From contig CAYVGZ010000002.1 of assembly GCA_964450845.1 (NCBI GenBank), positions 1 to 59,941 on the forward strand: a stretch of DNA of 59,941 bases. Reading direction: 5' to 3'. Positions 1 to 59,941 of this stretch are shown here, in pieces; positions within the stretch are counted from its first letter, which is position 1; each line of letters opens with the position of its first letter. The translations under genes and the position numbers were made by a program. Below the pieces are notes generated by a model. That model searched no databases. It saw nothing but the letters and a program-made list of their open reading frames with translations, and had not been told where the DNA came from. The DNA is from an uncultured Candidatus Bathyarchaeia archaeon. Lineage in GTDB: Archaea; Thermoproteota; Bathyarchaeia; Bathyarchaeales; Bathycorpusculaceae.

Positions 1-2
1 GT

Positions 3-161
3 ATTGGGGACCACGATTTACTGGCTATTGGTGTAGTTATTGATTTTGAACATTTAATCAAAGTGAGAAATGACATCGCAAGAATACCCGGTGTTAGAGA
101 TGTTCAAGTGTCTTTTTGGGTCGAAAAAACGGAGGTTTGCCCTAAATACTTCATAGTTTAA
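3..161 (+). CDS. Lrp/AsnC family regulator, C-terminal (RAM) domain, 5'-truncated by window edge
   Basis: Own translation of frame 3: IGDHDLLAIGVVIDFEHLIKVRNDIARIPGVRDVQVSFWVEKTEVCPKYFIV*. The G-x-x-D-L-L ... I-x-x-I-P-G-V pattern is typical of Lrp/AsnC C-domains. Not in the ORF track. Confidence 0.7.
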   Translation: MGDHDLLAIGVVIDFEHLIKVRNDIARIPGVRDVQVSFWVEKTEVCPKYFIV

Positions 162-302
162 GTAATATGCAGATGAGTTGTTGTAGAGCCACTGCAAATC
201 GCCAGCCCCAAACCCTGAACACCCTAAACCTTCAAAACAAAACAATAAGCAAGATCACAAATGCCAATGCTAGAATAATTAATTGAATCTGAACGTATAA
301 TG

Positions 303-332
303 AAAAGTTCAATCTATATATAAGGGAGGGGG
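303..332 (+). repeat. Copy 1 of AAAAGTTSAAYCTATATATAAGGGGG motif
   Basis: aaaagttcaatctatatataagggaggggg; matches copies at 369-403 and (inverted) 4176-4210. Confidence 0.8.
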
Positions 333-368
333 TAGGCGTTCTGAGAGCAAAACCCATCGCATAGAAGC

Positions 369-403
369 AAAAGTTGAACCTATATATAAGGGGGTCTAGT
401 CAC
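369..403 (+). repeat. Copy 2 of the motif (full length, ...GGGGGTCTAGTCAC)
   Basis: aaaagttgaacctatatataagggggtctagtcac. Confidence 0.85.
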
Positions 404-547
404 TCCGAAAGCAGAAGCATGCTCCGCTGACGGAAATAAGTCTTTATGATGAACCTTCATTCTATTGTAATAAGTCATAAATCGTAATATAGGTTAAATC
501 TTTTAAAGAGATCAAACTATAATCAGAAGGCAGAAACACTAGGTTGA

Positions 548-889
548 ATGTATATGACTAAAAGCGGAGAAGAGGAGAAGATTAAACACATATTAACCAA
601 CCCAAAATTTGCAGCCATTAAGGCAATGCTTGAAAAAGACCATGCAATAGATTGCATCTTCCTGCTTCACATGAACCGTGGCAAATGGAAGGAAGCAAAA
701 GACTTCATGCGAGAAAACGGTTTAACCCTCAGCGATGGCACCTTCAGAGCTAGAATGATCGAAATCGAGGATTTAGGCTTGGCTAAAAGCGAACGCATAG
801 ACCCCCTGAAAAAGTACTATGTACAAACAAAGCTCGGCGAAAAAACCGCTAAACTCTTACTAGAATTCTTTGACAAACTAGGCATCTAA
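548..889 (+). CDS. Winged helix-turn-helix protein (HxlR/MarR-like fold)
   Basis: LSDGTFRARMIEIEDLGLAK...KYYVQTKLGEK is a recognition helix plus wing, ending in the T-x-x-G motif. Confidence 0.65.
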   Translation: MYMTKSGEEEKIKHILTNPKFAAIKAMLEKDHAIDCIFLLHMNRGKWKEAKDFMRENGLTLSDGTFRARMIEIEDLGLAKSERIDPLKKYYVQTKLGEKTAKLLLEFFDKLGI

Positions 890-1086
890 ACCTTCAAAGC
901 ATAATGTCGCGCCGCTGTTGTACAACTCCCTTTTTCATGGTTTTTTAAACGTTAGACTAAAGTTTGCTTTTGAATTCTTGTAGTCTCGTTTTACAAATGA
1001 TTAATATGGTGTATTAAGTCGCAAGATTTAAATTGTCTGTCTCCTCTAAACTACACAATAACCCTGAAGGAGGGATAGAAAAGAAA

Positions 1087-1491
1087 ATGAAAATGTTGAA
1101 GAGTAGGAAAGCCCTAAGCCCCGTAGTTGCGTCGATTATACTTATTGCTGTGACAGTCGCTGTCAGCATCGCCGTAGCTGCATGGATGGGAGCATTAACA
1201 TTCGGCTTCATGGGCGGGACAGAACAAGCAAGAATTTCATACGTCCAATGGCCTGACGGTACCCATATTTACATAACAGTAGACAATCAAGGGACCTCGA
1301 CAATAACTCTGAAACGCGCCTATGTGAATAATGTACTGAAAACATCAAACTGCACTGACATATCTATTGATCCAGGAGATAGTAAGCTTTTCTCTATAAC
1401 ACATACTTGGACTGCTGGACAAACCTATGACATAACGGTGGAAACTGCGAAGAATAACAAGTTCTCAACCGTGGCTACGCCACCAGGTTAG
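1087..1491 (+). CDS. Archaeal type IV pilin (class III signal peptide)
   Basis: RKA/LSPVVASIILIAVTVAVSIAVAAW is a canonical PibD/FlaK cleavage site plus hydrophobic N-domain. Start moved to ATG 1087, which follows a GGAGG SD-like site. Confidence 0.9.
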   Translation: MKMLKSRKALSPVVASIILIAVTVAVSIAVAAWMGALTFGFMGGTEQARISYVQWPDGTHIYITVDNQGTSTITLKRAYVNNVLKTSNCTDISIDPGDSKLFSITHTWTAGQTYDITVETAKNNKFSTVATPPG

Positions 1492-1581
1492 ACTTAAACC
1501 AATAGAGTTTGTTGAGCTTGGGGTAGGGTAAAAAAGCCTCTCCATTTCCTCTATTGTTTCCTATTTGGAGGTATCTGAAAA

Positions 1582-2007
1582 ATGGTAGTAGAAATAAAAG
1601 AATACGCTTCGGCAGAAGAAATAGCTGAAACCCTTGAAAAAGGAATATCCGACACGAAAAGCACGTTAGGCGAGTATCTACGCCGACTAGACGATATCAG
1701 AGCACTTGCTGAAAAATCCAAGAAAATCCATGAAGTTGTTATGAAGTTGGCGGGCAAGAAGGCTTCAACTGAAAGCCTTGGCGAAATCACAATAGGCAGC
1801 CTAAGCATTGTGTTGGATGCCAACCCATTCCACGAGTTAACGGCAATAGAAGAGGTTGTGCGAAGTCATCAGGAAAGGCTTTTGGTTTTGCAGAAGGCTC
1901 GTGAAGCTTTGAAATGGCTGGATCAGCTTGGGGACACTGAGGGTCTAAGGTATCTGGTCGTAGAAAGTGATGGCGTTCCTGAGCGTATACTCTTCAAAAT
2001 ATCCTAG
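1582..2007 (+). CDS. Conserved-looking hypothetical coiled-coil protein
   Basis: GGAGGT SD; two long amphipathic helices joined by a short beta segment; C-terminal beta hairpin (YLVVESDGVPERILF). Confidence 0.7.
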   Translation: MVVEIKEYASAEEIAETLEKGISDTKSTLGEYLRRLDDIRALAEKSKKIHEVVMKLAGKKASTESLGEITIGSLSIVLDANPFHELTAIEEVVRSHQERLLVLQKAREALKWLDQLGDTEGLRYLVVESDGVPERILFKIS

Positions 2008-2035
2008 AATGGCAATGTTGTGGAAGTGAAAGTTT

Positions 2036-2869
2036 ATGGATAATGAAGTCTACACTTTTGCCCTGAAAAATGCTTTAAACGAAATTCGAAACGTGTGTCC
2101 AGACATAACCAACGCCTTCGTGTTCGGTGACGATGGCGAAATAATAGTTGGAGACGAAACCACTTCCGAAAAAACGATGGTGCATGTTGTAGATGCCTTT
2201 GACGGCATATTTGAAAAGGCCGATGCGATTGGCGGTGTTGAGTGCATAACCATTGATGGCAGTAATGGTAGAGTAAGTGTTTCTTGGCTGAATGAGCTTT
2301 ACTTCGTCACAGTTACTTCAAAAAAAGCAGATTTGAACTATGTGAACGCTGTGACTCGAGTCTTGATTCCAACGGTTCTGCGGTTAATGGAGAAAATTTC
2401 CCCTACTCCCCTCAAAAGCAATTCACCTTTAACCGAAACAAAGCATAAACCCAAGATTCCAATGGATGAAGAGCTTGAAAGATCTGAGCCTGTCGTTGAG
2501 CCTATTGAAGAAACTGTGATGGAGGAGCCTAAAGAAAGAGCGGAAGCTGAAACTGAGCGTGAGCCATTGCTTTCGGAGCCTCCTGTAAGCCAGCTTATAG
2601 TTGAAAATCTCGGTGGCTTGTTGGTTCCGTCTGACACTGTTCGCATTGACAGTGAAATAATGGCAAAGTGGGAAGAGCTTTATGAGGGTAGAAAAATCGA
2701 GGAAGTTGAAGTTGGAACCTTTGATGGAAAAACGATGCGCTGTAAAGTCAAAATCATCAAAGATTCGAAATATGAGGGGAAAGGTGTCATACAAATGCCT
2801 GAAAAGTTGCAGCTTGCCCTTGAAATTAAGAAAGGCGAACTTGTGAGGGCTAAACCGATAATTGAGTGA
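2036..2869 (+). CDS. Roadblock/LC7-like domain fused via an acidic linker to a Cdc48-N-like double-psi beta-barrel
   Basis: N-terminal helix-beta-helix-beta roadblock pattern (LNEIRNVCPDITNAFVFGDDGEII); E/P-rich linker; C-terminal VRIDSEIMAKW...EGKGVIQMPEKLQLALEIKKGELV resembles Cdc48/VAT N-domain ARID...EGKGIIRMD. Confidence 0.65.
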   Translation: MDNEVYTFALKNALNEIRNVCPDITNAFVFGDDGEIIVGDETTSEKTMVHVVDAFDGIFEKADAIGGVECITIDGSNGRVSVSWLNELYFVTVTSKKADLNYVNAVTRVLIPTVLRLMEKISPTPLKSNSPLTETKHKPKIPMDEELERSEPVVEPIEETVMEEPKERAEAETEREPLLSEPPVSQLIVENLGGLLVPSDTVRIDSEIMAKWEELYEGRKIEEVEVGTFDGKTMRCKVKIIKDSKYEGKGVIQMPEKLQLALEIKKGELVRAKPIIE

Positions 2870-2884
2870 TGGAGGCTATGCGTT

Positions 2885-3274
2885 ATGGTTAAGAAAAAAA
2901 GAAGTCTTCAAGAAGTTGAGGCTGTGGCTGAGCCTGTAGCTGTTGAGGAGACTGTTTCTTTGGATAATTTACGGGCAAACCTTGAGGAAATTAAGACGTA
3001 TGATGGTGTTGTAGGCTATATTCTCAGAAACTCCACTTCTGCAGCAATAGACCTTAAAGATCCAGCGAAAATAATTGACTACGCCATTATCTCGTCTTCA
3101 GCCTTGGACGCAGGCGAAGAGCTTTCTAAGCTTTTCAATTTGGGCGCGGTTAAGGACATAGTTGTTGAGGGCAAAGTTGTCAAAGTGCTTTCTTTAACTG
3201 TTGGCGAGAATAGAATAAGCGTTTTCCTAGAGAAAGATGCTGACTGTGAGAAGATTTTGAGAAAACTGCAGTAG
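2885..3274 (+). CDS. Roadblock/LC7 (MglB-like) domain protein
   Basis: LEEIKTYDGVVGYILRN...AIISSSALDAGEELSKLFNLGAVKDIVVEG...VLSLTVGENRISVF is a typical roadblock pattern. Confidence 0.8.
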   Translation: MVKKKRSLQEVEAVAEPVAVEETVSLDNLRANLEEIKTYDGVVGYILRNSTSAAIDLKDPAKIIDYAIISSSALDAGEELSKLFNLGAVKDIVVEGKVVKVLSLTVGENRISVFLEKDADCEKILRKLQ

Positions 3275-3422
3275 CTTAGGGCAAAACATCTTTCTTTATT
3301 TTTGCTTTTTTCCGCATTTTTTGTAGGGGATTTACTTTCAGAACGTTTAAATTAGTGTTTTCTTTAGTATTGTTTGGGAGAAGGGAGCTTTAGCCGCCTT
3401 TTTAAAGGATGAGTGGATAGGC

Positions 3423-3710
3423 TTGTTAGCTCAAACTAAGAGACGCATTGGTAACAGCAATCGTGGGCGTTTAGATATTACTGCAGACATTTTAGAAGCT
3501 TCTAATGGTGGGATTAGGAAAACCTATTTGATGTATCGTTGTAATTTGAGCTTCAAGCAAGTAAAATATTATTTGGATTTTCTGCTCGAGAATGAACTTC
3601 TCTGTTTGGCAACTGGAGGTGCCAATTCTAATCATACTTTGTTTGAGATTACTGATAAGGGTAAGACGTTTTTGAAGACGTACAAGGGTTTAAAAGCTCT
3701 TGTGAAGTAG
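3423..3710 (+). CDS. Archaeal winged-helix regulator (HTH_45-type), paralog 1
   Basis: RGRLDITADIL...GIRKTYLMYRCNLSF...YLDFL...FEITDKG. Confidence 0.85.
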   Translation: MLAQTKRRIGNSNRGRLDITADILEASNGGIRKTYLMYRCNLSFKQVKYYLDFLLENELLCLATGGANSNHTLFEITDKGKTFLKTYKGLKALVK

Positions 3711-3859
3711 AGTTTGGCTAAGAATCTTGAAACGATTTCTTTAAGTTTTATGTTATTTTTAGAACTTTTTTATAGAAGATTGTGTGCAATTAGTTTTATT
3801 AGCGGTTTATTACTATCTTATTATTGTTTGTGTTAGATTTCGATTTAGAGTTGGGTGAA

Positions 3860-4129
3860 ATGGAGAAGGCTAGGAGAAGGAGAAGTCGTATTGAAGTTAT
3901 TTGCGATATTTTGAGCGAGGCTTTGGAGGGTGCGAATAAGACGAGGCTTATGTATCATTGTAATTTGAATTTTATGCGGTTTAATCGTTATTTGCAGGAG
4001 TTGTTGGATGCGGGTTTGGTTGAGCGCGTAGACTCTAATCCTGAGGGTATAGTTTTATACAAGACTTCGGATAAGGGGCGTCAACTGGTTAAGGTTTTGC
4101 GTAAAGCGAACGAGTTTTTGTCTTTTTGA
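3860..4129 (+). CDS. Archaeal winged-helix regulator (HTH_45-type), paralog 2
   Basis: RSRIEVICDIL...GANKTRLMYHCNLNF...YKTSDKG; start moved to ATG 3860 after GGGTGA. Confidence 0.85.
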   Translation: MEKARRRRSRIEVICDILSEALEGANKTRLMYHCNLNFMRFNRYLQELLDAGLVERVDSNPEGIVLYKTSDKGRQLVKVLRKANEFLSF

Positions 4130-4175
4130 TTGTTTTCAGTTTTCTATGAAAGGTCTCTGTCTGATGTGCTCTGCG

Positions 4176-4210
4176 GTGACTAGACCCCCCTTATATATAG
4201 ATTGAATTTT
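4176..4210 (-). repeat. Copy 3 (inverted) of the TATATATAAGGGGG motif
   Basis: Reverse complement reads aaaattcaatctatatataaggggggtctagtcac; lies between two convergent gene ends. Confidence 0.85.
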
Positions 4211-4250
4211 AGGTTGTTGCGAAAATTGTATTTGGGTTTGGTGAGTGTGG

Positions 4251-4646
4251 TTATTTTATTTTGTTTATGGCTATTTCGTTTAGTTTTTTGTTTATGCGGA
4301 GTTCTAGTTCTAGGCTGTTTTCTGTTAGGTTTGTTATGCGGGTGCATTGGATTAGGAGGGTTTTTTGTGGTGGTATTATTATTGTGCCGACTGCTGTTGT
4401 TTCTGTGTTTGCGGTTTGTGTTTCTGGGTTTTGTTCTTTTTGGTTTACGACGAGTGTTTTCCAGTTTTGATTAAGCTTTATTTGGTTTGTTGCTGGGTTG
4501 TGTTGTATTAGGTCTGTTTCTGTTAGTAGTTTTATTATTTGTTGGATTTTGTCTTGGGTTGTTTCTAGGGTTTTTGCTGTTTCGTCTACATTGTGCCAGA
4601 CGTTGTCGCTTAAAAGGGTTAATAGTTTCTCAAGTTTTGTGGACAA
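4251..4646 (-). CDS. HTH domain plus small C-terminal beta domain protein, paralog A
   Basis: N-terminal wHTH (WHNVDETAKTL...IIKLLTETDLIQHN); C-terminal AVGTIIIP...ELELRI...EIAI is shared with 5385-5747. Confidence 0.7.
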   Translation of the reverse strand: MSTKLEKLLTLLSDNVWHNVDETAKTLETTQDKIQQIIKLLTETDLIQHNPATNQIKLNQNWKTLVVNQKEQNPETQTANTETTAVGTIIIPPQKTLLIQCTRITNLTENSLELELRINKKLNEIAINKIK

Positions 4647-5124
4647 ATCTTTTCCTTCTTTTCATGTTGCAGGAATTATTTCTTTTTTACGTTGTGGTAT
4701 ATAAAGTGTTGAGGGCTTCTAGGCTGGACTATTAGTCTAGCTGGCACGTGCGACTGTGTCAAATTTTGTGCTGATTTGTGTCGGATCTATAGCATTATCA
4801 AAATCCAACAAAGTAATTTCGTGTACATATTTATGTTTGCTTGGAGATTAAGGGCGTTTGAGGAGCAAGAAGCATTTTTAGCTATATTTCATCTACGAAG
4901 CCATCGAGAAGTGAGTTTTGTTCATAATCAAAAACTGGGCAGAGCATTGTTTTTTTTGTAGTAGTAAATGATTAAGATGATGGTTGAAGGAATAGAATAG
5001 ATGTAAAAGACGATTTTAAGTTATCAGTTTAGCGGTTTTTCTTTGACTTATACTTTTCGTAAGTTTTAATAGTGCCTTAGTAGATATTTCATGGTTATCT
5101 TTTGGTTGTTAGAATGGGTTTAGT

Positions 5125-5388
5125 ATGGGTCGTCATCGTCGTAGGGGTGAGGTTCAGATTCTAACAGATATTCTAATCCTGTCTTTAAAGGGTGTGAAGG
5201 CAACCCATCTTATGTATAAGGCCAATTTGAGTTATTCTACACTTAGAAAGTATTTGTCTAGTGCTTTGAGGAAGGGCTTGGTTAGTAAGGCTTGTAATGA
5301 TGATGGTTCCGTTGTGTATTGTATTACGGAGAAAGGTAGGCTTCTTTTAGAGAGACTCAATGAAGTGAACTGTGTCCTGCGGTCTTAG
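5125..5388 (+). CDS. Archaeal winged-helix regulator (HTH_45-type), paralog 3
   Basis: RRRGEVQILTDIL...KATHLMYKANLSYSTLRKYL...YCITEKG. Confidence 0.85.
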   Translation: MGRHRRRGEVQILTDILILSLKGVKATHLMYKANLSYSTLRKYLSSALRKGLVSKACNDDGSVVYCITEKGRLLLERLNEVNCVLRS

Positions 5389-5747
5389 GCTAGCGGACAT
5401 ATTGCTATTTCTTTTTGTTTGGCTCTCAGTCTTATTTTTAGTTCTAGGTCGTTTCTTGTGTAGTTTCCAATCAGCAGATCTTGAATTTTTATCTCTTTAT
5501 ATCTTGGGAGGATTATTTGGCCTGTTGCTGGTTTTGCTGTTTCGATTCTTTTGTTTATGCCGTTTAGCCATCTTGGCAGGTTCACTTTTCCTGTTTTTGG
5601 GTTGTATTCTATAAGGTTGTTTTGTTGTAGATTTGTTAGGATTTCGTGTAGGCTTCTTTCTGAGATTTCGAGTTTTTTGGCTAGTTTTTTTATGTTGAGT
5701 GATTTTTCTTCTTCGATTATTGTGAGAAGGTCTGATGTTGTTAGCAT
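5385..5747 (-). CDS. HTH domain plus small C-terminal beta domain protein, paralog B
   Basis: LNIKKLAKKLEISERSLHEILTNLQQNNLIEYN (HTH); ATGQIILP...DLELKIRL...EIAIC. Confidence 0.7.
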   Translation of the reverse strand: MLTTSDLLTIIEEEKSLNIKKLAKKLEISERSLHEILTNLQQNNLIEYNPKTGKVNLPRWLNGINKRIETAKPATGQIILPRYKEIKIQDLLIGNYTRNDLELKIRLRAKQKEIAICPLA

Positions 5748-5982
5748 ATGTTTAAATTGAGGTTTGCGTTTATTAATAGTTAGGAAATTTTTGTCTGTTT
5801 CATTTTTTGGTTTTTATAGAAGAGATAGACATTTGTTCTAGACAATTAACATAGATGTTATATACTTGATTATTTAAATATTGCGGATGTGTGATAGTTA
5901 GACGGTGTGAGTGAGGGAAAAAGAGAAACTAGGTGTTTAACTAATGTTTCTTGTCCGCTCCTGTCATGGGGGGAATGTTTGA

Positions 5983-6372
5983 GTGGAAGCTTTAGCGGGT
6001 AAGGAGTTGGTGGAGGAGCTTAAGAAGGAGTGGAGAGCTTTGTGGTGGGAGCGGATTGATGATAAGGTTAGGGCTGAAGGGATTGCTGATAAGGATTATG
6101 GCAGGTTGTTTGTTGAAAAGGGAACTGTGATTTTTGCTACTAGGAAGTTTAAGATTTTGAGTTTTAGGGAAATTTTGCAGTTGCATGGTGTTGTTGATGT
6201 GGATAGGGTTGTTGGGCCAAGTCCTTCTGTTGGTGGTTGGGGGAAGTTTATCCGTACAGTTATTTCCAGTCAGCAGCAAATGAAACGTAGGAGACGGGCT
6301 CGGGAGTATTTTGAGGGTGAAAAACAGAAGCAGCAGTTGAAGAAGGGTGGGCGTGGCTGGCTTCATTATTAG
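5983..6372 (+). CDS. Hypothetical protein with a basic C-terminal tail
   Basis: Open 129-aa ORF with Trp/Gly-rich motifs (WRALWWERIDD, SVGGWGKFIR); natural amino-acid composition. Confidence 0.6.
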   Translation: MEALAGKELVEELKKEWRALWWERIDDKVRAEGIADKDYGRLFVEKGTVIFATRKFKILSFREILQLHGVVDVDRVVGPSPSVGGWGKFIRTVISSQQQMKRRRRAREYFEGEKQKQQLKKGGRGWLHY

Positions 6373-6419
6373 GCTAAGCGTAAAATAAGTGCAGTTTAAT
6401 TTTTTGAGAGGCGCAATTT

Positions 6420-6737
6420 TTGGGAAGCTATAGAAGTAGGTTTGATATTATAGCGGATATTCTGCATGTGGTCAAGGGTAATGATGGTGCTAAGAAGACG
6501 CAGATTATGTATGGGGCGAATTTGAGTTATAAGGTTTTGACGAGGTATTTGGGTGAGGTTTTGGAGGCTTGTCTTGTTAGATTTGAGAGGGGTAAGCGTT
6601 GTTATGTGCTTACGGCTAAAGGAAGAGAGTTTTTGGAGCGTTATCGTGAGTATTCAAGGCGGAACAAGCATGTGGAGAGGCAATTGAACGATGTTGAGTT
6701 GAAGAGGAAGGTTTTGGAGGGTTTGTGTTCGGTTTAG
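6420..6737 (+). CDS. Archaeal winged-helix regulator (HTH_45-type), paralog 4
   Basis: YRSRFDIIADIL...GAKKTQIMYGANLSYKVLTRYL...YVLTAKG. Confidence 0.85.
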   Translation: MGSYRSRFDIIADILHVVKGNDGAKKTQIMYGANLSYKVLTRYLGEVLEACLVRFERGKRCYVLTAKGREFLERYREYSRRNKHVERQLNDVELKRKVLEGLCSV

Positions 6738-6778
6738 GGTTTTGGTTGTTTTTTGTTGTTTGTTTGAGGGTGTTGTGT

Positions 6779-7258
6779 TTGAGGGTTAGGCGTGTTATTT
6801 GTTGGGTTTTGGTTTTGTTTGTTTTTGTTTCTGGTGTTTCTATGCGTTGTTTTGGGGCTGGCATTGGGGATGCGTTTTCGGCTATTTCGGATGCTGAGGG
6901 GAAGGTTGTTGCTTGCTATAAGGCTGTTTCGGATGCGCAGGGGGCTGGCGCGAATGTTAGCGATTTGCTAAGCGTTCTTAATGATGCTGGTTGGTTTTTG
7001 TCTAGGGCTAAATTGGCATATAACCAAAGCGATTTTGATTCTGCTGTGGTTTATGCTAATAACTGCAGTTTAAAGCTGAATGGTTTTTTGGAGCAGGCTG
7101 AAAGTTTGAAGTTGGATGCTGAGCGGGCTGGTTATTTGGATTTTATGGTTAATATTGTTGGTTCTGGTGTTGGTGCAATGGGTGTTGTTGTTGGCGGTTT
7201 TTCTGTTTGGGTTTTTTTGAAGAAACGTGAGGAGACTAAGGGGGCGGATCTGGGTTGA
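6779..7258 (+). CDS. Exported helical protein with C-terminal membrane anchor
   Basis: Signal-like N-terminus (start estimated at TTG 6779 after GAGGGTG), Ala-rich helices, C-terminal TM followed by KKR; overlaps the next gene by 4 nt. Confidence 0.65.
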   Translation: MRVRRVICWVLVLFVFVSGVSMRCFGAGIGDAFSAISDAEGKVVACYKAVSDAQGAGANVSDLLSVLNDAGWFLSRAKLAYNQSDFDSAVVYANNCSLKLNGFLEQAESLKLDAERAGYLDFMVNIVGSGVGAMGVVVGGFSVWVFLKKREETKGADLG

Positions 7259-7866
7259 GCATCAGGGAGTTTGGGCTTCTTTATTGGGTTGTTGTTGGAG
7301 TTTTGGCTTTGCTTGTTGCTCCGTCTTTTTTAAGCAGGGTTTTGGTTTATCCGCGGACTGAGTTTTTTACTGAGCTTTGGATTTTGGATGCGGATCATAG
7401 GGCTGAGAATTATCCGTTTAACATTACGCGTAACCAGAATTATAGTGTTTTTTTGGGGATTGGAAATCGTTTGGGATATTGCGCTTATTATGTGGTTCAG
7501 GTGAAGTTTCGCAATCAAACTCAGCCAGCGCCAACCAGTTTTGGACCAATCGAAGAGCGTGTTCCCAGCAATTTATCTTCGCTTTATAACATCACAGCGT
7601 TTGTGGCTGATGAGGGCGTCTGGGAAATGCCTCTGAAGTTTTCTTTTGATTACGGGTTTAATGAAACGCTTATGCGGGTTGAGTTTGCCAGCGTAACCGT
7701 GAACGATGTTGCTGTGGATTTGGATGATCAGATGGTTGTGTGGGACGCGGTGAACCGAGAGTTTCGGGGGTTTTTGTTCTTTGAAGTTTGGCTGTATGAT
7801 TCTAATGCTGCCTATTTTGGGTATCATGGACGTTTTGTGAGCCTAAGGCTAAACATGACAGTTTGA
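7255..7866 (+). CDS. DUF1616-domain membrane-anchored protein
   Basis: EFFTELWILD...AENYPFNI...VFLGIGN...Y.VQVK...F..RL motif after an N-terminal TM. Confidence 0.75.
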   Translation: MSIREFGLLYWVVVGVLALLVAPSFLSRVLVYPRTEFFTELWILDADHRAENYPFNITRNQNYSVFLGIGNRLGYCAYYVVQVKFRNQTQPAPTSFGPIEERVPSNLSSLYNITAFVADEGVWEMPLKFSFDYGFNETLMRVEFASVTVNDVAVDLDDQMVVWDAVNREFRGFLFFEVWLYDSNAAYFGYHGRFVSLRLNMTV

Positions 7867-7882
7867 CATATTATAGGGAGCT

Positions 7883-9019
7883 ATGCAGACATTGATGGAG
7901 GTATTATTGCCACTATTTTTGGCGCTTTTATCAGTTTTTTTCGGCTCTTACACATTTTATTTCGTGTATGTTCGGAACTCGGCTAGAAAGCCGTGGAAAC
8001 TTGAAATCGACAGGGCCTTCAAGCCTGAAATATCGGTTTTGATACCTGTGCATAATGAAGAAGGTTCGATAGAATCGAAGTTGCAAAACATTAGGGATGT
8101 TTCTTACCCTAGGGAAAGGATGGAGGTAATAGTGGCTGATGATTCTTCTGACGATAAGACGTTGAAGATTGTGGAAGATTTTGTGGAGAAAAATCCTGAA
8201 TTAAACATTAGAGTTGTTAGGCAAAATCCGCGTGCTGGAAAATCTGCTGCTTTGAACAAGGCTTTAGCGAGTTCCATGCATTCAATAGTAGTAGTTTCAG
8301 ATGCAGATACGCATTGGTCCCCAGACATATTCCAGAAAGCGTTGCCTTATTTAGCCGATCCAAAGGTTGGTGCTGTTACTGGCATGGGAATAAACAGAAA
8401 TGTGGGCCAATCATGGGTGACAAGAGGTGAAGAAACCTACTTGAACTTTGCATATTTGCTACGGCTTGGCGAGTCAAAAGTACATTCAACTATAAGATTT
8501 GAGGGCGGCTTTTGCGCTTATAAGAAAGAGGCGTTTGAGAAGTTTGATTGTGAAACTGGTTCAGATGATTCTGGTACGGCTTTGGAGGTTGTTCAGCATG
8601 GTTATAGGGCGATTTTGGTGCCTGAAGCCATGTTTTATACGGAGTTTCCGAGGCGTTTGGTTGGTAAGTTGAGGATAAAAGCGCGTCGAGCTAACCAGCT
8701 GATAAGTTTGTGTGCTAAATGTTTGGGGCTTATGTTGAAAGGGCAGCTGCGGCTCCCTAAGGAGACAGCTGTTCCTGAAATGTTGTTGTTTTTTATTAAT
8801 CCGGTTGTTTTTTTAGGTTTGATTGTTGGGTCTATTCTGATTTTTGTCCTTTATCCGTTATCGCTTTTCTCGTTGGTTCTTGTACTGTTTATTGCGAGTT
8901 TGTTATTGTTTGTTCGAAGGATTTTCCTTGAAGTGCTCTTTGATAATTTAATTCTTTTTTATGCTCTAATCACTTTCCTTTTTGGAAAACGTTACATCAC
9001 TTGGGAAAAAGAGGTTTGA
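7883..9019 (+). CDS. Glycosyltransferase family 2 (CESA-like, membrane)
   Basis: SVLIPVHNEE, VADDSSDD, GKSAALN, SDAD (DxD), SDD and RARRA processive-type motifs; flanking TMs. Confidence 0.9.
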   Translation: MQTLMEVLLPLFLALLSVFFGSYTFYFVYVRNSARKPWKLEIDRAFKPEISVLIPVHNEEGSIESKLQNIRDVSYPRERMEVIVADDSSDDKTLKIVEDFVEKNPELNIRVVRQNPRAGKSAALNKALASSMHSIVVVSDADTHWSPDIFQKALPYLADPKVGAVTGMGINRNVGQSWVTRGEETYLNFAYLLRLGESKVHSTIRFEGGFCAYKKEAFEKFDCETGSDDSGTALEVVQHGYRAILVPEAMFYTEFPRRLVGKLRIKARRANQLISLCAKCLGLMLKGQLRLPKETAVPEMLLFFINPVVFLGLIVGSILIFVLYPLSLFSLVLVLFIASLLLFVRRIFLEVLFDNLILFYALITFLFGKRYITWEKEV

Positions 9020-9044
9020 ATTTAACGAGTGCGAGGAATTTAAG

Positions 9045-10085
9045 ATGATAAGGGTTGGGATTATTGGTCTTGGGAGAATGGGGATGCTTCACATGATGAA
9101 TTGTCAGAAAATTGAGGGCGTTAAGGTTGTGGCTGCGGCTGATTCTTCGGGGAAGGCTCTAAACAAGGCGAAGGCTGCTGGTGTTGACAAGCTTTTCAAG
9201 GATTATCATGATTTAGTGAATCATGCTTCTGACATAGATGCAGTTGTCATTTCTTTGCCTAATTTCCTACATTTCGAGTGCATTCAATTGGCTTTGGAAA
9301 ACGGGTTGGACGTTTTTACGGAGAAGCCTATGGCAAATACTGTAGATGAATGCCATAAGATCGTGAAGATGGCGGAAAAAAGCCGTGGAAAAATCATGGT
9401 AGGTCATTGCATGCGTTTTTTGGATGTCATAGAAACAATGAAGAAAAACCTAGAAAGAGGGATTATTGGGCGATTAGAGGTTGCCACAATTGAAGAGGTG
9501 ATAAATGGTCCTTTTTCGCATCCGAGGGTTCCTGCTCCCGTGTCTGATTGGTGGTTTGATCCCAAAAAGTCTGGAGGTGGAGCACTTCTTGACATTGGAT
9601 ATCATATGATTGATTTGTTTCGTTTCTTTGCAGGAGATTCGAAAGTGGTTTTTTCTTGTTTAGATCATAAGTTTAATCTGCCTGTAGAGGATGGTGCAAT
9701 AGTATTGTTGCAGTCTTCTAATTCTTCTACGAAGGGGATAATTAACGTTGGTTGGTATCAGCAAACCATATTTCCAAAATATAATTTTCGGGTGATTCTT
9801 CATGGCAATGCTGGGTTTCTGACTAGTGATGATTTGGTGCCACGTAATCTCTATCTCCACGCTGTTAAAGAGGGTACTAGAAATGTTTTACGGAGGATTG
9901 TTAGAAGTAAAATTCATCCTTTATCTTATACTTATTATTATGCGCCGTTCTATAAAGAGTTGGCACATTTCTTTCATTGTGTTGAGAATGATTTGGATTT
10001 TCTGGTTTCGGCAATTGATGGGTTAAGAACTGTTGAGTTAATTCATGAGGCTTATGAGGAGTTTCAGCGAGAGCCTGTTTGTTAG
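9045..10085 (+). CDS. Gfo/Idh/MocA oxidoreductase, subtype A
   Basis: GIIGLGRMG Rossmann motif, EKP, GGGALLDIGYH; start moved to ATG 9045. Confidence 0.9.
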   Translation: MIRVGIIGLGRMGMLHMMNCQKIEGVKVVAAADSSGKALNKAKAAGVDKLFKDYHDLVNHASDIDAVVISLPNFLHFECIQLALENGLDVFTEKPMANTVDECHKIVKMAEKSRGKIMVGHCMRFLDVIETMKKNLERGIIGRLEVATIEEVINGPFSHPRVPAPVSDWWFDPKKSGGGALLDIGYHMIDLFRFFAGDSKVVFSCLDHKFNLPVEDGAIVLLQSSNSSTKGIINVGWYQQTIFPKYNFRVILHGNAGFLTSDDLVPRNLYLHAVKEGTRNVLRRIVRSKIHPLSYTYYYAPFYKELAHFFHCVENDLDFLVSAIDGLRTVELIHEAYEEFQREPVC

Positions 10086-10088
10086 AGT

Positions 10089-11027
10089 GTGACGATTAAA
10101 ATGGGAAGCGTTGTAAGCCTTGTGCGAGCGAAGAGATCAGCGGAGGATATAACAGGCGCTGTTTCAGAAGCGTTTGACCTCATAAATTTTGTACCAGATG
10201 CTTCTGTGAAGTCTGTGGCTATTAAGCCAAATTTGTGTTATTATTGGGATTCTGACACTGGATATACCACTGATCCGCGGGTTGTGGCAGGGATCATAGA
10301 TTACGTTCGCGAAAGATGTGGGAAGGAGGTCTATATCAAAGTTGTTGAGTCAGACGCGACGGCTATGCGAACCAAGTATGCTTTTCCAGTCTTGGGTTAT
10401 GAAAAGTTGGCCAAAGAGAAGGGTGTGGAGCTTTTTAATCTTTCCGAGGATGTGTTGGTAGAAAGGACGGTTCATGTTAACAAGCGTGAGATTTCGTTTA
10501 AGGTTCCGCAGCTTTTGTTGGATTGCGATTTGTTTGTTAATGCAGCGAAGTTAAAGATTATGCGGGAAACTAAGATTACTTGTGCCATGAAAAATGTTTT
10601 TGGCTGTATAGGTTATCGCAGAAAAATTGTTTATCATCCTTTTTTGGATGAAGCGATTGTTGGCATAAACAAGATTCTGCGTCCTAATGTTACGGTTGTT
10701 GACGGTTTGGTTGCCTTAGGGCGTTTCCCCGTCAAACTGGATCTTATTATGGTTAGTGTTGATCCATTTTCGGTTGATTGGGTTGCCTCGGATATTATGG
10801 GGTATAATCCATCAAGAGTAGGTTTTCTTAGGACTGCTACGAAAGAACAACTTGGAAATTCAAACGACATTACAACTTGCGGAGAAAATGTTGCAGAGTT
10901 TAAGAAGATATTTCCTAGGGAAAATTTTGCTTCTTCGAAATATTCTTGGAGTATCTTATTCTGGCTGATGAAGATGTATCGCAAAATCACAGGAGACGTC
11001 ATTCCACCGGTTCTTGAAGAGGCTTAG
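10089..11027 (+). CDS. DUF362-domain protein
   Basis: IKPNLCYYWD...TTDPRVV, VVESD, TCAMKNVFGC, D.VDWVA motifs. Confidence 0.85.
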   Translation: MTIKMGSVVSLVRAKRSAEDITGAVSEAFDLINFVPDASVKSVAIKPNLCYYWDSDTGYTTDPRVVAGIIDYVRERCGKEVYIKVVESDATAMRTKYAFPVLGYEKLAKEKGVELFNLSEDVLVERTVHVNKREISFKVPQLLLDCDLFVNAAKLKIMRETKITCAMKNVFGCIGYRRKIVYHPFLDEAIVGINKILRPNVTVVDGLVALGRFPVKLDLIMVSVDPFSVDWVASDIMGYNPSRVGFLRTATKEQLGNSNDITTCGENVAEFKKIFPRENFASSKYSWSILFWLMKMYRKITGDVIPPVLEEA

Positions 11028-11102
11028 CTGGTTTTGATTCACTAGACTGGTCTTTATGGGGAATTTATGTAGTTTGCATTTTAGAAGGTGTGTAGCTTTC
11101 TG

Positions 11103-12008
11103 ATGAAGCCTATTGTTACTGTTGGGGTTTGTGTGCGGAATAGTGCGGCTACCCTTCGAGAGGCTATTGACAGCATACTCATTCAAGATTATCCTCATGA
11201 GCTTATGGAGGTGATTTTCGTTGACGATGGAAGTGAAGATGAAACACTTTCCATCATAAAAAGTTATGTTCCAAAAATAGATATGAAAGTCCGGGTATTT
11301 CACCACAAATGGAAAGGGTTAGGTCATTCAAGGAACGTGGTTATCGCCAACGCTGAAGGAGATTTCGTTCTATGGGTTGATGGTGACATGGCTTTGTCAA
11401 GGGATTTCGTCGGTAAACTGCTTAATTTCATGAAGCAACATCCTAAAGTTGGAATCGTAAAGGGAAAGCAAACCCTTCAGTCCGGAGGCAACATGCTCGC
11501 GACTCTAGAAGGATACTCGCGTGCTGCGGGTAGGATGGTGGATTATCAGTCCGAAAGGGCACGTTCGAAGTCTCTTGGAACTGGGGGGTCTATGTATCGA
11601 ATTGAAGCTATTAGACAATTAGGCGGGTTCGACGAGAAATTGAAAGGGTACGGCGAAGATCAAGATATTGAAATCAGAGTTAGGACAAATGGTTGGTCAT
11701 TAGCTACAACCGACGCTGAATTTTCGGATTATGAAAAATATGGACTAGCTTGGAGAGACCTTTGGACACGGTATTGGCTTCGGGGATACTATACTCATTA
11801 CTTTCTTCATAAAAATCCTGGAACGCTTAGGCACTACAAAATGTTTCCTCCAGCGGCGTTTTTATCAGGAATTATCAGTGCTAACACTCTTTTTAGGTTA
11901 ACATGCCAAAAAGCGGTTTTTCTATTACCATTCCAAAACTTGTTTAAAATGTCAGCTTGGTACATCGGGTTCATAAAAAGTCGTCTGGATTCCCACAGGC
12001 GAAATTAA
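11103..12008 (+). CDS. Glycosyltransferase family 2
   Basis: VFVDDGSEDET, GLGHSRN, VDGD (DxD), GGFDE...GEDQD. Confidence 0.9.
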   Translation: MKPIVTVGVCVRNSAATLREAIDSILIQDYPHELMEVIFVDDGSEDETLSIIKSYVPKIDMKVRVFHHKWKGLGHSRNVVIANAEGDFVLWVDGDMALSRDFVGKLLNFMKQHPKVGIVKGKQTLQSGGNMLATLEGYSRAAGRMVDYQSERARSKSLGTGGSMYRIEAIRQLGGFDEKLKGYGEDQDIEIRVRTNGWSLATTDAEFSDYEKYGLAWRDLWTRYWLRGYYTHYFLHKNPGTLRHYKMFPPAAFLSGIISANTLFRLTCQKAVFLLPFQNLFKMSAWYIGFIKSRLDSHRRN

Positions 12009-12065
12009 GACGGCCATCATGTGGACTTAGCGACTATATCATGATTTCTTCTGAGGAACAAACCT

Positions 12066-13241
12066 ATGAAAATTTGCTTTCTAGGTTGTCTTGATGATCT
12101 TTTGCAAAAAAATAGTGGTGGTTCTATACGAAGTTACTATTTAGCTAAGAGCCTTGTAGAGCTCGGTCATGAAGTCCATATAATTATTCCTGGTGGCGAA
12201 GGAACACTAGAGTGGACCGATAGGGTAATTGTGCACCGTGTGAGTGGGGTCGTTCCACAATGGCTTCTAAAATTCTTTTCTAAAATAGTTGGTGTGACGA
12301 AAGCCACTTCTCTCGTCCTATATGACTTGTTTTTTATCTTAAGATCTCGTCACATAATTTTAAACTCTGATATAATCCAAACCGAAGGCTCAGTATCGTC
12401 AACACTTATAATCCTCTTTGCCAAAACATTTTTCAGGAAAAAAGTTGTTGTCGATTCTCATGATGCTTTTCAAGCTTTGAGGACCTATTACCCGAATAAT
12501 TTAAGGAGAATTCTTGAGGTATTTCTAGAAAAAACAGCTTATAAATATGCTGATCTGATTTTGACGGTTTCAGAAAAAGATAGAGATTTTCTAGTGAAAC
12601 ACGGAGTTTACTCATCTAAAACTATTGTTATACCCAACGGTGTGGATACCAAAGCCTTTATGCCATCGACGAATACAAAAGAGATTGCTTGCAATTCTGA
12701 AGGATTTTTCAGAGTAGTTTTTGTTGGAAACATGGAATACTTGCCGAATCAGGAAGCTGCGAATATTGTTATTTCGTCAATTGCTCCAAAAGTTTTAAGC
12801 AGCATTAGTAATGTGAAGTTTTTGATGGTTGGAAGAGCTCCTCAAAAGTTATGTGCTAACTCGGTTAATTCTGACGTGATTTTTACAGGACCAGTTGAAA
12901 AAGTTGTTGAATTTCTGGCAGCTTCTGACGTTGCCATCGCTCCTTTGATTCATGGGTCGGGCACAAGGTTGAAGATTCTCGAGTATTTTGCATGTGGTCT
13001 TCCTGTGGTTTCAACCTCAATAGGTGCTGAAGGATTAGACGTAATAGATAGGGTAAACATAATCATAGAGGATGATATGGATAAATTCGCTATGAGCATA
13101 ATTGATCTGCTGAAGAATAGCGATTTACGTACAAGATTTCGGAAAGCTGCAAGGAATCTGGTCGTGACAAAATATGATTGGCGAATCGTTACACAAAAAT
13201 TAGATTCGACTTACAAATCGATATGTAATGGTGAGGGTTGA
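12066..13241 (+). CDS. Glycosyltransferase family 4
   Basis: IPNGVD, GSGTRLKILEYFACGLPVVST (EX7E region). Confidence 0.9.
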   Translation: MKICFLGCLDDLLQKNSGGSIRSYYLAKSLVELGHEVHIIIPGGEGTLEWTDRVIVHRVSGVVPQWLLKFFSKIVGVTKATSLVLYDLFFILRSRHIILNSDIIQTEGSVSSTLIILFAKTFFRKKVVVDSHDAFQALRTYYPNNLRRILEVFLEKTAYKYADLILTVSEKDRDFLVKHGVYSSKTIVIPNGVDTKAFMPSTNTKEIACNSEGFFRVVFVGNMEYLPNQEAANIVISSIAPKVLSSISNVKFLMVGRAPQKLCANSVNSDVIFTGPVEKVVEFLAASDVAIAPLIHGSGTRLKILEYFACGLPVVSTSIGAEGLDVIDRVNIIIEDDMDKFAMSIIDLLKNSDLRTRFRKAARNLVVTKYDWRIVTQKLDSTYKSICNGEG

Positions 13242-13299
13242 GATAATAGATTAAACTAAGCAAGATTGTTCTCAGGCCAGTCAAGAGAAGGAATTACGA

Positions 13300-14352
13300 A
13301 TGAATGTTGGTTTGATAGGTTGTGGGAGAGTCGCCCATATTCATATGGATGCTTATAAGGCAATGCGTAAGGTTAACGTAGTTGCTGTGTCAGATGTTGA
13401 AATTAATAGGGCAAAGTCTTTTGCTAAGCCCTATAAAATTGGTAAGGTCTTTTCAGATTACATGAATCTTTTTGAAGTCAAAGATCTCAGTTTTGTCGAT
13501 GTGTGCACACCTACATCGACGCACGAAGCCATTGTCCGTGATGCTGCAAAATCCGAAATCAATGTCTTGATGGAAAAACCTATGGGTCGGAATAGTAAAG
13601 AATGCGAGAGGATGATCGAAGAGGCAAAAAAACATGGAATCAAGCTATGTGTTTGCCACAATCAGCTTTTCTATCCGCATGTTCAACAATTAAAGTCGAT
13701 TTCGGATTCAGAAGAGTTTAACATGATTTCTTTTAGAACCTCACATAGGGAAAATTTTGAGTGGCTTAAAGCTCACGGTTTAGCACAACCTTGGAATGTG
13801 CATCCTGAACATGGAGGGATATTGTGGGAAGTAGGTACGCATCTTGCTTATCTTCAATTACACTTTCTGAAGGACATAAAGGAAGTATATGCTTTAGGCA
13901 CTAAATCTAAATATTCCGTATGGGATGACTTCGTAGTCCTGTTGCGCGCTTCTTCTCAACGTTGGGGAATTATGGAGATATCATGGGTTGCAAAAGAATC
14001 TGAAATACTATATGAAATCGTTAGTTCTGACGGAAGAAGAGTGCAAACCTTCTTACCTCATGGTTATACAATACAAAGAGAGCAAGAATCTCCTGCAAAT
14101 GTTGAAGGTGTTGCAGGCAATCTCATAACCGATTTGAAAAGACTTTATAGAAAATGGGCAAAGTTTGCGGTAGATCAACTTAAAAAGCCACGATCAGGGC
14201 ATTTTGATTTAATTAGTAACTACATTGAAAGCCTTGAGAAAGAATCCATCTCGCCAGTAACGGGAGAAGATGGCAGAAATGCCGTCAGGCTTCTTGAGTG
14301 TATTGAAGAATCCTTAAACACAAGAAAGCCTGTTAACTTTTTGAGATGGTAA
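13300..14352 (+). CDS. Gfo/Idh/MocA oxidoreductase, subtype B
   Basis: GLIGCGRVA, EKP, GGILWEVGTHLAYLQLHFL. Confidence 0.9.
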   Translation: MNVGLIGCGRVAHIHMDAYKAMRKVNVVAVSDVEINRAKSFAKPYKIGKVFSDYMNLFEVKDLSFVDVCTPTSTHEAIVRDAAKSEINVLMEKPMGRNSKECERMIEEAKKHGIKLCVCHNQLFYPHVQQLKSISDSEEFNMISFRTSHRENFEWLKAHGLAQPWNVHPEHGGILWEVGTHLAYLQLHFLKDIKEVYALGTKSKYSVWDDFVVLLRASSQRWGIMEISWVAKESEILYEIVSSDGRRVQTFLPHGYTIQREQESPANVEGVAGNLITDLKRLYRKWAKFAVDQLKKPRSGHFDLISNYIESLEKESISPVTGEDGRNAVRLLECIEESLNTRKPVNFLRW

Positions 14353-14426
14353 ACAGCGCTGTTTATGTTTGGAATTTCGATCTTAAAAATATGTAGTGAA
14401 ACATCTCTACTCTAGTGAGTCTCATT

Positions 14427-15779
14427 CTATGGTTCTTCAAGTGTTAATGGATGGGAATATGGATAAGACGTATAGCTTGGCTTCGCGAAATAGAAGTAAT
14501 CCACGCCTTCCTGAGCTGGTTGAGGCGCATCGCCTGCGGCAGCAAGCAATATGTATTGGAGATCTGTAAAGGTGTTGTTCCATATATAAATGTCGTGTGG
14601 GTAGCATTTTTCCACGGTGCCCTCATTCGTAAGATACAAGCCGACTTGGTATAGTCTTACGACGTTATTGAAGAACACGCCACCGCCTCCTCTCCAATTT
14701 ACGCTGTAACCTTCGTGGTAGGCGGGCGTGGTATTGTTCCAGTTTTCGGGATGTTTGCTTACGACTGGGTCGATAATCTGGTTGTTGTAAATTTCCATGG
14801 CGCGGGTGCCGACGTTATCATAGGTGCCGTGCGCGTCCAATGAACCTACGACGCAGTCTTTCTCTATGGTGTTGTGGCGGAAAACGTAGTGCGTTCCGTC
14901 GTTGGAGCTTACGCAGTGTCTCCATCGGCTGAAATAAGAGTCCTCTACAAAAGTTGTATACGACGTGTATTGCCCGATCACGTTGTCTATGTTGTCTTCC
15001 CATCTTGTCGTCCCAACTGCTCTTACGCAAATACAATAATGTACTGAGCATTCTGCGTAATCCCATTCGACATAGCCGTAATCGTTAACGAACTTACAGT
15101 GGTCGATAAGTCCGCAGCAGTCCCCATTAGCAGGTGCCCTCACATCCACGGCTATTCCCGCCATGTTCTTGATGAAGCAATGATCGAAACGAAAGTTGAT
15201 GACGTTATACATTTCGACCGTGGCATACCAGTAATCTGACTGGGGATAGATCTCCCTGTAGCCGACCACTTTGATGTCGGAAAACCTTGAGGGCTTGTTT
15301 GAGTCTCCGTTGCCTACAAATCTAAACATGGTAACTTCATTGGGACGTGCAAGACCTGCTTCCCAAGGGATTTGTAGCACGGTCTTCCACTCTACTACTT
15401 GGTCGTTTGGATTCTGCCCGATTCCGTCATATGACAGCCCACTGGCCCTTTCTGTAGGCGCTCCAAAAAGATTTACTCCTGCGGGAATAGTAACTCGATA
15501 ACCAGTCCAACGTTCGCTTACATTTACAAAGTTGAAGGTACCCGCTGGGATTCGAACATTTGCTATTTTATAAGTTGCTGCTTGGTTTACTGCGTCTTGG
15601 ATGTCTCTCCAATAACCGCTTTTTGCCCAAACAGTTGTGGTTGAAGTTGATATTTGGCCAAAGCTATTTATGACAACGTTATTCATCAAGGAAGAAATCA
15701 CTGGAGGGAGAGTGAAAATACTTGCAAGTACCACTAAAATCAGTAGTGCCTCCCAGAACTTTAGATTTTGAATTCTCAT
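14427..15779 (-). CDS. Exported right-handed parallel beta-helix (pectin-lyase-like) protein
   Basis: N-terminal TM/signal; IQDAVN...IPAGTF start motif; repeating N/D-rich rungs (RHCVSSN...FRHNTI, MEIYNN.I, IYIWNNTF); start at ATG 15779 with GGAGG SD. Confidence 0.75.
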   Translation of the reverse strand: MRIQNLKFWEALLILVVLASIFTLPPVISSLMNNVVINSFGQISTSTTTVWAKSGYWRDIQDAVNQAATYKIANVRIPAGTFNFVNVSERWTGYRVTIPAGVNLFGAPTERASGLSYDGIGQNPNDQVVEWKTVLQIPWEAGLARPNEVTMFRFVGNGDSNKPSRFSDIKVVGYREIYPQSDYWYATVEMYNVINFRFDHCFIKNMAGIAVDVRAPANGDCCGLIDHCKFVNDYGYVEWDYAECSVHYCICVRAVGTTRWEDNIDNVIGQYTSYTTFVEDSYFSRWRHCVSSNDGTHYVFRHNTIEKDCVVGSLDAHGTYDNVGTRAMEIYNNQIIDPVVSKHPENWNNTTPAYHEGYSVNWRGGGGVFFNNVVRLYQVGLYLTNEGTVEKCYPHDIYIWNNTFTDLQYILLAAAGDAPQPAQEGVDYFYFAKPSYTSYPYSHPLTLEEP

Positions 15780-15961
15780 TGCCTCCGAATTAACTGTCTG
15801 CAATCTTTGAGTTAAAATGTTTCGGTTATATAGCATTTTGTGTCCACACGCTCTTCACATAAACATATATAAGAACGTTGTAATAAATCTTACGTCTTAC
15901 GATAATAAATTGCTTTAAAACACACCCTCCCACATATGTAGGGGCCAAGAGGTCTCACTTA

Positions 15962-18088
15962 ATGAGCCAAACATCAGACAAATGGGCAAAATTGAACTTT
16001 TTGATGTTCCTAGCGTTTTTGCAGTTAATAGTATATTTCACCGTGTTTTTTGACATACCAATTGCTAGGCAAGTTTTAGGATTTTGTTATTTCACTTTTC
16101 TTCCTGGATTCATTATTCTCAAACTCCTAAAAGTGAACGAGCTCAACAAAGCAGAAACAATTCTTTTCTCAGTGGGGCTTAGTGTTGCGTTTCTGTTGAT
16201 TGTAGGACTTTTGATAGACGAATCCTCTTTGATCTCTGGCTTTCCGCAATCACTTTCAGTAGTACCCTTGATTACAGTTTTGAACAGCCTAATCTTGATA
16301 GGCGGAGCTTTAGTCCATTTAAAAAGCGAAGTAAAAATTCGGAATATTAGTCCCATCGGAAAACTTTCTCTCATATTACTCTTTCTATGTCTCCCAGTTC
16401 TAAGCATTATAGGAGCGATATGGGTAAAAACTTATGAAATCAATCTAATTTTACTCTTTATGATAACACTGATAGCATTTTTGTTTGCCCTCAGAGTTAT
16501 TTTAAGGAAAAATTTACCTTCAAAACTTTATCCTCTCGCTATATTTATGATTGCCATTTCCCTGCTTTATCATTCCTCACTTATATCTGACAATCTGATC
16601 CACTTCGGATCTGACATGCCTGGTGAAGTATTCGCCTTCAAAGTTGTCGAACAAAATGCATACTGGAGTTCTGTAAACCCCTATCCTGGTGACTTCAGTG
16701 TGGGTAGAACATATGCGATGTTAAGTGTTACTATTCTTCCAATGGTATATTCAAGTTTGTTAAATCTAGATGTCATATGGGTTTTTAAGCTGCTAAATCC
16801 GATACTTTTTGCTCTGGTGCCATTGGGTTTATACATTTTGTGGAGTAAATTCATAAGCGCCAAATACGCCTTTGTTTCGGCCTTTTTTTTCATGTCATAT
16901 AATGTTTTCTATACTGAAATGTTAGGATTAAACAAACAGATGATTGGCGAGCTATTTTTTGTCTTGTTGCTGCTTGTGATTTTAAATAGAAAGATGAGAC
17001 CTTTTAACAAAACATCGTGTTTCTTGATTTTTAGCTTTGCTCTTGTAGTATCGCACTATGCATTAGCAGAAATCTTTCTGTTCCTCATTTCCTTTATTTT
17101 GATTTCATTAATCATTATGAAAAAGCCTCGTCGAAACATAACTTTGGCAATGGTTCTTTGCTTCTTTATAATAATGTTTTCGTGGTATTTGTATACATCA
17201 AATTCAGCCGCTTTTGATGCTTTCTTACAGTTTGGAGAACATGTTCGTAGTCAGTTGAGCGAATTTTTCAACCCTGCAGCCAGAGAGCAAACAGTATTAA
17301 GAGGCTTAGGATTGGAAGCCCCACCTACTATCTGGAATATGATGGGTCGGATATTTGCGTATATTACGCAACTCCTCATTGTTGTTGGCTTCGTTGGAGT
17401 GATTATGAAACGAGTTGGATCTCATTTTGAGATCGAATACCTTTTGCTCATCTTATTCTCAGCAATGTTTTTGGCTGCGCTTATATTGGTTCCTGGCTTA
17501 GCAAACACGATGAACATGACACGTTTTTATCACATATTGTTGTTCTTTTTGGCACCTCTCTGTGCATTAGGCGCCAAGACCATTATGAACATTGTTAGCA
17601 GGCGGAAGACGGAAATGATGGTGTCGCTTCTTCTTTTGACCGTGTTAGTTCCATACTTCCTCTTTCAGGTAGGTTTCGTTTATGAGGTGACTGGCAATGA
17701 TAGCTGGTCAGTACCGTTGAGTGAATATAGGATGCCCGCTTACCGATTGTATGGTCAGCTTGGCTATACTACGGCTTATAGTATATCTGGTGCGGAATGG
17801 GTATCAGAAAATGTGGCAGTTGAATACAGGCAAATATATGCTGACGTGTGGGGTCGAGTAACCGAATTGAGAGCGTATGGATCAGTATACGTGGGGTATG
17901 TTGAGACGTTATCCAATACGACAAGAATAGCGGCAAATGGGATTGTGTACCTGAGTTCACTAAATATTATTGAAGAAACTGTAGTGGGCAGTCGCTATGT
18001 GTGGAATCCGAGCGAACTTGACTTTTTGTCGGATTTGAACGCAGTATATTCAAACGGCGGTTGCGAAGTTTACAAGAACACGCCATAA
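15962..18088 (+). CDS. DUF2206-domain polytopic membrane protein
   Basis: More than 12 TMs; RQ.IGELFF, SHYALA, MN.TRFYHI and C-terminal GA.W...N...IYAD...N.VYSNGG motifs. Confidence 0.75.
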   Translation: MSQTSDKWAKLNFLMFLAFLQLIVYFTVFFDIPIARQVLGFCYFTFLPGFIILKLLKVNELNKAETILFSVGLSVAFLLIVGLLIDESSLISGFPQSLSVVPLITVLNSLILIGGALVHLKSEVKIRNISPIGKLSLILLFLCLPVLSIIGAIWVKTYEINLILLFMITLIAFLFALRVILRKNLPSKLYPLAIFMIAISLLYHSSLISDNLIHFGSDMPGEVFAFKVVEQNAYWSSVNPYPGDFSVGRTYAMLSVTILPMVYSSLLNLDVIWVFKLLNPILFALVPLGLYILWSKFISAKYAFVSAFFFMSYNVFYTEMLGLNKQMIGELFFVLLLLVILNRKMRPFNKTSCFLIFSFALVVSHYALAEIFLFLISFILISLIIMKKPRRNITLAMVLCFFIIMFSWYLYTSNSAAFDAFLQFGEHVRSQLSEFFNPAAREQTVLRGLGLEAPPTIWNMMGRIFAYITQLLIVVGFVGVIMKRVGSHFEIEYLLLILFSAMFLAALILVPGLANTMNMTRFYHILLFFLAPLCALGAKTIMNIVSRRKTEMMVSLLLLTVLVPYFLFQVGFVYEVTGNDSWSVPLSEYRMPAYRLYGQLGYTTAYSISGAEWVSENVAVEYRQIYADVWGRVTELRAYGSVYVGYVETLSNTTRIAANGIVYLSSLNIIEETVVGSRYVWNPSELDFLSDLNAVYSNGGCEVYKNTP

Positions 18089-18131
18089 TAAGCTTAGTTT
18101 CCTGGGACCTTTCTCAAAGGGGTGTTCCTAA

Positions 18132-19466
18132 ATGATGAATAAACTGCGCAAATTGGTTGATATTCCATTTGCGCTATATTATCAATTACAATTAAGAAAA
18201 TATCAGTGGAAAGATTTACGTCAAATTGAGCAAGTTCAGTTTAAAAAGTTGAAGGCTATCCTTAAACATGCTTATTATTATGTTCCATATTATCATCGAT
18301 TACTTTCAAATGCAAAAATTAAGCCAGAAGACATCAGAAATTTTGAGGATATGCGAAAAATCCCTTCGATATCCAAACAGGATATACAGAGGAATTTTCC
18401 GGATATGGTGGCAAGAGGCGTTAATATATCTAGACTGCCTTTTGGCGTTACTTCTGGCTCAACTGGTACTCCATTAAAAGTTATCCGCGATTATTTATTC
18501 ACGCGGGGCACAAGTGCTGTTGGTGGCTATATACTCTTCGAGTGCGGCGTGAGAACAAGCGATAATTTTGTAACTGTTTGGGGCAGAGAGTCCGAATCTA
18601 TTCAATGGGGCAAAAAATATGTGAGATTGTGGGGGGCTATAGGTGAGACGGTTGTGCCCTTGTTTCCTCCATTAAAACTCGTTAATGTTTTGCGACTGAT
18701 AAAACCTGATGTTCTGAATACTTTTCCCTCAGTTTTATGTACTTTAGCAAATTATGATGTCTCTGGGATAAATCCTAGAATAGTTTTTACGCAAGGAGAA
18801 TCAGTGACTCAAAATTTTAGGGATATTTGTCAAAAAATGCTCGGGTCAGAGCTGTTCGAAACCTATGGTTCGGTTGAATTTGGTAATTTAGCCTTCGAGT
18901 GTAATGAACATCACGGATTGCATATGATCACTAATAGCGCTCTTATGGAATTTGTTGATGAAACGGGAGAATATGTATCTTCAGGAGAACAAGGAGAAAT
19001 TGTTGTTACCGGATTTTTGAATCATGTTATGCCCTTTATTAGATATAGAATCGGTGATTTGGGAATTCAAACAGATGAGAAATGTGCTTGCGGGAGGTCA
19101 TGGCCCCTTATAAAGAGCATTCAAGGTAGAATCAACGATTACTTGGTTTTGCCTAGCGGCAGAAAAATTTCTTGGTTATATCTTATTCGTGTCCTTCGTG
19201 TCATCTTATACAACAAAATATTCAGAGAAAATGTGTTCACTGTCTCACAGTACCAAATAATACAAGATCGAAAAGACAGAATTATCTTAAAACTCGTGAA
19301 AGGGAAAGAATTCAACCCAGAAATGCTGGAACAAATAAGAAGAAGTTTGAAAAAAGAATTTGACAAATTAGGAGAAAATTTAGAAGTAGTCACACAGATT
19401 GTCGATGAAATTCCAATGGAAAGAACCGGTAAGAGAAGACTCTTAATTTCAAAAATAGCTCAGTAA
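18132..19466 (+). CDS. Phenylacetate-CoA ligase family (CapK-like) adenylating enzyme
   Basis: TSGSTGTP P-loop, YGSVEFG, FIRYRIGD, QGR.ND, GKRR. Confidence 0.9.
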   Translation: MMNKLRKLVDIPFALYYQLQLRKYQWKDLRQIEQVQFKKLKAILKHAYYYVPYYHRLLSNAKIKPEDIRNFEDMRKIPSISKQDIQRNFPDMVARGVNISRLPFGVTSGSTGTPLKVIRDYLFTRGTSAVGGYILFECGVRTSDNFVTVWGRESESIQWGKKYVRLWGAIGETVVPLFPPLKLVNVLRLIKPDVLNTFPSVLCTLANYDVSGINPRIVFTQGESVTQNFRDICQKMLGSELFETYGSVEFGNLAFECNEHHGLHMITNSALMEFVDETGEYVSSGEQGEIVVTGFLNHVMPFIRYRIGDLGIQTDEKCACGRSWPLIKSIQGRINDYLVLPSGRKISWLYLIRVLRVILYNKIFRENVFTVSQYQIIQDRKDRIILKLVKGKEFNPEMLEQIRRSLKKEFDKLGENLEVVTQIVDEIPMERTGKRRLLISKIAQ

Positions 19467-19674
19467 TATAAAGCTATAACCCAAAAATAGTGTATACAGC
19501 GATAAAAGTATGCAGAGATACTTTGTCTTGACTAAAGAAAATTTCTTTGTCAGGACAAAACAAGTAGGACATGGAAAAGCGTGGGTAAGGTTTTGCTTAG
19601 TATAGAATAAAACTATAATAGACTTATAGTATCTAGAATGCACAAAAATATATGGCATTGCGAGGTTTTGAAAA

Positions 19675-20721
19675 ATGGATGTGGGTTTGATTGGTTGCGG
19701 AAGAGTTGCCGAATTACACATGTGTGCCTATAAGCACATACCAGAAGCAAACGTTGTAGCCGTTTCAGACATCAACATAGAGAAAGCTAAAGCTTTTGCC
19801 CAAAAATACCGCCTCAACAAGGCTTTCAAAGACTATACCGAGCTTTTAGAAATGAAAAACCTAGACTTAGTCAGTATATGCACACCTACATCAACACACG
19901 CCGAAATCGCCTGTGAAGCAGCAAAACTTGAAAAAAACATTCTGTTGGAGAAACCCATGGCACGAAGCACCACAGAATGCGACAAAATAATCCACGAAGC
20001 CTCAAAACATAAAGTCAAACTATCTATATCTCATAATCAGCTCTTCCTACCCCCAGTTATACAAGCCAAAGCCATAGTAGATTCCGGAGAATTCAAACTT
20101 TCATACTTTAGGGTTTCAGTAAGAGAAAGCCCAGAACTCATTGGCGCACCAAGCTGGACTATAGCCCCAGAACAAGGAGGCATCCTCTGGGAAACAGGCT
20201 GCCACCCCGCATACCTCCAACTGCACTTTCTGAAAGACATAAACGAAATTTCCGCCATAGGCGAAAAAATAAAACACTCAGTTTACGATGAATTTATCGC
20301 ACTGCTACGTGCACCAAACCAAGCCTTGGGAGTCATTGAAGTTTCATGGCTTGCCAAAAAACTAGAAATAGTATTTGAATTAGCAAGCTCAGACGGTAAA
20401 AAAATCCAAATTTTAGATTTTAACTTTTTTATGAAATATCCAGAAAAACGCACCAGAAGGCTTTTACAAGGCCTCTATTGGGATATGAAAGCAGTTACGA
20501 AAAAATGGGCAAAATTCGCGGTAAATAACATTCACTATCGCCATGTTCTACGAGGCCTACCACAATACATATTGATCAACAAATACATTGACTCCATAAA
20601 AAATGACCTAGACCCTCCAGTAAAACCAGAAGACGGAAGAAATTCAATAGCGCTTCTCGAATGCATCGAACAATCCCTCGACAAAAACCAACCAGTCAAA
20701 ATGAAGAGTATCAGAAAATAA
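19675..20721 (+). CDS. Gfo/Idh/MocA oxidoreductase, subtype B (paralog of 13300)
   Basis: GLIGCGRVA, GGILWETGCHPAYLQLHFL. Confidence 0.9.
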   Translation: MDVGLIGCGRVAELHMCAYKHIPEANVVAVSDINIEKAKAFAQKYRLNKAFKDYTELLEMKNLDLVSICTPTSTHAEIACEAAKLEKNILLEKPMARSTTECDKIIHEASKHKVKLSISHNQLFLPPVIQAKAIVDSGEFKLSYFRVSVRESPELIGAPSWTIAPEQGGILWETGCHPAYLQLHFLKDINEISAIGEKIKHSVYDEFIALLRAPNQALGVIEVSWLAKKLEIVFELASSDGKKIQILDFNFFMKYPEKRTRRLLQGLYWDMKAVTKKWAKFAVNNIHYRHVLRGLPQYILINKYIDSIKNDLDPPVKPEDGRNSIALLECIEQSLDKNQPVKMKSIRK

Positions 20722-20773
20722 CCTCCTGACTTTCTAAACGTTTTATGCATTGTTAGCAACTTGTTTGGAAGAA

Positions 20774-21895
20774 ATGCCCATGAAAGTACTGATGGCCCCA
20801 CCTGGTTTTCATCCTATTAGAGGCGGCACTGAAACCGTAGTTCGGAATCTCTCAGTAGAACTCAATAAAATTGGCGTACACACAGATATCATGACTTTTA
20901 ATATGGACCAAAAATACGCTCCAAAGTGGAGAGGAAAAACCGAAAAAATCGACGGAGTAACCGTGTTTAAAATTCCAGCATTAAATTGGTTGCCAATTGA
21001 ACATTCGCCTAGAATAACCTTAGGAGTCAATCTCATTCCAGGAAGATTTACTAACCTCTTAAAAAAGTATGACATTATACATTTTCATGAAATGGAGCTT
21101 AGCTTCCCTTTATTCTCATTCCTTATCAAGAAACCAAAAGTATTACACTTACATGGGATTAGCATTGAATTTTTCAAACGATATCATCTAAGTAGAATCA
21201 TGTTCAAGCATGTAGCAGACTATTACATCGCAATAACAAGACAAATGGAAAAAGACTTGACCAAACTAGGCATCACTTCAAACAGAATCATATACTTACC
21301 CAACTCGATAGATGTCAACTTTTTTCATCCTAAAGGAGAAAAGGAGGATAATCTACTGTTATATCTTGGAAGGATAGTGCCTGTTAAGGGCTTGCATGTC
21401 CTACTTGAATCTTTACGTTATATAAAGCAATCAACTCGTCTAGTGATAGCAGGCCCCATTGGTAATTTCAAATATTACCAACACATAGCAGAACAGATAG
21501 AAAGAGAAAACAAAAAAGGCAAACACAAAATAACATATCTAGGTACCATTCCGCAACAAGAGCTTATGAGGATCTATCAGGAATCATCAGTCTTTATTTT
21601 ACCATCATTCTGGGAAGCATTCCCGGTAACAATTTTGGAGGCGCTCTCATTTGAAACTCCAGTGATAACAACACCAGTGGGCGGAAACCCAGAAGTCATA
21701 CGAAACTTTGAAAATGGAATACTTGTCCCAGTAAATAACCCTCTAAAGCTAGCAGAAGCGATAAACTTTATGCTAGACAACAAAGACAACAGAACTAAAA
21801 TGGGTCGAAAAGGCAGAGAATTAGTAACAAAAAACTTTTCTGTAGAAGTTATTGCAAGAAGGCTTCGCAAAATCTATCAAGAAATAATTAGCTAA
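20774..21895 (+). CDS. Glycosyltransferase family 4
   Basis: GGTET, LPNSID, EAFPVTILEA...PVITTPVGGNPEVI. Confidence 0.9.
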   Translation: MPMKVLMAPPGFHPIRGGTETVVRNLSVELNKIGVHTDIMTFNMDQKYAPKWRGKTEKIDGVTVFKIPALNWLPIEHSPRITLGVNLIPGRFTNLLKKYDIIHFHEMELSFPLFSFLIKKPKVLHLHGISIEFFKRYHLSRIMFKHVADYYIAITRQMEKDLTKLGITSNRIIYLPNSIDVNFFHPKGEKEDNLLLYLGRIVPVKGLHVLLESLRYIKQSTRLVIAGPIGNFKYYQHIAEQIERENKKGKHKITYLGTIPQQELMRIYQESSVFILPSFWEAFPVTILEALSFETPVITTPVGGNPEVIRNFENGILVPVNNPLKLAEAINFMLDNKDNRTKMGRKGRELVTKNFSVEVIARRLRKIYQEIIS

Positions 21896-21974
21896 TAATC
21901 CATACACACAAGTTATTCTAAGATTTTTAACGGCAGGTAAAGCAATTTACAGATAAGTCTGAGAGGGAAAAATA

Positions 21975-22949
21975 ATGAATGATTATGCTGCCCTCATTAC
22001 TGGTGGAGCTGGCTTTATAGGTAGCCATTTAACTGAAAGATTAACAAGAGAAGGCTATAAAGTTACAATCCTGGACAATTTTTCATCCGGCAACTTGAAA
22101 AACATTAAGCCATTCTCCGATAGCCCCTCACTGACCGTCATTAAAGAAGATTTGAAAAAACCTTCAAGGCTGAATCAAATTGTGGAAGAATGCAAAATAA
22201 TCTTTCATCTTGCAGCAAACCCTGAAGTAAGGGTTGGAGAAATAAATCCACAAGTTCACTTTGAAGAAAACATACTGACAACTTTTAACCTACTTAAGGC
22301 TATACAACATTCAAATACGCCCAAGACAATCATTTTTACCTCAACTTCAACAGTCTACGGAGAAGCCTCACAAATTCCCACACCAGAAAATTACGCTCCA
22401 TTAATTCCAATATCAACATACGGCGCTTCAAAACTCGCCTCTGAAGCCCTAATCACAAGCTACGCACACACTTACAATCACAGAGCACTCATTCTTCGCC
22501 TCGCCAACATCATAGGACCGAAATCTCACGGAGTCATAAGAGATTTCATTAAAAAAATCTTCAAAAACCCAAAACAGCTCGAAATACTTGGTGATGGATC
22601 TCAAGAAAAATCTTATCTGCATATAGAAGATTGCGTTGAAGCAATAATTCATCTAACCAATAAATTTTGTAGAAATAAGAAAAGAGTTGATGTTTACAAT
22701 ATTGGTTCCAGTGACAGAATCACTGTGAAAGAAATCGCAGAAATCGTGGCAGAAGAGATGGAAACGCCAAGCATCAAGTTCAAGTTCACTGGCGGTGTCG
22801 ATGGTGGAAGAGGATGGAAAGGCGATGTCAAAAAAATGCAGTTATCAATAAACAGACTCCTTAAAACAGGCTGGAAACCAAAATACACAAGCAAACAAGC
22901 AGTGAGACTGACAGCAAAGGCTCTAAAAGAAGAAGTATTAAGCTCTTAA
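21975..22949 (+). CDS. NAD-dependent epimerase/dehydratase (UDP-glucose 4-epimerase-like extended SDR)
   Basis: TGGAGFIGSH, HLAANP, TSTSTVYG, YGASK, GWKGDV. Confidence 0.92.
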   Translation: MNDYAALITGGAGFIGSHLTERLTREGYKVTILDNFSSGNLKNIKPFSDSPSLTVIKEDLKKPSRLNQIVEECKIIFHLAANPEVRVGEINPQVHFEENILTTFNLLKAIQHSNTPKTIIFTSTSTVYGEASQIPTPENYAPLIPISTYGASKLASEALITSYAHTYNHRALILRLANIIGPKSHGVIRDFIKKIFKNPKQLEILGDGSQEKSYLHIEDCVEAIIHLTNKFCRNKKRVDVYNIGSSDRITVKEIAEIVAEEMETPSIKFKFTGGVDGGRGWKGDVKKMQLSINRLLKTGWKPKYTSKQAVRLTAKALKEEVLSS

Positions 22950-23006
22950 AATCAAAGGACACATTTTATTAATTTGAGATTGATGCATTGCTACGGAGAA
23001 ACTTGT

Positions 23007-23909
23007 ATGAGCTTAGTAAGTTTCGTCAAAGTCAATCACACACATGATGATTTCTTAAAGCAAGCCATAGCGGAATCTCTAAATTTAATCCATTATCGCC
23101 TTCCAAGTAAATTAGAAAATATTGTTATCAAACCTAACATGTGCTATTATTGGGACTATTCAACAGGTCAAACAACCGACCCAAAATTCGTAGCAGCACT
23201 AATTGATGTACTTCGCGAACAGATCTCACCTGACATAAACATTTCTATTGTGGAATCTGATGCTTCAGCAATGAAATGCAAATACGCCTTCAAAATGCTC
23301 AGCTACGAAGAATTAGCCCAAGATTACAATGTGGAGCTAGTCAATCTCTCAGAAGACGAGAGCAATACGGTTGAAGCAACAGTCGGCGGACAATCTTTCC
23401 GTTTTATGATTCCCCAAACAATACAAAACGCAGATTTGAAAATCAATGTGCCAAAAATAAAATACACAATGGAACCAATAAAACTAACCTGTGCCCTAAA
23501 AAACATTTTTGGCTGCAACCCATACCCAAAAAAGTTCAAATACCATCCCAGACTCGGAGAAACAATAGTTGCCATAAACAAAGCAATGAAATTCAACCTT
23601 CACATAATAGACGGCATCATAGTTTCAGGCATCCAACCTCGCCGATTAGGCTTAGTAATGGCAAGCACAGATCCCGTAGCAATCGACACCGCAGCAGCAA
23701 AAATAGTCGACTTAAACCCAAAAACAATAAAATATCTACAACTTGCAAAAAAGGAAGGCTTAGGAAACACCACTTTTATTCCAAAAGGTGAACCACTAGA
23801 ATATTTCAAATTCCAATACCCTAAAAAGAACCTGAAAGCAAAGCTCTTGAGCAAAGCCTACACTGTCGCCGTCCAAACGGGACTAAGCAAAAAACTCGGG
23901 TTAGAATAG
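23007..23909 (+). CDS. DUF362-domain protein (paralog of 10089)
   Basis: IKPNMCYYWDYSTGQTTDP, TCALKNIFGC, DPVAID. Confidence 0.85.
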   Translation: MSLVSFVKVNHTHDDFLKQAIAESLNLIHYRLPSKLENIVIKPNMCYYWDYSTGQTTDPKFVAALIDVLREQISPDINISIVESDASAMKCKYAFKMLSYEELAQDYNVELVNLSEDESNTVEATVGGQSFRFMIPQTIQNADLKINVPKIKYTMEPIKLTCALKNIFGCNPYPKKFKYHPRLGETIVAINKAMKFNLHIIDGIIVSGIQPRRLGLVMASTDPVAIDTAAAKIVDLNPKTIKYLQLAKKEGLGNTTFIPKGEPLEYFKFQYPKKNLKAKLLSKAYTVAVQTGLSKKLGLE

Positions 23910-23929
23910 AAGCAACAAAGGAAAAGAAA

Positions 23930-24931
23930 ATGGAAAAAATTAGACTAGGACTAATTGGTCTAGGTTACATAGGCAAAATTCACCTTAGACATTGTCAAAA
24001 ACTTGCCAACGCAAAACTGGCAGCAGCTTCAGATCTATCCAAAAAAGCCCTAAAAACCGCAAATGATGCAGAAGTCAAACAAACATACAAAAACTACGAA
24101 CAACTCCTGGAAGATCCAACAGTCGATGCAGTTATCATAGCATTACCCACACATCTACATATGCAATGTGCCAAACAAGCAGCCGAAGCACAAAAACACA
24201 TATTCCTAGAAAAACCGATAGCAAGAAACATCGTAGAAGCAAAAGAAATCATTTTAGCCGCAAGAAAAAATAACGTCAAGTTAATGATGGGTTATCCCTT
24301 AAGATTTAGTCCAGCCTTTTGCAAACTAAAAGAAAGAATTGATGATGGAACATTAGGCGAAATAGAAATTGCCGATGCAGCTTACATAAGCACAGGCCCT
24401 TTCATGCACAGAGCAGAAGCCCACACTCCGCTACCCGTGCCAGAATGGTGGTTCAGAAAGGAGCTAACTGGCGGCGGAGCCCTCATAGACTTGGGTAGCC
24501 ACATAATAAACCTGTTAAGATGGTACTTAGGCGAAATAACAGACATAAAAAGTCATTTTGGATATCGATTCAACCTAGACTTCGAGGACTCAGCCACCTG
24601 TATCGCAAAGTTTGAACATGAAACTTTGGCAGTGATAAACGTCGGCTGGTTCTCTCAAGGTTATCATCTGAAAATAGATCTTCATGGAAGCGTGGGAAGC
24701 TTTTGCGTTAACCATTCGCCTTCCAATCCAATTTCAACGATTATCCAAATGCTGACGAGGGGCTACTCCAAATTTCATGAAGGCCATTTCATAGAACTCC
24801 AACATTTCGTAAATTGCCTAATAAAGGATCAGCCGCCATCACCGTCTGGCGAAGATGGCTTAAAAGACCTGCAAGTAATCGAACAAGCATACAAAAACCA
24901 GATAAGACTAGATCAACCACAAACCGTTTAA
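23930..24931 (+). CDS. Gfo/Idh/MocA oxidoreductase, subtype A (paralog of 9045)
   Basis: GLIGLGYIG, EKP, GPFMH...PVPEWWF...GGGALIDLGSH. Confidence 0.9.
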   Translation: MEKIRLGLIGLGYIGKIHLRHCQKLANAKLAAASDLSKKALKTANDAEVKQTYKNYEQLLEDPTVDAVIIALPTHLHMQCAKQAAEAQKHIFLEKPIARNIVEAKEIILAARKNNVKLMMGYPLRFSPAFCKLKERIDDGTLGEIEIADAAYISTGPFMHRAEAHTPLPVPEWWFRKELTGGGALIDLGSHIINLLRWYLGEITDIKSHFGYRFNLDFEDSATCIAKFEHETLAVINVGWFSQGYHLKIDLHGSVGSFCVNHSPSNPISTIIQMLTRGYSKFHEGHFIELQHFVNCLIKDQPPSPSGEDGLKDLQVIEQAYKNQIRLDQPQTV

Positions 24932-25066
24932 TTTTAGCGCGCTATAGACATTAATCATGTTTTAAGGGACTAAACCCATAGATGAGAAGGCGACAAGTAG
25001 AAGTATTATACATGCATCTTTATATTTTGGGAATAAAAATATGAATTGGGATAAGGGGTAAATGTT

Positions 25067-28000
25067 ATGTTGAACTTGTTCAAGAAATGTTTTCAACGTA
25101 GACTGTTAAGCCTAATTTTGATTGGCATTATTGTTGAAGGTATTGTAGGTTTTGTATACATTCCTCATGTGTCTGGACAGCTTTCAATAACGTTAAAATG
25201 GAGAGAAAATGCTGGTACCGGTAGTACGTGGATTGGTCCGTTGGCAGCTGATTTAAACAATGACGGTCTCATGGAAATAGTTATAACAGGAAAAAGTGGA
25301 GGAGAAGGAAGAATTGCAGCGGTAGATCCAATAAGTGGAAACGTAATATGGTCACAGCCGTACGGAGGCGATCATGTTCCTTGCGAGATCATAGACTTAA
25401 ACAAAGATGACATTCCAGAAATCTTGATGGCTCCCCAGTACATTAATGGATCTTCTGGGGGAGTATTAGCCTTGCACGGAAACAATGGTTCTGTTTATTG
25501 GTACAATCCAAACGCTGGTGGAAAAGGAACGTACATAGCTGTCGCTGACATTAACGCTGACGGATATCCTGAGATCTATGCTGCTCGAGGAGGGAAGATT
25601 ACAGCCCAAACTTATGATGGCAACATATTCGCCTCCATTTGGACTTACTATCCATGTTGGGGCGGAATGACCATAGGGGACACAGACTTTGACGGTGTGT
25701 TTGAAGTTTATTTGGCCGAAAGAAGCGAATCGTATCCCTCGTATCCCTCGGGTGGAAGGGGGCTTAGGGCATTTTGGGCAGATAACCTAACTGAAATATG
25801 GGCTCACCCCGACATCCTTTGTAGTAGTCAAGCCCCGGTTCTTGCTGATGTGGATAAGGACGGAGATCTTGAAATAATCGTGATGCAACAAAGCGGTGGC
25901 GGTTTTGGGGTTATTAATACTGACGGAAGCGTTAACACCTATAATGGAATATACCGCAAACAATTCCGGATTCCGGGTACGACTAGGGGGCACCAGGGGC
26001 TAACAGTAGCCGACGTAGACGATGATGGCAACCTTGAAGCCATACAATGTGGCGACGCAAATCACAACGCGTATCCTCCTGAAATATTTGATCTGGTAGA
26101 CTGGAAACTAGACGCTAAATTACCATTTCCATCTATAGATCCTCCGGCAGTTGCTGATATAGACGGAGACGGAAAACTGGAAATTATAGCAACTAACGCG
26201 CGAAACGTGACTATTTTCAAGTATAATCAAACCGCAGCAAATTATGACATAATATATACCATACCTCTAGCGCGCGCCCAATCATTTTCCATAGTTCAGG
26301 ACATCGACGGTGATGGCAATCTTGAATTAGTTTTCAATCAGTTTAACAGTTGGATTAGCGTCTATGATGTGGAAGCGCCTGCACCAACACCATTACCTCG
26401 GTCTGGATTCTACTTCTACAGCCAATACAGAACAAGAGAAGCAGTTTATGTGCCTTCACCGGAACAGCCGCCAAGAATCTCAGAAATCTTACCTAATGAC
26501 GGCGCAACAAGCGTTTCGGTCTCACTTTCAGAGTTAAGCTTCAAATTGACAGATTACCAAAGTGATCCGATGAACTACACTGTTACAACTAATCCAAACA
26601 TAGGATCAGCCAGCGACATAAACGTACCCAACGGAAAAATAACCATTCCAGTCAGCGTCTTAGCCCCCTCAACAACTTACACTTGGACTGCAACAGCAAC
26701 AGACGGGACACACACAACAACAAGAACCTTCACATTCTACACAGAAGGAAACGTGACCTTAACCATATCAACTGTTGGAAACGGCTCAGTCACTAAAAAC
26801 CCTGACTCTGTAGACAATGTCTACGCCTACGGCACACATGTCCAGTTAACCGCAGTTGCAGACAATATCGTCTACAAATTTTCACGTTGGGAGGGCGACT
26901 TAGCGTGGATGGGTAGCAACAACCCAGCCACAATACTAATGGACGGAAACAAAACCGTCATCGCCGTCTTCACCAAAATCGAATATAGATTAAGAACATA
27001 CGTTTCCCCAGAGGGGAGCGGAATAATAACTCTTAACAATACAGGACTATACGGTCCCCCCTACTATTACTACTACTACGGCGAAGCTGTTCAGTTAACA
27101 GCCGAACCAAACACCGGCTGGTCATTCTCCCACTGGGAGAACGATTTAACTGGCAGCCAAAACCCCGCCACAATAATAATGAACAGCAGCAAAAGAGTGA
27201 CGGCAGTGTTCACGCAAGACCACTACACATTAACAATAACTGTCATAGGAAATGGCAACGTAACAATCGAACCATACAAAACAACATACACCTACGGTGA
27301 AAACGTAACATTAACAGCCACAGCTGATCTCGACTGGACATTTGCAGGTTGGAGCGGCGATGTCTCAAGCAACGAAAATCCGATAACTATTATGATGGAT
27401 AGCAACAAATCTATAATAGCGAACTTCACGTCGGCAAATTACCACACATTAACCATTTTCACAATCGGTAATGGCACAGTAAACAAAAACCCAGACTATG
27501 CGGTCTATGCTCACGATGAAAACGTAACATTAACAGCTATACCAGACGCAGGCTGGAAATTTGTTGAATGGAGCGGTGATCTTACAGGTAAAGACAGCGA
27601 AGCCATAATAACCATGAACAGCAGCAAAGTTGTGACAGCAACATTCACTCCGCTGCAGTACACTCTGTTTTTAAGTGTAAATGGAAACGGCCAAATAATC
27701 AAGACCCCAGATCAAGGAACATACGCGTATGGCACAGTTGTCACTTTAGAAGCCGTTCCTTATCTAGGTTGGACCTTTACTGGTTGGGGCGGAGACCTAA
27801 ATGGAACCACTAATCCAACCACGATTGTTATTACTGACAACAAAACTGTTTCTGCAACCTTCGCTCAGCAGGAATACACGTTATCCATTCATGTTGACCC
27901 ACCGGAGGGCGGCTCAGTAAATATCAATCCAGTAGGAACATACGACTACGGCGACACAGTTCAGCTTGAAGCTGTACCCACAAGTGGCTGGTACTTTGCA

Positions 28001-29668
28001 GGTTGGAGCGGAGACCTCTCAGGTTCAGCTAATCCAACAAATATAACAATTAATGGCGACAAGAATGTTACTGCCTCGTTTATTAAAATCGGCTACACCT
28101 TAACCATAAACGTGGTCGGTAGTGGCTCAATAACCATATCGCCAGCGCAACCAACCTACGACCCAGGCACAGAAGTTACATTAACGGCTAATCCTGCCCT
28201 TGGCTGGAGCTTCGCTGGTTGGAGTGATGACTTATCAGGCAGCACTAGCCCGGCTACATTAATAATGGACAGCAACAAAACCGTAACCGCCACATTCATA
28301 CAAGACCAATACACTTTAACAGTAAATGTGAGCCCTGAGGGCGCTGGCTCAGTAACTAAAACACCTAATCAAACAACATACACGTACGGCACAGTAGTCC
28401 AGCTGACGGCAACTCCAGAACCAGGCTACGTGTTTTCTTATTGGACAGGCGATATTTCTGGAAAACAGAACCCCGAGTATATCACTGTGATAGGAAACCA
28501 GACCGTGACTGCGGTTTTCGTAGAGGCTCCACTAGACTGGTGGGACACAGCGTGGAAATACCGTAGAACAATAACAATAGATCACACAAAAGTAAGCGGA
28601 GAACTAACAGACTTCCCAGTGCTGATCGAAATAACTGATAGTAGCGTTGCTGAAAAAGCGCAGCCAGATGGCGACGACTTCGTTTTCACAGACGCAAACC
28701 ATGTGAAACTAGACCACCAAATAGAGCTTTACGACAATGCAACAGGACACCTAATCGCCTGGGTTAAAGTGCCCTACCTATCATCAACAACGGACACAGT
28801 CCTTTACATATACTATGGAAATTCAAACTGTGAAAACCAACAGAACCCAACAGGAGTATGGGACGAAAACTACAAACTCGTAATGCACTTAAACGAGGAA
28901 ACAGGCATACACTATGATTCCACAATAAACGGCAATAATGGCACCCCGTTCGGAAGTTTAGTCCAAGGCGCAACCGGATACATAGGAAGCTGCGTAGAAT
29001 TTAACGGCGGCTACATCCAGTTACCACGAATCTTCACAACCGAAACGCAATTCACTTTCAGCGCTTGGATTTATCCCAGATCCGGCGCACGCTACTTCAT
29101 TTCTCAATATCAGAGTCCTTATCAAGGCGCATTTCTGCAAGTCTATGCAAATAACAGGATTGAATTATATGTTAACAACATCATAGTTGCTAGATCAATA
29201 ACTATTAACAGATGGTACTATGTTGTAGCAACCTTTGATGGCACAAACGCCAGACTATATGTTGATGATGGTTCACCAAACTCTGCCTCCGCTTCATACC
29301 CCATTTGGATTTCCCAGAACATGTACATCGGCGACCGTTCTGACCATGTGCGCAAGTTCAACGGCTTCATCGACGAAGTCAGGGCATCAAACATCGCCCG
29401 CAGTGCCGCTTGGATACTCACTGAATACAATAACCAGCTTAACCCAGCAGAATTCTACACGATTGGACCAGAGGAAACAATTGAAGAACCCCTTGAAGAA
29501 AACTATATTCAAACAGCTGCTATGGAAAGTTACGGACCTGTGGCCATAAACCCTGATATCATCGCACATGCGTTACTTCTGTGTTTCGGAGCATTTTGCT
29601 GCAAAATAATTGACCAGGATGAGCACTTAAAGAAGCTCTTGCATATATTCTCAACTGCGAAAGATTAA
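25067..29668 (+). CDS. Large modular surface protein: FG-GAP/VCBS repeats, Ig-like domain, 8 InlB-B-like repeats, DUF2341, LamG
   Basis: ADLNNDG/ADINADG/ADVDKDG Ca-binding loops; eight YTLT...G.G.V...YG..V.LTA.P..GW.F..WSGDL repeats; WW...WKYRR.ITIDH DUF2341 start; FTFSAWIYP...WYYVVATFDG...GFIDEVR LamG; hydrophobic C-terminal segment. Confidence 0.85.
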   Translation: MLNLFKKCFQRRLLSLILIGIIVEGIVGFVYIPHVSGQLSITLKWRENAGTGSTWIGPLAADLNNDGLMEIVITGKSGGEGRIAAVDPISGNVIWSQPYGGDHVPCEIIDLNKDDIPEILMAPQYINGSSGGVLALHGNNGSVYWYNPNAGGKGTYIAVADINADGYPEIYAARGGKITAQTYDGNIFASIWTYYPCWGGMTIGDTDFDGVFEVYLAERSESYPSYPSGGRGLRAFWADNLTEIWAHPDILCSSQAPVLADVDKDGDLEIIVMQQSGGGFGVINTDGSVNTYNGIYRKQFRIPGTTRGHQGLTVADVDDDGNLEAIQCGDANHNAYPPEIFDLVDWKLDAKLPFPSIDPPAVADIDGDGKLEIIATNARNVTIFKYNQTAANYDIIYTIPLARAQSFSIVQDIDGDGNLELVFNQFNSWISVYDVEAPAPTPLPRSGFYFYSQYRTREAVYVPSPEQPPRISEILPNDGATSVSVSLSELSFKLTDYQSDPMNYTVTTNPNIGSASDINVPNGKITIPVSVLAPSTTYTWTATATDGTHTTTRTFTFYTEGNVTLTISTVGNGSVTKNPDSVDNVYAYGTHVQLTAVADNIVYKFSRWEGDLAWMGSNNPATILMDGNKTVIAVFTKIEYRLRTYVSPEGSGIITLNNTGLYGPPYYYYYYGEAVQLTAEPNTGWSFSHWENDLTGSQNPATIIMNSSKRVTAVFTQDHYTLTITVIGNGNVTIEPYKTTYTYGENVTLTATADLDWTFAGWSGDVSSNENPITIMMDSNKSIIANFTSANYHTLTIFTIGNGTVNKNPDYAVYAHDENVTLTAIPDAGWKFVEWSGDLTGKDSEAIITMNSSKVVTATFTPLQYTLFLSVNGNGQIIKTPDQGTYAYGTVVTLEAVPYLGWTFTGWGGDLNGTTNPTTIVITDNKTVSATFAQQEYTLSIHVDPPEGGSVNINPVGTYDYGDTVQLEAVPTSGWYFAGWSGDLSGSANPTNITINGDKNVTASFIKIGYTLTINVVGSGSITISPAQPTYDPGTEVTLTANPALGWSFAGWSDDLSGSTSPATLIMDSNKTVTATFIQDQYTLTVNVSPEGAGSVTKTPNQTTYTYGTVVQLTATPEPGYVFSYWTGDISGKQNPEYITVIGNQTVTAVFVEAPLDWWDTAWKYRRTITIDHTKVSGELTDFPVLIEITDSSVAEKAQPDGDDFVFTDANHVKLDHQIELYDNATGHLIAWVKVPYLSSTTDTVLYIYYGNSNCENQQNPTGVWDENYKLVMHLNEETGIHYDSTINGNNGTPFGSLVQGATGYIGSCVEFNGGYIQLPRIFTTETQFTFSAWIYPRSGARYFISQYQSPYQGAFLQVYANNRIELYVNNIIVARSITINRWYYVVATFDGTNARLYVDDGSPNSASASYPIWISQNMYIGDRSDHVRKFNGFIDEVRASNIARSAAWILTEYNNQLNPAEFYTIGPEETIEEPLEENYIQTAAMESYGPVAINPDIIAHALLLCFGAFCCKIIDQDEHLKKLLHIFSTAKD
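26746..28525 (+). repeat. Eight tandem ~72-78-aa divergent protein repeats within the large surface protein
   Basis: Counted in the translation; boundaries approximate. Confidence 0.8.
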
Positions 29669-29712
29669 ACAAGACTACAGCGTCAATTAAATCAAATAAT
29701 AGAGCACATGAA

Positions 29713-30727
29713 ATGAAGCTAACAAACCTTGGGATAATAGGCTTAGGCTACGTGGGACAAATCCATCTACGCCACGCCCAAAAACTTGGAAACGCCCGCA
29801 TTGTGGCAGTGGCAGATTTATCAAAGAGGGCTTTAAACAAGGCCAAAAACAACGGTGTCCAAAAAACCTTCACAAACTACAACGAATTGCTTAAGGACCC
29901 AGAAATCGACGCAGTGATAATAGCTTTACCTAAACATCTAAAATGTGTAAGGGACGCAGCTGAAGCTGATAAACATATTTTCTTGGAAAAGCGGATAGCT
30001 AGAAACATAGAAGAGGCAAAAGAAATCCTCTCCTTAATACCGAAAAACAACGTCAGACTTATGATGGGATACCTCCTCAGATTCAACCAGTAACTTCAAG
30101 CATTTAAAAGAAGAATCCATGATGGAACGTTAGGCGACATAGAAATCGCAATTGCAAATTACATAAGCTCAGGCCCATTCTTCCACAGGGCAGAAACCCA
30201 TACACCCATACCAGTTCCAGAATGGTGGTTCAACAAGGAGCTAACCGGCGGCAGAGCATTCATAGACCTAGGAAGCTACATAATAAACCTTTTACGCTGG
30301 TATTTCGGCGAAATAATAGTCATAAAAAGTCACCTAAGCTACAGATTCAACATAGGCTTCGAAGAAAGCCATATGCCTAGCAAAATTTGAAAACGGAACA
30401 AACGCCATAATAAACGTAGGGTGGTTCTCACAAAAATACCAATTAAAAATAGAGCTGATAGGAACAATAGACCACACCGCAGCTCAACATAAACCATCAA
30501 ACCCCATATTCACAGCAATCCAGATGCTAACCATTGGGTCATCCGAATTCTACAACGCTCACCATCTGGAACTCCAAAACTTCGTAAACTGCCTAATCCG
30601 AGACAAGCAACCAACGCCAACAGGCGAAGACGGCCTAAAAGACATAGAAACAATAGAACAAGCATACAAAACAAATACGCCTAAGTTGGATTATATTTTT
30701 AACGCTATTCCAGTCACTCTAGAGTAA
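29713..30727 (+). pseudogene. Degraded Gfo/Idh/MocA subtype A copy (paralog of 23930)
   Basis: In-frame TAA at 30091-30093 (reads on as LQAFKRRIHDGTLGDIE...), frameshift near 30367, small deletion (LPKHL-KC), motif lesions EKP>EKR and DLGSH>DLGSY. Confidence 0.9.
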
Positions 30728-30957
30728 CCCTTTCTATGCAAGTTGACTTTAAAAGCCTATTGTAAAGTCATTCCCAAAACCCGCCAACGAAATTCACATA
30801 CATATAATATGAAAAAGTAGTCAGCATTTTACAGAAAATATTGCTGGAGTAATCATCAGGGTTAACGAGTAAGTTCAACAAATTGTTCCTGGCACGCGAA
30901 AAATCCAAAAGCAAATAAAAGTTATCGAATTTTTACTCATAAATTGGGGAAAACACG

Positions 30958-32559
30958 ATGGAAAAAGCATCAGAAATGGGAAGGGTTTCAGCAACTGGAA
31001 GCTTCCACCTGTTCATGGGAAAAACAATCTCTACAGTAATAATGGCTGTTGGAACAATAATCCTTGGCAACCTGATGCTAGAAGAAGAATACGGACTATA
31101 CGCTGTAGCACTGATCCCGCCACTCATGATAAACCTCTTCCAAGACTGGGGTATAAGCGCAGCCATGACAAAATACATCGCCCAAAACAGAGCTGCAAAC
31201 CAAGAAGAAAACATACGCGACATAATTACAGCAGGCTTAATATTCAAAATCACAACAGGACTGACCTTATCCCTCACCTCCCTGTTCCTCGCTAACTACA
31301 TCGCCACAACCATCTTCAACCGACCCGAATCCACAACACTCATAGCAATAGCCTCGCTAACAATCCTTTCAGACTCACTGCTAACAGCATCTCAATCGAA
31401 TTTCAACGGCTTCGAGAAAATGGAACTCAACAGCCTCACTATAATCACTCAATCCATAATAAAAGTCACAGCATCAACACTACTTGTTCTTCTCGGATAC
31501 GGAGCACTAGGAGCAGTTCTAGGCTACACCTTCTCGCTACTCACCGCAGGCATCGTAGGCCTCGTAATGCTCTACTTCCTACTATTCAGAAAACTCGCGA
31601 GAAAACACAACCCGCACCAACCAAACACAATCAAAGCCCTAAAAACAATGCTGCGCTTCGGCGTGCCACTTTCAATATCCACCATCCTAAGCGGGTTTCT
31701 GATACAATTTTATGCATTCATAATGGCTTTCTACTGCAACGACATAATGATAGGCAACTACCAAATCGCAGCCAACTTCGCTGTACTCCTAACATTCTTC
31801 ACCTTCCCAATCACAACCGTGATGTTCCCAGCCTTTTCAAAAATCGACCCCAAAAATGAACCCCAACTTCTACAAATAGTCTTTTCATCCTCCGTAAAAT
31901 ACACCGCCATGTTCCTCGTTCCAGCCACCATGGTCGTAATGGTACTATCAGAACCTATGATTAGCACATTGTTCGGACAAAAATGGATCCACGCACCCTT
32001 CTTCGTGACCCTATACGTTATAACTGAACTTTTTGTCCTCTTCGGACGTCTGATCTTAGGAAGCCTTCTAACAGGGATTGGAGAAACCAAAATGCTCCTC
32101 AAACTATCGCTCTTAACACTCTCACTCGGCATTCCCATAGCCATCATCCTAATCCCCGCATATGGCATAGTAGGCGTAATACTAGGTTCTCTAATCGCTG
32201 GAATACCCAGCCTGTTCTGGGGTCTCTACTGGATATGGAAAAACTACGAAGTCAAAGCAGACTACAAGTCATCCGCCAAAATTTTCGCAGCATCCAGTCT
32301 AGCAACTATAATAACATACTTTTCCCTAAGCTTCCTCAATATCGCCGAATGGCTGCAACTAGCAATAGGAGGAACCGTGTTCCTGACAACATACATCTTC
32401 ACAGCTCCAATCATCGGCGCCATCACCCAAACCGACATAAACAATTTAAGAAACATGCTCTCCGGTCTAGGAATAATTTCAAAATTAGCCAACATACCAT
32501 TGACCCTAGCAGAAAAAGCATCACAGATATTAAAAAAGGCTTCAAAACGATGCCTGTAA
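30958..32559 (+). CDS. Oligosaccharide flippase (Wzx/RfbX, MATE-like)
   Basis: About 14 TMs; L..EEYGLY...D.GI..AM.KYIA, IGNYQIA, MFPAFSK. Confidence 0.88.
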   Translation: MEKASEMGRVSATGSFHLFMGKTISTVIMAVGTIILGNLMLEEEYGLYAVALIPPLMINLFQDWGISAAMTKYIAQNRAANQEENIRDIITAGLIFKITTGLTLSLTSLFLANYIATTIFNRPESTTLIAIASLTILSDSLLTASQSNFNGFEKMELNSLTIITQSIIKVTASTLLVLLGYGALGAVLGYTFSLLTAGIVGLVMLYFLLFRKLARKHNPHQPNTIKALKTMLRFGVPLSISTILSGFLIQFYAFIMAFYCNDIMIGNYQIAANFAVLLTFFTFPITTVMFPAFSKIDPKNEPQLLQIVFSSSVKYTAMFLVPATMVVMVLSEPMISTLFGQKWIHAPFFVTLYVITELFVLFGRLILGSLLTGIGETKMLLKLSLLTLSLGIPIAIILIPAYGIVGVILGSLIAGIPSLFWGLYWIWKNYEVKADYKSSAKIFAASSLATIITYFSLSFLNIAEWLQLAIGGTVFLTTYIFTAPIIGAITQTDINNLRNMLSGLGIISKLANIPLTLAEKASQILKKASKRCL

Positions 32560-32697
32560 ACACATAATGCCAAATAAGATAGACGATCATAACAAATGCC
32601 AGTGAAATGAACGCCAACTTAATGGAAAACATAAACTAACGGTAAACGCATGGCGAATTTTAGTTTAACTCAAAAACCTTCAACGATTAAATAAAAG

Positions 32698-33082
32698 TCA
32701 CCCTTTATACTCCTTCTCATGTTTCTTTCGTTCTTCAACAGCTTTGTAGTTGTCCATCCTCAATAGCCTTAAGAACATCCTCATAGCTTGTTACGTCAAT
32801 CATGCTCGGCTCACCATAATGATACTACTTCACATCACTGGCAGCAGATTGAAAAGTGTCAGAAGGATTCCAATGAAGATCATACCATTCTATCTGGCGC
32901 CAAACAAACTTGACCAAATTTCCATGCTCAATTAGCTCATTCACCTCTCCATCATAAGGACTTATACTTGTTCATAACCTCACAACCTTATCTTCAGTGC
33001 CTTCCAGCTCCTCATGAAGCCGTTTTCTTCTATGAACGCCTGCTATTGAGTTGGCTAAGACGTAGGCTTTGTCATAAAACAT
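32698..33082 (-). pseudogene. Possible degraded gene remnant (GT4 C-terminus-like)
   Basis: Own translation MFYDKAYVLANSIAGV...*TSISPYDGEVNELIEHGNLVK...*YHYGEPSMIDVTSYEDVLKAIE: protein-like text in one frame with in-frame stops; family guess is weak. Confidence 0.3.
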
Positions 33083-33179
33083 GATATCTTAAACCTTCAT
33101 AATCCATTTTGGAAAAGACAAATATCGAAGGACACACATACATTCTATACTTCGATTAAACAGAAAAGCACGGTCGAAA

Positions 33180-33734
33180 ATGGTTAAAAATTTCTTGAAT
33201 TCTTTTATTAAAGTTCTGCATTCGCAGAAAAAAATAGTATTGCTGGTTATCGCTGTTGTAATTATCACTTTGCTCGTTAACACTTTGATTTCAATGTGGC
33301 TTAGTAGATTCCATAATTTGAGAGTCCCCAGCATCGGGACCATATGCGCCATTGACGTGAAAGTCTATGGCGGAGACATAATCCAAAATGGAAGCCAATC
33401 ATATATTGACTGGGGCACAGTTTATCCGGGAACATCCACAAACCGCTCTTTTACCATTCTAAGTAACAGCAGTATCGAAATAATTCCTAAGCTCGAACTT
33501 CTAAATGTGACTTTCCTTAACTCGGAAGGAGAGAATGTCACTGACCCATTGAATAATTATATGAGCCTCACGTGGAATTACAATAATACGCCTCTCAAGC
33601 CACTGCAAAAATCTAATGTTACTCTAACCTTGTCAATTTCTTCCAGCATTGATTTTTTTTACTTTCTAATAAACAATAACGTGACCAGTTTTAGTTTTGA
33701 TATACGCATTTATCCCTCTACTTCCAAAGAGTAA
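33180..33734 (+). CDS. Membrane-anchored/exported single Ig-like-domain protein (IDWG family), copy 1
   Basis: N-terminal TM, then VPSIGTI...IDWGTVYPG...LTWNY...VTLTLSI...SFSFDI; homologous to 39441-39902. Confidence 0.7.
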   Translation: MVKNFLNSFIKVLHSQKKIVLLVIAVVIITLLVNTLISMWLSRFHNLRVPSIGTICAIDVKVYGGDIIQNGSQSYIDWGTVYPGTSTNRSFTILSNSSIEIIPKLELLNVTFLNSEGENVTDPLNNYMSLTWNYNNTPLKPLQKSNVTLTLSISSSIDFFYFLINNNVTSFSFDIRIYPSTSKE

Positions 33735-33872
33735 CTGAATTGCATGTAATCTCAAATAGCGATTTCCATGGTAAATTCGTCTATATCTTTTGTGTCAAAG
33801 TTCTATATTTATTATCCATAGTAGCTTAAATGTTGGATTTTCCTCTTTTAGGTCGGTAGAAAGGAGAAGGCA

Positions 33873-34589
33873 ATGCAACCTTCAGTAATATCTATGGTCA
33901 TACCTGCCTACAATGAAGAGAAAACAATAGGCAACGTTCTAGCAAATACCATTTCAGTTATGGAAAGCTTAGGAATGCCATACGAAATAATAGTGGTTGA
34001 CGACGGATCCACAGACGACACAAGACGCTTTGCATCAAACTACAAAGCAGAAGTATTATTCAATGGAAAAAATCAAGGCAAAGGCTACGCCTTAAGAAAA
34101 GGATTCCAACACGCTCAAGGAAACATCATAGTCACTATGGATGCTGACGGATCACACAGCCCAAAAGAAATACCTGACCTAATAAATCCGCTTTTCAACG
34201 GAGCGGACATTGTATCAGGCTCACGATTGCTAGGCAAAGGAAAAAATCACATATCAAAACTCAATCTAATGGGCAACTATCTCATTAACATAATCATAAT
34301 GGTCTTAACGAAAAGAAAAATAACAGACAGCCAAACAGGCTTCAGAGCCTTTAAAGGAGAATACCTCAGAAAAATCTGTCTAGAATCACGTGGCTACGAG
34401 ATTGAAACAGAAATAACGGTTAAGGGACTAAAAAACGGTTTCGTCCTTCAAGAAATACCAATAAGTTGCAACAGAAGGAAATATAACTGTTCGAAACTGA
34501 AAATACTCTCCGACGGAATCAAAATTTTCAAGACCATTCTTAAGTATACTACAGCAAACAATTATCGTCACTACATGTCTAGGAACTAA
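33873..34589 (+). CDS. Glycosyltransferase family 2 (dolichol-phosphate glycosyltransferase-like)
   Basis: IPAYNEE, VVDDGSTD, GKGYAL, MDADGSH, SGSR, DSQTGFRA. Confidence 0.9.
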   Translation: MQPSVISMVIPAYNEEKTIGNVLANTISVMESLGMPYEIIVVDDGSTDDTRRFASNYKAEVLFNGKNQGKGYALRKGFQHAQGNIIVTMDADGSHSPKEIPDLINPLFNGADIVSGSRLLGKGKNHISKLNLMGNYLINIIIMVLTKRKITDSQTGFRAFKGEYLRKICLESRGYEIETEITVKGLKNGFVLQEIPISCNRRKYNCSKLKILSDGIKIFKTILKYTTANNYRHYMSRN

Positions 34590-34719
34590 AAATTTTTCTT
34601 CTGGAAAAGAGGGAAAAATAGAAAATTGTCTTAATTTTTCTATAATACAACGTAGTGAAGATTTATTAGCATATTCCATTATGATATATGTTTGAGGAGA
34701 ACGCACAGGAAGGATTAAC

Positions 34720-35364
34720 ATAAAAAAACAAAAAACCGCAGTAATTCTAGCTATTTTTACATTCTTTTTGTCAATTATTAGCCTTCCGTACGCAACGGCT
34801 CAACCCAACATTAACCTTCCACCAGATGAAGTAACGATAGAAGTGGAATACCCAAGTGAAGAATGCTATTATGACGTGATCCTGAGTAATGTCCCAGAAG
34901 GATACCATGTTACAAATGGTATTTATCTTGGTTGGTGCGTGGACGAATACCACTATATCTCTGACGGAAAAATCTACAGCGCCACACTATACTCAAGCTA
35001 TGATCCAAGCAACCCTCATCCAGACGAGGACTGGGATAAAGTCAACTACATACTAAACCACAAAAAAGGCTCATGGAAAGATGTTCAAGCCGCAATATGG
35101 TACTTTGTAAACGGTGGAACATGGCCCCCAGACTCTGACGCTCAAGAAATGATCAACGAAGCCAATGTCACCGGAGAAGGTTTTGTTCCATTCCCCGGAG
35201 AAAAGATGGCAATAGTCGCATGGATCAACTCCAACACACAAGTTCCAATAATCGAGGTCTGCGTCCCACTACAAAACGTGGTTCCAGAATACCCCTTGGG
35301 ACCAATCCTAGGCATAGCAAGCTTCTTCGCAGCACTAGGAGTCTACAAGCGACAATACCACTAA
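34720..35364 (+). CDS. PEF-CTERM-like sorted surface protein with a putative thioester domain (TED)
   Basis: GWCVD, DVQAAIWYF (TQxA-like), C-terminal-strand NTQVPII; VVPEYP + TM + KR tail. The frame is open upstream of TTG 34768 to an ATA at 34720, giving a complete signal peptide. Confidence 0.75.
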   Translation: MKKQKTAVILAIFTFFLSIISLPYATAQPNINLPPDEVTIEVEYPSEECYYDVILSNVPEGYHVTNGIYLGWCVDEYHYISDGKIYSATLYSSYDPSNPHPDEDWDKVNYILNHKKGSWKDVQAAIWYFVNGGTWPPDSDAQEMINEANVTGEGFVPFPGEKMAIVAWINSNTQVPIIEVCVPLQNVVPEYPLGPILGIASFFAALGVYKRQYH

Positions 35365-35462
35365 CCCAACTTTTAAATAGAAAATCTCCCAAGTTTTCTA
35401 TATCCTCTTTTCACATACCCTTTTATATGCCTCCCACCCATTGATTGTTGGAGAAGCCCTAA

Positions 35463-36035
35463 ATGAAGCTAGTCTATGCGGAATTAACCATTCTATTGAT
35501 TGGAGTATTTTTAGGGGTGGCTGGAGTAGTGCACGCTCAATGGAGTGCGCTTGGTTCTGGCTACGCCGTGACAACAAACTGGCATGGAGACAATGTTCCT
35601 ATAGGCCAAAACGTTACCGTGTGGGCAGGAACAACAGATCCAGAAGTCGAAGAAGTGTTGTTCCGATGGAACAAACCAGGAGACGCAGGCGTGTGGTTGG
35701 AGATCACTGTTGATATCGTTGATATCGGTCCGTACACTACGCCCGAAATTCCCGCGGGGGTTCCAGAAGAAATCAGCGACTGGGCTGAAGACCACCAAGG
35801 CATAACCATTTATTATGCAACTGACACACAAAGCCCAGAAATTCTTGGTGATTGGGGTGTCCAAGCTTTATTTATAGGAGAAGGTGGTGTGACAAAAGCT
35901 AATCATAATGATGTAATCATGATTAGATCAAGTTCGTTTAACACCATACCCGACTTTCCATTAATCGGAACTGCGGGAGCATTAATATCGATGCTTTTAG
36001 GCTTGAGCTTGTTTTTACGCAAAAAGAAACAATGA
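35463..36035 (+). CDS. PEF-CTERM-like sorted surface protein
   Basis: Signal peptide ending VVHA; C-terminal TIPDFP + TM + RKKKQ. Confidence 0.8.
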   Translation: MKLVYAELTILLIGVFLGVAGVVHAQWSALGSGYAVTTNWHGDNVPIGQNVTVWAGTTDPEVEEVLFRWNKPGDAGVWLEITVDIVDIGPYTTPEIPAGVPEEISDWAEDHQGITIYYATDTQSPEILGDWGVQALFIGEGGVTKANHNDVIMIRSSSFNTIPDFPLIGTAGALISMLLGLSLFLRKKKQ

Positions 36036-36117
36036 TACTTGTTTTAAAGCCTTGCAACATAAAACTTCTCTCTTAATCTCAGTATAGTATAATTTTCGTT
36101 ATAATAACGCAAAAATT

Positions 36118-38190
36118 TTGGATGTAAACATCGTGGAAAAGCTAAAGCAAGAATTGAAAGGTATACTAACAGAAGCAGAAGTCTATTGTCCGCATATCCT
36201 AGCAATTGCGTTGATACTTGTACTGATTTTTCTTGTTTATCGACGTGATTTGGAAGTTCTTACAAACGAAGCTTTGAATACAGAAGCCCTTACCCACATA
36301 ATCTTAATACCCTTTTTTGTAGGCTTTCTAATTCACCAGAAGAAAGACCTGTTCAAAGCCTCACTCGTCCTCGGCAAACTTCAAAAACAGCAAAAAACGA
36401 GGCACATAGACGAACTTGTTGGATTAAGCCTATGCCTTATTGCCTTTCTACTTTACTGGTATGGGTCGTACACTTTTTATCCATTAGAGTATCATCTGCT
36501 TTCTCTTCCAATATTTGTTGCGGGCATTATGCTAATCCTATTTAACCTTAAAGCACTAAAAACAATAATGTTACCCGTTCTATTTCTCGCGTTCCTAATC
36601 CCACTTCCCACCGAGATCATGTATACGATAGGGGGAACTCTAGCAAACTTAAACACCCAAGCCTCGTACGCGTTACTTAAACCTCTAGGGCTTCCGGTAA
36701 CATTGTCCACATCCTACGGAGCCCCAACAATAATACTCACATCCTCCGCGGACCAACCCACATCCTTCACAATAGACCTTCCATGCTCAGGCATCTACAC
36801 GTTCATAGCCTTCACCATGTTCGCCACCTTCCTAGTTCTCATAATTTCAGCCCCAATCATCAAAAAAATTCTGATATTCATACTTGGATTCTCAATGTTC
36901 GAGATTTTAAACGTCATCCGCATAACAACAATTATTTCAGCCGCCTACCTTTTCGGGGAAGAAATCGCCATGCTTATTTTCCACACATCAGTCGGGTTGC
37001 TACTAACCTTTATCGGGATGCTGCTCACACTTTTTGCATCAGAAAAATTTCTAAAGATAAAATTCTTCTCCAAAACAAATGAAACACCCCCATGCCCAAA
37101 ATGCAAAACAGCACTAAAAGACTTCGAAAGCTTCTGTCTAAACTGTGGAAAATTCTTTAATCCATTGAAGAAAAAGCCCTCACCAAAGTTATGGGCAAAA
37201 CTAATCATTCTTTTAGCAGGTTGCTCCCTAATAGTCTTAAGTATCAACGCGCCCGTTTTCGCTATAGCCCAAGGAACAATTGAAGTTACATCTAATTGGG
37301 AGGATTCAACCAACATTCTCCCACCAATACCCAATTACGATTTAAAATTTCTATACAGAGACATAAACTACGAGCGAATAGCAAAGCAAGATGCCTCACT
37401 CACATATGCATATTCTCTAGCAAACTTCTCAGACCAAGGCGTTTACGTGCTAGTCGGTGTTGCAAAAAGCATTTCAAACCTTCACAACTGGGAAGTATGC
37501 CTAATATCATGGCAAACAGCCCAAGGACAACATCCGCTAGTTACAGTGCTAGACTCTAAGGACATGCAACTGATCGAAAGCGGTCCAATAATAGCTCGCT
37601 ACCTAGTCTTCATAAACCAACAAAACTACACGCAGATAACTCTTTACTGGTATGAAAGAGCAACTTTCAAAACTGGAATCACTGTGCAACAGAAATATGT
37701 CAGAGTAAGCTTAATAATCTTGACAAGAAACTCGACAAACTACCAACAATACGAAAGCCTTATACTGGATTTTGGAAAAGCCATAGCCTTTCACTTGGAA
37801 CCAATAAAAACCCAATCGCTAATTTCTCTAGGGGTTCCTGCGCAACAAGCACTGCTAATTCTCTCAATAGCCTCCATAATAGTAGCCAAAACAACACAGT
37901 ACACTAATGAATGGCGAAAAAGAACAAACAACCTTAAAATCTTCGATCATTTTGCCTCCCCAACAGACAAACTCACACTCCAAGCAATAACTGAATTAAA
38001 CAAAGAAAGAAAAACAGCAGCGGCAAGAGACATAAACCTAGCTATCAAACGAAAAGTTGGAAAGACCATGAGAATCGAAAAGCTAGGAGAGAAACTGAAC
38101 CGCTTACAAGAATATGGCTTCATAAAGACAGACATAGCTTCCTACAATAACAAGCCTATACTGGTCTGGAAAAGCTTAGTAAACATGTAG
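36118..38190 (+). CDS. Exosortase/archaeosortase family protein with Zn-ribbon, EpsI-like and wHTH-like extra domains
   Basis: Multi-TM N-half with DLPCSGI (Cys), NVIRI (Arg) and IFH (His) triad; CPKC...CLNC; extracellular HNWEVC...YWYE segment; basic C-terminal helix-wing domain. Confidence 0.85.
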   Translation: MDVNIVEKLKQELKGILTEAEVYCPHILAIALILVLIFLVYRRDLEVLTNEALNTEALTHIILIPFFVGFLIHQKKDLFKASLVLGKLQKQQKTRHIDELVGLSLCLIAFLLYWYGSYTFYPLEYHLLSLPIFVAGIMLILFNLKALKTIMLPVLFLAFLIPLPTEIMYTIGGTLANLNTQASYALLKPLGLPVTLSTSYGAPTIILTSSADQPTSFTIDLPCSGIYTFIAFTMFATFLVLIISAPIIKKILIFILGFSMFEILNVIRITTIISAAYLFGEEIAMLIFHTSVGLLLTFIGMLLTLFASEKFLKIKFFSKTNETPPCPKCKTALKDFESFCLNCGKFFNPLKKKPSPKLWAKLIILLAGCSLIVLSINAPVFAIAQGTIEVTSNWEDSTNILPPIPNYDLKFLYRDINYERIAKQDASLTYAYSLANFSDQGVYVLVGVAKSISNLHNWEVCLISWQTAQGQHPLVTVLDSKDMQLIESGPIIARYLVFINQQNYTQITLYWYERATFKTGITVQQKYVRVSLIILTRNSTNYQQYESLILDFGKAIAFHLEPIKTQSLISLGVPAQQALLILSIASIIVAKTTQYTNEWRKRTNNLKIFDHFASPTDKLTLQAITELNKERKTAAARDINLAIKRKVGKTMRIEKLGEKLNRLQEYGFIKTDIASYNNKPILVWKSLVNM

Positions 38191-38231
38191 AAAACTTAAA
38201 TGAAAGCTGGTAATATTTTTCTTAGAAAGCA

Positions 38232-39155
38232 ATGTGTCCAGAGAAAAAACAGCAACAAACTGCAAAAGAAACAGAGGACAAAACATCCGAACTAACCACT
38301 ACACAATATCTAATAGAAATAATAAAAAAGCTGCAGACAGACAATGAAAACCTAAAACTTGAACTCAAAAAAATAAAAGATATCCCATCAGGCAAAATAG
38401 GCTTCGCATTCATAATCCCAGGCGCATTAGCGCTAATCTTCTCCATACTCAACAACTCTAACGTTTTAGCCTTCATAGGTTTAGGCCTAACTTTTTGGGG
38501 CGTCCTCTTCTTTTTCGTAAGACCCGTAAGATACGTTCAAAGCAGCTTGCTAGACTCAACAGCCATCTCCACATACACTACAATCGACAAAATAGTTAAA
38601 GACCTAAAATTCAAAGGAAAAAGCTACTACATACCACCATACCCAAAAGAAGTCTACCTACCAGAATACCTGAAAGGACTCAAAGAAACCGTAGTATTCA
38701 TATCCGCCGACACAGTCGGCATACCATCAATAGAAGAACTCGCAAAAAGCAAATTCCTCCTCGAAAACCCCAACGGAATATGCGTAGCACCGCCAGGCTT
38801 AGGTTTGCTAACCCAATTCGAAAAAGAAATGAGAAGAGACATAACAAAGCTTCAACTAAACGAAATATGCGAAAGCCTTCCACCCCTAATTGTTAACAAC
38901 CTCCGACTTGCAAAAGACGTGGAAATAATAGCTAAAGACAACCAAGTTTACGTGAAATTGCTCGACTCAACATACAAAAGCCTATACACAGCAGAAGAAA
39001 ACCTGAAAAGCATACTTTCCCTAGGATGCCCCCTCTTAAGCGCCATAGCTTGCATAATCTCAAAGGCAACTGGAAAAATAGTCACAATAGAAAAAAACAA
39101 CATATCTCTAAATGGCCAAACAATCGAGTTTTGGTACAAATTCGTAGAAGGTTAA
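38232..39155 (+). CDS. Membrane protein: coiled coil, 2 TM, and a soluble domain with a V4R-like C-terminus
   Basis: Heptad N-terminus; two TMs; GCPLLSAIACIISKATGK.V.IEK. Confidence 0.65.
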   Translation: MCPEKKQQQTAKETEDKTSELTTTQYLIEIIKKLQTDNENLKLELKKIKDIPSGKIGFAFIIPGALALIFSILNNSNVLAFIGLGLTFWGVLFFFVRPVRYVQSSLLDSTAISTYTTIDKIVKDLKFKGKSYYIPPYPKEVYLPEYLKGLKETVVFISADTVGIPSIEELAKSKFLLENPNGICVAPPGLGLLTQFEKEMRRDITKLQLNEICESLPPLIVNNLRLAKDVEIIAKDNQVYVKLLDSTYKSLYTAEENLKSILSLGCPLLSAIACIISKATGKIVTIEKNNISLNGQTIEFWYKFVEG

Positions 39156-39158
39156 GAC

Positions 39159-39365
39159 ATGAGCTTTCCAATGTCAATGTCAGACATATGCCTATGGCTG
39201 GCTGTTATGGCTATAATTCTGCTAATAACCTCTGAGCTCATATCATCCGCAACTGAATACTCAAGAAACATCATAATCGAAAGAAACCGACTTCGACTAG
39301 TGGCATTAGCATTAGGAATAGGATTCATGGTCACAGTTGTCGTGCGCATATTCCAACCCTTCTAA
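39159..39365 (+). CDS. Small 2-TM membrane protein
   Basis: 68 aa, two hydrophobic helices around ELIS...Y; 3 nt after the previous stop. Confidence 0.7.
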   Translation: MSFPMSMSDICLWLAVMAIILLITSELISSATEYSRNIIIERNRLRLVALALGIGFMVTVVVRIFQPF

Positions 39366-39440
39366 AATTTGCGTCATTAAATGTAGTAAAAATTTTGACA
39401 CTTAAAAAAAAGGAAAAAAAGGCTGCTTTAGCGCGCGCTA

Positions 39441-39902
39441 TTATGGATATTCAGTTCCAATTATAACTATGCTAAATGAGAAATCAGTAATATCTGACTC
39501 TACAATAGTTGTCGAGACTGAAAGAGTCAAAACCGCCTTAAACGATTCGCCTACATCCAAAAATTGTCCCTCACGATCCCAACCAAGTGTTATGTAATCC
39601 CTGGCAAAAGAAGGACTCCAACTATCCACTGTCATATTAAGCTTTATTCCTGTTGTTCCAATGTTTTTCACCCAAACATCATAAGTATAGGTTTCTCCTG
39701 CCTCCAAAAGCCCCCAGTCAATAGATGTCAAGTTATTTGTGCAAGCCGCATCGCTGTATACGCCCACGCCAACAGCTTTCAAGCTTGCATGATTGTCGAC
39801 TCTATGGTAAGCTGTAAGTAAACCCGCGGCTACGACGCTTACCATAAGTACTGTCACAACTACGGCTATAACTACCATCATGTTGGTTCTTTGTGTTTCC
39901 AT
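39441..39902 (-). CDS. Exported single Ig-like-domain protein (IDWG family), copy 2
   Basis: TM then NHASLKAVGVGVY...SIDWGLLEAG...KNIG...LGWD...VLTLSV...DFSFSIVI. Confidence 0.7.
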   Translation of the reverse strand: METQRTNMMVVIAVVVTVLMVSVVAAGLLTAYHRVDNHASLKAVGVGVYSDAACTNNLTSIDWGLLEAGETYTYDVWVKNIGTTGIKLNMTVDSWSPSFARDYITLGWDREGQFLDVGESFKAVLTLSVSTTIVESDITDFSFSIVIIGTEYP

Positions 39903-40300
39903 CACGAACACCGAAGAAGAAGGATATCGTAAGTCTTAATAAATATTACTGTTCACATTAACAACGCAAATACACATACAACAATGTACCAACTATTTGA
40001 TACACGTCCTAAATCACAAAAACGCATTGGCTCGTTTTCAACCACATTCTTTGCGAGTTTCTGGAAAAAAGAAAATGGCACAATAAACTGGCACAGAAAG
40101 CATGGAATAAACAGAATATCTTCCGAAACACGGAAATCACTAAACAAACGCCTATGTTAATTGTACTCGTCAAAAGCCACTAACAAATTCTGGCCTCCTG
40201 AAACAATAACTTGCAAGTGTTGACAGCCATACTGCCAACAAACAACGCTTGGCGGTTGCTCAACACCTAAACGAGACTATAGACTTATTAGATTCACCCT

Positions 40301-40966
40301 TTGTTTTTAGCCAGAACGGAGGAACACAAATCGTTCGCAGTCGGTCATCTTGCATTCGGATACGTGTTGGGCAGGGCATCCGCGAAAATTGTTAAAACGA
40401 AACTTAACACTCCACTTGCCCTCACGTTATCTATCATTCCAGACATCGACATAATAATTCCATTTCTCCAGCACCGAGGACCAACGCACTCAATTATAGT
40501 ATTATTCGTGTTTTTTGTTCCAATTTTCGCTATTTACCGTAAAGAGGCAATCCCATATTTTTTGGCTTTGATTCAACACCCATTAATAGGCGACTATATT
40601 ACAGGCGAAACCCAACTACTATGGCCCATTTCGACGGAATACTACGGAATGGAAATCGGCATAAAAAGCCAAACAAACATAACCATAGAGTGGCTGATAT
40701 TTCTTGCATCAATGATCATCATGTTTAAGACCAAAGATATAATGTCATTCTTTCGACCGTGCAATTCAAACCTCATCCTGTTCATACCAACATTCACAGT
40801 GTTACTGCCAATATTCGCAAGCTTTCCATTAAACGTACCCATTTGGCTAATACCACCACACATGTTATATGTGTTAATATTCTCACCATCAGTAATCATT
40901 AGCCTCTTCAAAGTTCTCAAAACATTTAACGCGCCGAAACAGTTATTTTCTGCATTAAACGATTAG
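40301..40966 (+). CDS. Membrane-bound metal-dependent hydrolase (YdjM-like)
   Basis: GH...PDID...HRGPTHS...H..GD...LLWP; start uncertain. Confidence 0.8.
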   Translation: MFLARTEEHKSFAVGHLAFGYVLGRASAKIVKTKLNTPLALTLSIIPDIDIIIPFLQHRGPTHSIIVLFVFFVPIFAIYRKEAIPYFLALIQHPLIGDYITGETQLLWPISTEYYGMEIGIKSQTNITIEWLIFLASMIIMFKTKDIMSFFRPCNSNLILFIPTFTVLLPIFASFPLNVPIWLIPPHMLYVLIFSPSVIISLFKVLKTFNAPKQLFSALND

Positions 40967-41079
40967 TGTGAGCCAATTTTCTCATATTAATCTAGACACC
41001 ATTGGTTTGCTTCTGTTTCTCCACAGGCAATTAATACGAACGTTAACCTTAAAAACACCAACAAACAAGAGCAAAGCAA

Positions 41080-41916
41080 ATGAAACAAATAAACTGGCTG
41101 AAAACACTTCAAGAGTGCACAAATCAAATACAGAAACAGATAAAATCACTACTAGAAACGCTGAACCAACCACAACCAAACCTAGGAATAGGAGCAGGCG
41201 GCGACCCAATAAAACAGATAGACCTAACAGCAGAAAACGCCATAATAAACACGCTGAAAAATCACAAAATCTCGTTTACACTCATAAGCGAAGAATCAGG
41301 CGTAAAAAAATATGGCAAAACTCCTTACAAACATTATGTGACAGCAGACCCAATAGACGGCACAACAAACCTCATGAGGGGCATACCCTTCTACGCAACA
41401 TCCATCGCAGTATCCACAAAACCAACCCTAAACACCATACACACGGCACTCGTAGCAGACCTATTACACAACGTAACCTACACAGCACAAAAAGGAAAAG
41501 GAGCCCACCGCAACAACCATAAAATAGTCCCATCAGAAAATGCGTCAATAGAAGAAGCAGTGATAGGCATGGACTTAAACACCTACAAAATCCAAAAAAT
41601 CGCTCCACAACTCACAAGCCTAATCCAAAAAACAAAACACATACGCCACCTCGGAGCCAACGCTCTAGAATTATGTTACGTGGCAGACGGAACAACAGAC
41701 GCCTTCATAGACATACGTGGAAAACTCCGCACAACAGACATGGCAGCTGCATGGCTAATAATACAAGAGGCAGGAGCAAAAATAACAACATCGGAAGGGA
41801 AACCACTAACAATTAAGCTAGACCCAAAACAAAAAGTAGAATTCATAGCTGCCGCAAACCGAAAAATCCACAAAACTATACTTAGCCTGATAAAAACAAA
41901 AAAGGAAACAAAATGA
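41080..41916 (+). CDS. Inositol monophosphatase / FBPase (archaeal bifunctional type)
   Basis: ISEESG, DPIDGTTN, RHLGANALEL, DAFID, TDMAAA. Confidence 0.92.
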   Translation: MKQINWLKTLQECTNQIQKQIKSLLETLNQPQPNLGIGAGGDPIKQIDLTAENAIINTLKNHKISFTLISEESGVKKYGKTPYKHYVTADPIDGTTNLMRGIPFYATSIAVSTKPTLNTIHTALVADLLHNVTYTAQKGKGAHRNNHKIVPSENASIEEAVIGMDLNTYKIQKIAPQLTSLIQKTKHIRHLGANALELCYVADGTTDAFIDIRGKLRTTDMAAAWLIIQEAGAKITTSEGKPLTIKLDPKQKVEFIAAANRKIHKTILSLIKTKKETK

Positions 41917-42758
41917 TAACACCACTACCACCACACCCGGCTGCACTAGTAAAAACACAGAAAACACGAATAATGGTAATTGCCGACCTGCACATAGGAT
42001 GGGAAATGTCCCTTTCAAAAAAAGGTATGCACGTCCCAACACAAATGCCGAAACTCCTAGAAAAACTAACAAACCTAATATCAACTTACAGACCCGAAAA
42101 ACTACTAATTCTGGGCGACGTAAAACACACAGTTGCCACCGCAGAAATAGGCGAATGGCAAGACATACCAGACTTCTTCGGCGAGTTAAAAAGGCAAACA
42201 AAGGAAATCCTTATAATCCGAGGCAACCACGACGGAAACCTTGAACCACTATTATCAGAAAACATAAAAATGTTGCCAGCGACTGGCGTAACTATTGGCG
42301 ATGTTGGCTTTTTCCATGGTCATAGGTGGCCGTCGCCGTCTCTTCTGAAATGCAAAACTTTGGTTATGGGGCATGTTCATCCGATTGTGGTCTTCCGTGA
42401 TCCAGCAGGTTTCAGAATAACGAAGCAAGTCTGGGTAAAAGCAAATTGCAATAGAACAAAACTGACTCAAGTCTTATTACAGAAGCGTAAAATAAAAATT
42501 GAAAAAAATGCTGAAGAAACACTATTAAAATATTACGAGATTAAGCCGAAAACCTCTCAGCTTTTCATAATGCCCTCCTTCAACGACTTTCTGGGAGGCA
42601 GACCGTTAAACGAAAGAAAACTTGCTGGAAAGGCAGAAAGTGAAAAAATAGTGGGTCCAGTTCTCCGTTCAGAATCAGTCGACATGGAAAACGCAGAAAC
42701 ATATCTTTTAGACGGAACTTTTCTCGGAACCCTAAACCAGCTTAAAATCTTAAGCTAG
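41913..42758 (+). CDS. Metallophosphoesterase (calcineurin-like, archaeal ICC-like)
   Basis: ADLHIG, LGDVKH, GNHD, HGH, GHVHP, MPSFN. Confidence 0.9.
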   Translation: MITPLPPHPAALVKTQKTRIMVIADLHIGWEMSLSKKGMHVPTQMPKLLEKLTNLISTYRPEKLLILGDVKHTVATAEIGEWQDIPDFFGELKRQTKEILIIRGNHDGNLEPLLSENIKMLPATGVTIGDVGFFHGHRWPSPSLLKCKTLVMGHVHPIVVFRDPAGFRITKQVWVKANCNRTKLTQVLLQKRKIKIEKNAEETLLKYYEIKPKTSQLFIMPSFNDFLGGRPLNERKLAGKAESEKIVGPVLRSESVDMENAETYLLDGTFLGTLNQLKILS

Positions 42759-42817
42759 TAGTGTTTCAGCATAAGATTTATAGATAATAGCCTTATTCAC
42801 ATTAACAAGGTGAAAAA

Positions 42818-43417
42818 ATGCCATCAGATGAAGATTATCCAGACTGGATTAGAAAGAGGCGCTATCCTTTCTTTAGAGGAGGCTGGGATTTTCAAGACAT
42901 TGACAAAATGTTTCATGAAATGGAAAAAATGATGGAAGAAGAATTCAAAACGTTCACTTCGCGAGTTCCCAAAGACTATGTTAGAGAACGCAAACTTCCA
43001 GACGGCTCCACAGTGCGGGAATTAGGTCCATTTGTATATGGCTATAGCGTAAAAATAGGGCCTGACGGAAAACCTGAAATCCGCGAATTCGGAAACGTTA
43101 AGCCAAGTCGATTGGGACCTCAGGTTAAGGAAGAACGTGAACCACTTGTGGACATAATTGAAACAAACGGGGAAATCCACATTGTGGTTGAGCTGCCAGG
43201 GGTGGAGAAGAAGGACATTAAGTTGCACGGAACAGAAGACACACTTAGCATATCGGTTGATATTCCGCAACGCAAATACTATAAAGAAATCAAATTACCT
43301 GCAAAAGTAAAGGTGAAAGAAGCTAAAACAGAATATAAAAATGGAGTTTTAGAAGTTACACTGCCCAAAACAAAAGAAGAAAAGAAACCGAAAGGCGAAC
43401 CAATAAACATAGAATAA
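42818..43417 (+). CDS. hsp20: Small heat-shock protein Hsp20 (archaeal type)
   Basis: GPFVYGYSVKIGPDGKPEIREFGN, EPLVD...ELPGV.K.DI, YKNGVLEV. Confidence 0.92.
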   Translation: MPSDEDYPDWIRKRRYPFFRGGWDFQDIDKMFHEMEKMMEEEFKTFTSRVPKDYVRERKLPDGSTVRELGPFVYGYSVKIGPDGKPEIREFGNVKPSRLGPQVKEEREPLVDIIETNGEIHIVVELPGVEKKDIKLHGTEDTLSISVDIPQRKYYKEIKLPAKVKVKEAKTEYKNGVLEVTLPKTKEEKKPKGEPINIE

Positions 43418-43472
43418 TGCTTAACATTTCTAAAATCGCAGTTAACTCTTTTCCGAAATAGCCTGTGCCCTC

Positions 43473-43883
43473 ATGGACAAAAACTCAGAGATTGATATAC
43501 TAAACGTCATATGCAGAAAAGCAAAGGCAGAGGGCAAATTAACGGGTAAAAATTTGACAAAACTTTACGAAACTTTTGGGCAACGTTTCATCAGGGCTTT
43601 TGAAGCCTTAAAAGAAAATCGTGTTAAAAAGTATGTTTTTAAGCCAAGCGGTAAGACTATCTGGATTGTTGTTGGAAAAGAACGAGACTACCTAATAATG
43701 CCTGAAGCTGAATTCTGCACATGCGACGACTTTTACTTTCGAGTCTTGGACAAGCAAGTGCACCTATGTTATCATCTTATTGCACAGAAACTAGCCAAAA
43801 ACTTGAAATGGTATGAAACTATAGAGGAACACGACGAAATTTACGACTCACTCATGACTGAGTGGAAAAAACCAACTCCTTAA
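43473..43883 (+). CDS. SWIM zinc-finger domain protein
   Basis: FCTCDDFYF...LCYHLIA. Confidence 0.85.
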   Translation: MDKNSEIDILNVICRKAKAEGKLTGKNLTKLYETFGQRFIRAFEALKENRVKKYVFKPSGKTIWIVVGKERDYLIMPEAEFCTCDDFYFRVLDKQVHLCYHLIAQKLAKNLKWYETIEEHDEIYDSLMTEWKKPTP

Positions 43884-43925
43884 ATATTTAAACTCAGAAG
43901 TAAAGGGGTAAAGGGGAATGTTTCC

Positions 43926-44042
43926 ATGGACATAGGTGCATACTTTGAAATACTCAAATATACTCTTATGACCGCGACATTCGTTGCCTTGGTTTTAATA
44001 TTTCTATATGCGTATTACGGCAAAGAAGAGAAGACAAGCTAA
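43926..44042 (+). CDS. Small single-TM protein (38 aa)
   Basis: Own translation MDIGAYFEILKYTLMTATFVALVLIFLYAYYGKEEKTS*, preceded by AAGGGG; below the ORF-track cutoff. Confidence 0.5.
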   Translation: MDIGAYFEILKYTLMTATFVALVLIFLYAYYGKEEKTS

Positions 44043-44047
44043 AAAGC

Positions 44048-44368
44048 CTAAGCGTTTGCCTTCGCTGTTTCTCTGCGTAATATTAGAAACATTATAATGC
44101 TTAAAACCGCAAAAATTATGGCAAATACAATCATCCAAGTGGCTTCTGGACCAGCGCCGAAAACTATCGGGATAAACCATATAAATATAACACCGCCAAA
44201 ATTTGCTGAACCCTCGCCGTAAAGCATTGTAGCAGCCATCAAGATTATGATGCCTAGAAAAATTATGAAAAATCCTATAATGAGCAATATTAAGAATTTT
44301 TGGGGTCTACCTGACTTATTGTTTGCATACTTTCCGATTTTTTCGTGGTCTCCCATACAAGGGCTCAC
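44048..44368 (-). CDS. DUF131 / TIGR00304-like membrane protein
   Basis: GGVIFIWFIPIVFG motif between TMs. Confidence 0.8.
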   Translation of the reverse strand: MSPCMGDHEKIGKYANNKSGRPQKFLILLIIGFFIIFLGIIILMAATMLYGEGSANFGGVIFIWFIPIVFGAGPEATWMIVFAIIFAVLSIIMFLILRRETAKANA

Positions 44369-44643
44369 CTAAACATTAAGTAGAATATGACCATTACTAT
44401 TATGAGAAGTATCGTAAGCGCCAGCGAAAGCAGCAAAATTGTTTTAACTGATTCCTTGTCTGTTCCAAAGATTATTGGAAAAGGTCCAATGATGATAGCT
44501 CCGCCACACTCGGCTTTGCCCTCTGCTTTAATGCTGGAAAGGAAGAGCAAAAAGATTGCAACTAAGATGACAAGCATTCCAGCGAATATTAAGGCTATAC
44601 CTAAACCTTGAAGAATCCCCGCGTCCATGAATGCGTTAGACAC
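44365..44643 (-). CDS. DUF131 / TIGR00304-like membrane protein
   Basis: GGAIIIGPFPIIFGTDK. Confidence 0.85.
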   Translation of the reverse strand: MSNAFMDAGILQGLGIALIFAGMLVILVAIFLLFLSSIKAEGKAECGGAIIIGPFPIIFGTDKESVKTILLLSLALTILLIIVMVIFYLMFR

Positions 44644-44729
44644 CTCTTGCCTCGTTTAATACTTGATAACAGCTTTTAATAACCTTTATAGCGTCCATTA
44701 TTCTCATCTTCAGCGGTATCAAAACTGAA

Positions 44730-45890
44730 ATGTCGACAGAAAAAATAGTTGAGCAGATACTTTCAAAGCGTCCGGAAATTTCGAGAGAAGAGATTCTAGA
44801 GAAGTTGGAGATGGAGAAAAGGAAAACGGGAGGTTTAATTTCAGACAAGACTCTTTTGCGAATGATTGCTGCAGAGTTTAATGTGGAATTTTCGCATGAT
44901 AAAGCTTTAACTCCTACACTGTCCATAAGAGATTTAATTCCGAGTTTAAATGATGTTGCCTTGGTTGGACGGGTTGTTGCAGTTTTTCCTCCTAAAGCTT
45001 TTAAGGGACGTAAAAGTGGAAAAGTTGCAAGTTTGCTTGTTGCTGACAAAAGCGGCATATTACGAGTTGTTTTATGGAATGATATGACAAGCCTTATGCA
45101 GTCTAACGAGATAAAGGTTGGACAGGTAATACGTTTTTCTCACGGATACACAAAAGAAGACCGAAGTGGAAGAGTCGAATTACACATTGGAGAAAAGAGT
45201 GAAATTGAAATCAACCCGCAAGGCGTGGAAGCAAAAGATTACCCCTTCATCGGCAAATTTACAATAAAAATCGGAGACGTGGCTCAAGCCCACAAAAACA
45301 AAAGAGTAAGCATTGAAGGCACGGTTAAAGAGTTGTTTTCAGCATCTACTTTTAAAAGGCAAGATTCAAGCTCTGGAAAAGTCATGCGGTTTGTGCTGGT
45401 GGATGAGACTGGCGAAATACCAGTTGTTGTTTGGAATGAGAAAGCGGATGAACTTGAGAAGGTGATAAGGAAAGCTGTTAGGTTGCAAGTAGTAAATGCG
45501 AAGGTGAAAAAGGCGATAAGTAAAGGCTTAGAAATTCATGTTGATGCAGGAACATACGTGGAAACGCTTGAACCAGAAGCAGAGTTTCTAAAAATTGCCG
45601 ACCTAAAAGAAGGCTTAAACCATGTTAATGTTGAAGGGGAAGTTGTCACTAAACCCATTCTTAGGGACGTAAAAACGTCTAAGGGAGAGCTTGTGAAACT
45701 TGCCACTTTTGAATTGAAGGATGAAACTGGCAGAATATGGTTTTCAACATGGCGAATGCACGCAGATTCTGTAAAGGACTTGAAAGTGGGCGATAAAATT
45801 ATCGTAAAGAATGTTTATGTGAAGAGGGGTTTTGGCGATCAGCTTGAATTGTCAACGAGGAGCATAACTTCAATTGTCAAAAACGTTTAG
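44730..45890 (+). CDS. rpa: Replication protein A / multi-OB-fold ssDNA-binding protein
   Basis: Three OB folds (VADKSGILRVVLW, LVDETGEIPVVVW, LKDETGRIWFSTW). Confidence 0.85.
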   Translation: MSTEKIVEQILSKRPEISREEILEKLEMEKRKTGGLISDKTLLRMIAAEFNVEFSHDKALTPTLSIRDLIPSLNDVALVGRVVAVFPPKAFKGRKSGKVASLLVADKSGILRVVLWNDMTSLMQSNEIKVGQVIRFSHGYTKEDRSGRVELHIGEKSEIEINPQGVEAKDYPFIGKFTIKIGDVAQAHKNKRVSIEGTVKELFSASTFKRQDSSSGKVMRFVLVDETGEIPVVVWNEKADELEKVIRKAVRLQVVNAKVKKAISKGLEIHVDAGTYVETLEPEAEFLKIADLKEGLNHVNVEGEVVTKPILRDVKTSKGELVKLATFELKDETGRIWFSTWRMHADSVKDLKVGDKIIVKNVYVKRGFGDQLELSTRSITSIVKNV

Positions 45891-45967
45891 AGTGTGCCCT
45901 TTGCGTACGTGCAACAACCGCTAGCCCCTCTATTTGGATCCAAATATTTTTTTATTCTCGATGTGCG

Positions 45968-47023
45968 CTAGTCCAGCACAGATTCTATATTCAGATTGAG
46001 CACTATTTCCGCGATGTCACTAGCGTACTCTGCGGTTCTGCGTATGCTCTCCAATATCATTCTTATGCTTGACGCTTCGCTGGGTTCCAATTTTTTTGCA
46101 ATGGCTTTAATGATTTCATTTTCCATATGCACAATAGTTTTTGCTTTAGCGACCACATTGTCGGCTAACAAGTAGTCTTTCTTGTACAATGCCTTGGTAG
46201 CGTCATCAAATACGGATACAGCAAAAGAACTCATATCCGATATTTTCCGACTGACAGAATCGTTAATTTTCTTATTCAGTAGGATGACATTTTCAGCAAT
46301 TTTGACTGCATGGTCTGCTATTCGTTCGACAGACTTTACGATTACACGATAGCCCAAACAGTCTCTCTGGTTTGAAAGTCCTATGTCTTTGAGGATGCTT
46401 TCGCTTTGTACAGCTGCTTTTAACTGACGAATTATGTAAAGACTGAAGCGATCTACTTCGTCATCCAATGCGACAACATCATGAGCAAGTTTCTTGTCGA
46501 GTTCTCTTAATGCTCGTGTTGCATCCTCGTGCATCGAGATAGCGATAAGGCACATACGTCTTAAAGCGTTTTCAACGGAGAGTTCTGGATAGCTAAGCAA
46601 TATCTGTAATTTCATTTCGTTTGAAGAATCTGAAATTATTTCGGTTCCAACAAGCTTTTTTCTTGTAAGGTCTTTGATTAGGTTTCTCTGTAAAGAAGTG
46701 ATGCGTTCATCTTTTGTTTTGATCTTGATGATGTTATAGCCGACTAAATAGAGAGATACAATTTTTCGTGTGATTGTACTCGGGTCGTCTTTTTGTGAGA
46801 TCAATGCGATAGCTTCTTCGGATTTTGCTTGTTTGGCTAATTCTTTTGGGATTAAAAGAAGTGATGCGTCACTTTGTTTGGAGATAACCACCTGACTTCC
46901 TGCTTTGAGACCCATGTTTGTCACCCACCTCTTCGGTAGAGATACAATATAAGTCGATTTCCCCGTCAATTGAATCTTCCTTGTTTCTTCGACTGACGCT
47001 TCATCTGCCTTTTGTTTTTCCAA
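45968..47023 (-). CDS. Phosphate uptake regulator (AbrB N-domain plus tandem PhoU domains)
   Basis: RKIQLTGKSTYIVSLPKRW AbrB motif; DDEVDR, ERIADH, RR.AEYA.DIAE. Confidence 0.9.
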   Translation of the reverse strand: MEKQKADEASVEETRKIQLTGKSTYIVSLPKRWVTNMGLKAGSQVVISKQSDASLLLIPKELAKQAKSEEAIALISQKDDPSTITRKIVSLYLVGYNIIKIKTKDERITSLQRNLIKDLTRKKLVGTEIISDSSNEMKLQILLSYPELSVENALRRMCLIAISMHEDATRALRELDKKLAHDVVALDDEVDRFSLYIIRQLKAAVQSESILKDIGLSNQRDCLGYRVIVKSVERIADHAVKIAENVILLNKKINDSVSRKISDMSSFAVSVFDDATKALYKKDYLLADNVVAKAKTIVHMENEIIKAIAKKLEPSEASSIRMILESIRRTAEYASDIAEIVLNLNIESVLD

Positions 47024-47122
47024 ACGATTCGCTCCTCTATATAGTTAATTTTGTTCTATATTGTTTATTTGGAAAATGTATATAGACTTTCCTGTTTCTA
47101 TACAACACAAGAAGGTGAAAAA

Positions 47123-48241
47123 ATGAGAACCATCTACAAAACAGCCATTCCAGTAGTTGCAATAGCTATCATTATAGCAAGCGTATCCGCGTATCAGTAC
47201 ATATTTGCAGCACAAACACAGCAAACGATAACTTTGAACGGTGCAGGAGCAACCTTTCCTTTCCCATTGATCGATAAGTGGATTGCTGAATATTACAAGA
47301 TCAAACAGAACGTTCAAATCAATTATCAATCAATCGGAAGCGGCGGTGGAATAAGACAGTATACCGTAAAGACGGTTGATTTTGGTGCAACCGATGCACC
47401 ATTAACAGAAGAACAATTCGCTAACGCAACAAACACTCTGCATATACCGGAAACAATAGGCGGCGTCGTCCCTACCTACAATTTGCCAGACATATCTAGC
47501 GGTCTCAGATTTTCAGGTGCAGTGTTATCGGACATTTTCCTCGGAAAAATCACAAAGTGGAACGATACTCAGTTGCAAGCGCTTAATCCAAGTGCAAATC
47601 TTCCAAGCCACGACATTATTGTGGTCCACAGGTCAGATGGAAGCGGCACAACCTTTGTGTGGACTAACTATCTCTCAGATGTGAGCTCAGAGTGGAGAAC
47701 AACCGTTGGGAAAAGCACTTCAGTTAACTGGCCAACAGGTTTAGGAGGAAAAGGAAACGAGGGCGTGGCTGGACTCGTATCGCAGAATCCATACTCCATT
47801 GGCTACGTTGAGTTCATCTACGCAAAGAGCAACAATCTACTTTGGGGATACGTACAAAATGCAGCCGGAGAATTTGTTGAGCCAAGTTTACAATCTTTCG
47901 CAGCAGCTTCTTCTGCCGCAGCAGTGACATTGCCAAGTGGAGATCAGAGTTGGTCAACAGTCTCCATAGTTGACAGCATAGTAAACAACACAGAAGCGAC
48001 CGGAGCGTATCCCATCACCAGCTTCACTTACCTCTTGGTATACAAAGAGCTCAATGTTATACCTAACATGAATAAAGACAAAGCAAACGCATTAGTCCAA
48101 TTTCTCTGGTGGGCAATACACGATGGACAAGACTACTCAGCCGATCTCGCTTATGTTCCACTACCGGAGTCAGTCAAAGCTAACGCTGAAGCAACTATTC
48201 GAATGATAACCTTTAATGGCGAACAACTATACACTGGTTAA
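47123..48241 (+). CDS. pstS: Phosphate ABC transporter substrate-binding protein
   Basis: GAGATFP, YQSIGSGGG, HRSDGSGTT, YPI; start ATG 47123. Confidence 0.96.
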   Translation: MRTIYKTAIPVVAIAIIIASVSAYQYIFAAQTQQTITLNGAGATFPFPLIDKWIAEYYKIKQNVQINYQSIGSGGGIRQYTVKTVDFGATDAPLTEEQFANATNTLHIPETIGGVVPTYNLPDISSGLRFSGAVLSDIFLGKITKWNDTQLQALNPSANLPSHDIIVVHRSDGSGTTFVWTNYLSDVSSEWRTTVGKSTSVNWPTGLGGKGNEGVAGLVSQNPYSIGYVEFIYAKSNNLLWGYVQNAAGEFVEPSLQSFAAASSAAAVTLPSGDQSWSTVSIVDSIVNNTEATGAYPITSFTYLLVYKELNVIPNMNKDKANALVQFLWWAIHDGQDYSADLAYVPLPESVKANAEATIRMITFNGEQLYTG

Positions 48242-48256
48242 AGGAAACAAAGACCA

Positions 48257-49252
48257 ATGCAAATCTCTGAAAAACCATCTTTTTTGTTGCGCAATCTAAG
48301 AATCAAGATTAAGGCGTTCTGCAAACGACACTTAACTGGAGACAAAGCTTTCAAATTCTTCACCGGTATATTTGCATCAAGCATTTTTTTAATACTTGGC
48401 TTAATAGTCTATGAGTTGATTAAAGAATCTCAGCTTTCCATACAAAGATTTGGAATAGAGTTTTTGATAGGCACCAAATGGGATCCTGCCATCTCTCACG
48501 TTTTTGGAGCTTTGCCTCTCATACTTGGCACTCTTGTAACATCGGCTATCGCTCTTTTGATAGGCGTGCCCATAAGCCTCGGCGTCGGGTTAGCGCTGTC
48601 AGAATTCACGCCTAAACGATTTGGGTTTGCCATCTCTTTTCTCGTTGAGTTATTGGCTGCCATTCCGAGCGTTATCTACGGTCTCTGGGGCATCTTCACA
48701 TTGATTCCATTTCTGCGAAACAGCGTATATCCGCACCTCCAAACCATGTTCGGTTTCATTCCTCTCTTTTCAGGACCTATATATGGTGGTGGCGTTCTTA
48801 CGGGTGGAATAATCCTCGCCATTATGATAATTCCCACAGTATCTGCTATTTCAAGAGACGTATTTTCAGCAGTGCCAGATACTCAAAGAGAAGCCATGAT
48901 TTCACTTGGCGCGACAAAATGGGAAACCGCCAAAACAGTCGTAAGCTATTCAAGATCAGGAGTCATTAGTGCAACAATTCTCGGTCTGGGGCGTGCCGCA
49001 GGAGAAACCATGGCAATAACCATGGTCATCGGCAACAAGTTCCAAGTTTTACCAGCGTCTCTCTTTGACTCTTGGTACACCATGGCATCCATCATCGCAA
49101 ACGAGTTTACCGAGGCCACTTACGACCTCTACGTCAGCGCGCTGATTGAAGTGGGGCTTGTGCTGTTTTTCATAACCTTGATAATCAATGTGTTAGCTAG
49201 ACTAATCGTTTGGCGGTCGCTTCGGCTGACCAGAGGAATAGCGAGGGAATAA
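48257..49252 (+). CDS. pstC: Phosphate ABC transporter permease
   Basis: ELLAAIPSVIYGLWG, LGRAAGETMA. Confidence 0.96.
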   Translation: MQISEKPSFLLRNLRIKIKAFCKRHLTGDKAFKFFTGIFASSIFLILGLIVYELIKESQLSIQRFGIEFLIGTKWDPAISHVFGALPLILGTLVTSAIALLIGVPISLGVGLALSEFTPKRFGFAISFLVELLAAIPSVIYGLWGIFTLIPFLRNSVYPHLQTMFGFIPLFSGPIYGGGVLTGGIILAIMIIPTVSAISRDVFSAVPDTQREAMISLGATKWETAKTVVSYSRSGVISATILGLGRAAGETMAITMVIGNKFQVLPASLFDSWYTMASIIANEFTEATYDLYVSALIEVGLVLFFITLIINVLARLIVWRSLRLTRGIARE

Positions 49253-49253
49253 C

Positions 49254-50084
49254 ATGAACAACTACATGGTAAGAAAGATTAAGGATCGGTTCATACGAAT
49301 CTTCATTTACTTAGCCTTGGTAGCGGCTCTAATTCCTCTGTTCAGTATACTAGGAGAAGTTGTTCTAAAGGGTGCATCTTCCATTAACATTGAGTTTCTG
49401 ACTCAACCAACACCCACTGTAGGAGAAGTTGGCGGTGGTGCCGCAAATGCCATACAAGGCACGTTGATCACGGTAGGTTTGGCTTCCCTCATAGGCGTTC
49501 CGATAGGCTTGATGTCTGGCATATTTCTCAGCGAATACGGCGAATCAAAAATATCATCAGCTGTTAGATTCTTTAATGACGTCTTAACAGGGTTCCCCTC
49601 AATAGTTATTGGAATCTTTGTCTATACACTCATAGTTCTATCCATCGGATTTTCAGTAACTGCCGCCGCATTCGCGTTAGCCATCATAATGATTCCAATA
49701 GTGACAAGAACTACTGAGGAATCCATGAAACTAGTACCAGCGACAATGAGAGAAGCGGCAATTGCGTTGGGAGTACCACAATGGAAAACCATAGTGTCTG
49801 TTGTGCTCAGTGGCGCAAAAAAAGGCATAGCCACAGGAATATTGCTTTCATTAGCGAGAGTCGCAGGCGAGTCAGCGCCAGTGCTTGTTACGATGGGATA
49901 TTGGAGATGGTGGTATGCCGGATTGGATAAACCTGTGGCAAATCTCGCCTTAAATATCTACATATTTGCCATATCTCCTTTCGAAAACTGGAGAGCTCTC
50001 GCATGGGGGTCTTCCCTTGTTCTCGTATTACTTATCCTCGGCATTAGCGTACTCGTCAGGACCTTTACTAGGGAGAAATACTAG
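49254..50084 (+). CDS. pstA: Phosphate ABC transporter permease
   Basis: [15 protein letters not shown]. Confidence 0.96.
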
Positions 50085-50851
50085 TGATACCCATGTCCTA
50101 CAAATTTGAAATCGAAAACCTGAACGCTTGGTTTGGCCCCAAACATGTATTGAAGAATATCAATATAAAAATGAAGGAGAACGTTGTGACCGCAGTAATA
50201 GGTCCATCTGGATGCGGTAAAACGACTTTCATTCGATGTCTCAACAGGATGCATGAGATAGTTCCTAGAGCACGCGTATCTGGCAGAGTGCTTCTTGACG
50301 GAGATGATATTTATGAAAAAGATGTGGATCCCGTTGCGATAAGAAGAAGAATAGGCATGATTTTCCAAAAACCGAATCCTTTCCCTATGATGTCAATATA
50401 TGACAATGTGGCTGCCGGACTTAAGCTGAATGGAATGAGAGATAAGTCCAAACTTGATGAAATTGTGGAAAAGAGCTTAAAAATGGCTATTCTCTTTGAC
50501 GAGGTCAAGGAAGACTTAAGCAAGTCTGGTGCTAGCCTTTCAGGCGGACAACAGCAGAGACTTTGTATTGCACGTGCTTTGGCTGTTGAGCCTGAAGTCT
50601 TGTTGATGGATGAGCCTTGCTCCGCTCTAGACCCTCTAGCAACTGCAAGGATAGAAGAGCTCATCAGGATGCTTTCTGAGGAATATACAGTGATAATTGT
50701 CACACATAACATGCAACAAGCGGCAAGAGTTTCAGATTATACGGCTTTTCTTTATCTTGGAGAGCTTGTGGAATATGGGTCAACTAAGGACATTTTTGAG
50801 AACCCGAAGAGTGAATTGACTGAAAAGTATATAACAGGAGAATTTGGCTAG
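50084..50851 (+). CDS. pstB: Phosphate ABC transporter ATPase
   Basis: [40 protein letters not shown]. Confidence 0.97.
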
Positions 50852-50862
50852 GTGAAGAAGCA

Positions 50863-51507
50863 ATGAGCAGAATAATAGACGTTGGTTTGGAAGAACTTTC
50901 AGTGATGCTTTGCAGAATGGGAGAACTCACGTACAAAACAGTTTCCTTATCTCTAAAAGGGTGTTTCAACGGCACCGACGTGTATCCTCAAGTTTGTGAA
51001 ATGTCAGATGCGCTTGTCTCCATGTCTGACCAAGCTGAAGACAAAACCTTTGAACTTATCGCACGGTTTCAGCCAGTAGCATCCGACCTAAGAACCATAA
51101 AATCATATATGAAAATAGCCTACGATTTCGCTAGATACAGCAGATACGCCCTTGACATATCCTACATCAACAAACAGCTCGGCGGACTGAAAGAATGCGA
51201 AGCATGGATATCCGAATATATTGAAAAGATGAGTGAAAAAGTCATGAACATGGTTCGAACAAGCATCGACTCACTCAGAAGCCACGACACGCAACTTGCC
51301 AAAACCATCTCCAAAACAGAACAGGAAGTAGACAAGATGTATTTCGAATATCTCGACAGATTAATTGAAAAAGCGCCGACAACAAACAAGTGCACAGTTT
51401 CCAGTGTACTTATAATAAGGTATCTTGAACGAATAGCTGATCATGCAACATACATCTGCGAATCAGTGGTCTACCTTGCAACAGGCGAGAAAGTCACGCT
51501 AAGGTAA
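50863..51507 (+). CDS. phoU: Phosphate signalling protein PhoU
   Basis: QPVASDLR, YLERIADHA. Confidence 0.92.
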   Translation: MSRIIDVGLEELSVMLCRMGELTYKTVSLSLKGCFNGTDVYPQVCEMSDALVSMSDQAEDKTFELIARFQPVASDLRTIKSYMKIAYDFARYSRYALDISYINKQLGGLKECEAWISEYIEKMSEKVMNMVRTSIDSLRSHDTQLAKTISKTEQEVDKMYFEYLDRLIEKAPTTNKCTVSSVLIIRYLERIADHATYICESVVYLATGEKVTLR

Positions 51508-51568
51508 TCTACACTAAACTGAGCTTATTTCCCAGGAATAACATAAAAGCTAGCCCTAACTGGCAAAA

Positions 51569-51676
51569 TGGTGCCGGGGGCGGGATTCGAGCCCGCGACC
51601 TCTGGACAGTTGGGCGTTTGCCCCTTGTTCTCCAGATTATGAGTCTGGCGCCCAAACCAAGCTAGGCTACCCCGGC
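51569..51676 (-). tRNA. trnM: tRNA-Met(CAT), elongator-type, with a 30-nt intron at 45/46 and encoded CCA
   Basis: GCCGGGG/CCCCGGC acceptor; CCAGA-CT-CAT-AA-TCTGG anticodon arm; removing 51600-51629 restores AGGTC variable loop and T arm. Confidence 0.9.
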
Positions 51677-52090
51677 TATTGTTTTCATTAAAGGAGTCAT
51701 TATTAAAGAGTTTTTGGTCAATGTTATTTTGACCTATTCGGTCAATGTTAGAAGGTTTATCTCTGCTTTCTAGAATTTTTCAACATAAAACTTGATTCCA
51801 ATGTATGAACCATCACAAGTATTATCTATACTCGAAAACTTGTAGGATTTCGCCCGCAAAGCTAAAGAGTGCAACCAACAGATATTCTATTAGTATCTTC
51901 TGATGAGAAGACTGAAATAATGCCTACGATGTTTTGCCCAAAGTGCAAAGGGGTCTTCATGTCAGAAAGAATGTTCGGAATAACAAAAAAACTTGCATAA
52001 GAACTGATACCTACAAGAGCCTAGCTTCCAATGAGTCTTTAGAATGCTAGTAGAAATAAAAAAAGGGTAGAGTTAATATTTTTACTGGAA

Positions 52091-52255
52091 TCAGATTTTT
52101 CTCTTGCTTAAGACAGACCTGAAAGATTTTCCACAATGTTCAAAGAGTCCAATTGTAAGTTCTGTTCTCTTGCCATTCTTATCTTTCCTTCCAGCCATCT
52201 TCCATGTCTTCTTTGGTTTACTGACTTCTTTTTTACATATGGGACATTTCGCCAT
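52091..52255 (-). CDS. Cren7-like small chromatin protein (Zn-ribbon variant)
   Basis: Own translation MAKCPICKKEVSKPKKTWKMAGRKDKNGKRTELTIGLFEHCGKSFRSVLSKRKI*; KxW...IGLF...GK.FR motif of Cren7; missed by the ORF track. Confidence 0.8.
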   Translation of the reverse strand: MAKCPICKKEVSKPKKTWKMAGRKDKNGKRTELTIGLFEHCGKSFRSVLSKRKI

Positions 52256-52489
52256 ATAATTCCCTTTTTAAGCATTATACATGATAAAGATAAAACATTT
52301 TCCATCAAGGAAGCATTATTCTACACAGAAAAATTTGTATTCGCTTACAGCAACTTTCCTTTTATGAAGTTTTCAGAACCTTTGTAAATCTAGCTATGAA
52401 AAAACTTGGTTTAGTATGCCAAAAATTGATGAAGTAGGGACAGCAGAAACACGAGTTTGCTCTTCCCAATAGTTTTAGCGAGTTATTTT

Positions 52490-53191
52490 TTATGCCAATT
52501 CTTCTACGCCAGAACCTTTTCCAAGATACACCAGATTTGCCATTTGGACAAAAAGCCCTGTCTCAACAACTCCGGTAAGCCTCTTTAATTTGCGTTCTAA
52601 CTCTGCTGGGTTTGGTATAAGTCCAAAATTTACGTCTAGGATGACGTTGCCGTTGTCCGTTATGACTGGACCAACCTTTTTTATACCTTCTCTCAGGGTT
52701 GGTTTTCCGCCGATTTCTTTTATTTTACGCATTAAAACTGGTGCGGCAAGAGGCATGGTTTCTATCGGTACTGGATGATTGTTTTCTCCAAGAACCTTAA
52801 CTTTTTTGCTTTCGTCTGCAACAATGACGAGTTTTTTTGATGCAAAGGCTACAATTTTTTCTCGGGCAAGGGCTCCACCCATACCCTTAATCAAGTTTAA
52901 CTGATCATCTATTTGGTCAGCCCCATCTATTGTCAAATCCAGCGTAGGATGCTCTTCAAGCGTTGTTATTGGAACTCCATGCTTAATGGCTAATAATAAA
53001 GCCTGATATGATGTTGGAACACCTAAAACATGTAATTTTTCAAGTTTTATTCTGTTTCCTATTTCCTCAATGGCGTAAGCGGCTGTGCTTCCGCTTCCCA
53101 AACCAACAATAAAACCGTCTTTAACATGTTTAACCGCTTCTAGAGCCGCGTTCTTCTTTGCCTTTTCAACCCAACTCTGTTTAAGTTTCAA
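52490..53191 (-). CDS. rpiA: Ribose-5-phosphate isomerase A
   Basis: GLGSGST, DGADQ, KGMGGALAREK, TDNGN, GVVETGLF. Confidence 0.97.
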   Translation of the reverse strand: MKLKQSWVEKAKKNAALEAVKHVKDGFIVGLGSGSTAAYAIEEIGNRIKLEKLHVLGVPTSYQALLLAIKHGVPITTLEEHPTLDLTIDGADQIDDQLNLIKGMGGALAREKIVAFASKKLVIVADESKKVKVLGENNHPVPIETMPLAAPVLMRKIKEIGGKPTLREGIKKVGPVITDNGNVILDVNFGLIPNPAELERKLKRLTGVVETGLFVQMANLVYLGKGSGVEELA

Positions 53192-53882
53192 TTTCCATCT
53201 GCCCCAATCTTTCTAAAACCTTTTCCACTTCAGCCCTAATTTCCTCTATTCTTTTTTCCGCTTCTGTTCTCGGGCTTGGCTTAGCTGACGGTGGTTTTCT
53301 TTTCTTCTTTGCTTTTCCTTCGCCCTCGGGTTTTTCTTCCAGTCTCGGGGTCGGTGGTGCTTTTGCTGCTGGTATGGTTATTTCTTTTATTGTTTTTGCT
53401 TCTACTTTTGAGCGTAGTTCTTCTGTTTTTGTGCTTAGTTCGTCAAAGCGTTCGCTGAAAAGTTTTATTAGGTCTTCTTGCATGGCTTCGAGTTCATGTA
53501 AAGCAACTAGAGATTCATCCTTTGAAATGGCATCTTTCACCGTCATCATTCGAGACTTATATGTTTGCGCCAGTCTTTCCCTTTCTTCCTCTGTTATTTT
53601 TCCTTCTGCTTGGGCTTCATAAAGTCGTCGAATGGCATCGCTTAAAATCTCCCTTTCCAAATCCAATATTCTAAGCTGTTCTCTCGCATGGGTAGCGTCC
53701 TCTGGAGAAACACTTTTAACTATTTTAAACGGTAAACCCCTAGACTCCTCCTTTAATTTTTCTCCCTCCAAAAGTTTTTCTTCTTTTTTGCTACGCTTTT
53801 TCATGGCGTAAATGATTATTGAACATGTGATAATTGCCCCTATTACAATTATTGCGTAGATTAGGGCTTCTTCAAAGGGCAA
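53181..53882 (-). CDS. Membrane-anchored coiled-coil protein, function unknown
   Basis: N-terminal TM, long E/K/R helices, P/K-rich linker. Confidence 0.7.
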   Translation of the reverse strand: MPFEEALIYAIIVIGAIITCSIIIYAMKKRSKKEEKLLEGEKLKEESRGLPFKIVKSVSPEDATHAREQLRILDLEREILSDAIRRLYEAQAEGKITEEERERLAQTYKSRMMTVKDAISKDESLVALHELEAMQEDLIKLFSERFDELSTKTEELRSKVEAKTIKEITIPAAKAPPTPRLEEKPEGEGKAKKKRKPPSAKPSPRTEAEKRIEEIRAEVEKVLERLGQMEIET

Positions 53883-54155
53883 GAGCGTGTTCGCCTCTCT
53901 CTATTTTCATTGTTCTTTATGGATATATAAATTATAACAATCGAATTTTTATGAGTAATTCTGCATCGTGGCAACGAAAATTTCTGCTGAACGCCCAGAA
54001 CATTCGCAGCAATTCCAGGCAATCTCTCAACTCTAACCTCCGAAAAATGTTTTTTTTGGATCATTTCATAGACGTTTTCTGGTTTAAAGCCTAAATGCAC
54101 TTTTCTAGGTTGATTGCCATTCTAACCTTGCTTTATATTGTTTTGTTGGCGTGAG

Positions 54156-54229
54156 AGCCTCGGGCGGGATTTGGACCCGCGACCGCCGCCTTACCAAGGC
54201 GATGCCCCACCAGGCTAGGCTACCGAGGC
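54156..54229 (-). tRNA. trnT: tRNA-Thr(GGT)
   Basis: GCCTCGG/CCGAGGC acceptor; TCGCC-TT-GGT-AA-GGCGG; U73; no CCA. Confidence 0.9.
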
Positions 54230-54568
54230 ACAAGCTTTCTTTGAGAAAAGAGCTTTTATTAATAGATTTAGAGCTTTCGATTGCTTAAATGAAGGTATTG
54301 TTTATTTGTATTGCGTTAGGGTAAAAAAGTTAAAGGTTAAATCTAGAATCTAGGATAAATATTCTTAGATGTGTGGAGGGAATGGTGAAGAGATAATTTT
54401 TGCTCTCCTTTCTCCTCTTGTTAAAAGTACGACCATTCTCCCCATGAATAGAATTTTTCAGAAAAAATTTTGGTTACATGAGTTAATATTGGTTCTAAGG
54501 TTTCGCTTTAGCTTTGAAAGGTAAGTAAATATAAAAGAATATGCAATTCAACTTTGAATCCGACTGTT

Positions 54569-54653
54569 GCGGGGGTGTCCGAGTCTGGTCAAAGGAGACA
54601 GGCTTAGGACCTGTTGCCGTAGGGCTGCATGGGTTCAAACCCCATCCCCCGCA
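54569..54653 (+). tRNA. trnL: tRNA-Leu(TAG)
   Basis: GCGGGGG/CCCCCGC acceptor; ACAGG-CT-TAG-GA-CCTGT; long variable arm; TTCAAAC T-loop. Confidence 0.93.
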
Positions 54654-54736
54654 CTGCGTCTTAATTTAGTGTTTAAGACTGTCAACTTCTATGAATCTCA
54701 CGCTAAAGTTCCAACGGTCCTATGATGCTGTGTGTG

Positions 54737-54754
54737 GGATAAAACTTTACCCCA
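54737..54754 (+). repeat. Palindromic repeat copy A (GGATAAAACTTTACCCCA)
   Basis: Shares 26 bp (TGTGTGTGGGATAAAACTTTACCCCA) with copy C. Confidence 0.85.
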
Positions 54755-54845
54755 TCATCAACTGACCGAAATTTTGTACGTCTCCTGACATGGGTTATAC
54801 AGTAAATGGGGAGATTGTTGCTTTAGAGCTCAGCTTGCGTTGATA

Positions 54846-55334
54846 TCAGTGCAGGCGGGGAAACCATTTGGCTACTCTTTTTTGGTAAGCAACATATTCT
54901 TCGCCTAGAATTTGAATAAGGTTCCTTTCTTCATACGTTGCCATTTTATCGTAGAAGATGAAGAACGCGATCCATATTCCTATTGAAAAAAGCGAGACAC
55001 TTATGAATAGAAAGGCTAGGCAAGAGAGTAAGGTTCCAAGGTACATTGGATGCCTCACAACAGCGTAAACGCCTGAATCGATGAGCCTGGGTTGAGTATG
55101 CCCTTCGTCAAAAACTGCCTTATGAGCCTTTAATACAAGATACGAGCCAAGACACAAAAACACAATCGTTCCCAAGAGAAGCGGTGGAAAAGAAATGACT
55201 TCCAAAACAACAGTTGAGTATCCGAATATTAAGAGACTTAGGGTATCAAGCCCCAAGGAAACAAAAAACAAGATAACCATAATGAGCTGAATTCGATCGC
55301 AAAGCGGATGTTCTGAACCCAGACCTTGTCTCAC
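54846..55334 (-). CDS. Isoprenylcysteine carboxyl methyltransferase / PEMT family membrane protein
   Basis: LIDSGVYAVVRHPMYLG...EE..L...GEEY..YQKRV. Confidence 0.88.
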   Translation of the reverse strand: MRQGLGSEHPLCDRIQLIMVILFFVSLGLDTLSLLIFGYSTVVLEVISFPPLLLGTIVFLCLGSYLVLKAHKAVFDEGHTQPRLIDSGVYAVVRHPMYLGTLLSCLAFLFISVSLFSIGIWIAFFIFYDKMATYEERNLIQILGEEYVAYQKRVAKWFPRLH

Positions 55335-55469
55335 CTTTGGATTCCTCCAATAACGTTAGCTATATGAATCGATATATACGAGATTATAATGCTTGAGGCG
55401 TCTATAGAAGGGTGAAGTCTGGTTGAATGAAATATTTAGGCTAGAATTGCTTGGTTCAGTTCAGTTGGT

Positions 55470-55487
55470 TGGGGTGAAGTTTTATCC
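55470..55487 (-). repeat. Palindromic repeat copy B (inverted)
   Basis: TGGGGTGAAGTTTTATCC inside a TTGGTTGG...CCAACCAA stem. Confidence 0.85.
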
Positions 55488-55566
55488 AACCAACCAAAAT
55501 CACGATGAATGCGGAAAAGTTATAGCTGAATCGAAGTTATGTTTGTTGAGAAATGAGTTGATTTTC

Positions 55567-56004
55567 ATGGCGATAGATTATCAACGAATGATGGATGGAA
55601 CACATCCCCCTATTGAAAAAGAGATAGCAGATTTCATAGGAGAGCCAGCAAAAGGGGCTTGGGTGAAGCTAAGACGGTTTCTCAAAGAAAACTATGACAT
55701 CGAGCCTGAAATGATTTTTAGTGGAAAACACGGGTGGGACTTTCGCTATCGCAAAAGTGGCAAAACCCTGGTCACGCTTACACCCGAGAAGGGTGCTGTT
55801 AGAATCCTCATAGTCCTTGGCAGAGAAGAATCTGAAAAAGCTCTTTCAATGCGGAATCAATTGAGTCCCCAAATGTATAAGCTGATAGAAAACACGAAGC
55901 AATTGCACGATGGGCGCTGGTTATGGATTAGACTATTTCAGACTAAGGATGCCGAGGACGTAGAGAAACTATTGCCGATTAAGAGAAAACCAAAGAAAAC
56001 GTAA
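55567..56004 (+). CDS. DUF3788 family protein
   Basis: GW..RYRKSGKTLVTL.P, HDGRWLWI...D.EDV.KLL..KR; start moved to ATG 55567. Confidence 0.8.
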   Translation: MAIDYQRMMDGTHPPIEKEIADFIGEPAKGAWVKLRRFLKENYDIEPEMIFSGKHGWDFRYRKSGKTLVTLTPEKGAVRILIVLGREESEKALSMRNQLSPQMYKLIENTKQLHDGRWLWIRLFQTKDAEDVEKLLPIKRKPKKT

Positions 56005-56047
56005 CTCGTGTGCTAAAAACTCGGTGTAAGGAACTTATCTTCAAGTC

Positions 56048-56437
56048 TCAGAAAAATCTGTATTTCTTTTGCTGTTCTTTCTCTGTCTCTTGAGATTCCG
56101 CGGGTTGATTATTTTCACCAGGAATAATGGTTACCTCCACATCTTTTTCTTGTTCCTCATCAACCTTCTCCATAACTTCGGGTTTTTGTTCCTCCGTTAC
56201 CTTCGCAGGTTCAGTCTTTTCAAGTTCTGTTTCTAGCTCTTTTTTCTTTAATTCCAGCTTTTCCGTAGCTTCGCGTTTCGCCTTAAGCTGTTCTTCTAAG
56301 TTCTTAATCGTCACTTTAACTTCAAGTGTATTTACTTCTTCCTGCAAAGTCTTTTCTCTTTCCGTTTCTGACTGTAATTTTTTTTCCAATCCTTCCTTTT
56401 TGTTTTGAAGGCTCCCAAATTCATTCTGCGAGGACAT
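56048..56437 (-). CDS. Acidic coiled-coil hypothetical protein
   Basis: E/K/Q-rich heptads; GGAAAA...ATG start. Confidence 0.6.
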   Translation of the reverse strand: MSSQNEFGSLQNKKEGLEKKLQSETEREKTLQEEVNTLEVKVTIKNLEEQLKAKREATEKLELKKKELETELEKTEPAKVTEEQKPEVMEKVDEEQEKDVEVTIIPGENNQPAESQETEKEQQKKYRFF

Positions 56438-56698
56438 GTTTTTCCATCGAATCCTTCTTGTTGTTTTAAAAATAATAAAGTTATGAATGCAGAATCTGAA
56501 TTCAAAAGGTATATAACGCCTTGTGCGCGCCGCATTGAACGGGATTATCTATACGGTAACGCCATAGCATAGCTTCAACAGAAAGAAATTCAAAAAGACT
56601 TGGAACTTGACCTTTTTATCCAGATCATTAAGAGGATGTTGGGAGGCATAGAATAGGCCTTCAGCGCCAAAAAACAAGAGAAAGAGAGGAGTTTTGTT

Positions 56699-57331
56699 TC
56701 ATGGTTGTGGGATTTTCCAAATCATGACTCGAGCTTCATGCCAATAATCATCATTTGGCAACCTATAAAGCTCAATCTCGCTTTCGCCAAGAATCCAAAA
56801 GACTCCTGCGCTGCCACCATAGGGACCAACAAGTCCTCCATAGGCAAACTGGTGAATGGTTCCGTTCTCAAATTCTCCAATCGTCTCATTAAACCTGCCA
56901 AAGACGTACACAAGTACTTCTGTCGTGTTCAACCCATGAGTAAGGTTCATCAGCCAGTAATCTCCTCCATAATCCGTCCAGTTATTTAGCCAACCGCTGT
57001 CGTATGCTGGGGCTGGTAACCATCCAGACATGTTAGCTATTGAAAAGCTTACAGCTGGTCCTTGTTCTCCTTTCAACGAATCCAAGAAGTCCTGTTCCGT
57101 GCCTGAATTGCCTTGGTCAAGCCATATTTCATACGCAGACTTGCCGTCTAAGCCGTCCGTGCCAGGTAATCCCTGTGATCCTTGAGGACCAGGGTCGCCT
57201 TCATCACCTTTAGGACCTTGAGGTCCCACTGCCAACTGCGTTGAAATCGCTGTTGAAATTAGACTGGCAGCCAGAATTGCTATGGCAAGCCCGATTAGAA
57301 ATGTTTTTCTCGTAACTATAATTTGTTCCAT
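56699..57331 (-). CDS. Membrane-anchored collagen-like protein
   Basis: TM, Gly-X-Y run GPQGPKGDEGDPGPQGSQGLPGTDGLDG, GKSAYE.W...SLKG insert, C-terminal beta domain; ATG 57331 after GGAGGTGA. Confidence 0.8.
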   Translation of the reverse strand: MEQIIVTRKTFLIGLAIAILAASLISTAISTQLAVGPQGPKGDEGDPGPQGSQGLPGTDGLDGKSAYEIWLDQGNSGTEQDFLDSLKGEQGPAVSFSIANMSGWLPAPAYDSGWLNNWTDYGGDYWLMNLTHGLNTTEVLVYVFGRFNETIGEFENGTIHQFAYGGLVGPYGGSAGVFWILGESEIELYRLPNDDYWHEARVMIWKIPQP

Positions 57332-57495
57332 TCTTTCACCTCCTTTGCTAATCTCTTTTATGACTTGCATTTCTGAAGAATAGTTAAAAAGTATTTAGCT
57401 TCACTTCGTGAGTCCATATGGATGTGGATCGCAAAAGTGGATTAAAAGGTTTATGCGCACGCTTCATTCGCACACTCACTCTCTGCGTGTGTGTG

Positions 57496-57513
57496 GGATA
57501 AAACTTTACCCCA
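57496..57513 (+). repeat. Palindromic repeat copy C
   Basis: GGATAAAACTTTACCCCA. Confidence 0.85.
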
Positions 57514-57759
57514 ACCAACCAACGACGGTTGTATGTATTCAAGAAAAAATCCTCATGGGCAGTATACTGAATTCGGAACGCATATACTTCAAAGGTGTGC
57601 CAAGAGAGTAGAACAAAGTACTTAGAACCATAATAGGGTATAGATATACATAGTATTGGAATCGAGTATACGCTCAACCAGTGGAAAATTGTGTCCTTGG
57701 ACAGATAGGCAAGTTTATAACCTCTTGCTGGCGAATAAGAAAGAAATGTTGGTGAGATT

Positions 57760-58200
57760 TTGGAAAAGGATGACGAAATGTTAGAGGAGCTGAAACAGAT
57801 ACGAACGCTGCTGACGCCCAAGCCCGCTCCACCTACACCGCCGCCTCCGAAAGGCTTGTGGAAAGAATTCATGGATTTTATATCCAAATACAAGGTCATG
57901 GGCTTGGCTGTGGCTTTCATTATGGCTGTTTACCTAGGCGCACTAGTACAGGCATTTGTCAAAGACTTCATAATGCCGATAATAGGCTTGGCATTGTCAG
58001 GCGCAGGAATCGGAAATCTATCAACGCTTAAGTTTGGAATCCCTTCCACGACTTTTGATGCCTCTGGAAACCCACCTACAGGCTATACTGGACAAATATT
58101 TGGAGTAGGAGACTTCTTGGTAGCATTAATAACTTTCATAATCGTGGCCTTTGTAATCTTCCTGCTCGTGAAGATCACCAAGAAGTGGGGCATAGAATAA
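57760..58200 (+). CDS. mscL: Large-conductance mechanosensitive channel family protein
   Basis: EFMDFISKYKVMGLAVAFIMA...LV..FV.D.IMPII, G.FL.A.I.FIIVAFVIF. Confidence 0.88.
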   Translation: MEKDDEMLEELKQIRTLLTPKPAPPTPPPPKGLWKEFMDFISKYKVMGLAVAFIMAVYLGALVQAFVKDFIMPIIGLALSGAGIGNLSTLKFGIPSTTFDASGNPPTGYTGQIFGVGDFLVALITFIIVAFVIFLLVKITKKWGIE

Positions 58201-58285
58201 CCCATCCCCCTTTTCTTTCTTGCCTTATGGAAAAGCACTAGAAAATTTGATATACGTAAAGAGCTACTAGAGAATCGTGGTAAGA

Positions 58286-58441
58286 ATGGGACTTTTGAAG
58301 AAAGCTAGAGAGAAAGCTGAGGGAGCCGCAAAGAAGACTGGTCAAGCAGCCGAGAAAGTAGGGAAAGAGGGCGTAAAGTTGGGAAAGAAAGGAACAATGG
58401 AAGTAAAAAAGACAGCCAAGAAAGTGAAAAAGAAACTTTAG
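58286..58441 (+). CDS. Small Lys/Ala-rich helical (LEA/CsbD-like) protein, 51 aa
   Basis: Own translation MGLLKKAREKAEGAAKKTGQAAEKVGKEGVKLGKKGTMEVKKTAKKVKKKL*; not in the ORF track. Confidence 0.6.
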   Translation: MGLLKKAREKAEGAAKKTGQAAEKVGKEGVKLGKKGTMEVKKTAKKVKKKL

Positions 58442-58555
58442 GCACATAATCCTTTGCTCACCTCAACCCATTTCTTTTCTTTGGACGTATTCTCTAACGC
58501 AACTTGTGCTCAAGCGAAGCACTTTTAGGCAGGTTCTATTGATAAAAGCAGTCAG

Positions 58556-58750
58556 GTGATACACTTGCCAGAACCTAAATTTGAATGGTACACGGACAAA
58601 GCAGGAAAATTCCGATTTCGTCTTGTAGCCCCGAATGGAGAAACAATTGCAACAAGCGAAGCCTACTCTTCAAAAGACGGATGCGTCAACGGAATCGAAT
58701 CAGTGAAGAAAAACGCTCCCATCGCAAAGATAGTGGAAGCCAAAGAGTGA
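58556..58750 (+). CDS. YegP / DUF1508 family protein
   Basis: FEWYTDKAGKFRFRLVAPNGETIATSEAYSSK...GIESVKKNA. Confidence 0.9.
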   Translation: MIHLPEPKFEWYTDKAGKFRFRLVAPNGETIATSEAYSSKDGCVNGIESVKKNAPIAKIVEAKE

Positions 58751-58792
58751 CAACCCAATCTGAACTACCTTCGTCCTCTTTTTTTTGTTGTT

Positions 58793-58810
58793 GGATAAAA
58801 CTTCACCCCA
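58793..58810 (+). repeat. Palindromic repeat copy D
   Basis: GGATAAAACTTCACCCCA inside a TTTTTTTGTTG...CAACAAAAAAA stem. Confidence 0.85.
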
Positions 58811-58890
58811 ACAAAAAAACAGGTATGCGGAAAAGTTATTGCTGAACTGAATCCATAGAACCAATCAGAATTGTGGACACTGGAAGGGGG

Positions 58891-59058
58891 GTGATAGTTA
58901 AGTTGAAAGAGTGGGAATGCGTGCAAGTTAACCACCACAAGGACATTGGCAAAGTGATTGAGGAATGGGAACGGAAAGGCTGGCGTCTCCATACCTATCA
59001 GGCGTCGGGATTTGGTGCGGATGTGAAGCATTACTTGCTGTTTGAGGAAGGTGAGTGA
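58891..59058 (+). CDS. Small DUF4177-like protein
   Basis: WE......IEEW..KGWRL......YLLFE pattern; GTG 58891 after GGAAGGGG. Confidence 0.6.
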   Translation: MIVKLKEWECVQVNHHKDIGKVIEEWERKGWRLHTYQASGFGADVKHYLLFEEGE

Positions 59059-59428
59059 ACAAAACAAGTTCAAAAAGCAATAGCGAAACATAAGAATGAA
59101 AAAGTGTAATAGAGCAATTCTCCATCACAGTTTGTAAGCAACTGTGACCCTTCTATTATCAGAGAAGAAGAACGATAACTGACTTCTTTCGTTACTTTGC
59201 GGGAGACATCTCCACTTGTCGCTGGTGCAAACTCGACCTCGACATGGCGTACTCGTTAGTTCAGCACACGTTTAAACGAATTTGACAGTTTTAAACGTAA
59301 GTATAAACCTAATCCCCCGCACTTTGTCGACACATCGGATTTTTTCGTAGCGTTAGCTAGGCTTTTCCAGTTTTTCTTCACGAAAAGGTTTTTATTATAT
59401 CTGACGAAAGAAGAATTCAGGTGCCCGT

Positions 59429-59941
59429 TTGGAGACAGAAACGAACGAATACGATGTGATATTCGCTGCGTTGAAACATCCTGTGCGCCGCCAAATTCTG
59501 CTTTTTCTTGAGCAGAAGGGTGAAGCGTCGTTTACAGAGATTCAGAAGACTGTAAGCATAGATGACACTGGTTTGATAAGTTATCATTTGGGAGAGTTAG
59601 CACCTTTAGTTGAGCAATCTGCGAGAGGGAAATATCGTCTTTCAGAAATAGGTCAAACAAGCATAGCGCTCTTTCGGAAAGTTGAGCAGGAGAAACAAAG
59701 GACAAGCACTGTAGTTCGTAGGGAACTTGGAAAGGCAATAGGCGAAATAGTCTTTCTTTTCCTTATTGTAGGTGTTACTCTAATGGCTCCATTAAGCATT
59801 GCCATGTACGTATCAGTTCAAAACTTGTATGCACCGACTCTGTCCTTTGGACAGACTGCAGACTTGTATTTAGTCGGGCTTTCCGGAATGATTTTAGGCG
59901 CAATTCTATTTGCCTTTTATGATCGACACTATTTTTCAAAG
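59429..59941 (+). CDS. ArsR-type winged-helix protein with C-terminal TM helices, 3'-truncated by window edge
   Basis: Own translation METETNEYDVIFAALKHPVRRQILLFL...SFTEI...SYHLGELAPLV...GKYRLSEIG then hydrophobic helices; frame open to the window end. Confidence 0.85.
   Translation, partial: METETNEYDVIFAALKHPVRRQILLFLEQKGEASFTEIQKTVSIDDTGLISYHLGELAPLVEQSARGKYRLSEIGQTSIALFRKVEQEKQRTSTVVRRELGKAIGEIVFLFLIVGVTLMAPLSIAMYVSVQNLYAPTLSFGQTADLYLVGLSGMILGAILFAFYDRHYFSK

Follow-up and report, generated by a model that had tools for sequence, protein, structure and literature searches.

An uncultured Bathyarchaeia archaeon (GCA_964450845.1, contig CAYVGZ010000002.1) encodes a sortase of the known exosortase type to which three extras are fused, namely a zinc knuckle, an EpsI domain on the outside and a winged-helix tail on the inside; the side that each part faces is as we infer it. 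The gene lies in a stretch of 59,941 nt, hereafter the window. With a probability of roughly 60%, we read the protein as an active bacterial-type exosortase that sorts adjacent cargo, in which the EpsI domain acts together with Cys223, and the zinc site and winged helix form a non-catalytic platform.

Every sequence feature listed in a preliminary description of this DNA was found in the open reading frame, and the coordinates are collected in Table 1. The database entry for this protein has 685 aa, which implies a start of the sortase at 36133. Relatives keep the fused architecture at full length at identities as low as 31%, and the arrangement is therefore far beyond chance. The literature searched (archaeosortase/Bathyarchaeota, exosortase/EpsI, and exosortase or archaeosortase/winged helix) yielded no paper describing an architecture of exosortase, zinc site, EpsI and winged helix, or its family. 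The proposal of a distinct sortase class thus holds at the level of subfamily and architecture, because the triad is intact, the Cys4 site, EpsI homology and winged helix are present, all named models score below their cut-offs, and bacterial EpsI domains do not carry these additions.

Table 1. Features of the sortase gene and its neighbours in the window
Feature	Coordinates (residues)	Strand	Basis or remark
Candidate cargo 1	34768..35364	+	Tail VPEYPLG + TM + KRQYH
Candidate cargo 2	35463..36035	+	N-terminal hydrophobic stretch reads as signal peptide; tail IPDFPLIG + TM + RKKKQ
Whole sortase gene	36118..38190	+	690-aa ORF, TTG start
Domain order: exosortase core, Zn site, TM9, EpsI ectodomain, TM10, winged-helix tail	36118..38190	+	
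Exosortase core, multi-TM	36220..37035 (35-306)	+	PF09721; TIGR04178; genome search with the same span; hydropathy TM centres
Catalytic Cys223, CSG motif	36784..36786	+	Same in 66/69 relatives, others gaps; column common to bacterial exosortases
Triad Arg268	36919..36921	+	Alignment of relatives and bacterial exosortase columns
Triad His289	36982..36984	+	Alignment of relatives and bacterial exosortase columns
Cys4 metal site CPKC-x10-CLNC	37093..37146 (326-343)	+	Conserved Cys; presumably cytoplasmic
TM9	37189..37269 (about 358-384)	+	Hydropathy peak 371; helix 37-58 of the C-half model
Divergent extracellular EpsI domain, 185 aa	37270..37818 (about 385-567)	+	hhalign; PF11984 in relatives; Atlas
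EpsI signature H456-N-W458-E459-V-C461	37483..37500	+	H in 68/69; W, E, C in 69/69
TM10	37819..37893 (about 568-592)	+	Hydropathy peak 580; C-half model, inside the long helix 224-293
Basic juxtamembrane helix (593-614) with the winged-helix domain (615-686), both cytoplasmic	37894..38187	+	AF2, Foldseek, VIA
Conserved downstream membrane protein, DUF7982-like	38232..39155	+	41 nt past the sortase stop
Conserved 68-aa protein, two hydrophobic stretches	39159..39365	+	In 47/79 loci; downstream on the same strand in 43

Exosortase core and zinc site

The core matched PF09721 with 101 bits against a cut-off of 25.7 (E 9e-29) and the TIGR04178 signature with 49.6 bits against 23, and so reached the cut-off of the exosortase/archaeosortase superfamily. 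The Cys/Arg/His triad that had been proposed for the TM half lies within the PF09721 match. Cys223, Arg268 and His289 are kept in 66–67 of 69 relatives, the remainder being gaps, and the CSG, R and H columns are common in the alignment to seven bacterial exosortases and to a second sortase encoded by the same genome, a compact, Art-like protein of 363 aa. When the sequence was compared with the TIGRFAM/NCBIfam subfamily models, no cut-off of a named Xrt or Art subfamily was reached (score/cut-off in bits: XrtA 66.7/208, XrtW 62.6/425, XrtV 51/313, XrtD 47.9/400, XrtB 44.1/275, ArtC 21.3/100). The label 'archaeosortase' used in the preliminary description is misleading, because the core favours the bacterial exosortase models over ArtC. 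With the archaeosortases (ArtA to ArtE; ArtC with PEF-CTERM, TIGR03762/TIGR03024) the enzyme shares the TIGR04178 signature and an archaeal host, and the Pro-Glu-aromatic motif of its candidate cargo resembles that of PEF-CTERM cargo. However, besides the low ArtC score, no other Art and no thaumarchaeosortase model matches, and the Art models are short (274 positions for ArtC), none of them matching the C-terminal half of the window enzyme.

Between the core and TM9 lie the four cysteines 326, 329, 340 and 343 (CPxC-x10-CxxC), which are retained in 66–69 of the 69 relatives. More distant relatives carry C-x-H...CxxC in place of the Cys4 pattern, and this swap of ligands to Cys3His argues for a real metal site. 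Its position is probably cytoplasmic, since the flanks are rich in lysine. Of the earlier reading as a built-in zinc ribbon, the four cysteine ligands in two knuckles stand, whereas the Pfam zinc-ribbon models (PF13240, PF13248, PF12773) stay under their cut-offs, with E values of 0.009–0.4 and at best 16.3 bits against 25. In the AF2 model of the C-terminal half, the segment was predicted with a pLDDT of 70–79 as a short helix and a beta bridge. Scans of residues 325–690, in pieces, with Pfam and NCBIfam returned only these weak zinc-ribbon matches.

EpsI ectodomain and winged-helix tail

The region between TM9 and TM10, both of which the preliminary description had placed around the HNWEVC...YWYE domain, is a divergent EpsI domain according to its sequence, and the relation is one of remote homology. 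Profile-profile comparison of the ectodomain with bacterial EpsI by hhalign gave probabilities of 81–87% and E values of 4e-6 to 1e-5 over 143 columns (best result 87%, E 4.1e-6), while the reversed and 20 shuffled controls scored no higher than 20, with probabilities of at most 1.4%. His456, Cys461 and Trp511 align to the bacterial EpsI invariants H88, C93 and W138, the last being the tryptophan of the YWY motif; the bacterial P90, G98 and W99 are absent from the ectodomain. PF11984 was matched directly by 8 of 70 family members (best E 6.9e-5), and in the Atlas the clusters nearest to the ectodomain carry PF11984. The window's own protein had no match to PF11984 in Pfam (E up to 10) or to TIGR02914 in NCBIfam (E up to 1). 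The ectodomain, predicted with a pLDDT of about 90 in the AF2 model of the C-terminal half, is placed after a TM helix and fused to an exosortase, as expected of the EpsI family. Foldseek found only weak matches for it (3lyd, Apa 5zx9 and DcrB 6e8a; target-normalised TM-score 0.42–0.48), and these were set aside as too weak.

Bacterial exosortase-EpsI fusions (XrtD, TIGR04152; XrtW, NF038142) share with the window enzyme a CSG...R...H multi-TM core, a single TM helix and an outside EpsI domain with His-x4-Cys and YWY; the same likenesses hold for bacterial XrtA with adjacent EpsI, a further close known system (PEP-CTERM/EpsH; Haft 2006, PMC1569441). In contrast to these, the window enzyme is archaeal, scores far under the XrtA, XrtW and XrtD cut-offs, has a zinc site between core and TM9, and adds a second TM helix and a winged helix after EpsI. 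The 18 bacterial EpsI domains that we examined, fused or free, have no CxxC, trailing TM or tail, and end 0–16 residues past the domain. A HMMER search with the C-terminal half against 1.84 billion representatives gave 267 matches. Every listed match of at least 560 aa aligns through its C-terminal region, the arrangement of the fused family, and shorter matches appear to be fragments; among the matches listed, the module was therefore not met in another context.

The tail had been read as a wHTH, and the structural predictions bear this out with a canonical winged-helix fold. The AF2 model of its 98 residues (pLDDT 92.9, pTM 0.82) has the topology H1-S1-H2-H3-S2-S3. The top Foldseek matches were all winged helices, as were almost all of the top 50. 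VIA matched the tail to solved winged helices, Fur, PadR, MecI and MarR among them, with Z 9–10.8 and an rmsd of 1.5–2.5 Å over 64–80 residues, and in a wide VIA search with the C-half model the listed matches were filled by the winged helix. Winged helices of PadR, MecI/BlaI, Fur, MarR, Cdc6/Orc1, RPA32C and Stn1 have the same topology, and the motif L-x-x-L-E-x-x-G-(F/L)-I at the H3/S2 junction of the tail resembles PadR and ArsR. Unlike these domains, the tail forms the C-terminal end of a polytopic membrane enzyme, its scattered weak Pfam matches assign it to no winged-helix family, and it has no conserved basic recognition surface. A comparison of the tail profile with PDB sequences returned only a designed repeat protein and noise.

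Family distribution, candidate cargo and gene neighbourhood

We found the architecture in 79 species genomes, almost all of which carry a Bathyarchaeia label. Two contigs, one labelled 'Desulfobacterales' (L078) and one labelled 'Baldrarchaeota' (L073), are probably mis-binned; the 'Desulfobacterales' genome had no PF11984 match. Occurrence is patchy: of 201 genomes sampled from the class Bathyarchaeia, 19 were found to contain it, and we therefore rejected the idea that it is the standard sortase of all Bathyarchaeia.

Adjacent genes that end in (V/I)P(E/D)(F/Y/L)P followed by a TM helix and a basic tail are likely the cargo, judging from their sequences. At least one ORF with such a tripartite tail adjoins the sortase in 26 of the 79 related loci, and the tail consensus across loci is N-V-(V/I)-P-(E/D)-(Y/L/F)-P. 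The genome of the window holds 5–6 cargo candidates with the tripartite C-terminal signal. A homologue of candidate cargo 2 is present in 26 related loci, lying upstream on the same strand in 20 of them. Of the NCBIfam models for C-terminal sorting signals, LPXTG_anchor alone reached its cut-off on any of eight cargo tails (17–18 bits against 15.9), and it matched through the TM and basic part only; PEF-CTERM (TIGR03024) gave 9.2 bits against 23 on the best tail and PEP-CTERM (TIGR02595) 12.8 against 16. Some cargo of the PE(F/L) type could also be handled by the second, compact sortase.

Two uncharacterised membrane proteins are conserved downstream. The DUF7982-like gene occurs in 56 of the 79 loci and follows the sortase in the same orientation in 50. 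Its product has an Atlas score of 0.93–0.94 to Bathyarchaeota PF25939 clusters; the next gene encodes the 68-aa protein. Upstream in the window are genes for a Wzx-like flippase and a GT2 glycosyltransferase. According to Haft 2006 (PMC1569441), epsH genes nearly always sit among polysaccharide genes. Bacterial PEP-CTERM/EpsH systems share with the window a polysaccharide locus and cargo with a Pro-Glu motif, a TM helix and a basic tail, whereas the window cargo has PExP or PE(F/Y/L) where bacteria have the PEP signal.

Proposed mechanism and alternative explanations

In the reading that we prefer, the enzyme would be a Cys/Arg/His transpeptidase in the membrane that recognises secreted proteins ending in the (V/I)P(E/D)(F/Y/L)P motif, a membrane helix and a basic cluster. 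The cargo would be cut at the motif on the outer face and passed to an acceptor, which may be a lipid or the glycan made by the polysaccharide genes around the sortase; the first cargoes would be the products of the two genes immediately upstream. His456 and Cys461 would most likely work together with Cys223, whether they supply a second nucleophile, provide an acceptor site or contribute a partner cysteine. The cytoplasmic zinc site and winged helix would most likely be a platform for docking or control rather than a classical DNA-binding regulator, and its partner could be, for example, the cargo's basic tail or the DUF7982 protein conserved downstream. This docking role of the winged helix is argued from negative evidence, the absence of a conserved basic surface. 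In the literature (PMC1569441; PMC6098224), exosortases are widespread enzymes with little biochemistry behind them, and EpsI has no assigned role.

The preliminary description suggested that sorting may be coupled to sensing or gene regulation. The winged helix, perhaps with the zinc site, would then be a membrane-tethered DNA-binding regulator through which the load of sorting, or an external signal detected by EpsI, acts on transcription at the surface or polysaccharide locus, with the regulator either still tethered or released by proteolysis. The fold is that of DNA-binding families (Fur/Nur with Z 10.8, PadR, MarR, and MecI with 24% identity over 68 residues and an rmsd of 1.6 Å), and several of its closest structural neighbours do bind DNA, but many equally good matches bind protein (RPA32C, Stn1, ESCRT-II, cullin WHB). 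The Pfam FUR model was matched by 6 of 70 family tails (best E 8.8e-9), others matching TrmB and MarR weakly. The tail was also described as basic; this is true of the window's own, whereas the winged-helix domains of the family vary in net charge from -5 to +11 and in pI from 4.8 to 11.1. In the H3 region the mean net charge is zero (-5 to +5), and acidic residues are commonest at positions 654, 658, 664 and 665. Lys685 in the wing, present in 65 of 70 relatives, is the one polar position conserved in H3 or the wing. I639, L660, G667, P680 and W684, which hardly vary, are hydrophobic or Gly/Pro, and the conserved residues thus appear to be fold-forming. DNA binding by the tail is therefore unsupported, because the charge is variable and the conserved residues are almost all hydrophobic or Gly/Pro. 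Moreover, the domain is tethered through a short helix to a 10-TM enzyme. Bacterial PEP-CTERM systems do own dedicated regulators, PrsK and PrsR (PMC1569441). In addition, five catalytically degenerate paralogues in the wider family keep W458, W511 and W684, markers of the ectodomain and tail, in 5/5, which would suit a sensor or regulator free of catalysis. Taken together, we regard the regulator as unlikely and the suggested coupling as not supported by these data.

The same paralogues bear on the EpsI domain. Cys223, His289, His456 and Cys461 are kept in none of the five, and Arg268 in one. Among 68 full-length representatives of the wider family, positions 223 and 461 are C/C in 50, S/S in 5, S/C in 1 and C/S in 1. 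The EpsI cysteine thus tends to vanish with the catalytic one, a pattern that is suggestive at the level of sequence comparison. The co-loss rests on few independent events: in a contrast test, four independent pairs gave 2–3 changes in the same direction and none in the opposite one (sign test p 0.25–0.5, underpowered). A combined form, which we hold to be quite unlikely, would make EpsI a second catalytic or acceptor module whose His-x4-Cys dyad relays with the exosortase cysteine, while the zinc site and winged helix signal to the cytoplasm and couple sorting to regulation.

The co-loss could also mean a lost disulfide and not shared catalysis. Cysteines that pair are typically lost together, mixed states are found in just two representatives, and both residues probably lie on the outer side of the membrane. 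Cys461 would then be bonded to Cys223, or to a different cysteine on the outside, in a disulfide of structural or redox function, and EpsI would be only a lid or chaperone for the cargo. However, tying up the catalytic nucleophile in such a bond would leave the enzyme inactive, unless the bond serves regulation. Bathyarchaeia are anaerobes, and disulfides on the outside are therefore less expected. In addition, the conserved His456 precedes Cys461 by five residues, the spacing of H88 and C93 in bacterial EpsI, and the pair therefore resembles a catalytic or ligand-binding dyad. We find the disulfide very doubtful. It is most improbable that the protein is a scaffold or pseudo-enzyme of polysaccharide export with no working sortase, next to plain membrane anchors: degenerate paralogues do exist and the literature searched gave no experiment on this family, but the window protein and 66–67 of 69 relatives keep the full triad, and the pre-anchor motif is conserved between loci with only about 35% sortase identity, which a plain anchor would not need.

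For exosortases in general, these results show that Archaea too pair EpsH with EpsI and carry the His, Cys and Trp signature of the pair; since Archaea have no outer membrane, EpsI cannot be an accessory specific to one. That the Cys and His of EpsI tend to be lost alongside the triad offers a concrete, testable idea of what EpsI does. Such proteins are labelled only 'exosortase/archaeosortase family protein', and the tails of their cargo may be misread as LPXTG anchors. A cytoplasmic zinc site with a winged helix was found described for no sortase-like enzyme in the literature searched. Together, the zinc site, the winged helix, the adjacent cargo and the two conserved partners provide a handle on how uncultured Bathyarchaeia build their surface.

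Exosortase core, EpsI ectodomain and zinc site

The sortase gene is a stop-free ORF that translates from a TTG start into 690 aa; its public database entry, at 685 aa, places the start at 36133 instead. Short minus-strand ORFs within the gene (e.g. 36945-37334) were taken as chance because the plus frame is strongly conserved. The DNA is archaeal, with a GC content of about 40%, and close homologues of the sortase carry Candidatus Bathyarchaeia labels.

Judging by sequence, the enzyme core is intact and of the bacterial exosortase type. Besides the Pfam cut-off (PF09721), the protein reached that of the NCBIfam exosortase/archaeosortase signature TIGR04178 (49.6 versus 23). None of the named NCBIfam subfamily cut-offs was reached, and the top scores, all to bacterial models, fell far below them (XrtA 66.7/208, XrtW 62.6/425, 8TM_EpsH 52.2/105.6). 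ArtC was the sole archaeosortase model to register (21.3/100). Of 69 relatives taken from species-representative genomes, 66-67 carry Cys223, Arg268 and His289, and the remainder are gapped there. An alignment of the sortase, seven bacterial EpsH-EpsI fusions and the second sortase of the genome shows no variation at the corresponding CSG, R and H columns. The exosortase/archaeosortase with a Cys/Arg/His triad claimed in the preliminary description is thus borne out.

The ectodomain, bracketed by two TM helices as had been proposed, is confidently predicted to be alpha/beta (AF2, pLDDT ~90). That of the window protein matched nothing in Pfam or NCBIfam, and Foldseek gave weak matches to 3lyd, Apa and DcrB. 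The nearest ESM-Atlas clusters bear PF11984 (scores 0.86-0.88), which we used only as a lead. Alignment by hhalign of 70 archaeal ectodomains with 18 bacterial EpsI domains (some free, some fused; all from Desulfobacterota) covered 143 columns at a probability of 81-87% (E 4e-6 to 1e-5); one reversed and 20 column-shuffled controls scored at most 20, with probabilities of at most 1.4%. Six residues are invariant in bacterial EpsI (H88, P90, C93, G98, W99, W138), and H88, C93 and W138 align to H456, C461 and W511 with identical His-x4-Cys spacing. C461 and W458 are invariant in the 69 relatives, position 456 is His in 68 of 69, and W511 is invariant throughout alignments A1, A2 and A4. Eight of the 70 family members match PF11984 directly (best E 6.9e-5). 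Together, the Atlas lead, hhalign, the aligned invariants and these direct matches point to a divergent EpsI domain (PF11984/DUF3485), in agreement with the EpsI-like domain first described.

The same description had a built-in Zn ribbon. The four-Cys site is conserved. Pfam zinc-ribbon models match the segment weakly (E 0.009-0.4), and its AF2 confidence is middling (pLDDT 70-79). Farther out in the family, C-x-H often takes the place of the first knuckle, so that the ligands become Cys3His, and the site is absent from a few members. These ligand swaps argue for a genuine metal site, perhaps with the fold of a classical zinc ribbon; it would be cytoplasmic given its Lys-rich flanks and the positive-inside rule.

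Features of the sortase locus and related positions (window nucleotides unless stated otherwise)
Feature	Position	Strand	Remarks
Surface protein, 1533 aa	25067-29668	+	FG-GAP, InlB B-repeat, DUF2341 and LamG-like domains
Small protein	33180-33734	+	N-terminal TM
Candidate cargo 1	34768-35364	+	directly upstream of sortase; C-terminus VPEYPLG + TM + KRQYH
Candidate cargo 2	35463-36035	+	directly upstream of sortase; C-terminus IPDFPLIG + TM + RKKKQ
Sortase gene	36118-38190	+	
Exosortase core	residues 35-306	+	Pfam Exosortase_EpsH, E 9e-29, 101 bits (cut-off 25.7)
Cys4 site CPKC-x10-CLNC	residues 326-343	+	kept in 66-69/69 relatives
TM helices bracketing the ectodomain	near residues 371 and 580	+	hydropathy and AF2 model
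Membrane protein, 307 aa, placed in DUF7982 (Atlas)	within 38232-39365		downstream; kept in 56/79 loci
68-aa protein, two hydrophobic stretches	within 38232-39365		downstream; kept in 47/79 loci
Small protein	39441-39911	-	N-terminal TM
tRNA match, 105 nt	51572-51676	-	
Second sortase, compact, 363 aa	G000 contig C3:41456-42244; locus L002:1393-2481	-	exosortase/archaeosortase family

Possible co-variation of the catalytic and EpsI cysteines

We tabulated C223 and C461 across the wider family, using 68 full-length representatives. The pairs were C/C in 50, S/S in five, S/C and C/S in one each, and neither in about six. The S/S variants (P0147, P0239, P0254, P0259, P0267) retain the Arg, the His and the His of the EpsI domain. 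In a FastTree phylogeny computed with the Cys columns excluded, at least six changes occurred at the catalytic Cys and at least five at the EpsI Cys. Among four independent pairs, the EpsI Cys changed in the same direction in two to three and in the opposite direction in none (sign test p 0.25-0.5). A coupling of the two cysteines is suggested at most; it would fit a relay or joint active site as well as a disulfide. Five degenerate paralogues (P0199, P0219, P0235, P0244, P0262) have all lost C223, H289, H456 and C461, and R268 is kept in one; W458, W511 and W684, markers of the ectodomain and the winged-helix tail, are present in all five. Possibly these paralogues are pseudo-enzymes that serve as scaffolds or sensors.

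Genomic neighbourhood and distribution

Gaps of 82, 41 and 3 nt separate genes of the sortase block, suggesting a single operon. In 26 of 79 loci, one or more ORFs next to the sortase have a C-terminus like those of the two candidate cargo proteins; such ORFs mostly lie immediately upstream, in the same orientation. These C-termini share the consensus N-V-(V/I)-P-(E/D)-(Y/L/F)-P, behind which come a Gly/Ala-rich helix and then basic residues in a cluster. The curated sorting-domain models stayed below their cut-offs on the candidate cargo tails, with one exception: the TM and basic part scored 17-18 versus 15.9 bits against the anchor portion of LPXTG_anchor (window 35928-36032; L036:3678-3782; L004:3823-3927). 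Because this score lies just over the cut-off, such archaeal proteins could be mis-annotated as LPXTG proteins. The two downstream membrane proteins likely belong to the sortase system. Upstream lie a Wzx-like flippase and a GT2, which is the setting described for epsH (Haft 2006, PMC1569441).

Two similar small proteins flank the block; 31 of the 79 loci contain homologues, with mostly unchanged relative positions. The large surface protein of the same glycan locus was not flagged by our C-terminal signal scan. Elsewhere in the window, a tRNA match detected by Rfam and missed by ARAGORN is probably an intron-bearing archaeal tRNA, in line with the archaeal origin of the DNA. The second sortase lacks the Zn site as well as the EpsI and winged-helix domains. 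It is nearest to the thaumarchaeosortase and ArtC models, under both cut-offs, and may share PE(F/L) cargo encoded elsewhere in the genome.

The sortase matches over 500 clusters at 90% identity, and the top 120 all have 633-705 aa and 92-100% query coverage. The 79 distinct loci, from species-representative genomes, nearly all carry Bathyarchaeia or Bathyarchaeota labels, and full-length matches there extend to 31% identity. Two short contigs with Bathyarchaeia-type sortases, L073 and L078, are binned in 'Baldrarchaeota' and 'Desulfobacterales' MAGs, respectively, probably by mis-binning; the Desulfobacterales genome gave no EpsI match. With the C-terminal half alone as query, only 267 clusters at 50% identity were found. 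Among the matches listed, those of at least 560 aa each align at their own C-terminal part, like the fused family, and those below 560 aa are fragment-like. Across 201 genomes sampled from the class, 19 were found to have the C-half profile; the figures were 18 of 121 for high-quality genomes and 11 of 27 for genomes of the family to which the window belongs. The sortase family is patchy within the class.

The winged-helix tail and its possible role

Residues 593-690 were folded alone from a 70-sequence alignment (pLDDT 92.9, pTM 0.82), giving a long juxtamembrane helix, H1, a short strand, H2, H3 and a beta hairpin. The top Foldseek matches were winged helices (PadR-like TA0346, Cdc6/Orc1, MecI, ArsR, Fur, TFE; E ~3e-3), and VIA all-against-all comparison gave Z 9-10.8 and rmsd 1.5-2.5 A over 64-80 residues with Nur/Fur, SAMD1, Stn1, PadR, MecI, MarR and RPA32C. 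The modelled tail is thus a winged helix, as first read. At the sequence level the 70 tails belong to no winged-helix Pfam family, with weak, scattered matches to Cdc6_C (15/70), FUR (6/70), MCM WHD and HTH_12. A 76-aa frame with one internal TAG (G179:C44:2995-3228) matches the tail only (E 4e-11); it is either the relic of a gene or a tail encoded on its own.

By function and descent the protein is an exosortase-EpsI enzyme, and the bacterial fusions are its nearest known types. The 18 bacterial EpsI domains examined are followed by no more than 0-16 residues and contain no CxxC; the archaeal family has therefore added the Zn site, TM10 and winged helix. A literature search found no paper describing a cytoplasmic Zn site and winged helix on such an enzyme. 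The proposal of a distinct sortase class holds as far as a subfamily or an architecture is meant: judged by sequence, the protein lies outside every named subfamily.

The enzyme had also been proposed as a possible link between sorting and sensing or gene regulation. DNA binding by the tail appears unlikely. Across the 70 tails the net charge of the domain averages +3.4 and varies widely (-5 to +11, pI 4.8-11.1), the H3 region has a mean net charge of zero, and positions 654, 658, 664 and 665 are most commonly acidic. The near-invariant I639, L660, G667, P680 and W684 are taken as fold-forming, being hydrophobic or Gly/Pro, and Lys685 is the sole conserved charged residue. This indirect evidence leans against DNA binding, and the regulatory reading is unproven. 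Protein-binding winged helices account for many of the best structural matches, and we therefore favour a docking or control role for the winged helix.
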